The notes under the pieces were generated by a model. The model was not told the origin of the DNA. It saw nothing but the letters and a program-made list of their open reading frames with translations, and searched no databases. A program made the translations under genes and the position numbers. DNA of 64,000 nucleotides, taken from contig JANOQI010000016.1 in assembly GCA_031414775.1 (NCBI GenBank), positions 128,001 to 192,000 on the forward strand. Reading direction: 5' to 3'. Origin of the DNA: Synechococcales cyanobacterium VAR_4_metabat_354 (GTDB lineage: Bacteria; Cyanobacteriota; Cyanobacteriia; Cyanobacteriales; Chamaesiphonaceae). This document shows, one piece after another, positions 1-64,000 of the stretch (the stretch's first letter is position 1; each line of letters opens with the position of its first letter).

Positions 1-169
1 CGAGTTTACTGCGGATGATACCCGTATTCAGGTAACATTATCAGACTTGGTCGAACTTACCGATGCCGACTGGCAGCAGCGCTTCACTGGGTCAGCCCTA
101 AAGCGGATTAAGCCCCCCATGTTTCGACGTAACGCCCAAGCTAACCTAGATGGTCTGGCTGATGACTAA
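1..169 (+). CDS. queG: 3' end of probable epoxyqueuosine reductase (partial, runs off window start)
   Basis: Frame from nt 2 reads ...LSDLVELTDADWQQRFTGSALKRIKPPMFRRNAQANLDGLADD*, resembling the C-terminus of cyanobacterial QueG; its stop overlaps the ATG of the next gene. Confidence 0.65.
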   Translation, partial: EFTADDTRIQVTLSDLVELTDADWQQRFTGSALKRIKPPMFRRNAQANLDGLADD

Positions 170-815
170 AACCGTTATCTTTGATTTTGATGGTACTCTG
201 GCCGACACATTTGCAGTCCTCATCGAAATTACCAACGAATTAGCACCGGAGTTTGGCTATCAGCCAGTAGATAAGCAACAAATCACCCAATTGCAAGGAC
301 TCAGCTCCCGCGAAATCGTGAAGATTGCCGGAATTCCCCGTTGGCAAATCCCCTTTTTGCTGCGTCGTTTTAAGCTAGCTTTTCGGCAAAAAACCGATAT
401 GGTCAAGCTTTTTCCGCACATAACTCATTTGCTGCAGACCCTGAAGTATGCTGGCTACAAAATCGGGATTATCAGTTCTAATTCTGTCGATAATATTGAG
501 ACGGTGTTGACTCGATATCAGATTAATCATCTCTTTAGTTTTGTCTACTCCTGCTCAATTTTTGGCAAGAGTCGCGCCATTAATTCGGCTTTGCGCGCTC
601 ATTACGTCAATGCTGATGAGGCGATTTATGTTGGTGATGAAATCCGAGATATCGATGCCGCCAGACGCAGTAAAATTCCCGTGATTGCCGTAACTTGGGG
701 TTTCAATCGTGTGGAAATTTTAACCAAACGCCAGCCCGACTATTTGGCCCATCAGCCCCAAGAAATTATTCAACTGCTGGTCAAGGAAAAAGTCGAAAAT
801 GTCGATCGATCCTAA
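162..815 (+). CDS. HAD-superfamily hydrolase (phosphoglycolate phosphatase-like)
   Basis: Motif I IFDFDGTLAD, motif IV YVGDEIRD; start placed at ATG 162 (MTKTVIF), ORF track start 150. Confidence 0.85.
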   Translation: MTKTVIFDFDGTLADTFAVLIEITNELAPEFGYQPVDKQQITQLQGLSSREIVKIAGIPRWQIPFLLRRFKLAFRQKTDMVKLFPHITHLLQTLKYAGYKIGIISSNSVDNIETVLTRYQINHLFSFVYSCSIFGKSRAINSALRAHYVNADEAIYVGDEIRDIDAARRSKIPVIAVTWGFNRVEILTKRQPDYLAHQPQEIIQLLVKEKVENVDRS

Positions 816-1197
816 TTTACGACTGCCGATCGCCATTAGTTGTGGGGCAATTGCCGGAGCTTTAGGACGACACTATCTGACCATAGCGATTAGCCATTGG
901 TGGGGCACCAGTTTTCCCTGGGGTATTTTTGTGATTAACATCACCGGTTGTTGGCTGATGGGACTAATCTACGGTCTAGTAACTATGCGAGTAATTCATA
1001 TATCATCAGAATTATATATAATGCTTACGACTGGTTTCTTGGGAGCCTATACTACTTTTTCTACTTATGGATTGGGTGTGATCAAATTACTCGAAGCAAG
1101 GTGGATACTGGGTATATCCTATGCCGTAGGAAGTGCTTTTTTCGGCATCATCAGTGTTCGATTAGGTATTATAATGGCTCATTGGTTTAGGAACTAA
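799..1197 (+). CDS. crcB: Fluoride efflux channel CrcB/Fluc
   Basis: GAIAGALGRH, FPWGIFVINITGC and TGFLGAYTTFST signatures; about 4 TM segments. Confidence 0.93.
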   Translation: MSIDPNLRLPIAISCGAIAGALGRHYLTIAISHWWGTSFPWGIFVINITGCWLMGLIYGLVTMRVIHISSELYIMLTTGFLGAYTTFSTYGLGVIKLLEARWILGISYAVGSAFFGIISVRLGIIMAHWFRN

Positions 1198-1211
1198 AAA
1201 ATTATAGGGTC

Positions 1212-2969
1212 ATGTTGCAATCTACCCAACCGTTGGAATATGTCGAATACGCCGCCACAGCTGTCACAGTATTCGGATTAATCATTGCTTTATTCACCGG
1301 TAATTGGCCAATTGTGTTGGTACCACTGGTGTTGTCTCTAAGCTTAAGTGTTTTTAATCGATATCAAAGTGACCAAAACTATCGACGACGCTTGGCGAAA
1401 GCAAATCATGACTTACAATTACAGTACGAACAACTACAACAAGAAATTGTGCAAAGTCGTAGTTTTTCAACATCTTTGGTGAAACAAACTCTGGCTGCCC
1501 AGAAAGCAGAGTTGCCCGCTGCTACCAGTGAACCATTTCATTTTCAATTATTAGAAAAGCGGGTGATCGATCAGCAACGATTAATGACATCTTTTCAGAA
1601 CCACATTGTAGGTGTCGAAAGTACAATTACTAATTTGGTAGAAGCTTTAGATGGAGCAGCAATTCCTGATCGAGTAGAGTACTTGGAGCAAGCAATCTTC
1701 AAGCTGTCCGAGATAACTGGTCTCGATCCAGCCGAAATTTTAAGCCCAATCCTAAGTGGTCATCGACAAATGGCAATTAGTGCGGCGCCCAATCTGTCCG
1801 CCAGTGCTGAAATGTTTAGTCTGGATGATTTGGGTCTAGACGATCCCGAACAGTTTAATTTTTTTGATGATCAGCCCGAACCCACTAGATTGCAAGGAAC
1901 TGATTCTGGGTTTTTTACCAAATCTAAAAATGCTGAACTGAGTATTGACCGAATTGCTGCCGATCTTATATCTGGCGATCTGTTAGGCTCCGATCCCATT
2001 TCTGGGGATTTGGCCTCCGGGGATTTGGGGATTAGCGATAATATATGGGCACGGTCATCTTGGGAACTCAAAACTACGCTCAAGGCTCATACTGACTGGG
2101 TGCGCTGTTTAAGCTTTACTCCCGATACTAATACTTTAATTAGTGGTAGTTTTGACCAATCAATTAAATTTTGGAACCTGGACAATTACCAACTAATTCA
2201 TGATTTGCAGGATCATCACAAGGGAGTGTTTGCCTTGGCAGTGAGTGCTGATGGTCGGACTTTGGCCAGTGGGAGTTGGGATGAAACAATTAAACTGTGG
2301 AATATCCCCACGGGTCAGCTGATTACTAATTTAGAAGGGCACACTGCTTCGGTACGTTCGTTGGCGATGAGTCCGGATAATCAGCTGTTAATCAGTGGTA
2401 GCTTTGACAATAGTATTCGGGTCTGGCATCTGGATTCTGGTGACTTACTTACTACCATGTTGCAAAGTGAGCCGATCGCGGCCATTGCCCTCAATCATAC
2501 TGGCCAGTTGTTGGCTAGTACTGGTGATGATGGTTTGATCAAACTATGGTCAATCAATACTGGTCAAGTTATTGCTCAGCTCACGGGCAATGGTAACTGT
2601 ATTTGTTCTTTGGCCATTAGCCCTACTTCCGATGCGATTGTGGCCGGAACGGTGAGTGGTTCGATCGTTATTTGGGCGATCAATCCCCAGGATGTGAGAA
2701 GCAGCAATCCGCTCCAAAAGTTTAAGGCTCATTCTGGTCAGATTAATGCTTGTATTTTTCATCCGGACGGTCAGTCTTTAGTAACTGGCAGTGTCGATGG
2801 TAAAGCCCGGATTTGGGCGAAAGAAACTGGTAAGAATTTCCGGGAAAAACCTCGCAAAACTCTGCGCGGTGAACCTGGTCGTTCGGTAATGTCTACGGCG
2901 ATTAGTAGTGATGGTCGATCGATCGCTATTGGCGGAGCTGATGGTAGTATCGAAATATGGCGTAGTTGA
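1212..2969 (+). CDS. Membrane-anchored WD40-repeat protein
   Basis: N-terminal hydrophobic segments and coiled coil; about 7 C-terminal WD repeats (AHTDWVRCLSF...SGSFDQSIKFW, GHTASVRSLA...SGSFDNSIRVW). Confidence 0.88.
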   Translation: MLQSTQPLEYVEYAATAVTVFGLIIALFTGNWPIVLVPLVLSLSLSVFNRYQSDQNYRRRLAKANHDLQLQYEQLQQEIVQSRSFSTSLVKQTLAAQKAELPAATSEPFHFQLLEKRVIDQQRLMTSFQNHIVGVESTITNLVEALDGAAIPDRVEYLEQAIFKLSEITGLDPAEILSPILSGHRQMAISAAPNLSASAEMFSLDDLGLDDPEQFNFFDDQPEPTRLQGTDSGFFTKSKNAELSIDRIAADLISGDLLGSDPISGDLASGDLGISDNIWARSSWELKTTLKAHTDWVRCLSFTPDTNTLISGSFDQSIKFWNLDNYQLIHDLQDHHKGVFALAVSADGRTLASGSWDETIKLWNIPTGQLITNLEGHTASVRSLAMSPDNQLLISGSFDNSIRVWHLDSGDLLTTMLQSEPIAAIALNHTGQLLASTGDDGLIKLWSINTGQVIAQLTGNGNCICSLAISPTSDAIVAGTVSGSIVIWAINPQDVRSSNPLQKFKAHSGQINACIFHPDGQSLVTGSVDGKARIWAKETGKNFREKPRKTLRGEPGRSVMSTAISSDGRSIAIGGADGSIEIWRS

Positions 2970-2994
2970 CGTTATTGCCAAACAACTCAACTAA

Positions 2995-4890
2995 TTAGCT
3001 CAAAGGGATCGTGAAGTGAAATTCACTACCCTTATTTTTGCCACCTGATTCTGCCCAGATTTCGCCACCCCAGCTCAAGACGGCTTGCCGACAGATTGCT
3101 AAACCTAAGCCAGTGCCACCAGTGGTGCGCCGCAGTGAACCTTCCTCTTGATAGAACCGCTCAAAGACAGCTTGGAGCAGATTCGGCTCAATGCCTCGGC
3201 CAGTATCAGCAATGATCACTTCTAGCATGAGCTGACGACTTTGGGCTTGGATGGTGATACTACCCTTGCTAGTGGTGAATTTGTAGGCGTTGTCTAAGAG
3301 CTTGCTTAAGACCTCCACCAGCCATTCTCCATCTAATTTAACTAGGGGTAAATCATCAGCAATATCGACGATAATTTGGGGCGTATCATGCTGGTGATTG
3401 CGAGTCTTCATGCCGCTCATGGCCAGATCAACACATTCGCGCAGAGCCAAATTCTCCGGATGCCATTGAAAACGACCACTTTCTAGCTGAGAGAGAGTGA
3501 GAAAATCTTGGATGAGTTTGCGCATCCGTTCACTATCGGATAGGGCGGTACTAAGCATCACTTGCCGCATCTCGATCGACATATCTGGATCGCTAGCCAG
3601 ACTTTCGAGACAAATTTGAATAGTCGATAAGGGTGTGCGTAATTCGTGACCAGTAATTGCCACCAAATTGCCACGAATGCGATCGAGCACCGCCAGCTGT
3701 TCGTTCAGATATTCTAAGTGGGTGTAGGCTTCGGCCTGGATCAAAGCGCTGCCTACATGGGTCGCTACCGCTTCGACCAAGCTAATTTCTTCCGGTAACC
3801 ACTGGCGGGTGGTCGATTCACAGTGATGTAATTCAATCATCCCCAGCAGCCGATCTTGGGAAAGGACTGGCACCAAAAGTAGGTCAACAATTTGGTATTT
3901 GGTAACTAGTTCGGCCATGTTGGAATTGAGATGGTCAGCAGCCAAAAGAGTGCTGGGAAGACGGGTGGTAATCACTTCTTGGAGGAGGGGGTGAGTACTG
4001 AGATCCCAACTATGACTAGCCAAAGAAGCAATATCGGGCTGGCTAATATATTCGTAATTAATGGTGGCAATGTCGGCACCAGCTTGATAACGATAAATTA
4101 AGCAGCGGCTAGCTTGCATCGCTTCGCCCAGTTCTTTGACGGCTACTTGTAAAATTTCATCGGGTTTGACAGAGCTGCGGAGGGCACTGGCAATTAGGTT
4201 AACCAGTCTTTCTCGATTTTCTTGAGCGGCGATCGATCGATAGGCTTTGATTAGTTTATATTGGCCAGCCTGAAGATAGGTTACCAATCGTTGCACGAAG
4301 GCATCAGCACTAGCCGAGCCAGTTTCAGTAGTAATTATTGGTGCAGCAGCTAGCTCGATTTGAATTTTCTGAAGCTGTTTCTTGAGCTTCGGTCGATACT
4401 TAGCAACTCGGCCTAATAATATTTGAGCAGCATCAATTGCTATCTGTCGATCGAATGTCCAGATTCCATCAAAACGCTGGGAAGATTCTAGTCCTTGGGC
4501 GTTAGTCCACTCGCCAGTACGTTCTTGGCAAATTAAACAGGCTGCCGAATTTTCACCAATCACCACCAAGTTCCATTCTTGAGCTAAGCCATCATTGGGA
4601 TTGATCGGAATCAGTACATAGTCGGTGGCGGGAATCTTACTACTTTCCATGACGGATAAGACGTAAGCTCGGTCGGTCTGGGCGGCAATGCGCTGGTAGC
4701 GGTGCGCTTCTTGCCGGTAAAATCGCTCTTCTTGAAAAGTAGCAATTACCAATGGTCGATCGGCACCAGCTAGAACAAGATCTTCCATAGCCCGCGACAG
4801 AGCAGTCAGTGAAGACTTGAAATAAAGGTGTGGACGCAGGTGGGAATGTTGGCTTAGTAACTCTGTCAGGACAGAATCGGAGATGCTCAT
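2995..4890 (-). CDS. DICT-GAF sensor histidine kinase
   Basis: DICT-like N-terminus (YFKSSLTALSRAMED...FQEERFYRQEAHRY), GAF, H-box GHELRTPL, N-box LLDNAYKFT, G-boxes DTGRGI and GTGLGLAI. Confidence 0.9.
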   Translation of the reverse strand: MSISDSVLTELLSQHSHLRPHLYFKSSLTALSRAMEDLVLAGADRPLVIATFQEERFYRQEAHRYQRIAAQTDRAYVLSVMESSKIPATDYVLIPINPNDGLAQEWNLVVIGENSAACLICQERTGEWTNAQGLESSQRFDGIWTFDRQIAIDAAQILLGRVAKYRPKLKKQLQKIQIELAAAPIITTETGSASADAFVQRLVTYLQAGQYKLIKAYRSIAAQENRERLVNLIASALRSSVKPDEILQVAVKELGEAMQASRCLIYRYQAGADIATINYEYISQPDIASLASHSWDLSTHPLLQEVITTRLPSTLLAADHLNSNMAELVTKYQIVDLLLVPVLSQDRLLGMIELHHCESTTRQWLPEEISLVEAVATHVGSALIQAEAYTHLEYLNEQLAVLDRIRGNLVAITGHELRTPLSTIQICLESLASDPDMSIEMRQVMLSTALSDSERMRKLIQDFLTLSQLESGRFQWHPENLALRECVDLAMSGMKTRNHQHDTPQIIVDIADDLPLVKLDGEWLVEVLSKLLDNAYKFTTSKGSITIQAQSRQLMLEVIIADTGRGIEPNLLQAVFERFYQEEGSLRRTTGGTGLGLAICRQAVLSWGGEIWAESGGKNKGSEFHFTIPLS

Positions 4891-5137
4891 GAACCCGCCT
4901 TCAATAAGGCTCTGACATTATCTACGCCTAATTTTAGCTTAGATGGTCATGTAGTTTAGATGTTGAGGGTTAGATGGTTGTGAAAAGTTACAGTTTGCCA
5001 CTTTTTGCTTTGGAGACAAACGCCGCACAGCTTTATCGGTTAGCAGCTGATCGGTATTCGCTCCAGGCACAACAGACAGCCAACAACAACTCACCATGTG
5101 GTAGGATAGAAGGCTGTGTCTTAAACCAGATATATCC

Positions 5138-5335
5138 ATGCCCAAACTCAAAACCCGGCGCGCCGCAGCCAAGCGCTTCCGTGCCACCGGCACCGGCAAA
5201 ATCATGCGCCGCAAAGCCTTCAAGAGCCACCTACTTGAGCACAAAAGCTCTACCCAGCGCCGTAACTTATCCAAAATGGCCGTAGTTGACGAAACCGACA
5301 CCGCCCGCGTGCGGGGAATGCTGCCTTACTTGTAG
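5138..5335 (+). CDS. rpmI: 50S ribosomal protein L35
   Basis: [21 protein letters not shown]; precedes rplT. Confidence 0.97.
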
Positions 5336-5448
5336 CGCACGCTTATTCCAGTCAGCCTGGTAGCTTGAGGAATGCCGACAGCAATCGCTGTTTTATAAAG
5401 CCGTAGAGCCATTCAAAATCACCATAGACTAATACAAATACCTAAACC

Positions 5449-5802
5449 ATGACCAGAGTTAAGCGCGGTAATGTAGCCCGCAAACATCGTAATAAGATCT
5501 TAAAGTTAGCCAAAGGCTTCCGGGGTTCCCACTCCAAGCTATTTCGGGTAGCGAACCAACAAGTAATGAAGGCGCTCCGCAACGCCTACCGCGATCGCAA
5601 GAAAAAGAAACGCGATTTTCGCAGGCTATGGATTGCTCGAGTCAATGCTGCTTCCAGACAACACGGCATCAGCTACAGCCAATTGATTGGCGGCCTAAAG
5701 AAAGCTAACATTCATCTGAATCGAAAGATGCTAGCTCAGTTGGCTATCCAAGATGCTAATAGCTTTGAGCAGATTGTGAAACTGGCGATTGCTGCTAAGT
5801 AA
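5449..5802 (+). CDS. rplT: 50S ribosomal protein L20
   Basis: [12 protein letters not shown]...[13 protein letters not shown]. Confidence 0.98.
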
Positions 5803-5832
5803 AACCAAGTACCAAAAATGCGAGGATAGAAC

Positions 5833-6609
5833 ATGCCTAAGTCCATAGCGCTGCTGATTCTATCCTTGGTACTATTGCCTAACCAGGTAGCAGCCGAAAG
5901 CTTACAAGGCATTCGAGAAAGAGGACGGTTGATTGTCGCAGTAAAAGACAACACCCGTCCTTTGGGCTTTAAAGGCACAAATGGCCAATTACAGGGCTTA
6001 GAAATAGACATTGCCCGACGCTTAAGCCAAGAAATTTTAGGAAAAGCAGACAAAGTAGATTTTCAACCAGTTAAAAATCAAGAGCGGTTGCGGGTATTGC
6101 TTGATGGACGAGTAGATTTAACGATTGCTAGGCTAAGTGTCAACACATCTAGATCCCGTGTCATAGACTTTAGCCGTCCCTATTATCGAGAAACCACCGG
6201 GATTATCACCAATAGCCCCAATATCCGGCAACATAAGGATTTGGTTCAAAAAAGAGTAGCAGTTTTGAAAGGTTCTAGTACTGCTCTTGTGCTCACTAGT
6301 CGCCTTCCCCAAGCTAAATTAGTCCCAGTCGCCAGCTACCAAGCCGCGAAAAATTTACTCGATCGACATCAGGTAGATGCTTTTGCCACTGATAAAAGCT
6401 TGCTAGTGGGCTGGGTGCAAGAATATCCCCAATACCAATTGTTGTCTGGTGCCCTGCCGGGGAACACTTTGGATGCTAGAGAATCGATCGCGATTGCGAT
6501 GCCCCGCGGGCGGAAGTACGATCCGCTGTGGCGATTTGTGGACGAAACTCTCCAAAAATGGGAAAAGGAAGGATGGCTGCAAGCCAGAATTCGTTACTGG
6601 GGACTGTGA
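5833..6609 (+). CDS. Polar amino-acid ABC transporter substrate-binding protein (SBP_bac_3)
   Basis: Signal peptide; IRERGRLIVAVKDN.RPLGF...GLEIDIARRL, GRVDLTIA. Confidence 0.85.
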   Translation: MPKSIALLILSLVLLPNQVAAESLQGIRERGRLIVAVKDNTRPLGFKGTNGQLQGLEIDIARRLSQEILGKADKVDFQPVKNQERLRVLLDGRVDLTIARLSVNTSRSRVIDFSRPYYRETTGIITNSPNIRQHKDLVQKRVAVLKGSSTALVLTSRLPQAKLVPVASYQAAKNLLDRHQVDAFATDKSLLVGWVQEYPQYQLLSGALPGNTLDARESIAIAMPRGRKYDPLWRFVDETLQKWEKEGWLQARIRYWGL

Positions 6610-6649
6610 GTTGCTAAAGTATTAACTGTTAGCCAAATAAATTTAATAT

Positions 6650-7195
6650 ATGGATTTTCCCAATCTTCAAGATATGTTCAGCAGCTTGCCTCTCATTTAT
6701 CTAGCGGCTTTTGTGGCACTCCTCGCCGTTGCTGGAGTGGTAGTTGTTAGACAAGTGCTGAAAAATCGATCGATCGAAAGCGATTTAGGTAAGCTAGAAA
6801 AGAAGGTGAAGTCAGCAGACTGTACTGCTGAAGACTACTACGCCTTGGCTAGTATTTATTTAGATAAAAAATTGTTTGTGCAAGCAGTAATTTTGTTAAA
6901 TAAAGCACTCAAGTCCAAGACCACTAATTCTGATGACTTTGCGCCGGTTCATAATGCTTTAGGCTATGCCTATGAGTGCCAAGAGCAGTACGATGTGGCG
7001 ATCCGTAACTATAAAGAAGCCATCAAGCAAGATCCGAACTATGTGACGGCTATGAATAATTTGGGTCATGCCTACGAACAAAAAAAACTCACGTCGCAGG
7101 CGCTGGAAATTTATGACCAGGCGCTGCAACTCGACCCCGAAAATGAAACTGCTAATCGACGGGCAGAGTCTCTACGACGGCGCTTAGTGGCCTAA
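6650..7195 (+). CDS. ycf37: TPR membrane protein, Ycf37-like (PSI assembly)
   Basis: N-terminal TM then TPRs (YYALASIYLDKKLFVQA, HNALGYAY, AMNNLGHAYEQKKL). Confidence 0.75.
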   Translation: MDFPNLQDMFSSLPLIYLAAFVALLAVAGVVVVRQVLKNRSIESDLGKLEKKVKSADCTAEDYYALASIYLDKKLFVQAVILLNKALKSKTTNSDDFAPVHNALGYAYECQEQYDVAIRNYKEAIKQDPNYVTAMNNLGHAYEQKKLTSQALEIYDQALQLDPENETANRRAESLRRRLVA

Positions 7196-7198
7196 ATA

Positions 7199-7924
7199 AT
7201 GGTCAAAAAAATTGTGTTCGTTTTAGGCACCCTCAGCTGTGCGGCTTTAGTTGGGGGGATATTGTTCTACAACGGGATCGTCGCTATCCACGATCCCAAT
7301 CGCCAGCAATTTCCAGTGAGAGGAATTGATATTTCCGCCCACCAACGTCAAATCGATTGGGGCGAAGTTGCCAAGCAGAAAGAAGCTGATTTCGTTGTAA
7401 TTAAAGCTACTGAGGGTGGAGACTTTCGGGATAGCCGGTTTTCTGAAAACTGGAAAAATGCCAAGAAAGTTGGCTTAGCACGCGGCGCTTATCACTTTTT
7501 CACTTTTTGCAAGCCTGGAAAAATCCAAGCCCAAAATTTTATTGCTACGGTACCTGTGGAATCTCAGACTTTGCCCCCAATAGTAGACTTGGAATTCAGC
7601 GGTAATTGTCAAAAACACCCTTCAGCTTCAGCGTTACAAGAAGAACTGACTGAGTACTTGCAAGAAATTCAAAAAAACTATCAGCAAACTCCAATCCTCT
7701 ATGTTACCCACGAATTTTATGATGCCTATTTACAAAATAAATTCACTAATAACCCGATTTGGATTAGCAACTTTTACACTACCCCGACTCTTTCTGACCA
7801 GCGCTCTTGGACATTCTGGCAATACAGCGAACGCGGCAAAATTGCGGGAGTGAATGGATTGATCGATCGCAATGTCTTTAATGGTAGTTATCAGCAGTTC
7901 AAACAACTTCTCAAACAATCCTAA
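7199..7924 (+). CDS. Glycoside hydrolase family 25 muramidase (lysozyme)
   Basis: RGIDISAHQ, IKATEGGDF, RGAYHFF, LPPIVDLEF (DxE), WTFWQYS. Confidence 0.9.
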   Translation: MVKKIVFVLGTLSCAALVGGILFYNGIVAIHDPNRQQFPVRGIDISAHQRQIDWGEVAKQKEADFVVIKATEGGDFRDSRFSENWKNAKKVGLARGAYHFFTFCKPGKIQAQNFIATVPVESQTLPPIVDLEFSGNCQKHPSASALQEELTEYLQEIQKNYQQTPILYVTHEFYDAYLQNKFTNNPIWISNFYTTPTLSDQRSWTFWQYSERGKIAGVNGLIDRNVFNGSYQQFKQLLKQS

Positions 7925-7928
7925 AAAA

Positions 7929-9551
7929 ATGCAAGTTATCTGGTTTTTGCTCCAAGCCTCTTGGCAGAGTATGACGACCGCCATTATTACTGGCCTGATC
8001 AGTGGGGTCGGCAGTGCGGCGCTGATTGCAATTATCAACACAGCGGTGAATGGTAGTAGTTCGGCCAGCTGGCTCTGGCCGTTTTTGGGTATTTCGGTGA
8101 TGGCGTTGTTCACTGGGATTATTTCCCAGTTTGTATTGATCGATTTAGCCCAAAACTCTGTTTACAATCTCCGGCTGAGCCTCAGTCGGCGGATTTTGGC
8201 TGCTCCTTTTCAGCAACTAGAAGAACTGGGCGCTAGCAAGCTATTGGCCAGCTTAACCGAAGATGTAACGGTACTTTCTAATACTGTTTCAATCATTCCT
8301 TTCTTTTGTATTGATATTGCGATTATCGCTAGTTGTTTGGTCTATCTGGCTTTTTTATCGGGTGTTGTGTTTGTCGTCACCATTGTTTTGATTATTTTGA
8401 GCATTGTAATTATTCAGTTAATGATTATCCGTGCTAACAAACTATTTTATGGAGCTAGGGAAGAGGATGATCGACTGTTGCAACTCTTTCGATCGATCAC
8501 CGATGGGATCAAGGAACTAAAACTTCACTGGCAACGCCGTCAAGACTTTGTCGATGTGGAACTGAGCGAGAGCGCTGGGGTATCTCGCGATCGGAATATT
8601 AAAGGTCTAAGAATTTTTGCGGTCGCTGCCACAATTGGTCAATTAATTTTTTCCTTGGTGATGGGGATTTTGATTTTTGGAATGCCCCAGCTATTACAGC
8701 TAAATATTGCGACTCTGAGTGGTTATGTTTTGACCCTGACTTACTTGATGACCCCGTTCCAAAATATTTTGCAACGGCTGCCATCATTACTCCGCGCCAA
8801 TGTAGCCATTCGGAAAATTGAAAATATGGGGCTAGCTCTAGCCCAATCTGCCGAAATTATCCAACCACCAGCGTCTACTCTGCCCGAAGTAGAAACGCTG
8901 GAACTATACAATATTAACCATACCTATCAGGGCGATGAGCAAAGCTTTCATTTGGGATCTATCGATTTGAAGTTTACCAGTGGTCAGTTGGTGTTTATTG
9001 TAGGCGGCAATGGTAGCGGCAAATCAACGCTGGCCAAGCTGTTGACTGGTTTATATATTCCCGAACTAGGCGAGATTAAGCTTAATGGTCAAGCTATTAC
9101 CAATGAAAATCGGGAGTGGTATCGGCAACATTTCGCGGTAGTATTTGCTGATTTCTTTTTGTTTGAAAAACTGTTGGGCTTAGGCCAAGATGCCACTCAA
9201 CTGGATGCTGAAGCCCAACGTTATTTGCAACTTTTGCAAATTGAGCACAAAGTACAGGTCAAAGATGGAGTGCTATCAACCACCAATCTTTCCCAGGGAC
9301 AACGGAAGCGGTTAGCATTACTGACGGCCTATTTGGAAGATCGCCCGATTTACCTGTTTGATGAATGGGCCGCCGATCAAGATCCATTATTTCGAGATAT
9401 CTTTTACAAGCAGTTACTCCCACAATTGAAGCAGCGCGGCAAGTTAGTATTTGCCATTAGTCATGACGATCGATACTTTTCGGTAGCCGATCGATTAATA
9501 AAACTCGATTACGGTCAGGTCGAATACGACAAGGTTCAGCTGTCTAATTAA
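7929..9551 (+). CDS. Cyclic peptide export ABC transporter (PvdE/SyrD/YojI family)
   Basis: TM domain with GIKELKLH, Walker A GGNGSGKST, LSQGQRKRLALL, FDEWAADQDP; start at ATG 7929. Confidence 0.9.
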   Translation: MQVIWFLLQASWQSMTTAIITGLISGVGSAALIAIINTAVNGSSSASWLWPFLGISVMALFTGIISQFVLIDLAQNSVYNLRLSLSRRILAAPFQQLEELGASKLLASLTEDVTVLSNTVSIIPFFCIDIAIIASCLVYLAFLSGVVFVVTIVLIILSIVIIQLMIIRANKLFYGAREEDDRLLQLFRSITDGIKELKLHWQRRQDFVDVELSESAGVSRDRNIKGLRIFAVAATIGQLIFSLVMGILIFGMPQLLQLNIATLSGYVLTLTYLMTPFQNILQRLPSLLRANVAIRKIENMGLALAQSAEIIQPPASTLPEVETLELYNINHTYQGDEQSFHLGSIDLKFTSGQLVFIVGGNGSGKSTLAKLLTGLYIPELGEIKLNGQAITNENREWYRQHFAVVFADFFLFEKLLGLGQDATQLDAEAQRYLQLLQIEHKVQVKDGVLSTTNLSQGQRKRLALLTAYLEDRPIYLFDEWAADQDPLFRDIFYKQLLPQLKQRGKLVFAISHDDRYFSVADRLIKLDYGQVEYDKVQLSN

Positions 9552-9714
9552 TCTAGAATAATGCTGTGATTCCTTGATGTGATCGATCGGTTATTTGTGA
9601 TGTTGGGGGAAGAGGTACAACACGGAGGATCGTGACCCTATATTAGTTACCCGACCCCCAGCTACATTTAAAGCGCGATTGCCGTGTTCGCTATAGCGCA
9701 TGCTTAGCCATCAG

Positions 9715-9933
9715 CTACTGACCAGCCGCAAGTGCCTGGACATCTTTCGTGGTCAGAGGATTGCCACCAATTCCCCAGTCACCACTCTTGACCTCTTCGA
9801 CAACAACCCACGTCACTGGACGCAGGTTCTCGCCTTCGATCGACACCATTGTATCGGTCAGCTTGCGGATCATCTCCTGCTTTTGCGTTGACGTGAAAAC
9901 ACCTTCGATTACTTTTACATTTACTAAGGGCAT
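9715..9933 (-). CDS. 4-oxalocrotonate tautomerase family protein
   Basis: MPLVNVKVIEG (catalytic Pro1), 72 aa, VVVEEVKSGDWGIGG; GGAG RBS upstream. Confidence 0.88.
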   Translation of the reverse strand: MPLVNVKVIEGVFTSTQKQEMIRKLTDTMVSIEGENLRPVTWVVVEEVKSGDWGIGGNPLTTKDVQALAAGQ

Positions 9934-9975
9934 AGCTTTTCTCCAGCTTGTGATTTTTATTCGTAAAGATAAAAT

Positions 9976-10024
9976 ACGACCGTTCGTGCTTTTATCTATT
10001 TTGATAATAACGACCGTTCGTGCT
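9976..10024. promoter_or_regulatory. Two probable TetR operator sites
   Basis: ACGACCGTTCGTGCT occurs identically at 9976-9990 and 10010-10024; each has an ACGA-N4-TCGT dyad; located between divergent tautomerase and TetR genes. Confidence 0.7.
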
Positions 10025-10035
10025 ATTGTCAAGTT

Positions 10036-10692
10036 ATGAATTCTTCTTTTTCATCAATCACTAATTCAGAAGGCGACAAGTCCCGTCACTTGAAAGGTCA
10101 GTCTAGTCGCACCACCATTCTGCTGACGGCAGCTCAGCTGGTAACAACGAAAGGACTGGCTGGCTTGTCGATCGGAGAATTGGCTGCTAAGGTCGGAATG
10201 AGCAAGAGTGGTCTCTACGCACATTTCAAATCCAAAGAAGAACTGGAGTTGGCAACAATTGAAATGGCCGCCGTAATTTTTGACGGCGAAGTTCTTCAAC
10301 CAGCCATGAAGGCACCTGCCGGAACTAAGCGGCTCAAGGCACTGGTTAATTCATTTCTTTCCCATCTCGAACGGAGAGTTTTTCCCGGCGGGTGTTTTTT
10401 TTCCGCACTTGCCGCAGAACTCGATACCCGACCCGGTTTGGCACGCGATCGAGTCGTCGAGGTACTCGGCAATTGGCTAGCATTATTGAGGCAGTGTATC
10501 CTAGAAGCGCAAGACCTCCAAGAGATCGATCCCAATGCAGAAGTTGCTCAGGCGGTTTTTGAGATCGAGGCGATGCTCTTGGCAGCTAACTTGCTGTTTG
10601 TCATGATGAATGACCCAATTTATCTAACACAGGGGCGCAGGGGAGTAGAAAATGTGTTAGCGACGCTCGCAATAAGTACGAAGTCGAAGTAG
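10036..10692 (+). CDS. TetR/AcrR family transcriptional regulator
   Basis: HTH LSIGELAAKVGMSKSGLYAHFKSKEEL; C-domain FPGGCFF. Confidence 0.92.
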   Translation: MNSSFSSITNSEGDKSRHLKGQSSRTTILLTAAQLVTTKGLAGLSIGELAAKVGMSKSGLYAHFKSKEELELATIEMAAVIFDGEVLQPAMKAPAGTKRLKALVNSFLSHLERRVFPGGCFFSALAAELDTRPGLARDRVVEVLGNWLALLRQCILEAQDLQEIDPNAEVAQAVFEIEAMLLAANLLFVMMNDPIYLTQGRRGVENVLATLAISTKSK

Positions 10693-10704
10693 AAACGATC
10701 TCTA

Positions 10705-11881
<1,177 letters not shown>

Positions 11882-11890
11882 AAAAAACGA

Positions 11891-11913
11891 TAGAGGCGTA
11901 GCTTACGCCTCTA
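11891..11913 (-). terminator. Hairpin downstream of prs
   Basis: TAGAGGCGTA-GCT-TACGCCTCTA perfect 10-bp stem, T-rich run follows on the minus strand. Confidence 0.6.
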
Positions 11914-11959
11914 AAAATATTGCAAATCTAAAAATATTGTAAAATACCGACTTCAAAAT

Positions 11960-12952
11960 TTAGCGAAACATACTACTCACAGAGCTATCTTCATGTACCC
12001 GCCAAATAGTTTCGCCAATCATATTAGCTACCGACAGCGGCGTGAGCTGGGCAAACATTTTCTGGGGCACAATGGGCAAGGTATTAGTGATAATCACTTC
12101 CTCAAAGATGCCACTGGATAGCCGTTCGATCGCCGGATCGGAAAAGACAGCATGAGTGGCACAGGCATAGACTTGGCGGGCACCTTCCTGGCGTAGAATT
12201 CTGGCTCCTTCGGTAATCGTACCGCCCGTATCAATCATGTCATCTACCAAAATCGCGGTTTTGCCAGATACATCACCTACTACATTCATCACCTCAGCGA
12301 TGTTGTGAGCCTGCCGCCGTTTGTCGATAATCGCGATCGGAGCATCGTTGAGTCTTTTGGCAAAAGCCCGCGCCCGCGCCACACCGCCGACATCTGGTGA
12401 CACCACTACAATATCTTCTAATTTCTTACTGTTGATATAATCGACAATCACTGGTGAACCATAGACATGATCCACCGGAATGTCAAAATATCCCTGAATC
12501 TGAGCCGAGTGTAAGTCCATCGCAATCACTCGATCGGCTCCCGATTTAGTGATTAAATTGGCCACCAGCTTAGCTGTGATCGATTCGCGACCGGCAGTCT
12601 TGCGATCGGCACGGGCATAGCCATAATAAGGTAAAACAGCGGTGATTTGCCGCGCTGAAGCCCGCCGACAGGCATCAATCATTACTAGTAATTCCATCAA
12701 ATGATCGTTCACTGGATTACAAGTCGGCTGAATCAGATAAACATCACAGCCCCGAATTGATTCTTGAATCTGAACATAGATCTCACCATCAGCGAATCTC
12801 TTCCGCGTCATTGGACCTAGATCCATCCCCAGATAACGGGCAATTTCTTGAGAAAGGGGAATATTTGCAGAACCAGAAAAGAGTCGCAAGCGGCTGCTAT
12901 CTATTACTGGAATCACTTTTTGCTGAAGAGGCAAGGTTGCAGACAAGACCAC
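11960..12952 (-). CDS. prs: Ribose-phosphate pyrophosphokinase
   Basis: FADGEIYVQIQESIRG, YGYARADRK, VVSPDVGGVARA, VDDMIDTGGT; start GTG 12952 inferred from AAGGA RBS (ORF track 13033). Confidence 0.95.
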   Translation of the reverse strand: MVLSATLPLQQKVIPVIDSSRLRLFSGSANIPLSQEIARYLGMDLGPMTRKRFADGEIYVQIQESIRGCDVYLIQPTCNPVNDHLMELLVMIDACRRASARQITAVLPYYGYARADRKTAGRESITAKLVANLITKSGADRVIAMDLHSAQIQGYFDIPVDHVYGSPVIVDYINSKKLEDIVVVSPDVGGVARARAFAKRLNDAPIAIIDKRRQAHNIAEVMNVVGDVSGKTAILVDDMIDTGGTITEGARILRQEGARQVYACATHAVFSDPAIERLSSGIFEEVIITNTLPIVPQKMFAQLTPLSVANMIGETIWRVHEDSSVSSMFR

Positions 12953-13110
12953 AGCAGATCCTTTAATAAAATCAGTATTTGCACCCGCAATTCTAGCACC
13001 GATGATTCCCAAATGGTATAAATACTTGAGCAATTTTCACGATTTTGGCAGAATAGTGATTATTTTGACAGCAAAACTAATTGTTATTCGGTATCGAGCA
13101 AGATTGCTCA

Positions 13111-13980
13111 CTACTGCACTAATTGCTCCCAACTCCATACCGTGTTCTCTAGTAACATGGTCACGGTCATGGCGCCCACGCCCCCCGGTACTGGGGTGAG
13201 ATAACTGGCTATGGGTAGCACTGCTGCAAAATCCACATCACCAACTAATTTTGATTTACCATCAGCTTGCTCGATGCGGTTGATCCCAACATCAATGACC
13301 ACCGCTCCGGGCTTCACCATATCAGCGGTGATCATCTGAGACCTTCCCACTGCGGCCACCAAAATATCGGCCTGTTTGCAAACGGCGGCTAAATCAGGAG
13401 TACGAGAATGGGCAATTGTGACGGTTGCATTGGCGGCCAGCAACATTAAGGCCAAGGGCTTGCCCACTAAAATACTCCGACCCACCACGACAGCACTACG
13501 ACCAGCGATCGGAATATCATATTCGGCCAGCAGTCGCATCACGCCGAAAGGAGTACAGCTGCGGAGACCAGCTTCATCGCGGACTAAATGCCCGAGGTTC
13601 AAAGGATGTAGACCATCAGCATCTTTGTGGGGAGCAATTTCGTGCAGCAAAGCCACGGAATCTAAATGACTAGGTAAAGGCAACTGCACCAAAATGCCAT
13701 CTACTCGCTCATCAGCATTTAGTTCATGGATCACGGCGGTTAGTTCGGCCTGGGTGGCATTGGCCGCGAAATGTTTCCCGAACGAAGTGATCCCAATCTT
13801 GGTACAGGCTGTTTCTTTGCCTTTGACATAGGCGGCACTGGCCGGATTATCGCCCACCATCAACACCGCTAAGCCTGGCGGACGACCAATTTTAGTTTGC
13901 CGTTGGGCAATACGAATAGCTAAAGCTGCCTGCATTTTTTGGGCGAGGGCTTTGCCATCTAAAATTTGGGCTGGGGACAT
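13111..13980 (-). CDS. folD: Methylenetetrahydrofolate dehydrogenase/cyclohydrolase
   Basis: [35 protein letters not shown]. Confidence 0.96.
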
Positions 13981-14026
13981 TTTTAGGCTCCGCTGGAAAA
14001 ACTTAAATCATCATCACTTTAAATCA

Positions 14027-15313
14027 TTACTGTCCCTGGCGTTGCCAACTGCTAATCGGTTGCAACTGTAAGCCTAGTTGTTGCTCTGGTTGTCCGGAAG
14101 CTGTTGGCCAGTTGCCCAGCTGTTTGATCGGCAGTTGGCTATTGTAAGTAACGGTATCCCACTGCTGAAGCAACAAACTACCAGTGATCCCCGTTCCCAT
14201 TTTGGGTGCCGCCCAACTACTGCCAAGCGCTAACGGGGCATGGATCAAAGCCATGATGCTAGCGCTATCTTTAATGGAGAATTTGAGCGTTTGATCGCTC
14301 CCATAGATCCGCAATTTTTCGGGGTGGGGTTGAGTCTCGCCCGTCACTTGAACAATAACCTGACCACCACCTAGATCAATATTTCCTCGGGTGTAGAGAT
14401 TGACTGACTGGTTAGCTGCCACCTGCACTGTAATTTTTTGATCATCGGGTAGTTGGATCGAATTATTGAGGGTGTCAGCTTCCACTACATAGTCAAAGTT
14501 GCCCTGGGCATCAGGAAAGTCGGCGCGGCGCGGCAGAGTGATGTTACTTTTGATTACTGGCACCGAGATGGCACTTGCTGGAGCCAGCTGGGGCAACGGC
14601 CAAAACGTATCCACTGCGGCGGTGATGGTACCATTCGCCACATTAGTGCTGACAATTCCCGGTACTCGATCGACATCAGCTAAATCTGGACAAGTATGGG
14701 CGCGAACATCGCCGGTGACTTTAGTCGTGCTGCTCATATTAAAGCTTTTTGCCCACAGGGCGGGCGGTGGTGTAGGCGAGCTAGCGGTGGCAATCGGAAT
14801 TTCCACGGCCAACTGACTCACAGCTGGTCGCAGACCACCAGTCACCTGTCCTTCGATAGTCAGCGTCGCTAGCCCGACTTGTCCATTACTGCCCAGTTGC
14901 GATCGATAGTTGTAGCTAAGCATTCGATATTGGTGGTTAGCCTGACCAGCATTCAACCATTGTCCTTGAGCATAACCCTGACCTTCTACCCAGGCATTAT
15001 GGAGAGAGAGATTTGGACAGGAGCCAATTTCGTTGTTTAAATTAGCAACCAGGGTCGCCCACTGGGTAGAGTTTTGAGTAGCAAAAAGGCGATTTTGAGT
15101 CAAAAAAGACTGTAACCGGATGATGCCAATCTCGGCAGCATTCATTGCGCCTTCACTTCTAACTTGCATCCCGGCGATTGCCTGGTCACTTTGCACCCGA
15201 TTGATCAGAGCAGCAGTAATCAAAACCATCACCATGCCGATGCCCATAACCGTGGGGATCGTAAATCCTTGCTCCTGGCGATAAGATCGATCAAACCTGT
15301 CAAATCTGTTCAT
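14027..15313 (-). CDS. PilX-like minor pilin/pseudopilin
   Basis: QQGFTIPTVMGIGMVMV prepilin-type N-terminus without Glu5, then AMNAAEIGI; start ATG 15313 overlaps upstream TGA. Confidence 0.65.
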   Translation of the reverse strand: MNRFDRFDRSYRQEQGFTIPTVMGIGMVMVLITAALINRVQSDQAIAGMQVRSEGAMNAAEIGIIRLQSFLTQNRLFATQNSTQWATLVANLNNEIGSCPNLSLHNAWVEGQGYAQGQWLNAGQANHQYRMLSYNYRSQLGSNGQVGLATLTIEGQVTGGLRPAVSQLAVEIPIATASSPTPPPALWAKSFNMSSTTKVTGDVRAHTCPDLADVDRVPGIVSTNVANGTITAAVDTFWPLPQLAPASAISVPVIKSNITLPRRADFPDAQGNFDYVVEADTLNNSIQLPDDQKITVQVAANQSVNLYTRGNIDLGGGQVIVQVTGETQPHPEKLRIYGSDQTLKFSIKDSASIMALIHAPLALGSSWAAPKMGTGITGSLLLQQWDTVTYNSQLPIKQLGNWPTASGQPEQQLGLQLQPISSWQRQGQ

Positions 15314-15846
15314 GGAATACTGGCACACAGCCGCTGAGCTTGGTCGTAAGTGCCTTGGCGCAGAATGCCGATCGGTGCTGATACCACCACACATTTGGGG
15401 GGTGCTGAACTATTGAGCAGGTTCAAGAAAATAGTACGATTATCGGTGGTATTGCCTTTAGCCCCGTAAGAAATCGAACTACTGCCACTGTGAGCTAAGG
15501 TAATGCCGGTGGGTAATGATCGATCGCCTGTCACCAGGCAGTGATTGCTACCGTTAGCCAAAATCTTGGCCTGCCCCGCATCAAAAGTTACGATACAACT
15601 GTGATTGCGTTCGATCGCCCGTTGTTGAGCTTCTTGCAGAGCTGCAAACACCATATTGACCGCATTATTGAGCTGTTGCCGCTGATACATGGCCAACACA
15701 TTAGGAATGCCGATCGCCGCGATGGTTCCAATAATAGCAAGCACAATCAATATTTCTAATAAAGTAAAACCACTGTGGCTAGGCGCATTGGAAAACAGCA
15801 TCTGCCATAACCTCGCTATAGAAACTAGCCACCGGGATTGCTCCAC
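15310..15846 (-). CDS. FimT/GspH-like minor pilin (prepilin cleavage/methylation domain)
   Basis: SGFTLLEILIVLAIIGTIAAIGIP, LQEAQQRAI; true start uncertain. Confidence 0.8.
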   Translation of the reverse strand: MEQSRWLVSIARLWQMLFSNAPSHSGFTLLEILIVLAIIGTIAAIGIPNVLAMYQRQQLNNAVNMVFAALQEAQQRAIERNHSCIVTFDAGQAKILANGSNHCLVTGDRSLPTGITLAHSGSSSISYGAKGNTTDNRTIFLNLLNSSAPPKCVVVSAPIGILRQGTYDQAQRLCASIP

Positions 15847-16285
15847 TCATGCGGGGACGAACTTGATATTGAATGCCTAAGATATGGTAAGGACTATTAG
15901 CAATCGAGAGGGTGCGCAACAGCTCAAATTCTTGACCGCTGGCATTGCGTTTGATTTGAACCGGCAAGTTGTAGGGGGCTGTACCAGTCACATTTGTTTG
16001 GGCAATGTGATCGCGCAAGGCATCAGCAAACCCTCTATCGGTAGTGGGCGATTGGCAGCGAGTTCGATCAAACGCCAACTGGGAAATATTAGCTTGCCAA
16101 CGCAACTCCGCTAAATCACTGTAAATCCATTTCAACGCTTCTGTTTGACGAAAAGCCTTGGCCTGGAGCAACGTGGCTGTCAAGACCCCTTGCAAAGACA
16201 AGCCCACAAAAGCTGTTGCCACCAAAATAGAGATTAATACTTCCATTAAGGTAAAGCCTTGGATCGATCGCACAGACTGTTGCAT
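15779..16285 (-). CDS. PilV-like minor pilin (prepilin domain)
   Basis: IQGFTLMEVLISILVATAF; start ATG 16285. Confidence 0.75.
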   Translation of the reverse strand: MQQSVRSIQGFTLMEVLISILVATAFVGLSLQGVLTATLLQAKAFRQTEALKWIYSDLAELRWQANISQLAFDRTRCQSPTTDRGFADALRDHIAQTNVTGTAPYNLPVQIKRNASGQEFELLRTLSIANSPYHILGIQYQVRPRMSGAIPVASFYSEVMADAVFQCA

Positions 16286-16369
16286 CACTAAATCACCAAT
16301 AATTAGGCAACATCCCAAAAATACTAAAGCTAGCTAAAGTACCCCCAAACCTGGGGGTAAGGGGCAGTT

Positions 16370-16606
16370 TTAAAACTTATTTAAGTTCAAACCTGCTTCT
16401 TTAGCCATAGCCACTAAGCCTTTACGTTCTAAAGTTTTGATAGCTTTAGTAGAAATTCGTAATTTGACCCAACGGTTGCCTTCAGCCCACCAGATCCTCT
16501 TCCACTGCAAATTGACATTTTGCAATTTCTTGGTGCGGCGATGGGAGTGGGAAACAGACATGGCGTTGTTCGCCCTTTTCCCGGTTAATTGACATACTTG
16601 CGACAT
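16370..16606 (-). CDS. rpmB: 50S ribosomal protein L28
   Basis: [36 protein letters not shown]. Confidence 0.96.
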
Positions 16607-16851
16607 GTAATCCTCAATTCTTACAACTAGGCACAATTTTTAAGTTTAACTAACTCTGGTCAATTATGCTGCTATCTATACTGTAAACCAGCAAAACTAC
16701 ATATGGCAACTATCTATACTAGTAAATTTGCTTGAACTAATCAGTGAGCTAGATTGCTCGTAAGTTGGCCTGAAAAATTCAATTAAATGATTGATCATTA
16801 ACCACCCTTGGCCGATGATGAGATAGTAGGCGTTGAATAACAGAGGTTGCT

Positions 16852-18141
16852 GTGAAACGAGTTTTAAGCATTATTTTAGGTGGTGGTGCAGGAAGCAGGT
16901 TGTATCCACTAACTAAGCTCAGAGCCAAGCCTGCCGTCCCACTTGCTGGTAAATATCGACTAATCGATATCCCGGTCAGCAATTGTATAAATTCCGAAAT
17001 TTTCAAACTCTACGTTCTAACCCAATTCAACTCGGCCTCTTTAAACCGCCATTTGGCAGCTACTTACACTTTCACTAGTTTTACTAATGGGTTCGTAGAA
17101 GTTTTGGCCGCTCAACAAACTCCGGATAACTCCAACTGGTTTCAAGGTACTGCCGATGCGGTAAGACAGTATCTTCAGTTGTTTGAAGATGCTGATGTAG
17201 ACGAATACCTAATTCTCTCTGGCGATCATCTTTATCGGATGGACTATCGGCAATTTGTGGAACGCCATCGGCAGACTAATGCCGACATCACAATTTCGGT
17301 GGTGCCTATGGATGAAAAACGCGCCTCCGATTTTGGGCTGATGAAAATTGACGAACAAGGCCGCATCATAGACTTTAGCGAAAAGCCCCAAGGTGACGCG
17401 CTTAAGGCCATGCAAGTAGATACTACTACCCTCGGACTCAACCCAGAGCAAGCTGCACAGCAACCTTATATTGCCTCAATGGGCATTTATGTTTTTAAGA
17501 AAGAAGTTTTAATTAAACTCCTCAAAGAATCGCTGGAGCAGACGGACTTTGGCAAAGAAATTATTCCCGGTGCTGCCGGTAAATATAATCTCCAAGCCTT
17601 CCTCTTCGATGGTTATTGGGAAGACATTGGGACAATCGAGTCTTTCTATGATGCTAATTTAGCGCTGACTCAGCAGCCAGTGCCTCCATTTAGTTTCTAT
17701 GCTCAAGACGCACCGATTTATACCAGATCTCGCTATTTGCCGCCCACTAAGATGATTGATGCTCACATCACAGATTCGATGATCAGTGAAGGCTGTATTT
17801 TAAAGAACTGCCGGATTCATCACTCGGTCTTGGGAGTACGTTCTCGGGTTGGTGCTAACTGTGTGGTGGAAGATGCCATGATGATGGGCGCTGATTACTA
17901 CGAGCATTTTGAGGATCGGGTGTTTCAGGCCGAAAGAGGCGAAGTATCGCTCGGTATCGGTGCTGGCAGTACTATCCGGCGGGCGATCATTGACAAGAAT
18001 GCCAGAATTGGCACTAATGTGAATATTGTGAATAAAGATAATGTGCAGGAAGCGCAGCGAGAAGACCAGGGATTCTATATTCGTAGTGGTATTGTCGTGG
18101 TGCTGAAAAATGCCATTATTCCCAATGATACAGTGATTTAG
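16852..18141 (+). CDS. glgC: Glucose-1-phosphate adenylyltransferase
   Basis: [54 protein letters not shown] start. Confidence 0.97.
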
Positions 18142-18168
18142 ATATCAATTAATTTTAAAATAGAGTAG

Positions 18169-18196
18169 AAGAGGGCAATATAACTGCCCTTTTTTA
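18169..18196 (+). terminator. Rho-independent terminator after glgC
   Basis: AGGGCA-N7-TGCCCT stem followed by a T run. Confidence 0.65.
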
Positions 18197-18293
18197 TTGG
18201 CTTCCCACTGTTGATAATATTTGGCTTAACAGGGAAACCCCGAGAGGAAATCTAGCAGTGTTAGAATACCAAGGCCATTAACTGCCGCCTGCC

Positions 18294-20750
18294 ATGAATT
18301 CAATCGCTAACCATCGCCCAGAACTACTTGCTCCCGCCGGCGATTGGGTTTGCGCTAAAGCTGCTGTCGAAAATGGTGCCGATGCCATTTACTTTGGTTT
18401 GGATCGTTTTAATGCCCGGATGCGGGGGGATAACTTTACCGAAGCTGACTTGCCAGAATTAATGTCTTTTCTGCATCAGCGGGGTGTCAAAGGCTATCTC
18501 ACTCTCAATACTTTAATTTTCCCCTCAGAGCTAGCAACTGTCGAGCAATATCTAAAGACAGCTTTGCGATCGGGCGTCGATGCGGTCATTGTTCAAGATG
18601 TGGGAATCTGTCGGCTAATTCGGCATATTTCCCCCGATTGGCCGATCCATGCCTCTACCCAAATGACTATCACCAGTGCCGCTGGAGTGGAATTCGCAGA
18701 GGAATTGGGTTGTAACTTGGTGGTTTTAGCCAGGGAATGTTCGATCAAAGAAATTACTAAAATCCAAGATCAACTGAGCGCTAAAAATCTGAGTCTACCG
18801 CTGGAAATCTTTGTACATGGGGCGCTCTGTGTTGCTTACTCCGGTCAATGCTTAACTAGTGAATCTCTCGGCGGTCGGTCGGCCAATCGGGGAGAATGCG
18901 CTCAGGCTTGCCGTTTGCCCTATGACTTAATTACTGATGGCAAGTTAGTGGAGTTAGGCGACAGGCAGTATTTGCTCAGCCCTCAAGATTTGGCTGGAAT
19001 TGAACTACTACCGGCGATTGTGCAAGCGGGAGTGAGCTGCCTCAAGATTGAAGGCCGTCTGAAAGCACCAGAATATGTGGCTAGTGTCACCCGGATTTAT
19101 CGCCAAGCGATCGATCAATTAACTACTCCCATCACTGCCGCTGATCGATATGAGCTGGAGATGGCTTTTTCCCGAGGACTAGCTCCTGGCTGGCTGGCCG
19201 GTATTGATAACCAAAAATTGGTGCAAGGTGAATATAGTAGTAAACGCGGTGTGTTAGCTGGTGCTGTGACTCAAGTTCGATCGCGAGAAGTAACCGTAAA
19301 AGTCACCACTACAATTAAACCTGGGGATGGGGTGGTGTTTGGTCTGGGCACTACTCAATCTCATCGCCCCTCGATTGGAGGCAGAATTTATACCGTCACG
19401 CTGCTCACTAAAGATTCGGCAGTACTCACGTTTAATTGGGATGATGTAGATCTAAGCTTGGTGGTAGTTGGCGATCAGCTTTGGAAAACCAGTGACCCAG
19501 AGCTAGAAAAGAAAGTGCGGCTAACCTATGCTGGTGAACAAGTTCGCACAGCTCAACCACTACAGTTCGAAATTTATGGATCGATCGATCAACCGCTGAC
19601 CGTGATTGCCAGAGATCGGCAAGGACATATAGTGCGAGTAGATTCGATGATGCCGCTATCGATCGCCCACAATCGGCCCTTAACCACCGAGAAGCTTAAT
19701 CAGCAACTGGGACGGTTGGGTGGTACTCCCTTTAGCTGGGGAGGATTCACCTGCGATATTCCAGATAATGGGATGCTGCCAGTTAGTGAATTGAATCGGA
19801 TGCGCCGGACTTTGGTGGAGCAGCTCTTGGAGCTACGAACTCAAGAATGTCGCTGGCAGATAGATGAGACTGCCAATGTCCAAAATCTGCTGCCGATCGT
19901 CACAACAGTATCAACACCGGTAAAGCTACGAGTGTTGGTCAGAAGTTTGCCACAACTAGAAGCAGCGGTGGATGCCAACATCGAACAGATTTATTGTGAG
20001 TTTATCGATCCGCGCCATTATCGAGCGGCGGGTCGGATTGCTGATGATCGGGTCGAGATTTTTGCGGTGCCACCGCGTATTACTAAACCCGGAGAACTTT
20101 GGACGCTGGAGCAGTTAGCAACTTGTGAACCGGCTGGTTACTTGATACGTAACTATGATCAGCTGGAGTTCTTTCAAGGTCAGCGTTGTGTTGGCGACTT
20201 TTCGCTGAATGTAGCCAATGCCTTGACGGCAGACTATTTTCAGCGGCGTTATCGACTGGAGCGGTTAACGGCCTCTTATGACCTAAATATTTCGCAGTTG
20301 CTAGATTTTCTAGAAACTTATCCGGCGCAGCAGATCGAGGTAACTATTCATCAGCATATGCCGATGTTCCATATGGAGCATTGTGTATTTTGTGCTTTTC
20401 TCTCGGATGGTACCGACCATACTAATTGTGGTCGTCCTTGTGAAACGAAGCAGGTGGAGTTAAGAGATCGAGTAGGCACTAACCATATTTTGCAAGCAGA
20501 TGTGGGATGTCGGAACACTCTTTATAATGGTAAGGCGCAAACTGGTGCAGAGTATGTGCAACAGCTAATTAATTACGGGGTAAGTCATCTACGGTTGGAG
20601 TTTGTGCAGGAGGATGCGGCGACGGTGACGAAGACGATCGAATATTATCGTCAGTTGATTTCTGGGGAGATGAGTGGTACGCAGCTTTGGCAAAACCTTC
20701 AGCTTTATAACCAACTGGGCGTGACACGCGGTACTCTCACTAAACATTGA
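18294..20750 (+). CDS. U32 peptidase family protein (RlhA-like RNA hydroxylase)
   Basis: PELLAPAG, HASTQM, HGALCVAYSGQC...SANRGECAQACR, LKIEGRLK; 818 aa long form. Confidence 0.88.
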   Translation: MNSIANHRPELLAPAGDWVCAKAAVENGADAIYFGLDRFNARMRGDNFTEADLPELMSFLHQRGVKGYLTLNTLIFPSELATVEQYLKTALRSGVDAVIVQDVGICRLIRHISPDWPIHASTQMTITSAAGVEFAEELGCNLVVLARECSIKEITKIQDQLSAKNLSLPLEIFVHGALCVAYSGQCLTSESLGGRSANRGECAQACRLPYDLITDGKLVELGDRQYLLSPQDLAGIELLPAIVQAGVSCLKIEGRLKAPEYVASVTRIYRQAIDQLTTPITAADRYELEMAFSRGLAPGWLAGIDNQKLVQGEYSSKRGVLAGAVTQVRSREVTVKVTTTIKPGDGVVFGLGTTQSHRPSIGGRIYTVTLLTKDSAVLTFNWDDVDLSLVVVGDQLWKTSDPELEKKVRLTYAGEQVRTAQPLQFEIYGSIDQPLTVIARDRQGHIVRVDSMMPLSIAHNRPLTTEKLNQQLGRLGGTPFSWGGFTCDIPDNGMLPVSELNRMRRTLVEQLLELRTQECRWQIDETANVQNLLPIVTTVSTPVKLRVLVRSLPQLEAAVDANIEQIYCEFIDPRHYRAAGRIADDRVEIFAVPPRITKPGELWTLEQLATCEPAGYLIRNYDQLEFFQGQRCVGDFSLNVANALTADYFQRRYRLERLTASYDLNISQLLDFLETYPAQQIEVTIHQHMPMFHMEHCVFCAFLSDGTDHTNCGRPCETKQVELRDRVGTNHILQADVGCRNTLYNGKAQTGAEYVQQLINYGVSHLRLEFVQEDAATVTKTIEYYRQLISGEMSGTQLWQNLQLYNQLGVTRGTLTKH

Positions 20751-20769
20751 AATTTTTCAACTTACAACT

Positions 20770-21951
20770 ATGAAATATCGTCGTTTTGGCCGTACCGAAA
20801 TTCAAATGCCTGTATTTTCCTGTGGAGGAATGCGCTATCAATACAAATGGCAAGATGTAGCAATCGCCGAAGTACCTGCCGCAAATCAGCGCAACCTCGA
20901 AGCTACCATTCGCCGTTCTCTGGAATTGGGCATTAATCATATTGAAACCGCCAGGGGCTACGGTTCCTCTGAAGTGCAGTTAGGCCAGATTTTACCGCAA
21001 CTTGATCGGTCTACTCTCACCTTCCAAACCAAGATTGGGCCTACCGAAGACGCTCAGGAATTTTTGGCCGACTTCAATACATCTTTATCGCTACTGAACC
21101 TAGATTATGTAGATCTGCTGGGGATTCATGGCATTAATAATCAGGAAACCTTCGACCAAACCATGCGCCCTGGTGGTTGTCTAGAAATTGCGAAACAGCT
21201 AAAACAGGCAGGCCGGGTCAAACACATTGGTTTTTCCACCCACGCTCCCATCAATGTCATTTGTCAGACGATCGATACTGACCAATTTGACTATGTGAAT
21301 TTGCATTGGTACTACATCAACCAACTCAACTGGCCTGCGATTGAAGCCGCCACTGCCCACGATATGGGCGTGTTCATTATCAGCCCGACCAATAAAGGCG
21401 GTTTGCTCAACAAACCCTCCACGCGGTTAGTCGAACTCTGTGCGCCCCTCAGCCCGATGGTCTTTAACGATTTGTTTTGTCTCAGTCATCCCCAAGTGCA
21501 TACCCTGAGCGTCGGGGCAGCTATGCCCGGCGATTTTGACGAGCATCTTAAAACATTGGAATTGTTGGACAAAGCCACCGAAATATTGCCACCGCTGATC
21601 GATCGATTAGAACAGGCGGCGATCGAAAAATTGGGGATTGACTGGTTTCAAACTTGGCGGCAGGGTCTACCAGAACATTCCGCCACCCCCGGCAACATCA
21701 ACATCCCAATGATTCTGTGGTTACGCAATCTGGCGATCGCTTACGACATGACTGAGTATGGTCAGATGCGTTACAACTTGCTAGAAAACGGTGGGCATTG
21801 GTTTCCGGGGGCAAAGGCAACATCGATCAATCAATATGATTTTGCGTTTTGTTTAGAGAATAGTCCTCATGCCGACAAGATTCCAGCTTTGTTGATGGAT
21901 ACCGATCGGCTATTAGGTGGAGCAGCCGTGCAACGTTTATCGCAGAGTTAG
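20770..21951 (+). CDS. Aldo/keto reductase family oxidoreductase
   Basis: YRRFGRTE, GINHIETARGYGSSE, DYVDLLGIHG, HIGFSTH. Confidence 0.88.
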   Translation: MKYRRFGRTEIQMPVFSCGGMRYQYKWQDVAIAEVPAANQRNLEATIRRSLELGINHIETARGYGSSEVQLGQILPQLDRSTLTFQTKIGPTEDAQEFLADFNTSLSLLNLDYVDLLGIHGINNQETFDQTMRPGGCLEIAKQLKQAGRVKHIGFSTHAPINVICQTIDTDQFDYVNLHWYYINQLNWPAIEAATAHDMGVFIISPTNKGGLLNKPSTRLVELCAPLSPMVFNDLFCLSHPQVHTLSVGAAMPGDFDEHLKTLELLDKATEILPPLIDRLEQAAIEKLGIDWFQTWRQGLPEHSATPGNINIPMILWLRNLAIAYDMTEYGQMRYNLLENGGHWFPGAKATSINQYDFAFCLENSPHADKIPALLMDTDRLLGGAAVQRLSQS

Positions 21952-22069
21952 GGAGTAGCAATGAAATAAGATACCGTTTGGGTGGTTGCAGGGAGATCGT
22001 TAACAAGGCAAGAGGTTTCTAGTTCGTTTCGATTGTAGCTAATGTTTATGTTAAGAAGGATTTAAAAGT

Positions 22070-22828
22070 ATGAAGCCCACGATCGAACGCATTATTATCG
22101 CAGTAGTGATATTTGTCACCATTATTGCTCTCAGTGTCAAAGTTGTCCCATCCGGCACAGTGGGAGTGGTTTCCACTTTTGGCGTAGTGCAATCACCACC
22201 GCGACAACCCGGTTTGAATTTCCTGATTCCCCTCGCCCAGACAGTCCAAGAGATTTCCATTCAAACCAAGGCTATCCCCGAAGAATTTACGGTGCAGACT
22301 AGAGATTCGCAACAGATTAAGGTGACAGCAACGGCCACCTATGCGATCAATCCGCCCAACGCCCCAGCGATCGTCGCCAATATTGGCCGTACAGAGGATG
22401 CAGTCAGAAATGTGGTAATTCAGCCAATTCTCATATCTTCGGTAAAACGAGTGGTAACGGCTTATGCCATGCAAGAAGTTATTGAGAATCAGGCGCGGAT
22501 TAGTGGCGAGATTCGGGAAGATATTGTGAAAGAACTGGACAAGCAGGGCTATGTGAATTTTCGCGATTTTGCCGTGACCGGGTTTGTGCTAGATATTGAA
22601 GTACAGAAGTCGATCGAACAAAAACAGATTGCGATTCAGGAACGGCAGCGGAAGCTGACGGAGTTGGAAACCGCGCAGATTGAGGCGCAACGGCTAAAAA
22701 CCTTAGATGCGGTGTTGTCTGATCGGATTCTTTTGAAACAGGCGATCGATAAGTGGGATGGTAGTTCGATGATTCCGCCGATGGCTGGGGGAGGGAATTT
22801 AAATCTGTTACTGTCTCCTAAGAAATAA
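22070..22828 (+). CDS. SPFH/prohibitin family protein
   Basis: N-terminal TM, VVPSGTVGVVSTFG, PGLNFLIP, coiled coil, IDKWDG. Confidence 0.85.
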   Translation: MKPTIERIIIAVVIFVTIIALSVKVVPSGTVGVVSTFGVVQSPPRQPGLNFLIPLAQTVQEISIQTKAIPEEFTVQTRDSQQIKVTATATYAINPPNAPAIVANIGRTEDAVRNVVIQPILISSVKRVVTAYAMQEVIENQARISGEIREDIVKELDKQGYVNFRDFAVTGFVLDIEVQKSIEQKQIAIQERQRKLTELETAQIEAQRLKTLDAVLSDRILLKQAIDKWDGSSMIPPMAGGGNLNLLLSPKK

Positions 22829-22929
22829 GTATGATCTTTATAAGACTATAAGAGTGGTTTTTATTTATGGGCACTAAAGTCTGTTTTATTTGGTCTAATC
22901 GATCTTACCCTTTAAGCCATCTACCACTT

Positions 22930-23607
22930 ATGAAACAATTTATACCAGTGGCTATAATTAGCCTGACCGCATGCGCTAGCCATTGGCCAGCTGTAGCTGG
23001 TGAGATCGCCCCTCGGGTGCTGATATCACAGTCTAGCTATGGACGCGAGCGAGATTTATTGGCTGCTGGTCTGACTAAGTACCAAAAAGGTGATTACCAA
23101 GGCGCGATCTCGGACTACAGTAAAGCGATCGATCTCAACCGCAATTATGCCGAAGCGTACAATAATCGGGGTAATGCCCGCGCGGCAATCAACCAACGCT
23201 CAGCGGCGATCAATGATTTTACTCAAGCAGTACGAATTAACAGCAATGATGAATATGCCTATAGCAATAGAGGCACAGTGTACCTGGAAGATGGCAAAAA
23301 AGAACAAGCCCTGACCGATTTCAATAAAGCCATCAAAATCAATCCTAGTTATGCCAAAGCTTATTATCATCGCGGCTTGGCCAATTCTGATTTAGGCAAC
23401 TGGCGGGAAGCGGTCTCGGACTTTACCAATGCAATTTCGCGCTCTTCCCAATATGCCAAGGCTTACTATCAGCGTGCTGATGTGAAGGAACGTGATGGCG
23501 ATCGCAGCGGTGCTAGGACAGATTTCCAAAAAGCGGCAGATCTCTACAAGCAGCAAGGAAAAATATCTAGCTACCAAGAATCTTTGGAGCGGTCACGCCG
23601 ATTGTGA
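22930..23607 (+). CDS. Secreted tetratricopeptide repeat protein
   Basis: Signal-like N-terminus; repeats such as AEAYNNRGNARA, AYSNRGTVY, AKAYYHRGLA. Confidence 0.88.
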   Translation: MKQFIPVAIISLTACASHWPAVAGEIAPRVLISQSSYGRERDLLAAGLTKYQKGDYQGAISDYSKAIDLNRNYAEAYNNRGNARAAINQRSAAINDFTQAVRINSNDEYAYSNRGTVYLEDGKKEQALTDFNKAIKINPSYAKAYYHRGLANSDLGNWREAVSDFTNAISRSSQYAKAYYQRADVKERDGDRSGARTDFQKAADLYKQQGKISSYQESLERSRRL

Positions 23608-23650
23608 TCGATCGTCTCTGGCGGGAGCAAATCTATATCAATACTTTAAA

Positions 23651-23691
23651 ACGCTGGTGAAAACTTAGTTGCATTAAGTCTTCGCCAGCGT
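23651..23691 (-). terminator. Hairpin downstream of metK
   Basis: ACGCTGGTGAAAACTTA / TAAGTCTTCGCCAGCGT near-perfect 17-bp stem between convergent genes. Confidence 0.6.
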
Positions 23692-23725
23692 CTCTAACTT
23701 CTGTCGTATTAACTAGCAGCCAAAG

Positions 23726-24979
23726 CTAGACAGTTGCCAATTGTTGAGCCGCTTTCGATAAAACATCCGCCTTATCGGTTTTCTCCCAGGGTAAATCTAG
23801 ATCATTGCGACCAAAGTGACCATAGGCCGCCACATCCTGATAGAAGCGACCATTACGCTCCCCGGGTAGTTGGCGTAGGCCAAAGGTGGCTAGAATACCT
23901 GCTGGGCGAAGTTCAAAATGCTTTTCCACCAGATCCAAAATGTCGTCATCGCTAATCTTGCCCGTACCAAAGGTATCGACCAAAATACTTACGGGACGAG
24001 CAACTCCGATCGCATAGCTGAGTTGCACTTCGCATTTTTCAGCCAAACCAGAGGCAACCACGTTCTTCGCGACGTGACGACAAGCATAAGCAGCAGATCT
24101 ATCTACCTTGGTGGGATCTTTGCCCGAAAAGGCGCCACCGCCGTGGCGAGAGTAACCACCGTAGGTATCGACAATAATTTTGCGACCAGTTAGACCAGCA
24201 TCGCCTTGCGGGCCACCAATAACAAACTTACCGGTCGGATTCACCAAATACTTAGTGGCACCGTCGGGCTTAATGCTGAGGTCAGAGAAGACTGGCTCGA
24301 CAACATTTTTCCACAGCTCATCTTTGATCTTTTTCTGCACACCAGCGTCATCGGTAATGTCACCAATGGTGGCATCATGCTGAGTCGAGAGTAAAATCGT
24401 ATCGATCGCTACTGGTTTACCACCTTCGTAAGCGATCGTGACTTGGGTTTTACCATCAGGACGCAAGTAAGACATGATCCCAGTTTTACGGACTACTGCC
24501 ATCTGCCGAGCCAGCCGGTGCGCCACACTAATGGGGAGGGGCATTAGCTCTGGTGTTTCGTTACAGGCATACCCAAACATAATGCCTTGGTCGCCTGCTC
24601 CAATTTTGTCGAAGCTATCGCTGCTGTTATCGTCCCGAGTTTCTTGGGCTGTATCTACACCTTGGGCAATATCCGCCGACTGTTGATCGAGGGCGATTAG
24701 TACCGAAGCGCTGTTGGCAGAAAAGCCATTATCGGCATCGGTGTAGCCAATTTCAGCAATTTTGGCACGAGCTAAATCAATGTAGTTGACTTGAGCTTTG
24801 CTAGTAATCTCACCTGTAATGAGAACTAAACCCGTGTTGACAACCACTTCTGCTGCCACTCGACTAGCCGGATCCTGTGCTAGTAAAGCGTCCAGAATAG
24901 TATCGGAAATTTGGTCACAGATTTTGTCAGGATGTCCTTCTGTGACTGATTCTGAGGTAAATAAGTAGCGACGAGACAA
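23726..24979 (-). CDS. metK: S-adenosylmethionine synthetase
   Basis: [38 protein letters not shown] start 24979 after GGAGG. Confidence 0.97.
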
Positions 24980-25146
24980 GTAATAATCCTCCGTGAATTT
25001 AGAATCGACCAGGGTTAATGAGATACAGCGGCAACCTACAAACATTTGTTAAGAAGACTTGATGTAATCTTAACCACTACCAACTTTGTAAATCACTCTA
25101 GCAGTTAACGGGACTTAACATGTTAAGTGAATAATTAGAGTTAATC

Positions 25147-26283
25147 TTAGCTACCCAGTATTTGAGCTGCTGCTGCTACCCCAGACTGTTTCGCCGGATG
25201 ACCTAATTCGGCTAGGGTGCCTTCGAGGGCGGCCAAAGCAGTGAGAATATCTCGATCGCACACAAAACCCAAATGTCCAATACGGAAGACTTGACCTTTG
25301 AGGTGATCTTGACCGCCAGCGAGGACAATGTCGTACTTTTTCTTCATCACGCTGCGGATTTGTTCGGCATCGGTGGTGGCCACCGCCGTAATGGCTGGGC
25401 TACCATAACCTTCTGGAGCGTAGAGTTCTAAGCCCATCGCTTGAATGGCTGCTCTAGTGGCGGCGCGATGGCGATGATGGCGAGCAAAGATGTTTTCTAA
25501 ACCTTCCCGTTTCATCATATTTAGAGCAGCTTGCAGCGCAAAGATGAGGTTCACTGGTGGCGTAAAAGGCGTGGTATCTTTGGCGGCATCTTTTTTGTAC
25601 TTGCCCAGATCCATATAAAATTTGGGGATCTTGGCGGTTTCGTAAGCTGCCCAAGCTTTAGCACTGACAGCCACAAAGCCTAAACCGGGAGGAATCATAA
25701 AGCCTTTTTGAGAACCAGAACACACTACGTCTAGACCCCAGTCATCGATCGGTACATTAGTTGCTCCTAAGCTGGTGACGGCATCGACAATCATCAAGGC
25801 ACCATGAGCTTTGACGTGCTTGTTGATGGTTTCTAAATCGTTAATTACGCCCGTGGAAGTTTCACTGTGGGTAATGACTACGCCTTTAATTTGTTTTTGG
25901 CTATCCGCTGCCAAGGCTGCTTGCACATCAGCTGGATTCAAGGGCTGTCCCCAGGGAGCCGTTACTTCTACTACATCCAGGCTAAAAGCTTTGGCGACAA
26001 TTGCCCAGCGCTCACCAAATTTACCGTTGTGTAAAACCAGGATTCGATCGCCAGGGCTAAAGAAGTTGATAATGCCTGCTTCCATCGCGCCAGTGCCCGA
26101 AGCAGTCAGCATCAGAACATCATTAGTAGTTTGGTGTAACCATTTGAGGTTGGCGGTCACCTCGGCCATGATTTGACTGAATTCACCGCTGCGATGGCCG
26201 ATCGGATGTTTAGCAAGAGCTAACAAAACATTCTCTGGCACTGGGGTGGGGCCAGGAATCATCAACATTAATTTATTTTCCAT
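25147..26283 (-). CDS. Class V aminotransferase (serine/alanine-glyoxylate aminotransferase-like)
   Basis: LMIPGPTPVP, SGTGAMEA, HSETSTG, DAVTS, SGSQKGFMIPPG (PLP Lys). Confidence 0.9.
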   Translation of the reverse strand: MENKLMLMIPGPTPVPENVLLALAKHPIGHRSGEFSQIMAEVTANLKWLHQTTNDVLMLTASGTGAMEAGIINFFSPGDRILVLHNGKFGERWAIVAKAFSLDVVEVTAPWGQPLNPADVQAALAADSQKQIKGVVITHSETSTGVINDLETINKHVKAHGALMIVDAVTSLGATNVPIDDWGLDVVCSGSQKGFMIPPGLGFVAVSAKAWAAYETAKIPKFYMDLGKYKKDAAKDTTPFTPPVNLIFALQAALNMMKREGLENIFARHHRHRAATRAAIQAMGLELYAPEGYGSPAITAVATTDAEQIRSVMKKKYDIVLAGGQDHLKGQVFRIGHLGFVCDRDILTALAALEGTLAELGHPAKQSGVAAAAQILGS

Positions 26284-26380
26284 GATGTTTTTCTCTAAAT
26301 CTCTAAATAGTTTCTGGGTGAATTCAACTAGCGGCCACGCTTAGACAGGACATTCTAACCTGGATTGCTTATTTTTTTGT

Positions 26381-27268
26381 TTAGCTGACGCTGTATAGAT
26401 CGATAATCGCTTGGGTTGGATCGGGTTGCTTAATTAAGGATTCACCGACTAGGACTGCCCGGGCACCAGCATTTTTGACAGCAGTTAAGTCAGCGGGCTG
26501 ATGAATTCCCGACTCGCTGACGACCAAAATCTGTCGATCGATCAACTGCTGACCATACTTGTTCATTAGCTCAGCGGTGGTTTGCAAGTCTACCTCAAAG
26601 TTAGTGAGATTACGGTTATTAATCCCAATTAAGTTCACGCCTTCCAAGGTGAGAACTCGTTCTAACTCTTCGGCCGTATGGACTTCAATCAGAGCAGTCA
26701 TACCCAACGCCTTGATAATTTTCAGGAAATACTGCAAATCGCCATCGGGTAAAATCGCCGCAATCAGCAACACCGCATCGGCACCATGCTTGCGCCCCAG
26801 ATAAATCTGGTAGGGATAGATCACGAACTCTTTGCAGAGTAAGGGCAAATCCACCGCTGATCGCACTTTCGACAAGTTCTCGAAGCTGCCTTGAAAGAAC
26901 TTGCTATCAGTTAGTACTGACAGGCAACTCGCCCCACCCTGTTGGTATGCTTGGGCGATCGCCACTGGATCAAAGTCTGATCGGATCACGCCTTTACTGG
27001 GCGAGGCTTTTTTGACCTCAGCAATCAGGGCGGGCTGCAACTTACTGGTGTTTAAAGCTGCCCAGAAATCACGGGGCGGTGGCGCGGCGGCCAGTTGTTG
27101 ACGCAGGTCGGCCAAAGGCAACTTTTCGCGCCAACGGGCTACTTCTCGTTCCTTTTGCCAAACTATTTCTTCCAGGATGTGCCGAGGCTTACTATCCGGC
27201 ACCTTAATCTGAAATTCTAAGTTGCTGATATTGACCGACAAACCGGGCTGGATGCGGCGTATTTCCAT
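26381..27268 (-). CDS. trpC: Indole-3-glycerol phosphate synthase
   Basis: [39 protein letters not shown]. Confidence 0.96.
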
Positions 27269-27273
27269 GGGTG

Positions 27274-28704
27274 CTAATGGGCAAAGGCCGCTTTTTTGAA
27301 GGCATCATCCAACACTTCGGAGAGGGTGGGATGAGCGTGGGTAATCTGGGCTAGTTCTTTGATGGATTGCCGGGCAGCGATGGCATTAGCCGCTTCTTGA
27401 ATTAAATCAGAGGCATGAAGACCAATGATGTGAGTACCAAGCAGTTCACCAGTATCAGTCCGATAAATCACTTTAGCTAGGCCATCAGCTTCGCCTTCGG
27501 CGATGGCCTTGGAGTTACCTTTAAAGTAGCTCTTGGCAGTGGCTACAGTGAAACCCTGAGTGGCACCCTGCTCTTTTGCTTGGGCTTCGGTCAGTCCCAC
27601 AAAACTAATCTCGGGGTGGGTAAAAGCAGCAGCTGGAATACTTTGATAATCGACGGTGCGCGGATGGCCACAGATATTATCTACTGCCACTATGCCTTGG
27701 GTGGCAGCGGTGTGCGCCAGCATCATCTTGCCGGTGGCATCGCCAATTGCCCAGGTATTGGCTACTGGCTGACCGTCAATCAACACTTGCATTCGATCGT
27801 TCACCGGAATAAAGCCCCGTTCTAAGGTGACTCCGATCGATTCCAAATTAAGGTTTTTGGTATCGGGTACCCGACCGGTGGCGACCAGACAGGCATCGAC
27901 TTCCAGCACTTCTACAATTTCTTTGGTCTGGGCGTTGGCTAGCTCAATTGTGACCGGACTGCCGGGGGTGATTTTCATCGCCAACATCCCGGATCTAGTT
28001 TCCACATCACGCGGTTTGAGCAAAATCCGCTCAGCGAGGGTAGCAATATCTCGATCGAACGTCGGCATCAGTTGGTCTACAGCTTCAATGATCGTAACTT
28101 CTGAACCCAGGGCGGTATAAACATCAGCAAACTCTAGACCAATATAGCCACTGCCGATAATCGCCACCCAATCGGGCACCGATTCCAGCTTAATCGCATC
28201 ATCGCTGGTGAAAACAGTCTTACCATCTAGCTGAATTCCGGGTGGGACGAAGGGCATCGAGCCAGAGGAAATAATAATGTCTCGGCCGGTGATAATCTGG
28301 TCGCCTGCGGGGGTGGTGACACTGACCTTTTGGGTGCCAACAACTTGGCCGTAGCCTCTAATAATGTCTACTTTCAGGCGGGTCAAGCTATTGGTCAGAT
28401 CGCCCCGTAATTTGCTCACAATGTTACCAGCATGATCGGCAATGGCCTGTCGATCGTAGGTCACGGCTCCCACCTGAATGCCCAAAGCCCGGAGATGCTG
28501 AGTATCACGCATTTCCCGAACACGCCCAGAGGCCGCCAGCAGTGCTTTGGATGGAATGCAACCCCGATTGACGCAGGTGCCACCCATATCGCCTGCTTCA
28601 ATGATGGCAGTTTTGAGACCACAACTCACGGCATGGATGGCTGCGCCGTGGCCGCCTACTCCAGCCCCAATAATTACTAAATCATAGTCAAATTGTTGAC
28701 TCAC
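27274..28704 (-). CDS. lpdA: Dihydrolipoyl dehydrogenase
   Basis: [35 protein letters not shown]. Confidence 0.95.
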
Positions 28705-29011
28705 GCCAGGAAACCCTCATTAATAATGCGCCAATACTGCGCCGACTTCTTCTGGCTTTATTCTCGCTCTCCCTGATCGCTCTTGTAAAGGGCTGAGACT
28801 GTGTATGTTGAAAAGTATAAATTTGAGATTGAGGGAAATGCGCTACTTACTACTATTGGCTGATTCGCAATATATGATCTTGCTAGTATTGCGATTGTCT
28901 TGTTAGTATCGACTTAGAAAAAGCCTATAAACTACACGCACACGTAAAAGATATTAGAGAACCAAATTCACACTAGGCTCTACGTGCTGTTTATTTGAAA
29001 ATTTTATTATC

Positions 29012-29959
29012 ATGACATTACTTACTATTGCTATCCCGTCTTTTAACAGAGCGACTTTGCTAGATAACCAACTATCTTGGCTGTGCCAAGAAATTAAAGG
29101 CTGCGAATCAGAGTGCGAAATCTTAGTATCAGATAACTCTTCTACAGATGATACGGCCGATATCATCAAAAAATGGCAAAGGAATAGCAAAAATATTTCT
29201 TGGAGCGTCAACAGAAATCCTGAAAATATTGGGGTGATGCGGAATATTTCTTATTGCTTACAAAACGCTGCAAGTGAATATGTGTGGGTAATTGGGGATG
29301 ATGATGATATTAAACCAGGCACCCTCAGCTATGTGCTCAACAGCTTTAAACAAGATCCGGAGTTAACCTTACTGACTCTTAACTACTCGATGTTTGATGT
29401 CACTACCAGTACTCTCAAAAAAGCATCCAGGTTTAGTCTTGATCAGGACAAAATTATTCAGGGTTGTATGACCGAAAGCGATCAAATTGAATACCCGATG
29501 GTCTTGGGATTGGGGTTTATGTCTGCTCAAATCTATCACACCACCACCGTCCAGCGTGCGATCGCCAGTTGGCCACATGCTTTGAATAATTTGGAAGTGC
29601 AGATATACTGGGGCGCATTTTGCGCTGCACAAGGTAATTCTAAAGTTACTAAAAGTGTTTATGTCCAATATAATTGTGGCGATAATACCCTGTCTAAACC
29701 ACGTAACTGGTTTAAATGTTATTACTGCGATGCCCCCAACGTGTATTTGAAAATGCTGGGAATTGGTTATCACAAGAAATTCATGAGAGATCTGCTGATT
29801 AAAACATTTTTTAATCAGCACGAGTTTAAAGCTATTATCAAAGGAATTATCAAATGGCCAACCTTGGGAGTTAACGTAATTCAAGCTCTGGGTCTGTTGT
29901 TGATTACTTGCAACTTGCCAATTGGCAATAATCTCACCATCAATCCAGTTAGAAAATAG
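29012..29959 (+). CDS. Glycosyltransferase family 2
   Basis: LTIAIPSFNR, ILVSDNSSTD, YVWVIGDDD. Confidence 0.88.
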   Translation: MTLLTIAIPSFNRATLLDNQLSWLCQEIKGCESECEILVSDNSSTDDTADIIKKWQRNSKNISWSVNRNPENIGVMRNISYCLQNAASEYVWVIGDDDDIKPGTLSYVLNSFKQDPELTLLTLNYSMFDVTTSTLKKASRFSLDQDKIIQGCMTESDQIEYPMVLGLGFMSAQIYHTTTVQRAIASWPHALNNLEVQIYWGAFCAAQGNSKVTKSVYVQYNCGDNTLSKPRNWFKCYYCDAPNVYLKMLGIGYHKKFMRDLLIKTFFNQHEFKAIIKGIIKWPTLGVNVIQALGLLLITCNLPIGNNLTINPVRK

Positions 29960-29982
29960 CTGTGATGGCAGCTCTTGTTCAA

Positions 29983-30279
29983 TTATGGTGTCTGACGATT
30001 TTTTTCAGGATTTTGAGGAGTGAGACTGGAGCGATTATCCCAGCGGTAAAGAGTAATCATTAGTGCAACTACGCCTACTTGGAGAGCGAGATTGGGAATA
30101 GTGTTGGCGAGATCACGACCAGCGGCTAGTCTGGCCAAGAATACTACGCCGCCAATGAAGCCCGAACCGGCAAAAGCCAGATAAAAAAACTTGCGTAATC
30201 CTTTGTATGGTGATTTGGCCTCGGTTTTAAGTCTTTTGTATAGCTCTGGATCGATATCTTTAATTGGTGATTTGGTCAT
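29983..30279 (-). CDS. DUF3493-like small membrane protein
   Basis: RLKTEAKSPYKGLRKFFYLAFAGSGFIG...PNLALQVG; two TM segments. Confidence 0.7.
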   Translation of the reverse strand: MTKSPIKDIDPELYKRLKTEAKSPYKGLRKFFYLAFAGSGFIGGVVFLARLAAGRDLANTIPNLALQVGVVALMITLYRWDNRSSLTPQNPEKNRQTP

Positions 30280-30324
30280 AAAATTTTAGTCGGTGCAATG
30301 TATCCTCTATATTAGAAGTAAGTC

Positions 30325-30396
30325 GCCGATGTAGCTCAGTGGTAGAGCACTCGATTCGTAATCGAGCGGCCGTGAGTTCGACTCTCATCATCGGCT
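30325..30396 (+). tRNA. trnT: tRNA-Thr(CGT)
   Basis: GCCGATG acceptor / CATCGGC, D-arm AGCTCAGTGGTAGAGC, anticodon arm CTCGA-TTCGTAA-TCGAG, T-loop GTTCGAC. Confidence 0.96.
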
Positions 30397-30467
30397 TCAT
30401 CTAAGATATGAAGCAGCCTGAATAGCTGTCACCAAGCTATAACCATAAGTTTTTCGAGATATTGAGT

Positions 30468-32072
30468 ATGCTGCGCATTACCGAAATAAAGCTTCCGATC
30501 GATCACATCGCGGGTGAAATCAAGGCAGCTATTCTCCGGAAGCTGCATCTTCAGGCTCCAGACTTAATTAGCTATTCGATCTTCAAGCGCAGCTATGATG
30601 CTCGCCAAAAAGGCGAAATCCGCTTGGTCTATATTGTGGATGTGGAAACCACCAAAGAAAAATATTTACTGAACCAGTTCAAGAAAGATCCCCATGTACT
30701 GGCCACACCGGACATGAGTTATCGATCGGTGGCTCATGCTCCCCATAACTTGGCACACCGTCCAATCGTGATTGGGGCTGGCCCTTGTGGTTTGTTCGCG
30801 GCTTTGCTGTTAGCACAGATGGGATTTCGTCCGATCGTACTAGAACGGGGCAAGAAAGTACGCGATCGCACTGCCGATACTTTTGGTTTTTGGAAAAAGC
30901 GGCTGGAATTCAACCCGGAATCCAATGCCCAATTTGGCGAGGGTGGGGCTGGTACTTTTTCGGATGGCAAACTTTACAGCCAAGTGAAAGATCCGCAGCA
31001 CTACGGACGGAAGGTTTTAACTGAGTTTGTGAAGGCGGGCGCTTCCCCAGAAATCCTGTACATCAATAAACCCCACATCGGTACTTTCAAGCTGGTGGGG
31101 ATTGTCCAAAATTTCCGCGCTCAGATCGAAGCATTGGGCGGTGAATTTCGGTTTCAAAGCCGCGTGACTGATCTAGATGTTGTAGATGGCCAGGTGCGGG
31201 GCTTGACTGTAGCGAGTGGCGAATATCTACGCAGTGACCATCTGGTTTTAGCCGTGGGGCACAGCGCCCGCGATACATTCCAAATGTTGTTCGATCGCGG
31301 GGTGTATCTGGAGGCCAAACCCTTCTCGATCGGCTTTCGGATTGAACATCCCCAAACCATGATTGATACTTGTCGGTTTGGGGCGCAAGCTGGCCACAAA
31401 GTTTTGGGAGCGGCGGATTACAAGCTAGTGCATCACTGTCAAAACGGTCGATCGGTTTATAGTTTTTGCATGTGTCCGGGTGGTCTGGTGGTGGCAGCGA
31501 CCTCGGAGACCGGGCGGGTGGTGACCAATGGGATGAGCCAGTATTCGCGCAATGAAAGGAATGCTAATAGTGGAATTGTAGTGGGCATCTCACCGACCGA
31601 TTATCCTGGCTATGCTCTGGCCGGGATTGATTTGCAACGGCGATTAGAAGAACAAGCCTTTGTGTTGGGTGGTAGTAACTATGCAGCACCGGGGCAATTA
31701 GTAGGGGATTTTTTGGCCGATCGATCTTCCACCACTTTAGGGACAGTTAAGCCTTCTTATACGCCTGGCGTGCATTTGGGCGATCTGAGTCAGAGTTTGC
31801 CAGATTATGCGATCGAAGCGATTCGGGAAGCTTTGCCAGCTTTCGATAAACAAATTAAAGGTTTTGCAATGGCTGATGCGGTATTGACGGGTGTGGAGAC
31901 GCGCACTTCTTCGCCGATTCGGATTAAACGTAATGAATATTATCAGAGTTTGAATACGGTTGGTTTGTATCCAGCGGGGGAGGGAGCGGGCTATGCTGGG
32001 GGGATTTTGTCGGCGGGGATTGACGGGATTAAAGTTGCTGAAGCAGTGGCCTTAAGTATTCTGAAAAGCTAG
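30468..32072 (+). CDS. NAD(P)/FAD-dependent oxidoreductase (uncharacterised FAD dehydrogenase family)
   Basis: IGAGPCGLF, QFGEGGAGTFSDGKL, SFCMCPGG, GVETRTSSP, GEGAGYAGGI. Confidence 0.9.
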   Translation: MLRITEIKLPIDHIAGEIKAAILRKLHLQAPDLISYSIFKRSYDARQKGEIRLVYIVDVETTKEKYLLNQFKKDPHVLATPDMSYRSVAHAPHNLAHRPIVIGAGPCGLFAALLLAQMGFRPIVLERGKKVRDRTADTFGFWKKRLEFNPESNAQFGEGGAGTFSDGKLYSQVKDPQHYGRKVLTEFVKAGASPEILYINKPHIGTFKLVGIVQNFRAQIEALGGEFRFQSRVTDLDVVDGQVRGLTVASGEYLRSDHLVLAVGHSARDTFQMLFDRGVYLEAKPFSIGFRIEHPQTMIDTCRFGAQAGHKVLGAADYKLVHHCQNGRSVYSFCMCPGGLVVAATSETGRVVTNGMSQYSRNERNANSGIVVGISPTDYPGYALAGIDLQRRLEEQAFVLGGSNYAAPGQLVGDFLADRSSTTLGTVKPSYTPGVHLGDLSQSLPDYAIEAIREALPAFDKQIKGFAMADAVLTGVETRTSSPIRIKRNEYYQSLNTVGLYPAGEGAGYAGGILSAGIDGIKVAEAVALSILKS

Positions 32073-32303
32073 AGAAAGAAAGGCGTGTACATCTGAGTGC
32101 TCAACAAATTTGGAAGGTACTAAAAAAAGGCGAAAAGATTGAGCGTTATTGCAGCACTATGACAAAGTTAGGGCTAGTAGAAGAAAGTTTAAATAGTGAA
32201 GCCTACTATTAAATGACAGAACCCAATAACGCTATAAATTAAGACCCGACTACTTACCGCAGCCGAGTACTTAAGGTGATAGAGAAATTACAGGCAATGA
32301 ATG

Positions 32304-32723
32304 TTAGCCGATCCGGGGAGAAGACATTAAGTCAATCGCCACCAACGAGATTTTGTTTTGGGAATCTAAAGAGAACCGCCAAGCCATATTGAGACCAGGA
32401 CTATCGCCAGACCAGGTAGTTTGCATCCTCCCAGTTACTCGCATCCTAGTCAGCTCATCATCTTGGTATGAAACCAAACCTTGGTCTGGCAATATCTTAA
32501 TATTCTGGCATTCCGCTTCGAGATAGCTCAGAATCTGCTCTTTGCCCACGATGGGCTGTTGAAAGGGTGGTTGCAGAGCACCACCAGTCACAAACAGATC
32601 GACTACGGCATCAAAATCATTAGCGTTCATACTACTCAAATATTCCAACACGGTGGAATTAGTAATGCTCTCGATCGCCCTTGGCGCTAGCAGAGTCATC
32701 GCTGAGTCAATAGTAGATGTCAT
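32304..32723 (-). CDS. Stand-alone OCP C-terminal (NTF2-like) domain protein, OCP-derived
   Basis: Aligns without gaps to the C-terminal domain of the OCP at 34968-35918 (MNANDFDAV, GALQPPFQ.PIVGK, ECQN, NMAWRF, VAIDL); GAGG RBS. Confidence 0.88.
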   Translation of the reverse strand: MTSTIDSAMTLLAPRAIESITNSTVLEYLSSMNANDFDAVVDLFVTGGALQPPFQQPIVGKEQILSYLEAECQNIKILPDQGLVSYQDDELTRMRVTGRMQTTWSGDSPGLNMAWRFSLDSQNKISLVAIDLMSSPRIG

Positions 32724-32954
32724 TATTTCCTCATTTTCTTATGCAAGAGGTTTAACTACTTTAGCTACTAAATTGTGAGGAATTAGAAGCTCAGCAGTTA
32801 CTGGCTATCTTATTATAAATATTTTATAAAGTTTATATTATCTTATACATTTTAAACATTTAGTTTTAAGTCATTATGATTAGGCCAAGATCATTATAAA
32901 GCTCTCCCAGACTAATGAAGGAGAGCTTGAAAGCAACAAATTACACATGTATTA

Positions 32955-32991
32955 AATGTATCAAAGATAACAAAGTTATCTTTGATACATT
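32955..32991 (-). terminator. Perfect 17-bp inverted repeat downstream of the linker genes
   Basis: AATGTATCAAAGATAAC-AAA-GTTATCTTTGATACATT. Confidence 0.65.
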
Positions 32992-33027
32992 GTTCTCAAT
33001 CTATTTATTAAATTCATTCTAAATTCA

Positions 33028-33900
33028 TTAGAATGTGCGACTGCGCCACTTATTTAAACGGTATTCAGCGATACTAGCTAAGGCTCGTGCTTCTGATAAT
33101 TGGGCAGTCAAATCATCATTGCCAATAGTCGGTGAGGTACCTTTGGATACCACAGCAGCTCCCACGTTAGCCAAAGGCCGCAATTCGTCAATTTGTTGTT
33201 GCAGCGTGGTACTTTGATTACTGATGGCACTCACTGGCTGAACGACAGGTGGCACATAAACAGGTGTCGCAACGATCGTACTGTGCTGAAACAGATTGGC
33301 CAACATTTGATTAACATCTGTGAACTGAGTGGGTCCCACGGCATTGTAAATCAATACTTTTTGCAGCTTTGGTACATTGCCAGTAGTTAAATCTTTATCA
33401 CTACTAGCTGCCCCGCCCATCAAAGAGCGCATATTAGTTACAGCTTGCATAGACAAGCCATTTTGGGTAGAAAAACCTCGTGCAAATGGCACGACGTTTT
33501 CACCGTAAAAGTTTTGATACTCATCGCTATCTAAATAACTATCAATTTCAGCATCATGGCCACCCTCATCAAGGATGGTGCTGTGGGTACGCATTTCTTC
33601 AAAATCATCGGGTGCTCGCCCTAACAAATGTTTAAAGTTCAGTTCGATCGATCGATAGCGGTAGCAATTATCAAAAAATCTCGACAGGTACAGCTCAGAC
33701 TTGGCAACCTGGCGTACAAACTCGCGCACGCTAATTTCTCTGGCCTTTAACTGCGATTCCGGAACGACGAGCCGCTCACTTTCCATCACATAGGCATTAC
33801 CTAACACTTGACGATAAACGGCATTAATTAAGGTCTCAACAGCAGTGCTGCCATCATCCGATGACAGCCACACAGAACTCTTCGCAAAACTGCTAACCAT
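33028..33900 (-). CDS. Phycobilisome linker polypeptide (CpeC-like N-domain, atypical C-terminus)
   Basis: [57 protein letters not shown]; no CpcD-like C-terminal domain seen. Confidence 0.88.
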   Translation of the reverse strand: MVSSFAKSSVWLSSDDGSTAVETLINAVYRQVLGNAYVMESERLVVPESQLKAREISVREFVRQVAKSELYLSRFFDNCYRYRSIELNFKHLLGRAPDDFEEMRTHSTILDEGGHDAEIDSYLDSDEYQNFYGENVVPFARGFSTQNGLSMQAVTNMRSLMGGAASSDKDLTTGNVPKLQKVLIYNAVGPTQFTDVNQMLANLFQHSTIVATPVYVPPVVQPVSAISNQSTTLQQQIDELRPLANVGAAVVSKGTSPTIGNDDLTAQLSEARALASIAEYRLNKWRSRTF

Positions 33901-33949
33901 CGCAATAGCTCCTGGTTTATGAAAGGTGTTTTTAAAGTTAAAACATCAA

Positions 33950-33974
33950 CACCTCTTGCCAGTGGCAAGAGGTG
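33950..33974. terminator. Intercistronic hairpin between the two linker genes
   Basis: CACCTCTTGCC-AGT-GGCAAGAGGTG perfect 11-bp stem. Confidence 0.55.
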
Positions 33975-33998
33975 GAACAAGAAATTCTTAGCCTCGGA

Positions 33999-34760
33999 CT
34001 AAGCGATTTCTGTAATATTTAAAATTTTGCCGCCAGCTTTTTGAATGCTCTGGATTTTAGTCGAGAGCTGGGCATAGCTAATATCGAAAGATACACTGCT
34101 GCGGGCAGTACGGGAGGCATATTTAACACTGCTAGTTGCAATCCGAAAACGCTTACTAGTATTGCTATAACCACCAGAACCATTGCGAGGAGCACTAATT
34201 TTGGTTGCTAAGTTACCACCAATATCGCTGATGAGTTTGGCTGATTTACCAATATCATTAGCGGCAAAACCCCGATTGATCGCAAAAGTACGATTGAAGC
34301 CGACGTTTTTAATACCAGCTTGGGTCTGATTGCCGCGCACCGATGGTACAATCGCATCCCCAAAGTTGTCTACATACTCATTACTGTCAATATAAGAATT
34401 GATTTCAGCTTCATAGCCGTGATTGTTGTAGATTTGAACATGTTCAGCGATTTCGGCTTGATCTTGCGGTGCCCGACCGAGCAAATGCTTGAAGTTTAAT
34501 TCAATAAAACGATAAGCCGAGGAACTTTCAAAAAATAGTGATTTGTATAGATCAGAATTAGCTACTGCTCTGACAAATTCTCTGACGGTGATATCCCCGT
34601 TACGCAGTAAGGATTCAGCACTATCTAAACGCTGACTTTCCATCACATGAGCATTACCCAAAACTTGACGATAGGCGGCGCGGATCACGCCTTGCAGATC
34701 GTCTTCAGTGGCATTAGAACGCAATTCTACTTGATCGGAATTATTTATCCAAAGAGACAT
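33999..34760 (-). CDS. cpeE: Phycoerythrin-associated rod linker CpeE
   Basis: MSLWI...[55 protein letters not shown]-terminal CpcD-like [22 protein letters not shown], matching my recollection of CpeE. Confidence 0.82.
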
Positions 34761-34912
34761 GGTACTTATCCTTAAAATTTTCAAAAGCTGACTATCACAT
34801 TAAGGCAATATGAGAGCATGATGTATAAATGTTAAGTGCATCTTCACGCTTCAGAAGTTTTACTAACATTTATATTAAGGATTATTAAGACAATTTATTT
34901 TCAGCCTCAAAA

Positions 34913-34942
34913 AAACGCTCCAACCTAAGTAGGGGAGCGTTT
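34913..34942 (-). terminator. Rho-independent terminator of ocp
   Basis: AAACGCTCC...GGAGCGTTT stem with a T run on the minus strand. Confidence 0.65.
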
Positions 34943-34967
34943 ACAGCGTAATTTATTCTAATTGAAA

Positions 34968-35918
34968 TTAGCGAATGTAGTTCAATAGTTCTTTGGGGGA
35001 AGCTAATAGATCGATCGCTACGAAGAAGATTTTACCTTCGGGATCGAGTAAGAAACGCCAAGCCATGTTCATACCAACATTGGCACCAAACCAAGGAGTT
35101 TGCACTTTGCCAGTGACTTTAATCTGATTATAGCTACCTTCCGCTGGCTCAATGGTGCCCCGCTCCGGAATCAGCTTCAGGTTTTGGCATTCTTCTTGCA
35201 GGTAACGAAAAACAGCATCTTTACCAACAATCGGTCTTTGGAAAGGAGGTTGTAGAGCACCGTCGGTGTCAAAAAGAGCAATAACAGCATCGAAGTCATT
35301 GGCATTCATGTTGTTGATGTAGCTCAAGACGGTGGCATTATCTACGCCTTCGATCGAGACAGCTTTCCGCAGTGCTATTTCTTGAGGTAAAACCATCGGC
35401 TCAGATACTTTTGCCGCCCCTTCACCGATATAACCCATGTCTACTACGGTATTTCGTAATACCGTAATCTGTTGACCCTGCTCTAGATCACGAATGGCTT
35501 GTAGAATGGCGGATGCGTTGGCGGAAAGCTTATAGCCTTCTGGGATGGGGGCAACAAGACCTTCAGCCATCCACTCCCCTAATTGATACCAAAAACCTAA
35601 CTTGATGTTGGGAGTAAAAACACCGTAGGCACGACAGACTTCGTTGTCGGCGCGGTTCGCCAAGTCGCACATGGCTTGGGACTGTTCAGTGAAAGACATC
35701 GCCTTAATTTGGTTCAGCAAGCCCTGCGCCAAAATCATACTAGCAGCGCCCGGTGCCGCTACAGTAATGGTGGTACCCATTTCTTCGTAGGCAAACCAAA
35801 TTAGGGCTAACTGATCTTCAGCACTGAGTTGATTGAAGCGAGCGATCGTCGCTGGTACAGCATCAGCAGTCAGAGTGCCGGGGAAAATGCCGCGTGCAGA
35901 ATCAATAGTGAATGACAT
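34968..35918 (-). CDS. ocp: Orange carotenoid protein
   Basis: MSFTIDSARGIFP, EDQLALIWFAY, NIKLGFWY, GQQITVLRN, KVQTPWFG, FVAIDLLASPKELL; 316 aa. Confidence 0.97.
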   Translation of the reverse strand: MSFTIDSARGIFPGTLTADAVPATIARFNQLSAEDQLALIWFAYEEMGTTITVAAPGAASMILAQGLLNQIKAMSFTEQSQAMCDLANRADNEVCRAYGVFTPNIKLGFWYQLGEWMAEGLVAPIPEGYKLSANASAILQAIRDLEQGQQITVLRNTVVDMGYIGEGAAKVSEPMVLPQEIALRKAVSIEGVDNATVLSYINNMNANDFDAVIALFDTDGALQPPFQRPIVGKDAVFRYLQEECQNLKLIPERGTIEPAEGSYNQIKVTGKVQTPWFGANVGMNMAWRFLLDPEGKIFFVAIDLLASPKELLNYIR

Positions 35919-36042
35919 ATAGCATTACTCCAAATTTTATAGCTTTATTTTATGTGTTGTTGAGCGGAAAGATAGCGAATATTCGCGAACTAGTTACATA
36001 CTTTATTACATTTTGTTAACAAAAGTAAATATATCTTTACAA

Positions 36043-36732
36043 TTATTTAACAGATGGTAACTTATACCAAGGCAGCTGGGGATATTCATGATGCTCCCAG
36101 TGATAGCCAAAATGGTAACAGGTCAACAAAGACCACAGGGTTGATAAGTTGCTGCTGCGCGATCGATGTTCTCCCAAGTTGACTGGGGAATGATGGGGCA
36201 GAAAAGTACCAAAATAGAAGAGCTGGAGCGAGCTGAGCAAGATCGGCAGCACCCAGAACAACAGCAAGTTAGCGATCGATACTTGCCCGAACCAGTACAA
36301 ACAAATAAAAATAGTAGCCATTCCCAGCAGTAATGTCCAAACTTGTCGGCGCGGCACCCCGACTAAATAACCGCGCATAAATTGGAGATACCATTGCCCA
36401 ATCCCCTGTTCACAAAAATCTGGGTCTAGCTCAGTGGCTGGATGCTGGTGATGGAGCTGGTGTTTAGCTTGCAGGGCAGAATAGGACAAAAAAGCGTAGA
36501 GAGTAGTACAAAGTCTGCCAACGAAATGGTTTAGGCGGGGATGATCGATCGAGACTGTGCCATGCATCGCATCATGAGCCGTCACAAACAGTCCGGTATG
36601 GAAAAAAGTCCGCAGCGCAATCACCGCCAGGATTATCATTAGCGGACAGTGAGCAACATCCAGCCAACAAGCCCCCACCAGGCTTACTGTCCAAGCAGTC
36701 AATAGCAGCAAAGGAACCAGTAGGCCAACCAA
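36043..36732 (-). CDS. crtW: Beta-carotene ketolase
   Basis: His boxes HTGLFVTAHDAMHG, HQLHH, CYHFGYHWEHH; LQLFYFGTFLPH; adjacent to ocp. Confidence 0.88.
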   Translation of the reverse strand: MVGLLVPLLLLTAWTVSLVGACWLDVAHCPLMIILAVIALRTFFHTGLFVTAHDAMHGTVSIDHPRLNHFVGRLCTTLYAFLSYSALQAKHQLHHQHPATELDPDFCEQGIGQWYLQFMRGYLVGVPRRQVWTLLLGMATIFICLYWFGQVSIANLLLFWVLPILLSSLQLFYFGTFLPHHSPVNLGEHRSRSSNLSTLWSLLTCYHFGYHWEHHEYPQLPWYKLPSVK

Positions 36733-36944
36733 TATTTACACAAGAGAATAACGCCATCCTAGAGTCTAGCGGAAAAATTGGGCTTGGTCGGAATCTTCCA
36801 GCGTTCCGGTCGCGTCAGTTCTAGTTAAGTTCCTCACCACTGCGGGAGTAGATAGCAACCTTGATGCTAGGATTACACCGCAGCGATCAGTGCTCTGGTG
36901 CCACACCCAGATTGCGAATGTCCAAATCGTTTTTCTCTAAAAAT

Positions 36945-38720
36945 ATGAAATCAAAGTTTTTAGTATCCACAGGTCTGGTTCTGCTAGGAGTAATGGAGCT
37001 ATGTATATTAGCTGTTCATCCACAGACAGTCCAAGCTCAGCAGGGGGTCGCCGCCCATCAAGGGGTAGAAGTAGTAATCAATGGCAACAAAGTTGCCCTG
37101 CCCTGGCGCACGAATGGCAAAAAACTAGAACTGAGTGATACCGGATTGCTGTATCAGTTTGGCTTGGAATTACTAAATACCAGCAGTTACCGCCAGCAGC
37201 CGGTTGACGGTTATGCCAACGCCAAAATGAGTCTGTCTGCTAGTTTGAACAAGCAATATCGCTACTTAGATATCACGAAACTGGCAACAGCCAATAAGTG
37301 GAACTGGAAAACAACGGGTAAGCAACTGCAAATTAATACACCCAAACTGACGGTGGCGGATGTACAAGCCAATAATTTGGGGAGTGATCGAGGCCAAATT
37401 ACGATCAAGCTCGATGGTACTGTGCCCTGGCGATTGAGTCAGGATGCCACTGAGGGATTTTTGACTATTTATACTGCTGCTAAGCCGCAGCTAGTGACTT
37501 TAACTAGTCCTAGTTCTACCCCAACTCCGAGAAGCAATGAACCGGGCGATGAGCAAAAAATTACTAATACCAACTTTCAAGTAACCAGTACCGGCCAAAA
37601 AACCATAATTCAGTTTCCAATCAAACTCGGAACCAGAGCCAGAGCCAAAAATATTGCTGGTCGGCAGATTGCGATCGATATCACGCCCACTGCCATGACC
37701 GAAAGAAAAATTGCCTGGGCACCGGGATTGAATTGGCAGCAAAAATGGCAGCCGGTAGGCAAAGATCGTTTTCCAGTTTCCCTATTAGAACTAGATCCGC
37801 AGCAAGTGCAGCTCCGCCCCATTCTGCCCCAGCCGGATACGGTAGTCGGTAGCCAACCGATCAGCCTGATTACAGCTAATCAACAGGCCGCCGCCGCCAT
37901 CAATGGGGGTTATTTCAATCGCAATACTCGCCAACCCCTGGGGGCGATCAAAATAAATGGCAAGCTGCTCTCCAGCCCGATCTTGGGCAGAAGTGCTTTA
38001 GGCTGGCAAAAAAAAGATGGTTGGGAAATTGCTCGTTTCAGCTATGCCGAAACTATTAGTAATAGCCAAGGACAAAAGGTGAGTAATACCTTTCTGAACA
38101 GTGGCTACGCCCAAAATGGAGTAGCTAGATACACTACTGCTTGGGGTAAGGCTTATCAACCAATTACAAATAATGAGCTAGTGCTGACTGTCCAAAATAA
38201 CCAAATCACACGAGTTACGCCGCGCGGGGAAGCCAAGAGCGTGACTATTCCAATTCCGGCTAATGGTTACCTGTTGGTAGGTCGAGGCATTGGCACTTTG
38301 GAGGATTGGCAACCGGGTAGTAGTGTATCGATCACAAATGTGAGCAAGCCAGCAACATTCGATCGATATGCTCACATTTTGGGGGCAGGGCCTTGGTTAA
38401 TCCAAAATGGTCAGGTGGTCTTAGATGCCCAGGCCGAGAAATTCAGCGGCTCGTTTGGGATCCAGTCGGCGGCGCGCAGTGCGATCGCCTTTAATGCTCA
38501 GGGAAAAATCTTGATTGTGGCTGTGCACGATCGAGCAGGGGGCAAAGGTCCAACCTTGGCCGAACTCGCCCAACTCCTCAAACAAATGGGCGCAGTAGAT
38601 GCTCTAAATCTAGACGGTGGCAGTTCAACCAGTATGGTGGTGGGCGGGCAGTTGGTGAATAGGTCGCCCGCTACTGCGGCTAGGGTTCATAACGGCTTGG
38701 GTATTTTTTTGGAGCGTTAG
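36945..38720 (+). CDS. Phosphodiester glycosidase (NAGPA/DUF2233-like) family protein, secreted
   Basis: AAAAINGGYFN, LGAGPWLI, ARSAIA, ALNLDGGSST; start ATG 36945 inferred. Confidence 0.85.
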   Translation: MKSKFLVSTGLVLLGVMELCILAVHPQTVQAQQGVAAHQGVEVVINGNKVALPWRTNGKKLELSDTGLLYQFGLELLNTSSYRQQPVDGYANAKMSLSASLNKQYRYLDITKLATANKWNWKTTGKQLQINTPKLTVADVQANNLGSDRGQITIKLDGTVPWRLSQDATEGFLTIYTAAKPQLVTLTSPSSTPTPRSNEPGDEQKITNTNFQVTSTGQKTIIQFPIKLGTRARAKNIAGRQIAIDITPTAMTERKIAWAPGLNWQQKWQPVGKDRFPVSLLELDPQQVQLRPILPQPDTVVGSQPISLITANQQAAAAINGGYFNRNTRQPLGAIKINGKLLSSPILGRSALGWQKKDGWEIARFSYAETISNSQGQKVSNTFLNSGYAQNGVARYTTAWGKAYQPITNNELVLTVQNNQITRVTPRGEAKSVTIPIPANGYLLVGRGIGTLEDWQPGSSVSITNVSKPATFDRYAHILGAGPWLIQNGQVVLDAQAEKFSGSFGIQSAARSAIAFNAQGKILIVAVHDRAGGKGPTLAELAQLLKQMGAVDALNLDGGSSTSMVVGGQLVNRSPATAARVHNGLGIFLER

Positions 38721-38793
38721 CTTTTGGCCGCAAACTGAAGAAACCAATGCTGGGTGGTAGAGGTAAAACTAGATACCATCCCAGCACGGCTGG

Positions 38794-38946
38794 TTAGTAG
38801 AGAGGATCATCATAGGGGGGAATCGAATATTGCTCGTCAGCTGCCAAATTGTGAGCGAGAGATTGGCGCTGAGCGATTTTAAACCCTAAGAGTGATTCTA
38901 GAGTTTCAGCGACTTTTTGCGCCAGTAACGAAATTGTTAACATCAT
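38794..38946 (-). CDS. Possible 50-aa small protein
   Basis: MMLTISLLAQKVAETLESLLGFKIAQRQSLAHNLAADEQYSIPPYDDPLY; hairpin at about 38749-38786 lies just after its stop. Confidence 0.35.
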   Translation of the reverse strand: MMLTISLLAQKVAETLESLLGFKIAQRQSLAHNLAADEQYSIPPYDDPLY

Positions 38947-39244
38947 TTTTGTGACCCATATTATGTGTGGTAACTGGAAAATCAATCCAGGTAAATTGAA
39001 ACAATCAAGAATAAGTAGACTTCGATCTTCTTAACTTGGTCTTAATTAAAAAGATGAATTTTTGATGAATTTGTTTCTTGAGAAACGAACACAAATGCCA
39101 AAATGTGTCTATTCCGTGAGTGCTGACACTGATAGCTGGGTTTATTATCTGGAGTTGATTTGCTAAAAAGTGGCTGTCCCACTATATTTCTTGCAATGAT
39201 TAGGCTGTCAAATATTTGGGATGTTCTGGAAGGTAAATAAATGT

Positions 39245-39351
39245 TGAGCGAGCGGATGCGGAGTCTTACTTCCGTATCGGGAATCCCTATTCCTGCTTAG
39301 TGGTCGATCGAACGGTAATTCGGCATAATAAAAAAGCCGTCTGTGACCACT
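39245..39351 (+). ncRNA. Candidate structured RNA (sRNA or 5' leader)
   Basis: Five stems visible (see findings), G-U pairs favour the + strand. Confidence 0.5.
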
Positions 39352-39358
39352 TACGATC

Positions 39359-39856
39359 ATGAAAGCCTCTGATGTCACCGCCATCTCCACCTACACCCAA
39401 GACGATATTCAGCAGATTCTGCACCTAGCTCTGACCAAACAGAGTAGTAATGGTGATTTAGAGTTTTCCCATCAGCAATTGGTCGAAATTGCCGAAGAAA
39501 TGAATATTGGTCTAGATACCCTCCAGTCGGCCAAGCAAGATTGGCTAATCAATCAAAGCAGTAGCCAGCAGCGTATCGAGTTCGATCAACATCGCCAGCA
39601 AAAATTCAAAAAGAGCTTAGGCAAATACGCAATTGTTAATACCTTTTTGGTGGGTATTAATGTGTTGCTGATGGGCGGCGGTTTTTTGTGGTCGCTATAT
39701 GTTTTGGGCTTTTGGGGAATGGGGATGGCTTTGAAGGGTTGGAACCTGTATCATTTGGCAGGCGAAGATTACGATCGACAGCTGCAAAAATGGCACAGCA
39801 ATCGCAAAATTCGCCAGTCAGTGCATAGCCTCATTGCCAAAGTATTGCCTGGTTGA
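39359..39856 (+). CDS. 2TM domain-containing membrane protein
   Basis: YTQDDIQQILHLAL, FSHQQLVEIAEEMNI, two C-terminal TM segments (YAIVNTFLVGIN, WSLYVLGFWGMG). Confidence 0.75.
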   Translation: MKASDVTAISTYTQDDIQQILHLALTKQSSNGDLEFSHQQLVEIAEEMNIGLDTLQSAKQDWLINQSSSQQRIEFDQHRQQKFKKSLGKYAIVNTFLVGINVLLMGGGFLWSLYVLGFWGMGMALKGWNLYHLAGEDYDRQLQKWHSNRKIRQSVHSLIAKVLPG

Positions 39857-39872
39857 GTTTGGTTGGATTTGA

Positions 39873-41234
39873 TCAAATGCCGCGCAGCGTAAGCACTTGA
39901 GGCGGCGTAGCATCTGGCGGATATAGTAAATCCACTTGCACCATGTTTTTCCCTAATGGTGGCAAGGTTAAAGTCGTGAGCGGACTGCCCTGTTGACCGC
40001 GTTTTTGCACCAAGTGATAGAACTTAGTCTGGGTAGTGCCTTGGGCATTTTGATATTTAACTTTCACTGTGCCCCGCCAGAAAACGGGCTTAGGCAAAGG
40101 CTGTAAGAACCGCAAACCCCCACCATCTAGTTGATCTTGTTTGAGTGGTGTTTGAAGTGCCAAGGTGACAGTTTTAGCTTGCTTGGTCGGATTCGATAGC
40201 GGTAACTTGAGGCTGTACTGCACTCCATAATTACCGTGGGCTTGATAGGCCGTATCGGGATAGCGGACAGCCATCGGGGCACTCTGTACCTGATTAGTGC
40301 CAAAAGTCCCACCGGGCAAGGTCGCCAGCCCCCAAGAAATTGCTTTACCTTTGGGCGGCACTTGCAAAAATTTACTGCCCTTGTCTACCAATCTGGTTTG
40401 CCAGCGGGAGCCGATCGATACCCCGGCCACCCGGCCATAAATTCGCGCTTTATCGCTATCTGGTGGAGTTGGTGTGCGATCGCGTGGAGTCGAAAGATTT
40501 CCTTGCTCCAACACCTGCTGCCACTCCGTCATATTCGGTGCCCGCTCCTGACCCGCCGCATCTTGCGGTGCAAACAAAGCCATAATAGCCATCTGTACCG
40601 GGCCAGAGCTAAACAATCGCAAATAGCTCGATCGACCATTAATCGGCGGTGTGAGACTAGCCACTGGAATCGGTAGATTCATCAATAATTTACTGCCCCC
40701 GGCTGGAATGGTTATCTGAGCAGGAAAAATGCTCTGCCGCCCACCCCGCAAAACCTCACCCATCACCCGACTACCCGGTCCGGCGTAGATATTACCAGCG
40801 GCATTATCCAACTGAGTAGCTAGTTCGATAAAGGGCGCATCTGGTTGACTGAGATAACTAGCGCCCTGCAAAACTTTAATGGTGACAGATCGCTTGCCCG
40901 GATTTTTGACTAGTACTCCCAGATACAGAGTCCGTAAATTATCGGCGGGTTGGGCTTTGGCAACATGGTGAGCAAAAATATCAAAGTAGCCAGTCAGCGG
41001 ATAGTTCAAATGAGCCGCCGGATTCGCTTTGCCCTTACCCGGAAAGGTAGACAGCAAAATACCTTCTTGTAAGACTAATTCGGGACTATTGCTATTAAAA
41101 ACCGGTACATTATCCAACTTGCCAGGTAAAGGACGAACTTCTTGCATTTCCACAATCTCTTGTGGTTTAACTTCTGGAGGTTTGGGGGTAGGTGGAGCAG
41201 GCAATGTTTGGGCAAGTAAGAAAACTGGCAGCAT
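39873..41234 (-). CDS. DUF3370 family protein
   Basis: VRPLPGKLD.VPVFNSNSPE, GILLSTFP, AHGNYGVQY, YPPDATPPQVLT. Confidence 0.75.
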   Translation of the reverse strand: MLPVFLLAQTLPAPPTPKPPEVKPQEIVEMQEVRPLPGKLDNVPVFNSNSPELVLQEGILLSTFPGKGKANPAAHLNYPLTGYFDIFAHHVAKAQPADNLRTLYLGVLVKNPGKRSVTIKVLQGASYLSQPDAPFIELATQLDNAAGNIYAGPGSRVMGEVLRGGRQSIFPAQITIPAGGSKLLMNLPIPVASLTPPINGRSSYLRLFSSGPVQMAIMALFAPQDAAGQERAPNMTEWQQVLEQGNLSTPRDRTPTPPDSDKARIYGRVAGVSIGSRWQTRLVDKGSKFLQVPPKGKAISWGLATLPGGTFGTNQVQSAPMAVRYPDTAYQAHGNYGVQYSLKLPLSNPTKQAKTVTLALQTPLKQDQLDGGGLRFLQPLPKPVFWRGTVKVKYQNAQGTTQTKFYHLVQKRGQQGSPLTTLTLPPLGKNMVQVDLLYPPDATPPQVLTLRGI

Positions 41235-41327
41235 ATTTGTGGTGGTAGATTGATTCCAGAGATTATATTAAGTTAGTTGATTGCTGATTATCAATCGACG
41301 TTCCCGCTCTTCATCCTTCTTATTTTC

Positions 41328-42425
41328 ATGACCCAGCCTACTGTCTATGTCACTATTACCAATCATGGCTTTGGCCATGCTGCCCGGACAGCCGCAGTAG
41401 CAGGCATGATTCAACAACTGAATCCAGAAATAAAATTAATTATTACCACCACAGCGCCCCGCTGGTTAATTGCCAGCTATATTTCTGGTGATTTTGTCTA
41501 TCGTCCCTATGGCTATGATGTGGGCGTAATTCAAGCTGATAGCTTGAATATGGATTTGCCGGCTACTGTTGCGAGATGGCAAGATATTATCGATCGACAG
41601 GAAGAAATTGTCCGCAGCGAAGCCAGCTTTTTACGCGAGCAGCAAGTCAATTTGGTATTAGCCGATATTCCGCCCCTCGCTCCCCTGATTGCCCACCGCG
41701 CAAACGTACCCTGCTGGGCGGCGACTAATTTTGGTTGGGATTTTATCTATCGAGATTGGGGAGAAGACTTTGCCGATATTACCGACTGGATCAGCAGTTG
41801 CTATCAACAGTGCGATCGATTGTTTCGGTTGCCCATGCATGAATCACTCAATCGGTTTACCGTAATGGAAGATGTGGGTTTAACTGGTGGTCAGCCCCGT
41901 TACGAGACTGCCGAGTTGCAAGCCAGACTAGGCTTTAATCATCCCCAAGACAAAACAGCCCTATTAGTATTTGGGGGCTTAGGACTGCAATCTATTCCCT
42001 ATCACAACCTTAGTAACTTTCCCGACTGGCAGTTTCTGACTTTTGACAAAACTGCACCGTCTCTGCCCAACCTGCACCAAATTCCTGATCCATCTGGGAC
42101 TGATCTAGGACAACATTATCGACCCGTGGATTTATTCCCGCTCTGTGGCTTAGTCATTTCCAAGCCAGGTTACACCACCTATGCCGAGGCCATGATGGCA
42201 AATATTCCGGTAGCAACGATCGATCGCCAAGGTTTTGCGGAATCGGCCATAATTCTGAAGGGCTTACAAGACCATAGTTCCCACCAACTAATTACTGACC
42301 AAGATTTCTTTACCGGCAGCTGGGGATTTCTCAACCAATTGATTCAGCCCGCCCGGACTGGACAGGCTTATCGTAATAATGGCACGGAGACGATCGCTCA
42401 GGCCGTGGTGAAGTACCTAAGCTAA
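41328..42425 (+). CDS. Glycosyltransferase-fold protein (GT-B, arabinokinase N-domain-like)
   Basis: ITNHGFGHAAR, NFGWDFIY, VISKPGYTT.AEA. Confidence 0.75.
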   Translation: MTQPTVYVTITNHGFGHAARTAAVAGMIQQLNPEIKLIITTTAPRWLIASYISGDFVYRPYGYDVGVIQADSLNMDLPATVARWQDIIDRQEEIVRSEASFLREQQVNLVLADIPPLAPLIAHRANVPCWAATNFGWDFIYRDWGEDFADITDWISSCYQQCDRLFRLPMHESLNRFTVMEDVGLTGGQPRYETAELQARLGFNHPQDKTALLVFGGLGLQSIPYHNLSNFPDWQFLTFDKTAPSLPNLHQIPDPSGTDLGQHYRPVDLFPLCGLVISKPGYTTYAEAMMANIPVATIDRQGFAESAIILKGLQDHSSHQLITDQDFFTGSWGFLNQLIQPARTGQAYRNNGTETIAQAVVKYLS

Positions 42426-42458
42426 ATTATAGTAATTTTGGTAATTTTCGGGCTAGTT

Positions 42459-43400
42459 TTAACAGTTCGATCGATACCATTCGATCGTCTGCTCTAGACC
42501 TGCTCGCAAGGTAGTCGTAGCCTGGAAGCCGAAGTATTCTTTAGCCTTTTGGGTATCCAAACACCGTCGCGGTTGGCCGTTGGGTTTATCAGTTTCCCAG
42601 ACAATTTCGCCTTTGAATTCCATCAACTCACAGATTAATTCAATTAAATCTTTAATGGTGATTTCAAAGTTGGTGCCCAAGTTTACCGGATCTGGGGAGT
42701 CGAACTTGGTGGTTGCCAATACGATTCCCCGTGCCGCATCCGCCGCATAGATAAATTCTCGACTAGGGCTACCATCGCCCCACACCAGCAGGGTAGAATC
42801 ATGGCGTTGCTGGGCTTCATGAACTTTCCGAATCAACGCCGGAATCACATGGGAGCTACTGGTATCAAAGTTATCAGCCGGTCCGTAGAGATTAACAGGT
42901 AAAACATAAATGCCGTTGAATCCGTATTGCTGGCGATAAGCTTGTAGTTGTACTAACAAGGCTTTTTTGGCAATACCGTAGGGGGCGTTAGTTTCTTCTG
43001 GGTAACCATTCCAAAGATCTTCTTCCTTGAAGGGCACCGGCGTAAACTTGGGATAGGCGCAAATGGTGCCAACGCAGACAAATTTTTCGATTTGGGCTTG
43101 ATAAGCCGCATGGATCAACTGGGTACCCATCATCAAGTTGTCGTAGAACAGCTCAGCAGGCTTTTGCTGATTCAGGCCAATCCCACCGACATGGGCAGCT
43201 AGGTGAATAATAATATCTTGGTTCTTGACTACTTCTTGGCAGTTGGCCATCACACACAAATCATAGTCTTTAGAGCGCGGAATAGTAATTCGATCGGTGC
43301 TAGCACCAGCCTCTATCAATTGGGCGACTACTTGCTGACCAAGGAAACCCGCACCACCAGTGACTAAGATTTTTTTGTTACTGAGTTCTAGAGTAGTCAT
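42459..43400 (-). CDS. fcl: GDP-L-fucose synthase
   Basis: TGGAGFLG, HLAAHVGGIG, GTICAYPK, APYGIAKK, NLYGP.DNF, SSHVIPALIRK, WGDGSPSREF. Confidence 0.9.
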   Translation of the reverse strand: MTTLELSNKKILVTGGAGFLGQQVVAQLIEAGASTDRITIPRSKDYDLCVMANCQEVVKNQDIIIHLAAHVGGIGLNQQKPAELFYDNLMMGTQLIHAAYQAQIEKFVCVGTICAYPKFTPVPFKEEDLWNGYPEETNAPYGIAKKALLVQLQAYRQQYGFNGIYVLPVNLYGPADNFDTSSSHVIPALIRKVHEAQQRHDSTLLVWGDGSPSREFIYAADAARGIVLATTKFDSPDPVNLGTNFEITIKDLIELICELMEFKGEIVWETDKPNGQPRRCLDTQKAKEYFGFQATTTLRAGLEQTIEWYRSNC

Positions 43401-43926
43401 AAGAATTTAGATTCTGATCGAGATATATCATCATCTGTTATCGTATCTGAGTTTGGATATCGGTTATCACAGAGATGTCTTTTTTTCGCAGGAGCTATGA
43501 GATGAGAGGATTTTAAAACTTATTCTGAGTGCCAACCTTTTATGATCTGTCCATAATGGCTGAGTTTTTGCATTTTTGTGATAAGAAGTGATCCAGTTCC
43601 TGAAAATAAGCGGATGTCAGTGCTTAAAATAGAATAGTTAAGATAGACCATAAACCAAAATTATTATCATTGAGTCTATTGTGCAATTTGCGACATCGAA
43701 ATGCTCAGCGACGATTAGGTTTGATCAGCCATTCACCTAACGTACATGTGACGGATATCAAAATCATCGCCATGGAGTCAAAATAGTTTACCGCAGAGGT
43801 TTTGCATGATGATTAAATTAATATGCAATCATTATTAATCTAATATGAAAGTATTTTACGATTAATATTTATTGAATCTAAATAAATTAAATAAATAAAT
43901 TTATATATATAAACTCCAGCTTTTGC

Positions 43927-45912
43927 ATGAAAAATTTAGCTACTGACTTATATAAAAGCAATGAGTCCATCTCTAGTCGCCAAAAGCGCTGGCTGCTAGT
44001 TATTATCGATATCTTGCTCTTGCACCTGTCGATCGTTATTGCTCTTTGCTTAGGCTACCGCTATTTTCAATTAGGTTTAGAGAAGTTTGCCGATGTTTAT
44101 TGGCCATATATCTTCTTTTTTATCTGCTTGAAGATTAGTCTATTTCATTTTCTGGGTATCTATCGGCCAATTCTGCGCTTCACTGGCATCGAGTTTATCA
44201 GCAATATCAGTCGGGTTACTATCTACGCTTGCATTATTCAAGTTGTCATTTCTTTCAGTCTCAATTACTGGCCGCTACCCAAAAGTGTCCTGATTATTGA
44301 TATTCTATCAACTCTCTTTTTGGCGATCGCTGTTCGTCTGGCGATCAGCTCTTTTTTAGCTTCAGGCAATTTGGCTGGGCGCAATCCGAACCCTAATCGT
44401 CCCCACGAACGTCTGCTAATTTACGGCGCTGGTATTTCGGGTAGTCAACTGGTAGATGCTCTGAAACAAGAGCCGGGTTATCAGATTGTTGCTTTCATTG
44501 ATGACAGTGAGGTATTGCAAAACCGCACAATTAGAAATTATCGGATTTATCCCTCTGAACAAATATCTAAAATAATTAGTAAAGAAAAAATCGACACAAT
44601 GATTTTGGCCATGCCGTCGATTAGCAAGTCACGGCGGCGTGAAATTATTGAGCAACTAGAAAAGCTGCCGATCGCCATTAAAACAATCCCTTCTTATAAC
44701 GAGATTCTTACCAATAAGGTATCAATTAACGAAATTCGGCGGGTAGACGTGGCCGATTTACTCGGTCGGGAAGAAGTACTGCCAGAGCCAGCACTGCTGA
44801 GTCGCAACGTTATTAACAAATCGGTTTTAGTGACCGGAGCTGGTGGTTCGATCGGATCTGAACTATGCCGCCAAATTGCCAATCTGGAACCAGCTTGCTT
44901 AATTCTTTATGAGTTGAATGAGTTCGCGTTGTATTCGATCGATATGGAACTCAGCAAGACCTACCCGCAGGTCACTCGCCATGCTTATCTAGGCAATGTT
45001 AATGATGCCCAGCACCTAACTCAGGTGCTCCGCTCCCACCAGGTTCAAACGGTGTATCATGCTGCTGCTTACAAGCATGTCCCACTGGTAGAGGCCAACC
45101 CCTCGCAAGGGATTTTCAACAATGTCCAAGGTACGATGATTTCGGCCAAGTCGGCCATGGCGGCTCAAGTTGCTAATTTTGTGCTGATTTCTACTGACAA
45201 AGCTGTCCGTCCTACCAATGTGATGGGTGCTAGCAAGCGGATAGCGGAATTGGTGATTCAAGCTCTCGCCGATCGACCGAACTGTCCCACTTGTTTCGGC
45301 ATTGTCCGTTTTGGTAATGTCCTCGATAGCAGTGGTTCTGTTGTGCCGCATTTCCGCAAACAAATAGCCGAGGGTAAACCCATCACCGTTACCCATCCAG
45401 AAGTAACTCGCTACTTCATGTCTATTCCGGAGGCTGTCCGGTTGGTGATGCAGGCCGGAGCGATGGCCACCGGTGGAGACGTATTTGTCCTAGAAATGGG
45501 TGAACCAGTCCGAATTTTTGACTTAGCTGAACAAATGATTAGGCTAAGTGGACTAACTCCTGGTAAAGACATTGAAATCAATATCACCGGCTTACGACCA
45601 GGCGAAAAACTTTTTGAAGAACTACTCATCAATGGGGACAATATTCGACCCACTAAACACCCCAAGATTTTCTCTGCTTTTGAGCAAAAGTTCATTTGGG
45701 AACAGCTCCAACCAATGTTGACAGAGCTATTTGAGTTAGCCAAATGTCATGACACACCTCGTCTTATTCAACAACTGCAAATACTGGTGCCTGAATACAA
45801 GCCAGACCCGAAACTGCTAATGATCACGAATCGCATGATGGCAACTCCCTTACCAGCAGGCAACTTGACTGGTGAAAGCGATAACCAACAAGCTCTCAGC
45901 AGTTCTGTTTAA
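43927..45912 (+). CDS. Polysaccharide biosynthesis nucleoside-diphosphate-sugar dehydratase (CapD/PglF family)
   Basis: 4 N-terminal TMs, TGAGGSIGSELCRQI, HAAAYKHVP, ISTDKAVRPTNVMGASKR, VRFGNVL, GLRPGEKL. Confidence 0.93.
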   Translation: MKNLATDLYKSNESISSRQKRWLLVIIDILLLHLSIVIALCLGYRYFQLGLEKFADVYWPYIFFFICLKISLFHFLGIYRPILRFTGIEFISNISRVTIYACIIQVVISFSLNYWPLPKSVLIIDILSTLFLAIAVRLAISSFLASGNLAGRNPNPNRPHERLLIYGAGISGSQLVDALKQEPGYQIVAFIDDSEVLQNRTIRNYRIYPSEQISKIISKEKIDTMILAMPSISKSRRREIIEQLEKLPIAIKTIPSYNEILTNKVSINEIRRVDVADLLGREEVLPEPALLSRNVINKSVLVTGAGGSIGSELCRQIANLEPACLILYELNEFALYSIDMELSKTYPQVTRHAYLGNVNDAQHLTQVLRSHQVQTVYHAAAYKHVPLVEANPSQGIFNNVQGTMISAKSAMAAQVANFVLISTDKAVRPTNVMGASKRIAELVIQALADRPNCPTCFGIVRFGNVLDSSGSVVPHFRKQIAEGKPITVTHPEVTRYFMSIPEAVRLVMQAGAMATGGDVFVLEMGEPVRIFDLAEQMIRLSGLTPGKDIEINITGLRPGEKLFEELLINGDNIRPTKHPKIFSAFEQKFIWEQLQPMLTELFELAKCHDTPRLIQQLQILVPEYKPDPKLLMITNRMMATPLPAGNLTGESDNQQALSSSV

Positions 45913-46029
45913 CAAATTCACTAACTTTTTCTGGATTTTCAACATTTTAACAGTGCGTAACCATAGACTTTAGTCATCAGTCCAGCTATAATCAGGAGTT
46001 TGGTCAAGAAACAGTTTTAAGGAAATATT

Positions 46030-46638
46030 ATGTCCCGATATAGAGGACCCAGACTCAGGATTGTACGGCGGTTAGGAGACTTGCCTGGGTTAACAAGGAA
46101 AAGTCCCCGCCGTGCCTACCCCCCTGGGCAACATGGGCAAAATCGCAAAAAGCCATCGGAATATGCCATCCGCTTAGAAGAGAAGCAGAAACTGCGTCTC
46201 AACTATGGTGTTACCGAAAAACAAATGCTGCGCTACGTCCGCAAGGCTAGACGCGCATCCGGTTCTACTGGATTGGTAATGTTGCAGATTTTGGAAATGC
46301 GCTTAGATAACACCGTATTTCGGATGGGGATGGCTCCCACCATTCCGGCTGCTCGTCAGCTAGTGAATCATGGTCACATTACAATCAATGGCAAAGTCGT
46401 AGACATTGCTAGTTACCAGTGCCGTCCCGGCGAAGTAATTACAGTTCGCGATCGTGCTGCTTCCAAGCAATTGGTCGAAGCCAATCTGCAATACCCCGGT
46501 CTGGCCAACTTGCCTAACCATTTAGAGTTTGATAAAAAGACTCTTACTGGCAAAGTAAATGGTGTAATTGAGCGGGAATGGATTGCCCTCCAAGTCAATG
46601 AATTGCTAATTGTTGAGTACTACTCACGTCAAGCTTAA
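46030..46638 (+). CDS. rpsD: 30S ribosomal protein S4
   Basis: [40 protein letters not shown]. Confidence 0.98.
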
Positions 46639-46727
46639 TTCTCCCCAAAACAGAAAATTAAAGACTGAAAACTATTATGGTTGGAAGTTTTTAATTTTTT
46701 GTTTTTACATAGATTTTTGATCTCTCA

Positions 46728-47552
46728 ATGCAAACCGCTGAGTTTCCAGTGTCCAAATCCACCGACCAACCACTAATTATTGCGGGTAAAAGCTTTAACT
46801 CCCGGCTGCTAACTGGCACGGGTAAATATCGGAGTATTGCCGACTTGCAGGCCAGCATTATTGCTAGTAATTGCGACATGGTGACAGTGGCAGTGCGGCG
46901 CGTGCAGACCAAAGCGCCCGGCCATGAAAGCTTAGTAGAAGCGATCGACTGGCAAAGAATCTGGATGCTACCGAATACTGCTGGTTGTCAAACCGCTGAG
47001 GATGCAGTGCGGGTGGCGCGGCTGGGACGAGAGATGGCCAAGTTGCTCGGCCAAGAAGATAATAACTTTGTCAAACTAGAAGTCATTCCCGAAGGTAAAT
47101 ATCTGCTGCCCGATCCGATCGGCACCCTAGAAGCAGCCACCCAGTTAGTGAAAGAAGGCTTTGCGGTTTTACCTTATATCAATGCTGATCCGCTTTTAGC
47201 CAAACGCTTAGAAGAAGTAGGCTGCGCCACCGTGATGCCGTTGGGTTCGCCGATCGGCTCCGGGCAAGGGATCCAAAACACTGCTAATATTCAAATTATT
47301 ATCGAGAATGCTGGCGTGCCAGTGGTGGTCGATGCCGGGATTGGCACGCCCAGCGAAGCTGCACAGGCGATGGAGATGGGAGCAGATGCAGTTTTAATTA
47401 ATACAGCGATTGCTCAGGCTCAAGATGCCCCAGCGATGGCCAGGGCCATGGCTTTAGCAACTGAGGCGGGACGATTGGCTTATTTGGCGGGGCGGATTCC
47501 GGTGCGATCGATCGCTAGCCCCAGTTCACCCATCACTGGCACAATTGTCTAG
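46728..47552 (+). CDS. thiG: Thiazole synthase
   Basis: [44 protein letters not shown]. Confidence 0.96.
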
Positions 47553-47567
47553 ATTTTTTAGACTTAC

Positions 47568-47690
47568 TTACATGGGAGCGGGCATGGACATGTCTGCTGG
47601 TAAAAAGATTCGGGAGCTGACGGCGACGAGGGCAAACAAGAAAACCAATAAGATAATGGCTGGAAAAACGTTTTGTCTAATAAATTGCAT
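47568..47690 (-). CDS. 40-aa single-TM small protein (below ORF-track cutoff)
   Basis: MQFIRQNVFPAIILLVFLFALVAVSSRIFLPADMSMPAPM*, translated by hand; resembles a cyanobacterial small-protein motif (VAVSxRIFLPxDM..PAP) as I recall it. Confidence 0.7.
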   Translation of the reverse strand: MQFIRQNVFPAIILLVFLFALVAVSSRIFLPADMSMPAPM

Positions 47691-47873
47691 AATTAATCAA
47701 AGTCGCGAGCGATCGGATGTGATGGGAAGACCTAAATAGAAATTATATCCGATCGCACTTTCGAGGATGATGATTACTGGCGATGTTGTCGCTGCAGTTT
47801 TTGTGGTAACTGAGCTGCAAGATTACCAGTTCTGGCCAGCGGTAGATCAGACGTAAAAACAAAATATCTTAAA

Positions 47874-48587
47874 TTAACCACCCAAAGTTTTCATAAATCT
47901 CTTTAAACCACTGAAAATCCCCGCCGCCGTCGCCGGAGCCGACTCCTCATCCCCCATCAAGATCCTGTCCAACTCATCCCCCAACGGCTTATACGGCAAC
48001 TCCGCAATCACTTGATACTCCCCATCTTGCATCCGCCACACCTGCCACTGCCCCGGAAAACAACGATAAATTGCTACCTCATCCGACAGCGGCTTAATAT
48101 AATATGCCGTCGTCAGAGTCTTAATAAACCTGTCCCGCAACTGCCGCGCCGCGTACCCAATCCCCACAATCGCCGCATCTTCCAACCTCGGCAATAGCAA
48201 AATCACCGGCCGATCTGCCGCCACCCCGCACAGCTTTTCAATCTGCTCCACCTCCACCGCCGAAGGCTCCACCGCCACATAGATCCGATCCTCCGGCTGA
48301 ATCTTATCCACCACCGGACTGCGGCTACTGCCCATATCACTAATCTGAAACCCCGCCTCTGGCCAATCCCGCCGCGCCAAAGCCGCCGCCCCTGTATCTG
48401 AAAATAACACCCGTAGCGTCGCTCCGTATTCTTCCGCTAGAACCGGCAGAAACTGCTGAGCTACCCCCATACTCCGCAACTCCGGATAGATAATCTCCAC
48501 TGTAATCTTGGCATGACCAGCCGCAATCGCCGCCTGGGTGGCTACTTTGGCCTGTTCGATCGCTTCTTCAATACTTTGGGGCAGCAT
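47874..48587 (-). CDS. DUF1995 family protein
   Basis: MLPQSIEEAIEQAK.AT.AA, FSDTGAAALARRDW, PRLED.AIVGIGYAARQLRDRF. Confidence 0.78.
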   Translation of the reverse strand: MLPQSIEEAIEQAKVATQAAIAAGHAKITVEIIYPELRSMGVAQQFLPVLAEEYGATLRVLFSDTGAAALARRDWPEAGFQISDMGSSRSPVVDKIQPEDRIYVAVEPSAVEVEQIEKLCGVAADRPVILLLPRLEDAAIVGIGYAARQLRDRFIKTLTTAYYIKPLSDEVAIYRCFPGQWQVWRMQDGEYQVIAELPYKPLGDELDRILMGDEESAPATAAGIFSGLKRFMKTLGG

Positions 48588-48637
48588 AGTAAAAAATTCA
48601 AGGGGGATAGTGAAAATTCTAATCCCCCAGCGGTGCA

Positions 48638-49306
48638 TTACACCACGAACTCTTGATAAAGATCTTTGCTATAGACCATGTTTTTATCAAACGCCGATAG
48701 CACCTGGTTTTGGGCATTGTCTGATGTCAAACACTGACAAACAAGGCTGGCCACGTCCGATCGACAGATACTACCCGCCACATGCGTGTCCAACGTCAAC
48801 ACCCCATTCCCAGTGGCTGGCTCCGATTTCAAACCACCGGGCCGGACGATCGTGTAATTCAAACCACTCTCGATCAAGTATTGCTCGGCTTTTTCTTTAT
48901 CGGCTAGCACCGCTGCCAACGACTCATAAGCCGCTGCTGGAATCGCATCTTTAGTGGCACCAGCGCCCAATGAAGAAACCAGAATAAACCGACCCACGTC
49001 GCTTTTCACCGCCGCATCAATTAATTGCTTATTCCCCAAGAAATCCGCCCGTTGACCATCTTGCGGCATTCCTCCAATCGTACTGATAATTGCACTAATT
49101 TGACCAGTCATGGCACTAGTTACATCGGCCACGTTCAGAGCATCACCCACCACGGTCTCCACGTTCAGTGCTTGCAGATCGGGCTGAGAGGCCGGAGACC
49201 TAACTAGTGCCAGCACCGGCAAATTTTGCGTAGAAAGAATCCGGGCTACTTGATTGCCGACGCCCCGGCTAGCACCAGCGAGAAAAATTGAGCCAGAAGT
49301 TATCAT
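48638..49306 (-). CDS. Atypical SDR / NAD(P)H-binding oxidoreductase
   Basis: LAGASRGVG, RFILVSSLG, KEKAEQYLIESGLNYTIVRPGGL. Confidence 0.85.
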   Translation of the reverse strand: MITSGSIFLAGASRGVGNQVARILSTQNLPVLALVRSPASQPDLQALNVETVVGDALNVADVTSAMTGQISAIISTIGGMPQDGQRADFLGNKQLIDAAVKSDVGRFILVSSLGAGATKDAIPAAAYESLAAVLADKEKAEQYLIESGLNYTIVRPGGLKSEPATGNGVLTLDTHVAGSICRSDVASLVCQCLTSDNAQNQVLSAFDKNMVYSKDLYQEFVV

Positions 49307-49633
49307 AGTTATGGGTGAATAGAAAGTGGCAGTATTTTTAGAAACGCAATAGTAGTTGAGTAATTAACTACTTGAGTAAAGGAGATTGATAACTACTTCC
49401 CGTTTCATCGTAGAACCTGAAACCTGACGACAACTAAAGATTAAGATGTAGCCAAACCCACCACACAGACTGAATGGATTGGAACCAGTGGAAAATGGCT
49501 ACAGACAGACTTAACTTGTTAGGTATTAAATATCTGATTGTCCAACTTTAATTGATAGGTGGCAAGTTTACTATAAATTTCATATAAAACATCTATAGTA
49601 AACCTTTGCTGTTGCTATAAAACTATTGACTCC

Positions 49634-49867
49634 CTAAACAGCAGATGCGTAGGCATCACATAAGTGCTGAAACTCTTGATCATCGACTGTTTTGGTAGTG
49701 TGGTCTTGAATAGTTTTTGTCATCCCATATCCAACTGCTGAATCAGTCGAAATGAGCCGTGCAACTGCCTGACCGTCTCTTTCGATCGTAACTTCTCCGC
49801 CTTTATGAACTCTGTCGAGTAAGGCAATTAAACTAGTGTTGGCAACTTTAACAATAGTGCTTGGCAT
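49634..49867 (-). CDS. Phd/YefM-type antitoxin-like protein (orphan)
   Basis: ANTSLIALLDRVHKGGEVTIERDGQAVARLI fits the Phd pattern (AK..LS.LL..V..GEEV.ITR.G.PVARL). Confidence 0.65.
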   Translation of the reverse strand: MPSTIVKVANTSLIALLDRVHKGGEVTIERDGQAVARLISTDSAVGYGMTKTIQDHTTKTVDDQEFQHLCDAYASAV

Positions 49868-49993
49868 AATTTTTAATCTCTAAACTCGTTGCCCACATTC
49901 TAGCGGCCTAAGTGCAAATTGACTACCCACCGCAAAATAAAACTACTTAAAGGTATGTAGCTGGAACTGAGCATGACTACCAGGCCGCACAGC

Positions 49994-51739
49994 CTAAGTT
50001 AACATTTCTTCTAGTTGATTTTGACTCCACAGCCACTGGTATAAGCCCTTTTGAGCGATCAGCTCTGCATGAGTGCCAACCTGGACGATCGATCCTTTAT
50101 CCATCACTAAAATTCGATCGGCCATCGCGGCTGCGGACAACTGATGAGATATAAAAACAACTGTTTTACGTTGAGTTTCCTCTGCTAAGTTTTGCAAAAT
50201 TGTCGTGGCGGTTTGGTTGTCCACACTCGAGAGCGCATCATCTAAAATTAGGATTGGTGCATCCACCAGTAGTGCTCTGGCGATCGAAGTCCGTTGGCGT
50301 TGGCCGCCAGATAGGGTGATGCCCCGCTCCCCGACCAAGGTGTCGTATTGTTGGGGAAAATTAGTAACCTCACTATGCATCTGTCCCTGTCGAGCGGCGA
50401 TCTGCACTTGTCCTAGATCAGCTGCCGGACTACCGTAGCGAATATTGTTAGCGACTGTAGTGCTGAACAAAAAACTCTCCTGCGGCACGTAAGTAATTAG
50501 TCCGCGCAAGCTAGCTAGGGTTAGCTTTGTCACATCATAGCCATCCACGAATAGCTGACCGGGAGCGACTTTTAGGAGCCGAGGAATGGCATTCGCCAAT
50601 GTCGATTTGCCCGATCCGATCGGACCCACAATCGCAATTCTTTCCCCCGGCTGAATCTTAAAACTTACATCCTGGAGGGCGGGACTGCTGGCACCAGGAT
50701 AAGTAAAAGATAGATGACGAGCTTCCACCCCACCCCGCCATTCATAGGCTGGTGCGATCGAGTCTGGAGCATCAGCAATTTGCGGCTGGGCAGACATAAT
50801 TTCTTCTACTCGCTCAATACTGACTTCCCCCCGTTGAAAGGCCGTAATAGTAAAACCTAGTAGAGCAGTAGGGAAAATTAGATTTTGGGCATAGATAATC
50901 AAAGCCAAAAAGTTGCCCACCGTAATTTCTTGGCTGGCGATCGCCTGACCGCCTTGCCATAACAAAACTAGCAAGCTAATCGAAGCCAGACCTTGAATGA
51001 TAGGGAATACAGTATTGCGCGATTCGGCGAGCTTCAAATTAGCAGTGAATACTGCTTTGTTTTTTTCGGCAAAAGCCTGCCGCTCAGTTTCCTCTTGGGC
51101 GTAGATTTTGATCAGAGTAATCCCGCTCATATCCTCCTGAATCAACTCGCTTAAATCCGATAGCTTTTCCTGGACAATCACTTGCTCCTGACGCAAACGT
51201 CCACTAAAAATCTGGACAGTCAGCAACATTACTGGATAGATCGCCAAGGCCAGCAAAGTCAGCCGCACATTAATAGTCAGCATGGCTGGCAGCGTAAAAG
51301 CATAGGCAAAAATAATGTTGAAAATACTGAGCAGCGAAAATCCCATCAGCCGCATAATATTTTCCACATCACTAGTTGATCTGTTGATTAAGTCACCAAC
51401 AGTAGTGGTGGAAAAGTAGGCCACATCCATTTTTAGTAAGTGATCAAAAATCTGTTGTTTTAGATCGGCTTGTACCCTTCGACCCACGCCAAAGATTAGT
51501 AGCCGCGAGGTCATTCTAGCTACCCAGGCGATGGAAGCCAAGAAGATCACCAGCATCGCTAAATGAGTGATTTCGGTGTAGCTAAAGTTGATACGCAATC
51601 GATCGATCCCATCACGGATCAGTAAAGGGATATAAACACTCAGGAGATTAACGACTAGCAGTGCTCCGATGCCCTGCCATACAGCTGGCAAATAGGGTTG
51701 GGCGTAAGCAAAAAGTTTTTGGAGCCGAGGATTAGCCAT
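49994..51739 (-). CDS. ABC transporter ATP-binding/permease protein (MdlA-like)
   Basis: TM domain, GPIGSGKST, VGERGITLSGGQRQR, ILILDDALSSVD; start ATG 51739. Confidence 0.92.
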   Translation of the reverse strand: MANPRLQKLFAYAQPYLPAVWQGIGALLVVNLLSVYIPLLIRDGIDRLRINFSYTEITHLAMLVIFLASIAWVARMTSRLLIFGVGRRVQADLKQQIFDHLLKMDVAYFSTTTVGDLINRSTSDVENIMRLMGFSLLSIFNIIFAYAFTLPAMLTINVRLTLLALAIYPVMLLTVQIFSGRLRQEQVIVQEKLSDLSELIQEDMSGITLIKIYAQEETERQAFAEKNKAVFTANLKLAESRNTVFPIIQGLASISLLVLLWQGGQAIASQEITVGNFLALIIYAQNLIFPTALLGFTITAFQRGEVSIERVEEIMSAQPQIADAPDSIAPAYEWRGGVEARHLSFTYPGASSPALQDVSFKIQPGERIAIVGPIGSGKSTLANAIPRLLKVAPGQLFVDGYDVTKLTLASLRGLITYVPQESFLFSTTVANNIRYGSPAADLGQVQIAARQGQMHSEVTNFPQQYDTLVGERGITLSGGQRQRTSIARALLVDAPILILDDALSSVDNQTATTILQNLAEETQRKTVVFISHQLSAAAMADRILVMDKGSIVQVGTHAELIAQKGLYQWLWSQNQLEEMLT

Positions 51740-51836
51740 CGAAAAGTTTAGAACCAAGTAGATCTCTGACCATCGTAACAAACCATGTTATTATTGGAAT
51801 TCTGGCATTTGGGTTTCAAGACATTCCCCTAGGATT

Positions 51837-52295
51837 ATGGCAAAGCGTACAAAATTAGTTCTCAGTAAAGAAGTTCGGAAGCTGGGCAAGCTCGGTGACG
51901 TAGTAGAAGTCGCCCCTGGCTATGCTCGTAACTACCTGGTGCCTCAAGGCATCGGCCTTCCAGTGACTCCTGGTATTTTACGGCAGGTCGCCAAGAAAAA
52001 AGAAATTGAATTGCAGCGGTTAGCGGAGCTGAAGATTGAAGCTGATCAGCAAAAAGCATCGATCGATAAGGCTGGTGCATTGCAAATCAGCAAAAAGGTC
52101 GGTGAAAACGATGCCATCTTTGGTACTGTCACCACTGCTGAAATTGCGGAAGCAATCAAGTCCTTGTCTAGCGTGGAAGTAGACAAACGGGATATCAGTA
52201 TTCCTGATGTTGATCAACTGGGTAGCTACAGCGCCGAAGTAAAACTGCACCCCGAGGTAATCGTAACTGTTGAATTCAACGTGGTTGCTGAATAG
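51837..52295 (+). CDS. rplI: 50S ribosomal protein L9
   Basis: LGKLGDVVEVAPGYARNYL, IFGTVT, VKLHPEV. Confidence 0.96.
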   Translation: MAKRTKLVLSKEVRKLGKLGDVVEVAPGYARNYLVPQGIGLPVTPGILRQVAKKKEIELQRLAELKIEADQQKASIDKAGALQISKKVGENDAIFGTVTTAEIAEAIKSLSSVEVDKRDISIPDVDQLGSYSAEVKLHPEVIVTVEFNVVAE

Positions 52296-52315
52296 TTTTA
52301 GCCATCTTTTAACAA

Positions 52316-53743
52316 ATGTCTGAAGAAAACAGCTTTTCGAGTGCCAGACATAACCAAAACTCGCCGCTCACTGGCGAGTTTTTGGCATCTAGAGTCAGTG
52401 AAAATCTGACGGTTCCCAACATTGCGGCTAATTATATTCCTCCCCAAAATATTGGTGTCGAGGAAGCAATTCTGGGTGGAATTTTGCTAGATCCGGAAGC
52501 CTATGGACGGGTGGCCGAGTTATTGGTACCCAAAGCTTTTTATATTCCGGCGCATAGTCACATCTATCAGGCGGCGGTCGAGCTGCATAGCCAAGGTAAG
52601 CCCACCGATCTTTTGAACGTTACCAATTGGCTGATCGACAACCAATTAATGGAAAAAATTGGTGGCCAAAGCAAATTAATTCAACTAGTGGAACGCACCG
52701 TCAGCGCTGTAAATATTGATTCCTTAGCTGTTTTGCTGATGGAAAAGTATGTACGGCGGGAGTTAATTCAAGCTGGTAATGATGTCAGTCAATTGGGCTA
52801 CGACACCGGAAAATCGCTAGAACAGGTGCTAGACCAGTCTGAGCAAAAGGTATTGAACATTACCCAAGTGCGTCCCCAGTCTGGTCTGACGCCGGTCAGC
52901 GAGATTGTGCTAGATACTTGTAAATCGATCGAAGCACGGCATCAAAACTTAGTGCCGCCGGGCTTGACTTGTGATTTTGCTGACTTAGATGCGATGACTG
53001 GGGGTTTTCAGCGATCAGACTTAATTGTAATTGCTGGTCGCCCCTCGATGGGAAAAACCGCCATCAGCCTCAACATTTCCTATAACATGGCGCAAATTCA
53101 CCAGTTGCCAGTCTTGGTTTTTAGTTTAGAAATGTCTAAAGATCAATTAGTTCAACGGATGCTTGCTGGCGAAGCCCGGATTGATAGTAATCGACTACGG
53201 GCTGGTCGGATCAATCAAACGGAGTGGGAGCAGGTCTATGATGCCATGGAAAAAATCGCTACTTTACCGATTTATATTGATGACACTGCGAACATGATGG
53301 TGATGCAGATGCGTAGTCAAGCACGGCGGCTGCAAGCCGAAACTGGTAAGCAGTTGGGTATGATTATGCTGGATTATTTGCAACTGATGGAGGGCAGCAG
53401 TGATAATCGGGTACAGGAAATCTCAAAAATCACGCGGAGTTTAAAGGGGCTAGCGCGGGAGTTAGATGTGCCCATTATTGCGCTGTCGCAGCTGAGCCGG
53501 AGTGTGGAAGCTCGCAATAATAAGCGTCCGATGATGTCGGATTTGAGAGAAAGTGGCAGTATTGAACAGGATGCTGACTTGGTAATTATGTTGTATCGGG
53601 ATGCTTACTATAATCCAGATACACCCGATCGAGATATTACAGAATTAATTGTGACCAAGCATCGGAATGGTCCGACGGGAGTGGTGAAGCTGGTGTTTGA
53701 CCCCGGTTTGACCAAGTTCAAGAACTTAGCCCGACCTATCTAA
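52316..53743 (+). CDS. dnaB: Replicative DNA helicase (no intein)
   Basis: PPQNI..EEAILGGIL, AGRPSMGKT, FSLEMS, DYLQLM, LSQLSRSVE, DLRESGSIEQDAD, KHRNGPTG. Confidence 0.97.
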   Translation: MSEENSFSSARHNQNSPLTGEFLASRVSENLTVPNIAANYIPPQNIGVEEAILGGILLDPEAYGRVAELLVPKAFYIPAHSHIYQAAVELHSQGKPTDLLNVTNWLIDNQLMEKIGGQSKLIQLVERTVSAVNIDSLAVLLMEKYVRRELIQAGNDVSQLGYDTGKSLEQVLDQSEQKVLNITQVRPQSGLTPVSEIVLDTCKSIEARHQNLVPPGLTCDFADLDAMTGGFQRSDLIVIAGRPSMGKTAISLNISYNMAQIHQLPVLVFSLEMSKDQLVQRMLAGEARIDSNRLRAGRINQTEWEQVYDAMEKIATLPIYIDDTANMMVMQMRSQARRLQAETGKQLGMIMLDYLQLMEGSSDNRVQEISKITRSLKGLARELDVPIIALSQLSRSVEARNNKRPMMSDLRESGSIEQDADLVIMLYRDAYYNPDTPDRDITELIVTKHRNGPTGVVKLVFDPGLTKFKNLARPI

Positions 53744-53792
53744 TGACTAAAAAATAAAATTAATTCTGTAAACCTAAACTCGATTTTTCATT

Positions 53793-55097
53793 TTATCGAC
53801 TGCGCGGCACTGGCCTTGATGGCCGCACCGGAGATGCCCCCCCAGCACTTCTCTGGGGCTTCGCCGACGAAGACCGCGCTGATTGCCCTCGTCCCTGGCC
53901 ACCCTGCCGGGACTGCCGCCCATTCGGAATCGGCTCCGCCTTAATGCGCGGATCTGGCTCAAAACCAGCCACAACTTCTTGCGGCAACGGCTGCTTAATC
54001 AACCTTTCAATATCAGCCAGCAACTTGTGTTCATCAATACAAACTAACGATGAAGCACCGCCATCGGCGCCCGCCCGACCCGTGCGACCAATGCGGTGCA
54101 CATAGTCTTCTGGTACGTTGGGTAACTCAAAGTTCACCACATGGGGCAGATCATTAATATCTAGGCCCCGCGCCGCAATATCGGTGGCTACCAACACTTG
54201 CAAACCGCCATCTTTAAATTCAGCTAAAGCCCGGGTGCGCGCTCCCTGACTCTTATTGCCGTGAATGGCCAAAGCTTTAATCCGATCTTCGGCCAGTTGC
54301 TTAACTAATCGATCGGCACCATGCTTAGTACGGGTAAACACTAACACCTGCGACCATTTGTGGGTATGAATGAGGTGAGAAAGCAACTCTCTTTTTTGCT
54401 CGCGATCGACTGGATAAACTTTCTGCGATACAGTGTCGGCGGTGATATTGCGGCGGGCAATTTCGATCATGGTGGGATTATTCAACAAACCCGCCGCCAG
54501 TTCCTTAATTTCTGAGGAGAAAGTGGCTGAGAATAGCAAATTCTGGCGATGCTTGGGTAGCAGCACCAAAATGCGTCGAATATCGCGGATAAATCCCATA
54601 TCGAGCATTCGATCGGCTTCATCCAGCACCAAGATTTCCACATGAGACAAATCTACTGTCCGCTGCTGGGCGTGATCCAACAATCGGCCCGGTGTTGCTA
54701 CCAAGATATCGATGCGGCTTTTCAACTTTTGGATTTGGGGATTGATATTTACCCCGCCAAAAATTGTCATGGAATTCAGCTTTAAATACTTGCCATACTC
54801 GGTAACACTTTCTTCTACTTGTGCCGCCAATTCGCGGGTAGGGGTTAAAATTAGCGCCCGAATCGGTAAGTTGCGGCTGATTGGACCATCGTTTTTGTTT
54901 TTTTCGGATAGTAAATGCAGAATCGGTAATGTAAAGCTAGCTGTTTTACCAGTACCAGTTTGAGCGCCAGCTAGAATATCACCACCAGCAATCGCCACGG
55001 GGATTGCCTGGAGTTGGATGGGGGTGGGTTCGGTGTATCCCCGCTCATTGACAGCCCGAATGATGGCATCGGATAGACCGAAATTAGAAAAAGACAT
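53793..55097 (-). CDS. crhC: DEAD-box RNA helicase, CrhC/RhlE-like
   Basis: [48 protein letters not shown]; Arg/Gly-rich tail. Confidence 0.85.
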
Positions 55098-55117
55098 GTT
55101 TAGTTTGCAGTGAGCGG

Positions 55118-56236
55118 TTATTTTTTACCAAATCCTTTGCCGACGTTGGCTTTGGTCAGAGACAAACAGTCATTTAACTGCTTTTTGAGCTGGTCATGGT
55201 CTAAGTTTTGACCAATCAGCACCAGCTTAGTAGAGGGTAAATCTGTCCATTCCCGATCATCGATCGAGAAACGCTTGCCGCAAAGATGAAAAATATGGCA
55301 ATTAGGGCTTTCATCAAACCATAGCAGACCCTTGGCGCGGAAAATGCCTTCATCCAGATGATTATCTAGAAAATATTGAAATTTCTTAATCGAGAAAGGC
55401 TGATCGCTCTGAAAAGACAGAGAAGTAAAACCATCTTGAGCCAGGTGATCAGAATGATGATGGTGATGCCCGTGGTCATGATCATCGTGTTCACAATGGT
55501 CGTGAGCATGATCGCAGTTGCTGTGATCTTCATGATCATGATGATCGTGGCCGTGATCTGCTGATCCTTCTACAAACTTATCAGACTCAAACAAGCCCAC
55601 GCTTAAAATCAGTGGCAAAGATACTTCGGAGTTTTTAGTGCGCAGGATTCTAGCGCCGGTCTTGAGATCTCTAATCCGCACTTCTAACAGATCAACATCG
55701 GCTTCATCAACCAAGTCGGTTTTGTTCAGCAACAAAATATCACCATAAGTGATTTGGTTCAGCGCTGCTTCGCTGTTAAACAAGTCCAGGCTAAAGTTGG
55801 CGGAATCTACCAGGGTGATGATTGAATCCAGGCGGGTCATGTCCCGCAACTCGGTACCCAAAAAGGTCAAAGCCAAGGGCACTGGATCGGCTAAGCCGGT
55901 GGTTTCTACTACTAGGTAATCGATCGGATCAGGCCGATTCAATATTTTGTAGACTTCCTTGACCAAATCATCATTGATCGTGCAACAGACACAGCCATTG
56001 CTCAGCTCTACCATGTTGTTATCAGCACTAGTCGCGATGATCAGATCATTATCGATCCCAATTTCTCCAAATTCATTGACCAAGACTGCGGTCTTCAAAC
56101 CCTGCTGATTGGTTAAAATATGATTTAGGAGAGTCGTTTTGCCACTGCCCAAAAAACCGGTAATAATTGTGACCGGCAAAATTGGTCGAGTAGTTTCATC
56201 GGTAGGTGACTGGGCAGAAATAGTAGCAGAAGTCAT
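55118..56236 (-). CDS. CobW/COG0523 family metallochaperone GTPase
   Basis: [36 protein letters not shown]; His/Asp-rich insert. Confidence 0.92.
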
Positions 56237-56316
56237 AGGGCGTGATGAAGAGAAGAGTTGATATGATTAAGCCTAAGCGACATCATGCTAACAAGTTTAA
56301 CAAACCCCCGTTTTTT

Positions 56317-58230
56317 ATGAGCATTAGTATCTATAACACCCTGACAGCTAAAAAGGAGCCATTTAAATCGCTGTTACCCAAACAAGTGAGCATGTATTGC
56401 TGCGGTGTCACGGTTTACGATTTGTGCCATTTAGGTCATGCCCGGGCTGCGGTCATTTGGGACACTGTGCGCCGCTATTTGGAATGGCGCGGGTATGAAG
56501 TGAACTATGTCCAGAATTTTACAGATATTGATGACAAAATTCTCAACCGGGCGCAGGCCGAAGGCTTGACGATGGCCGAAGTATCAGCCAAATATATTGA
56601 AGCTTACTTTACTGATTTAGCCCGGCTCAATGTGCGTAATGCCAGCAATTATCCCCGCGCCACCGAGCATATTCCCCAAATTATTGAGCTAGTGACCGAG
56701 CTAGAGAAAAAAGGTTTGGCCTATGCGGTGGCTGGCGATGTCTATTTTCGGGTACGCCAGTTTGCCGGCTATGGAAAACTCTCTGGTCGAAAACTAGATG
56801 ATATGCAAGCTGGTGCTGGTGGCCGGGTGGCTGTCGCCACGGCGGAAAACACCATCAAAGAAGATCCTAGTGATTTTGCCCTGTGGAAAAGTGCCAAACC
56901 GGGCGAACCGGCCTGGGATTCACCTTGGGGTAAAGGCCGCCCGGGTTGGCATATTGAATGCTCGGCTATGATTCGATCGACTCTAGGGCAAACGATCGAT
57001 ATCCACTGCGGCGGTAATGATCTGATTTTTCCCCACCATGAAAATGAGATTGCCCAATCTGAAGGTGCTAATCAGCATCCCCTCTCACGCTATTGGATGC
57101 ACAACGGCATGGTGAATGTGGATGGGGAAAAGATGTCTAAATCCTTGGGCAACTTCACCACCATTCGCGATTTACTGGACAGACCCGTAGATCCAATGAT
57201 CATTCGATTATTTATTTTGACCGCTCAATATCGCAAACCAATGGATTTCACGGCAGAGGCATTAGCTAGCAACGAACGCAGCTGGCAAACCCTCAAAGAT
57301 GGCTTGCTATTTGGTCAGCGATTTGCCGATAAATTGGGCTGGGATTTGCACAAACCACCGATCTTTGCACCCATACCAATAAACACCAGCACTAAGGTTG
57401 CCGCGCAGCCCACCGCAGTCAACATTCCGTTGCCAGAGGAAATTGGCCCCGTGGTAGAAACTTTTCAAGCGTTGCCGAATGCTGTGCGACAATTCACCCA
57501 AGAATATCGAGGCTTAGTAATACTGACGATCGCTCTATTCTTTACCCAGTTTCCGGTGCGGTTCTTTTCGCGATTTTTAGGTACCTTTAATACAATACCG
57601 ATCTTGCCAAATTTACTAGAATTTGTCGGTATTGCAGTGGTAGCAAGAACTATTTTGTTTAAAAAACCTCGCGAAAATTTCTTTGCTAGCCTCCGGAAGG
57701 TTCTTAGCTATTTATTTAAAGATCGATCGCCAGTTAAAAAAGTGCAAGAAGTGACAGCCGCTGATGATATTTCTAATCCAGATGTTTCTAATGCACAGAC
57801 CCCGGCGTTCACTGAACAGCCTGCCACCATCAACCCATCTTTCCAACAATTTTGCGATGTGGTCGATGAAGATTTCAACTTTGCTGGCGGCTTGGCGGTG
57901 TTATTTGAGCTGGCCAAAGATTTAGGCAAGGCCGGAAATGTCTTAACCCACGGCGGCCAAATTGCTGATTCTGCCATGCTAGAACAGCAGTGGTATAGCT
58001 TGCAGCAGTTGGCCTCAATCTTGGGTTTAGAAGCCCAACTGACCGATGAACCAGTTCCGGCCAATGACGGTTTGGATGACCTGTCGATCGAACAACTAAT
58101 TGCTGAACGTAAAGCTGCCCGAGATTCTCAAAACTTCCAAAAAGGCGACCAAATCCGCAATGATCTAAAAGCCCAAGGCATTGTGTTGGTTGATCGCAAA
58201 GGCGAGCCGACTACTTGGTATCGCAGCTAA
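56317..58230 (+). CDS. cysS: Cysteine--tRNA ligase with internal CAAD-like membrane domain
   Basis: CGVTVYD.CHLGHAR, DFALWK, GRPGWHIECSAM, FPHHENE, KMSKS; about 160-aa insertion before the DALR region; start ATG 56317. Confidence 0.95.
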   Translation: MSISIYNTLTAKKEPFKSLLPKQVSMYCCGVTVYDLCHLGHARAAVIWDTVRRYLEWRGYEVNYVQNFTDIDDKILNRAQAEGLTMAEVSAKYIEAYFTDLARLNVRNASNYPRATEHIPQIIELVTELEKKGLAYAVAGDVYFRVRQFAGYGKLSGRKLDDMQAGAGGRVAVATAENTIKEDPSDFALWKSAKPGEPAWDSPWGKGRPGWHIECSAMIRSTLGQTIDIHCGGNDLIFPHHENEIAQSEGANQHPLSRYWMHNGMVNVDGEKMSKSLGNFTTIRDLLDRPVDPMIIRLFILTAQYRKPMDFTAEALASNERSWQTLKDGLLFGQRFADKLGWDLHKPPIFAPIPINTSTKVAAQPTAVNIPLPEEIGPVVETFQALPNAVRQFTQEYRGLVILTIALFFTQFPVRFFSRFLGTFNTIPILPNLLEFVGIAVVARTILFKKPRENFFASLRKVLSYLFKDRSPVKKVQEVTAADDISNPDVSNAQTPAFTEQPATINPSFQQFCDVVDEDFNFAGGLAVLFELAKDLGKAGNVLTHGGQIADSAMLEQQWYSLQQLASILGLEAQLTDEPVPANDGLDDLSIEQLIAERKAARDSQNFQKGDQIRNDLKAQGIVLVDRKGEPTTWYRS

Positions 58231-58241
58231 ACGCACAAACC

Positions 58242-58283
58242 AAACAAAAGCCCGACTTCTTAAAAGAAGTCGGGCTTTTGTTT
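58242..58283. terminator. Bidirectional terminator between cysS and tRNA-Ser
   Basis: AAACAAAAGCCCGACTTCTT-AA-AAGAAGTCGGGCTTTTGTTT perfect inverted repeat. Confidence 0.8.
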
Positions 58284-58288
58284 CAAAA

Positions 58289-58373
58289 CGGAGAGGGAGA
58301 GATTCGAACTCTCGGAAGCTTTCACTTCATCCGATTTCAAGTCGGACGCGATCGACCACTCTGCCACCTCTCC
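58289..58373 (-). tRNA. trnS: tRNA-Ser(TGA)
   Basis: Reverse complement GGAGAGGTGGCAGAGTGG...TCCGA-CTTGAAA-TCGGA, long variable arm GAAG-TGAAAG-CTTC, GTTCGAATC, CCTCTCCG. Confidence 0.96.
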
Positions 58374-58383
58374 AGCAGGTTTT

Positions 58384-59304
58384 TTATTGTATCACAGGAC
58401 TCAGTGCTGTTAAATAGTTCTCCGAACGCTGAATTTCGCCCTGTCGATCAATCCAAATCAAACTGGCTTCAATCACTTGGCCATCTTGCAAAGTGACAAT
58501 CGAGAAGTTATGCAGAATTGGTGGATAGTTAACAACCCGTGGACAGCGCGCCGCATTGAGATATAGAGTTTGACCAATTTGGCGAGCAGGCACCCGTAGT
58601 CGGTCGGTCGTATGACGGAGCTGATGGTGCATATGCCCAAAAGCCACCAAGGGAATTGATTTGCCTTGAGATTGCAGTCGATCGATCGCCGCTGCCAAAT
58701 CCGGGTCCCCAAAGTCGCCACCCAGCGGTGCCCAATCTCTACCACAGATATCTTCTGGTTGATCGCCCAAGCCAGTCGGCCCATTGTGTCCAATAAAAAT
58801 TAATTGCTGTGCGCTGGCACTCTCGGCGGCGGCCACAATTTTGGCGGTAGATTCCGCAAAACTGTTAATCTCAAACCTGCTCCGATAAAACTCTTGATTG
58901 CGCCACTGATCACCACCCCAGCTAAACGGACGACCACCCACCACCGCCAGATTCAGCTGCGGAAAACTGCGCTGACCATAGCCCACGTAGCTATCCCCCA
59001 ATATCTCAATTTGGGCTTGCACCCAATCCTCTTGAGATCGATCGTAAGGACATTGGCTCTTTCCCCAGCTGGTCGCACTAAACCAAGCATCATGATTACC
59101 CAAGATTACTGCTTTGGGTAATTCTAATTCGGAAACAATTTTAGCGATCGATACGTCTTCATTGCCAAAATCACCAACAAATAGCACTAAATCTACTGCT
59201 AACCTTTGCAATAACTGATTGTCAGTCAAACTCCATTGACTGTGCACATCGCCAATAATTGCAATTCGGCAGCTACTGGACGCAATGCTTGCAATATAAT
59301 TCAT
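58384..59304 (-). CDS. Metallophosphoesterase (TIGR04168-like)
   Basis: IGDVH, FVGDFGNE, ILGNHDAW, GHNGP, FGHMH; start ATG 59304 inferred. Confidence 0.85.
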   Translation of the reverse strand: MNYIASIASSSCRIAIIGDVHSQWSLTDNQLLQRLAVDLVLFVGDFGNEDVSIAKIVSELELPKAVILGNHDAWFSATSWGKSQCPYDRSQEDWVQAQIEILGDSYVGYGQRSFPQLNLAVVGGRPFSWGGDQWRNQEFYRSRFEINSFAESTAKIVAAAESASAQQLIFIGHNGPTGLGDQPEDICGRDWAPLGGDFGDPDLAAAIDRLQSQGKSIPLVAFGHMHHQLRHTTDRLRVPARQIGQTLYLNAARCPRVVNYPPILHNFSIVTLQDGQVIEASLIWIDRQGEIQRSENYLTALSPVIQ

Positions 59305-59869
59305 AAAACTTGCAGTTAAATACTGGTCAAAAACATTTTGATAAGCGCTATTTCCTGGGTATACCAGTGACAATTTGCCTGAATCTAATACGTCAAATTG
59401 CTGGCTGAATCAAGTGCCAATAATACATATTACTAATATTTTTAAATAGTAATAATTTTGGCCAAATCAATTCCGTGATATTAGTGTTTTCCATCCATTG
59501 TGTTGACCTTCCCTGCCCTTTCCGGGTTATGCCCTGAAAGACCCCGCTGAAAATTATCCTTTAGACACATGTTGATTCTGAACTTTTTAAGTAAAAGCAA
59601 TAAAGGGGTTTGCAAGTGATACATTCTAATTAAGAGTACCTGTCGCCGCACAATTAAATACTGATAAAATGATTAACATGTTGATTTAATCTATGAATTG
59701 ACAATATAATTGCCTCGGAAAGTTTACTTGCATTAAGACTTTGCACTAGTATAAAAGTATCTTATGCGATGCTTCAATTATGTCAAGCAATCACTATGCT
59801 ACATAGTTTAGACTTAATCTTTATGAAGTTTAGAGTAAACCAGTTTTGTTTAATAGGGAGTATTGAAGT

Positions 59870-60700
59870 ATGAAACATTTTTTGTTGACAATGAGCCTTT
59901 CTTGCTTTTTACCAGCAATGGTAGGAATGCCCAGTCAGGCCAGTAACCTAAATAGTCTAGATAACTTGGATGCTAGTTCGAGCCAAGCTAAATTAGTTGC
60001 TCAAGCTGTAGAAACTCCCGGTTCGCCTAGTACACCAGGCTCTACCGTAGATCCTTCGGTAGCTCCCGCAGACGATAAGTCAGCACCAGAAAAAGATAAA
60101 AAAGATAAAGCACCAAGTTCTACCACAGACCCTACGGTAGACCCAGCGGGTGACAAGGCCACCCCAGATAAAGATAAAGTAGCGCCTATTGCACCAGACG
60201 CCACCACACCTACAACACCCCTAGCTCCACCATCTGGTTCTTCCGATGCGCCAGCGGGTGATAAAGCTTCTCCTGATAAAGATAAAGTAGCACCAGGTAT
60301 CACCCCTGTGACACCTCTAGCTCCAGCTCCAGGTACCCCTGATGCGCCAGCGGGGGATAAAGCCACTCCTGATAAAGCACCAGGTTCCCCAGAGATGGTA
60401 CCTCCGGGAGCACCAGGAATTGCTCCTGCCGATGCGCCACCTCCTCCAGGATCAGTAGATCCTTCTATGTCTCCCGCGCCTGGTTCGGCACCGGCTCCTG
60501 TTAAGCCTGCCGGTGATGGTGTTCGTCGTTTTATGCGGAGCAGCGCCGAAGGCACTGGCACTCCTAATGCAGCAGCACAAGCTGAATTAGAGAAAGTTAA
60601 GGCTGAATCAGCTGCTTTCTTGGAATCTGTCAAAAACCCTAATGCTAGTCAGCTAGATCAGTCTTCTGGTGGTGCCTCTTACCCTAGCCCCACTTGGTAG
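59870..60700 (+). CDS. Secreted Pro/Ala/Asp-rich repeat protein
   Basis: Signal peptide (…PSQA), GGGAG RBS, repeated PAGDKA(T/S)PDKDKVAP units, short helical C-terminus ending in W. Confidence 0.75.
   Translation: MKHFLLTMSLSCFLPAMVGMPSQASNLNSLDNLDASSSQAKLVAQAVETPGSPSTPGSTVDPSVAPADDKSAPEKDKKDKAPSSTTDPTVDPAGDKATPDKDKVAPIAPDATTPTTPLAPPSGSSDAPAGDKASPDKDKVAPGITPVTPLAPAPGTPDAPAGDKATPDKAPGSPEMVPPGAPGIAPADAPPPPGSVDPSMSPAPGSAPAPVKPAGDGVRRFMRSSAEGTGTPNAAAQAELEKVKAESAAFLESVKNPNASQLDQSSGGASYPSPTW
60065..60386 (+). repeat. Four imperfect intragenic repeats (PAxDKxxPxKDKxAP)
   Basis: CCAGCGGG(T/G)GA(C/T)AA..GC...CC.GATAAAG copies at about 60143, 60251, 60347 and a more degenerate copy at about 60065. 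Confidence 0.75.
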
Positions 60701-60776
60701 AAAATACCAAACTGATTGATGCATAACAGCTTGCTCAACTTAATCGATTGTCAATACCAAACTAACAGCGAACATT

Positions 60777-62144
60777 ATGGCGAATAAATTTAAAACTACT
60801 ACTACCATTGGCCTGGGACTAGCCAGTCTGGCTCTCACTGGCCTAACGGCTCAGACAGCTAAAGCTGATGAATTTGGCAACAATGTTGTCCAATTTGATA
60901 CCGAAACTGCCGTTGAATTTGAAGTAATCGAATCCCATGGCGCTTACAAGTCGATCTTTGGCGTTATGGATCTCAACACTGGAGCTAAAACACTCCTAAT
61001 TAAAGAAGAAAAGGCAGCAGACAGCGATGATCGAGATGTGAACAAGGCTAGTGACTTTCTGGGTACTCCTGGAAATACGCTCAACCCACCCAAGAACGTC
61101 TTTAAATTTCAGGCCAACACGCCTTACACCTTTTTTCTAGAGTCCCGAAATGGTAGTGGTCGGGTGGTTTCGACAGTCTATTCCACTAGTTCTAAGAACA
61201 CTAAGAGCAGCGTGCAGGCGCAGTTCGACAAAGATTTTTCGGGTCTTTCTAACCAAGGCGTGAAAATTAGTTGGGATGATTCGGTCAAAAAGGGCGGTGC
61301 TGGAACTGACTATAACGACTTTGTGGTGATTGCCGGTGGTGTTGGCAATAGCGCTGCTGCTCAGCCAGTTGATCCTGCTACTCAAGAAGTTGAGGGTCAG
61401 TTGGGTAGCCTAGGTTCTAAGGAATTTCCTTCTAACATTCCAGTAGCTGGTTCCAGTATCTCCCCTGGTTTGAGCATCAACAACCCGATCGGTTTTGGCG
61501 CTGATGGCAACATTGGCTTCATCTCTGGTAGCTTTCAATCTAGATCACGTTTTACTGAACAATCAGACGGTGAACTTGGTATCGGCGTGGGCTTAGGTAA
61601 CGCGATCGATTCAGTGGGCTTAGAAGTTGCCTATACCTTAAACAGTTTTGGTAGTAGCCAGTCTTTTGGTAATGGTGGTTTTAGTGCCAAGCTGCACAAG
61701 CGGATTGCTGATGATACAGCGATTGCGATCGGCTGGAACCAATTCGCTAATATTGGTTTTACTGATGTTCCTCGGAACTCCTACTACGCAGTAGGCACCC
61801 AGATTCTACGTACTACCGATAACATCGATAGTTTCTTGAGTCGGATTGCTCTATCCGTTGGGGTGGGCGGTGGCCAATTCCTTTCCCAAGAAACTCTTAC
61901 TAATACCCCTCCCGGCGAGAGTCCTAGCGGCGTGAATGTGTTTGGTTCTGCGGCTTTCCGCCTTGCCAAACCAGTGAGCGCAATTGTAGAATGGACCGGA
62001 CAAGACTTGGCTGCTGGCCTATCGATCGCTCCTTTTGGCGATAGCTTCCCATTGGTAATTACACCAGCCTTCCGTGATATTACTGGTGTTACTGGTGAAA
62101 GTGCTAGATTTGTATTGGGTGTCGGTACTTCTTTCAGATTTTAA
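60777..62144 (+). CDS. Probable outer-membrane beta-barrel protein with N-terminal beta-rich (DUF4114-like) domain
   Basis: Signal peptide (…TAKA), N-domain ending ISWDD…DYNDFVV, alternating hydrophobic beta strands, C-terminal FVLGVGTSFRF with terminal Phe. Confidence 0.7.
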   Translation: MANKFKTTTTIGLGLASLALTGLTAQTAKADEFGNNVVQFDTETAVEFEVIESHGAYKSIFGVMDLNTGAKTLLIKEEKAADSDDRDVNKASDFLGTPGNTLNPPKNVFKFQANTPYTFFLESRNGSGRVVSTVYSTSSKNTKSSVQAQFDKDFSGLSNQGVKISWDDSVKKGGAGTDYNDFVVIAGGVGNSAAAQPVDPATQEVEGQLGSLGSKEFPSNIPVAGSSISPGLSINNPIGFGADGNIGFISGSFQSRSRFTEQSDGELGIGVGLGNAIDSVGLEVAYTLNSFGSSQSFGNGGFSAKLHKRIADDTAIAIGWNQFANIGFTDVPRNSYYAVGTQILRTTDNIDSFLSRIALSVGVGGGQFLSQETLTNTPPGESPSGVNVFGSAAFRLAKPVSAIVEWTGQDLAAGLSIAPFGDSFPLVITPAFRDITGVTGESARFVLGVGTSFRF

Positions 62145-62173
62145 GCATACATATTTTATTTAGGAGAAATCAA

Positions 62174-62653
62174 ATGAAAAAAATTCTTGCCAGTATAGCC
62201 TCAGTGACAGCTGTTTGTTTAGCAGCAGCCCCCTCCCTTGCTACTCCGCACAATCCTTCTTCAGCACCAGCAACTGTTTCCGTTTCTGGAGGGACACACA
62301 GTACTGGCAGTGCGCCCGCCCCAATGGCTCCATCACCTTCAATGGGAGGTTCTGCTCCTAGTGGTGTCGGTCCTGGTGCCAATGGTAGTAACTTTGGCGG
62401 CACCGGAAACACCGGCTCGGTCGCACCTCGTGTTAATGGTGGTACTGCTAGTAGTAATCCTAGCGCTGGTTCTGGTGGAACTGCTAGATTCAGTCCAGGT
62501 GTACTAGCTCAAGCGCAGTCCTTGCAGCAAAGATTGTCAGCTGCTAGAGCGGCTGTTGAGCAAGGTGGCCCGGAAGCTTCCATCGAAACTATTCCTGTTG
62601 CTGGAGAGCCAACTGTACCACCTAACACCAAGATAATTCGTGGTCGCGGTTAG
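62174..62653 (+). CDS. Secreted Gly/Ser/Pro-rich hypothetical protein
   Basis: MKKILASIASVTAVCLAAAPSLA signal, AGGAG RBS. Confidence 0.75.
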   Translation: MKKILASIASVTAVCLAAAPSLATPHNPSSAPATVSVSGGTHSTGSAPAPMAPSPSMGGSAPSGVGPGANGSNFGGTGNTGSVAPRVNGGTASSNPSAGSGGTARFSPGVLAQAQSLQQRLSAARAAVEQGGPEASIETIPVAGEPTVPPNTKIIRGRG

Positions 62654-62749
62654 TAATTCAACTACACTATATTGAGGTTTTCTAGTATTTTAGTTAAGAA
62701 AGCTAAACCTTAAGAAGTTAGTTAAACATCATCTAATTGTTAAGGTAAG

Positions 62750-62780
62750 TGAAGCAGGGACGAATCCCTGCTTCATTTTT
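62750..62780 (+). terminator. Rho-independent terminator
   Basis: TGAAGCAGGGA-CGAA-TCCCTGCTTCA followed by TTTTT. Confidence 0.8.
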
Positions 62781-62884
62781 GTTTATCAATCACCTAGACT
62801 AACTAATACCAGATGGAATAAAATCATCATCATTGTCAGAAAGTGTGTAGCGTTGTTCTGACATACCTAATTTAGGGGAAATCA

Positions 62885-63250
62885 ATGAAAAAGAATCTCA
62901 CCAGTGTCGTTACTGCTGCTGCTGCTATATTTTTAGGCGCTTTACCATCTTTTGCGGGTGATCAAAAAGCTCCCGCAGCTACTAATGGTTCTAACGCAAA
63001 CTTTGGTATAGATAGTCCTATTCCGACACCAAGCTTGGTGCCAATAGCTGCTACGGCTATTAACGGCCTGGCTCAAGCTGAGTTCTTGCAGCAAAAATTT
63101 GCAGAGGACAGAGCGGCCGCCGAGAAAAAACTCGCAGCAGATAAGGCTGCGGCCGAGCAAAGCGATGCGCTAAAAAATCTCACTGAAAATGAAACTATTG
63201 CTGTTGCGCCAGAGCCAGTTGAATCAACTGAGATGCTCACACTGGATTAA
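62885..63250 (+). CDS. Secreted hypothetical protein, paralog of 62174-62653
   Basis: MKKNLTSVVTAAAAIFLGALPSFA signal; shares NGSN.FG, LAQAxxLQQ, RAA and ETIxVAxEP with the previous gene. Confidence 0.75.
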   Translation: MKKNLTSVVTAAAAIFLGALPSFAGDQKAPAATNGSNANFGIDSPIPTPSLVPIAATAINGLAQAEFLQQKFAEDRAAAEKKLAADKAAAEQSDALKNLTENETIAVAPEPVESTEMLTLD

Positions 63251-63257
63251 CTTACCG

Positions 63258-63929
63258 CTAATTAAATCCAGCAATTAAGCCTGTAAAAAGACCTAAACCA
63301 TCGATACTACCCAGCTTGCTATCAGCGGCTCTTTCGGGGTGGGGCATCATTCCCAGTACGTTTTTTTGCTGGTTACAGATTCCAGCGATATTATTAAGCG
63401 AGCCATTCGGATTATTGCCCGCATAGCGAAATAAAATTTGCTGATTATCTTCTAGCTGTTGGATAGTGTCGGGTTCAGCATAATAGCAACCCTCACCATG
63501 AGCAATCGGTAAAGAAATCTCAGGCTGATTTTTATAGTCTGTTGTCCAAGGTAAGTCGGTCTTGGTAACGCTCAAAGGTACCCGGTCGCAGATAAAGTGT
63601 AAATCGCGATTGCGCACTAAGGCTCCTGGCAATAGACCCACTTCTGTTAAAACCTGAAAACCGTTACAAATTCCTAATACATACTTGCCTTGCTGGGCAT
63701 GATTCACCACTGCTTTCATCACCGGCGAAAACCGAGCGATCGCGCCACAGCGCAAGTAATCGCCATAGCTAAAGCCCCCTGGTACCACCACCACATCGAT
63801 ATCTGCAATGTCGGTGTCCTCGTGCCAAACCATCCGGGTGGGCATTTTTAACAGATCACGAGTAACATAGGCTACATCTCGATCGCAGTTGGAGCCAGGA
63901 AATACCACAATGCCAAATTTTATAGTCAT
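63258..63929 (-). CDS. purQ: Phosphoribosylformylglycinamidine synthase subunit PurQ
   Basis: [42 protein letters not shown]. Confidence 0.97.
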
Positions 63930-63932
63930 GAG

Positions 63933-64000
63933 CTAGACAGCAGGAACAAGTTCAAAACGGTAGTTTTCGATGACTGGATTGGCCAGGAGCTGGTCACAGA
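63933..64000 (-). CDS. purS: FGAM synthase subunit PurS, 3' end (partial)
   Basis: Hand translation CDQLLANPVIENYRFELVPAV*, directly upstream of purQ. Confidence 0.9.
   Translation of the reverse strand, partial: CDQLLANPVIENYRFELVPAV

What the first reader, a model, noticed from the sequence alone, without database searches (positions are those of the whole stretch)
32304..32723. 'Mini-OCP': OCP N-terminal extension fused directly to the C-terminal domain, effector domain deleted
Seen: residues 16-139 align without gaps to the CTD of the neighbouring OCP (about 66/124 identical by hand count). Its first residues MTSTIDSA match OCP's MSFTIDSA, also at DNA level (ATGACATCTACTATTGACTCAGCG vs ATGTCATTCACTATTGATTCTGCA). 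It keeps the OCP-type loop (WSGDSPGLNMAW vs WFGANVGMNMAW) and the Tyr (VLEYL) and Trp (MAWRF) equivalent to the keto-carotenoid H-bonding Y201/W288. It changes KIFF to KISL and lacks the C-terminal tail KELL. Known: canonical CTDH carotenoid carriers form a separate clade, with a shorter loop at this position as I recall; the NTE packs on the CTD sheet where FRP binds, and F299 is implicated in FRP binding. Inference: a local OCP duplicate that lost the quenching NTD and may act as a carotenoid shuttle, a decoy or an FRP substitute.
Basis: partly seen in the sequence, partly recalled or inferred. Interest (0 to 1): 0.8.

Follow-up and report, generated by a model that had tools for sequence, protein, structure and literature searches.

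The report
Trimmed orange carotenoid protein offshoot
A small, conserved cyanobacterial gene is a second copy of the light-protection protein OCP that first changed one surface and then lost its energy-quenching half; it probably still holds carotenoid pigment, and it is a natural reversal of the gene fusion that created OCP.

Summary
In detail: a 139-aa stand-alone OCP C-terminal domain, 66/124 identical to the neighbouring OCP1. It is under purifying selection (dN/dS 0.10-0.15), syntenic in 4 of 12 genus genomes, and not a CTDH (AU p=0.0056). (1) Only 7-8 N-terminal residues match OCP, and the residues that dock the NTE are gone, so the 'NTE' is a leftover stub. (2) Its sister is a full-length divergent OCP (P0188/P0293; support 100/99) that already carries the family's rewritten hairpin, so divergence came before loss of the NTD. 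(3) The FRP-binding face is erased (F299S, F/Y264L, L291S, R229Q/L), which argues against an FRP decoy. The deep pocket (Y201, W288) is invariant, the tunnel mouth and tail are eroding, and the new hairpin is more conserved than in OCP1. Best reading: a keto-carotenoid holder insulated from FRP, with a new docking surface (0.5). No expression or binding data exist. New variant of a known kind; I found no description in eight literature searches.

The parts
32304..32723 (-). CTD-only OCP derivative, 139 aa (NTF2 fold)
   Evidence: model pLDDT 85 overall, closest solved folds are OCP CTDs
32700..32723 (-). Codons 1-8, remnant of the OCP start (NTE stub)
   Evidence: 0 of 5249 null N-termini score as high; low confidence in the model
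32436..32480 (-). Family signature hairpin (OCP positions 255-269), rewritten and highly conserved
   Evidence: 11 of 15 positions invariant in 23 members vs 5 of 15 in 34 OCP1 rows; also present in full-length P0188/P0293
32724..32738 (-). Conserved 5' leader with ribosome-binding motif
   Evidence: aligned in 4 genomes; reads as the same ENEEI peptide upstream of the start in distant member P0169
32807..32853 (-). Conserved AT-rich upstream block, candidate promoter or operator (inferred)
   Evidence: conserved in 4 genomes whose synonymous sites have diverged by 0.3-1.7
32899..32928 (-). Stem-loop between the linker gene and the CTD-only gene, possible terminator
32244..32268 (-). Terminator-like stem-loop after the gene
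33028..33900 (-). Phycobilisome linker-domain protein, 290 aa
   Evidence: PF00427
33999..34760 (-). Phycobilisome linker with CpcD domain (CpeE-like; that name is recalled)
   Evidence: PF00427 + PF01383
34968..35918 (-). Full-length OCP1, the only Carot_N gene found in the genome
   Evidence: FRP lies elsewhere on the contig
36043..36732 (-). Beta-carotene ketolase CrtW-like
   Evidence: NF045690, 255 bits, below its 350 cut-off

Best explanation
Origin (well supported): an OCP1 gene was duplicated. The copy diverged while still full length, gaining a new conserved hairpin and L291S. An in-frame deletion then removed the NTD, leaving the first codons, a spacer of variable length and the CTD. 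Afterwards F299, F278, R/K229, D220 and, in most members, the tail were lost. Function (inferred): a soluble keto-carotenoid holder, a natural counterpart of the engineered CTD dimer 'COCP'. Y201 and W288 hold a keto ring; the other half of the pigment is covered by a second subunit or handed to apo-OCP1. The rewritten beta-sheet face keeps it from recruiting FRP or joining OCP-red dimers, and the invariant hairpin gives it a docking or dimer surface of its own. It cannot quench phycobilisomes or photoswitch alone.
For: Shown: intact in 4 genomes, dN/dS 0.10-0.15, all six pairs p<=1e-9. Clade with full-length P0188/P0293 at 100/99, inside OCP1 at 93/90. Y201, W288, L223, P225, P226, E244, C245 and I303 invariant in 23 of 23. 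F299 is S/T/V, 264 is L, 291 is S and 229 is Q/L in 23 of 23, while OCP1 has F/Y299, F/Y264, L291 and R/K229 in 34 of 34. It lies 3.3 kb from a CrtW-like ketolase; no canonical CTDH was found in G000, G001 or G007. Literature: isolated OCP CTDs bind canthaxanthin as homodimers (10.1101/102160, passages) and pass it to apo-OCP (10.1101/127183, abstract).
Against: In Anabaena CTDH both the four-residue-longer loop and loss of the tail reduce uptake, to 20% without the tail (PMC6123778 section 10); this protein has both handicaps. The tunnel mouth is the least conserved part: F278 is lost in 23 of 23 and W277 in 9 of 23. 50 of 119 positions are invariant anyway, so invariance of two residues is only moderate evidence. 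G000 has no HCP to receive pigment, and OCP can load itself from membranes. Five genus genomes show neither CTDH nor this gene, and G003 has both. No expression or binding data.
Confidence: 0.5

Rival explanations
1. Adaptor with a new partner: selection acts mainly on the rewritten hairpin face, which binds something other than FRP (itself, a membrane, a phycobilisome component). The pocket is kept for folding or for a different small ligand.
For: Constraint has shifted: hairpin 11 of 15 positions invariant (OCP1 5 of 15), mouth loop 0 of 8 (OCP1 4 of 8). The hairpin predates NTD loss and survived it. Two phycobilisome linker genes sit between ocp and this gene in all 4 carriers.
Against: No partner identified. 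The linker genes occur without this gene in other genus genomes. The 4 carriers form one clade, so synteny is a single event.
Confidence: 0.22
2. Off-switch in trans (FRP substitute): the free CTD caps the exposed NTD of red OCP1, or pulls the carotenoid out of it, and so ends quenching.
For: E244, the partner of R155, is invariant. Split NTD and CTD can form an orange heterodimer. FRP of all 4 carriers has Arg at position 55, where 37 of 37 other FRPs have F, Y or L.
Against: Split OCP1 halves did not re-associate after illumination, even with FRP. W277 and F278 at the NTD interface are eroded. E244 is also kept in 36 of 39 CTDH-type rows, so it is not specific. The carriers' FRP keeps R60, F76 and K102. 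The FRP change is one phylogenetic event.
Confidence: 0.13
3. FRP decoy: it titrates FRP and prolongs quenching.
For: The isolated OCP1 CTD binds FRP (10.1101/247882, passages). V232, Q224, R289 and D304 on the sheet are kept. FRP is present in all 4 carriers.
Against: F299 is at the FRP interface (PMC6155142). A non-aromatic residue at 264 is linked to loss of FRP binding in OCPx, and Leu300 to weak binding. The family has lost 299 and 264 in 23 of 23, and 300 is Leu in 13 of 23.
Confidence: 0.07
4. Slowly decaying duplicate with no current role.
For: dN/dS is 3-6 times that of OCP; the ends erode stepwise; absent from 8 of 12 genus genomes.
Against: No stop or frameshift inside the domain in the 4 genomes at dS up to 1.7; dN/dS 0.10-0.15; conserved leader and upstream block; new invariant residues.
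Confidence: 0.05

Closest known systems
CTDH / CCP (CTDH1, CTDH2; Anabaena All4940)
   Same: Stand-alone NTF2 domain of about 140 aa; Y201 and W288 equivalents; no effector domain.
   Different: Separate origin (AU p=0.0056); keeps the four-residue loop that CTDHs lack; Ser/Tyr instead of Phe/Cys at 278; next to ocp, not hcp; tail mostly lost; unique hairpin. 90 bits against All4940 vs 151 against OCP.
COCP / CCP made by cutting OCP1 (engineered CTD dimer)
   Same: OCP1-type CTD without the NTD and with the long loop; the engineered form binds canthaxanthin and donates it to apo-OCP.
   Different: COCP is a laboratory construct with a native FRP face and tail, and it binds FRP. This is a natural gene with that face rewritten and the mouth aromatic lost.
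OCP1
   Same: The CTD falls inside OCP1; 53% identical to the neighbouring OCP; shares the first 7-8 residues.
   Different: No NTD or R155, so no quenching and no photocycle alone; NTE docking residues R9 and R229 lost.
Full-length divergent OCP P0188/P0293 (unnamed, from two public sources)
   Same: Same hairpin motif, L291S and 264L, and a similar linker end; sister group at 100/99.
   Different: Retains the NTD with R155, F299/F300, W277/F278, D220, K229 and the tail; 55% identical to the window OCP.

Membership tests
CTDH/CCP | Stand-alone NTF2-like domain homologous to the OCP CTD | tested here: met
CTDH/CCP | Lacks the four residues after position 278 (PMC6123778) | tested here: not met
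   gap in 38-39 of 39 CTDH-type rows, in 0 of 16 family rows
CTDH/CCP | Phe (clade 1) or Cys (clade 2) at 278 (PMC7512017) | tested here: not met
   Ser 21, Tyr 2 of 23
CTDH/CCP | Y201 and W288 equivalents | tested here: met
   23 of 23
CTDH/CCP | Groups with the CTDH clade | tested here: not met
   AU p=0.0056; the CTDH label is mine, from tree position and loop length
CTDH/CCP | Often adjacent to an HCP4/5 gene | tested here: not met
   neighbours are linker genes and ocp; only one Carot_N gene in G000
CTDH/CCP | C-terminal tail aiding uptake | tested here: not met
   absent here and in 13 of 23; full in 6
CTDH/CCP | Binds keto-carotenoid as a dimer and transfers it | not testable with these tools
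   needs expression in pigment-producing cells
OCP1 | N-terminal effector domain PF09150 | tested here: not met
OCP1 | CTD sequence inside the OCP1 clade | tested here: met
   94/90 and 93/90, not starred; a grouping with OCP2 is not formally rejected, p=0.088; the NTD of the full-length sister also falls in OCP1, 90/97
OCP1 | NTE (residues 1-12 to 1-20) docked on the sheet via D6-R229, R9-Q224 and F300 | tested here: not met
   match ends at residue 8; position 9 is Met; 229 is Q/L in 23 of 23
OCP1 | FRP-binding face (F299, aromatic 264) | tested here: not met
   sequence test only, binding not measured
FRP | PF18032 helical fold | tested here: not met
   a separate FRP gene exists

The most novel reading that the evidence does not exclude
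This clade has rewired its photoprotection off-switch. An OCP1 paralogue evolved a new docking face, shed its effector domain, and now works as a small partner that caps red OCP1 or exchanges carotenoid with it, beside an FRP altered at an otherwise aromatic or hydrophobic position. It would be a third regulatory component of OCP quenching, with its full-length evolutionary intermediate still alive.
Probability: 0.15. Interest if true: 0.85.

Novelty: new variant of a known kind. Interest (0 to 1): 0.6.

Why it matters
The accepted view is that OCP arose by fusion of an HCP and a CTDH, and that stand-alone CTD homologues fall into two old clades. This family runs the other way: a conserved CTD-only gene cut out of OCP1. 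Nature supplies a graded series: canonical OCP1, a full-length paralogue with the new hairpin, CTD-only forms with a tail, and forms without it. That series allows direct tests of which features a free CTD needs to bind and pass on carotenoid, and how a domain escapes FRP control. It also bears on the open question, raised for engineered COCP, of whether a CTD carrier helps load OCP in living cells. The full-length paralogue is itself an uncharacterised OCP type. Reach is limited: one subclade of one genus, seen here only in draft assemblies.

Tried and rejected
Canonical CTDH: rejected by tree, AU test, loop length and residue 278. Assembly artefact or frameshifted OCP: rejected; intact gene with its own leader in 4 genomes, and contigs of 4 public runs cover it. 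Direct copy of the subclade's own OCP: not favoured but not rejected (p=0.116); of 12 genus-diagnostic sites the family has mainly the genus state at 4, the outside state at 2 (split at one more) and neither at 5. NTD remnant in the 39-residue spacer of P0169: best p=0.054 among 21 comparisons, not significant. Expression: no RNA holder listed; uninformative. First structure model from 16 sequences was poor (pLDDT 55); the second leaves residues 1-15 below 50, but its alignment is heterogeneous there, so it says little about the stub. Metagenome and viral scans for more loci found none, although the pattern matches the known members, so the gene context of the distant members and of P0188/P0293 is unknown. 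Five short open frames in the class search were contig edges or a frameshifted OCP. A recalled HLR1 consensus gave no hit upstream of the gene. The sigma-70 scan was near chance, 14 vs 9.4. The ESM Atlas gave only cyanobacterial NTF2 clusters. Four look-ups of earlier scan findings returned nothing. A role for D220 in FRP action is recalled; two searches did not confirm it.

Full report
Observation. The ORF at 32304-32723 (minus strand, 139 aa) is as described. Residues 16-139 align without gaps to the OCP at 34968-35918 with 66 identities. Pfam finds only NTF2 in it, and Carot_N plus NTF2 in the neighbour. Alignment to solved OCP gives the numbering n+173, used below. A model from an 89-sequence alignment has mean pLDDT 85 and matches OCP CTDs best.

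Surroundings. The order is crtW-like, ocp, two phycobilisome linker genes, then this gene, all on the minus strand. Stem-loops follow ocp, the second linker and this gene. A leader and an AT-rich block upstream are conserved in four genomes, which suggests its own transcription unit (inference). The genome (99.96% complete) shows one Carot_N gene, no HCP, no canonical CTDH, and one FRP about 134 kb away on the same contig. The OCP is OCP1: 530-509 bits against the top PDB entries, 459-440 against the OCP2 entries and 383-350 against two OCPx entries; two control proteins sorted to OCPx and OCP2 (entry titles).

Distribution. Orthologues at 94, 82 and 72% identity lie at the same position in G001, G007 and G003. 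That is 4 of 12 genus genomes and 4 of 39 family genomes, and 4 of 401 order genomes at E<=1e-57. In a class sample of 401 only G000 scored in the family's range; the best 150 matches were listed and 170 weaker ones were not. The carriers' OCPs and FRPs group together, so the four count as one event. Protein searches gave 15 clusters and one more diverged pair. I aligned 23 sequences, several of them near-copies. Three named records of orthologues are MAGs labelled 'Synechococcales cyanobacterium' or 'uncultured bacterium'; the lineage is not otherwise established here.

Selection. Pairwise dN/dS is 0.10-0.15 across six pairs at dS 0.29-1.69, against 0.02-0.04 for ocp and 0.04-0.11 for the linkers. 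The gene is constrained, though less than OCP.

Origin. In a 47-row tree the family is a clade (100/100) inside OCP1+OCP2 (99/95) and OCP1 (94/90). Forcing it with CTDHs is rejected (p=0.0056); forcing it with the genus OCPs is not (p=0.43). Forcing it with OCP2 gives p=0.088, so the OCP1 placement is likely rather than proven by the CTD alone. Rows were chosen by me to cover each group, and two OCP1 rows were picked for scoring best against the family. A profile search then found P0188, a 317-aa protein with both domains and 65% identity to our protein, and a cluster mate from a second source, P0293. Both carry the family hairpin, Leu264 and Ser291, yet keep R155, F299/F300, W277/F278, D220, K229 and the tail. 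Their NTD is itself diverged (55% overall identity to the window OCP; long branch inside OCP1), which argues against a mis-assembly of the neighbouring genes. They are sister to the CTD-only forms at 100/99, and the CTD-only forms remain a clade at 100/94. The order of events is therefore duplication, divergence at full length, NTD deletion, then erosion. P0293 and a partial genus-type OCP (P0291) both list a longest contig of 1702 bases. A tandem arrangement would fit, but this is only a hint.

The N-terminus. The first eight residues match OCP better than all 5249 null N-termini. Seven of 15 family members do as well; the others are matched by 2 to 170 of 5249. Of 22 CTDH-type controls only P0034 does, and it has an OCP-type loop itself. 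The basal member P0169 starts MTFTINS. So the gene kept the parent's start. The match ends at residue 8, and the distance from the start to the domain varies from about 16 to 46 residues. The residues just before the domain resemble the linker end of P0188. The NTE is held by Arg229-Asp6, Gln224-Arg9 and Phe300 (10.1101/2023.08.20.554024, passages). Here 229 is Q/L in 23 of 23, position 9 is Met, and the tail it packs beside is gone. A docked NTE is unlikely (inference).

Which surfaces are kept. The deep pocket is kept: Y201, L223, P225, P226, E244, C245, W288 and I303 are invariant in 23 of 23, and 205, 248, 250, 273, 284 and 286 stay hydrophobic. That pocket list is recalled, except Y201, W288, W277, E244 and the PPF patch. 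The mouth is eroded: 278 is Ser or Tyr, W277 is lost in 9 of 23, and loop 276-283 has 0 of 8 invariant positions against 4 of 8 in 34 OCP1 rows. The FRP, NTE and red-dimer face is rewritten: F299S/T/V, F/Y264L, L291S and R229Q/L in all 23, and D220G in 21. F299 is at the FRP interface (PMC6155142, passages; PMC10932109, passages). The same surface forms the red-state dimer, and Ser264 is linked to loss of FRP binding in OCPx (PMC10172135, passages and sections 6 and 11). The hairpin 255-269 has 11 of 15 invariant positions against 5 of 15 in OCP1, while overall invariance is similar (50 vs 47 of 119). Constraint has moved to a new surface.

Mechanism. I commit to a keto-carotenoid holder insulated from FRP (0.5). 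Isolated OCP CTDs bind canthaxanthin as dimers (10.1101/102160, passages) and donate it to apo-OCP (10.1101/127183, abstract only). Against this, the long loop and tail loss each hamper uptake in Anabaena CTDH (PMC6123778, first seventh of the text, section 10 and passages). There is also no HCP acceptor here, five genus genomes show neither CTDH nor this gene, and G003 has both. The rivals are a hairpin-based adaptor (0.22), an off-switch acting on red OCP in trans (0.13), an FRP decoy (0.07) and decay (0.05). One lead for the off-switch: FRP has Arg55 in the 4 carriers and F, Y or L in 37 of 37 others, but that is a single event in one clade. Origin, conservation and residue changes are shown; binding, dimerisation, partner and expression are inferred or unknown.

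Novelty. It works like a CTDH/COCP but fails the CTDH membership tests (PMC7512017, first sixth and passages). The papers read describe two CTDH clades and fusion as the direction of evolution. Also consulted as passages: PMC11087925, 10.1101/247882, PMC9388578 and PMC6971039. Eight searches listed no paper describing a natural CTD-only gene derived from OCP1, or the full-length paralogue. The library lacks most subscription journals and I read no supplements, so the large OCP/CTDH survey trees could hold such sequences unnoticed. Other stand-alone OCP-type CTDs outside this family (P0022, P0034, L056) suggest that NTD loss recurs.

Verdict. Real, conserved and apparently undescribed; a new variant of a known kind with a living evolutionary intermediate. 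Interest 0.6.

Noticed in passing
P0188, P0293: Full-length divergent OCP1 paralogue with a rewritten CTD hairpin and a diverged NTD; sister of the CTD-only family and an uncharacterised OCP type in its own right.
   Followed up: partly
L001, L108, L109, L110 (FRP genes): FRP has Arg at position 55 in the four carrier genomes; 37 other FRPs have F, Y or L. In G000 frp is not next to ocp.
   Followed up: partly
P0034: 137-aa protein with an OCP-like start, OCP-type long loop, Phe at 201 and no tail: an apparently independent start-plus-CTD derivative, single cluster member.
   Followed up: partly
P0022, P0171, P0172: Stand-alone CTD that falls on a long branch among OCP1s, outside this family.
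   Followed up: partly
L056:4947-5417: OCP2-type linker plus CTD in a complete Nostoc genome with no NTD match within 5 kb; remnant or another CTD-only form.
   Followed up: no
P0175 cluster (452 aa): OCP with a second, CTDH-type domain fused at its C-terminus, 60 cluster members.
   Followed up: no
P0178, P0187, P0021, P0049: OCP or CTD joined to a desaturase/ketolase, a NUDIX domain or other N-terminal sequence; one or two members each where listed, may be assembly or calling artefacts.
   Followed up: no
L044, L048 (G003): Two HCP-CTDH pairs: in one the HCP is split over two frames, in the other the CTDH frame ends early.
   Followed up: no
window 33028-34760: The two linker genes lie between ocp and the CTD-only gene in the carriers; in four other genus genomes the 290-aa linker lies elsewhere.
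   Followed up: partly
L116 (G007:C105): HCP-like gene at a contig end, two genes from a second CrtW-like gene.
   Followed up: no
window 30325-30396 and 58288-58374: tRNA-Thr(cgt) 1.9 kb downstream of the gene, and tRNA-Ser(tga). Genes downstream of the CTD-only gene differ among the four carriers.
   Followed up: no
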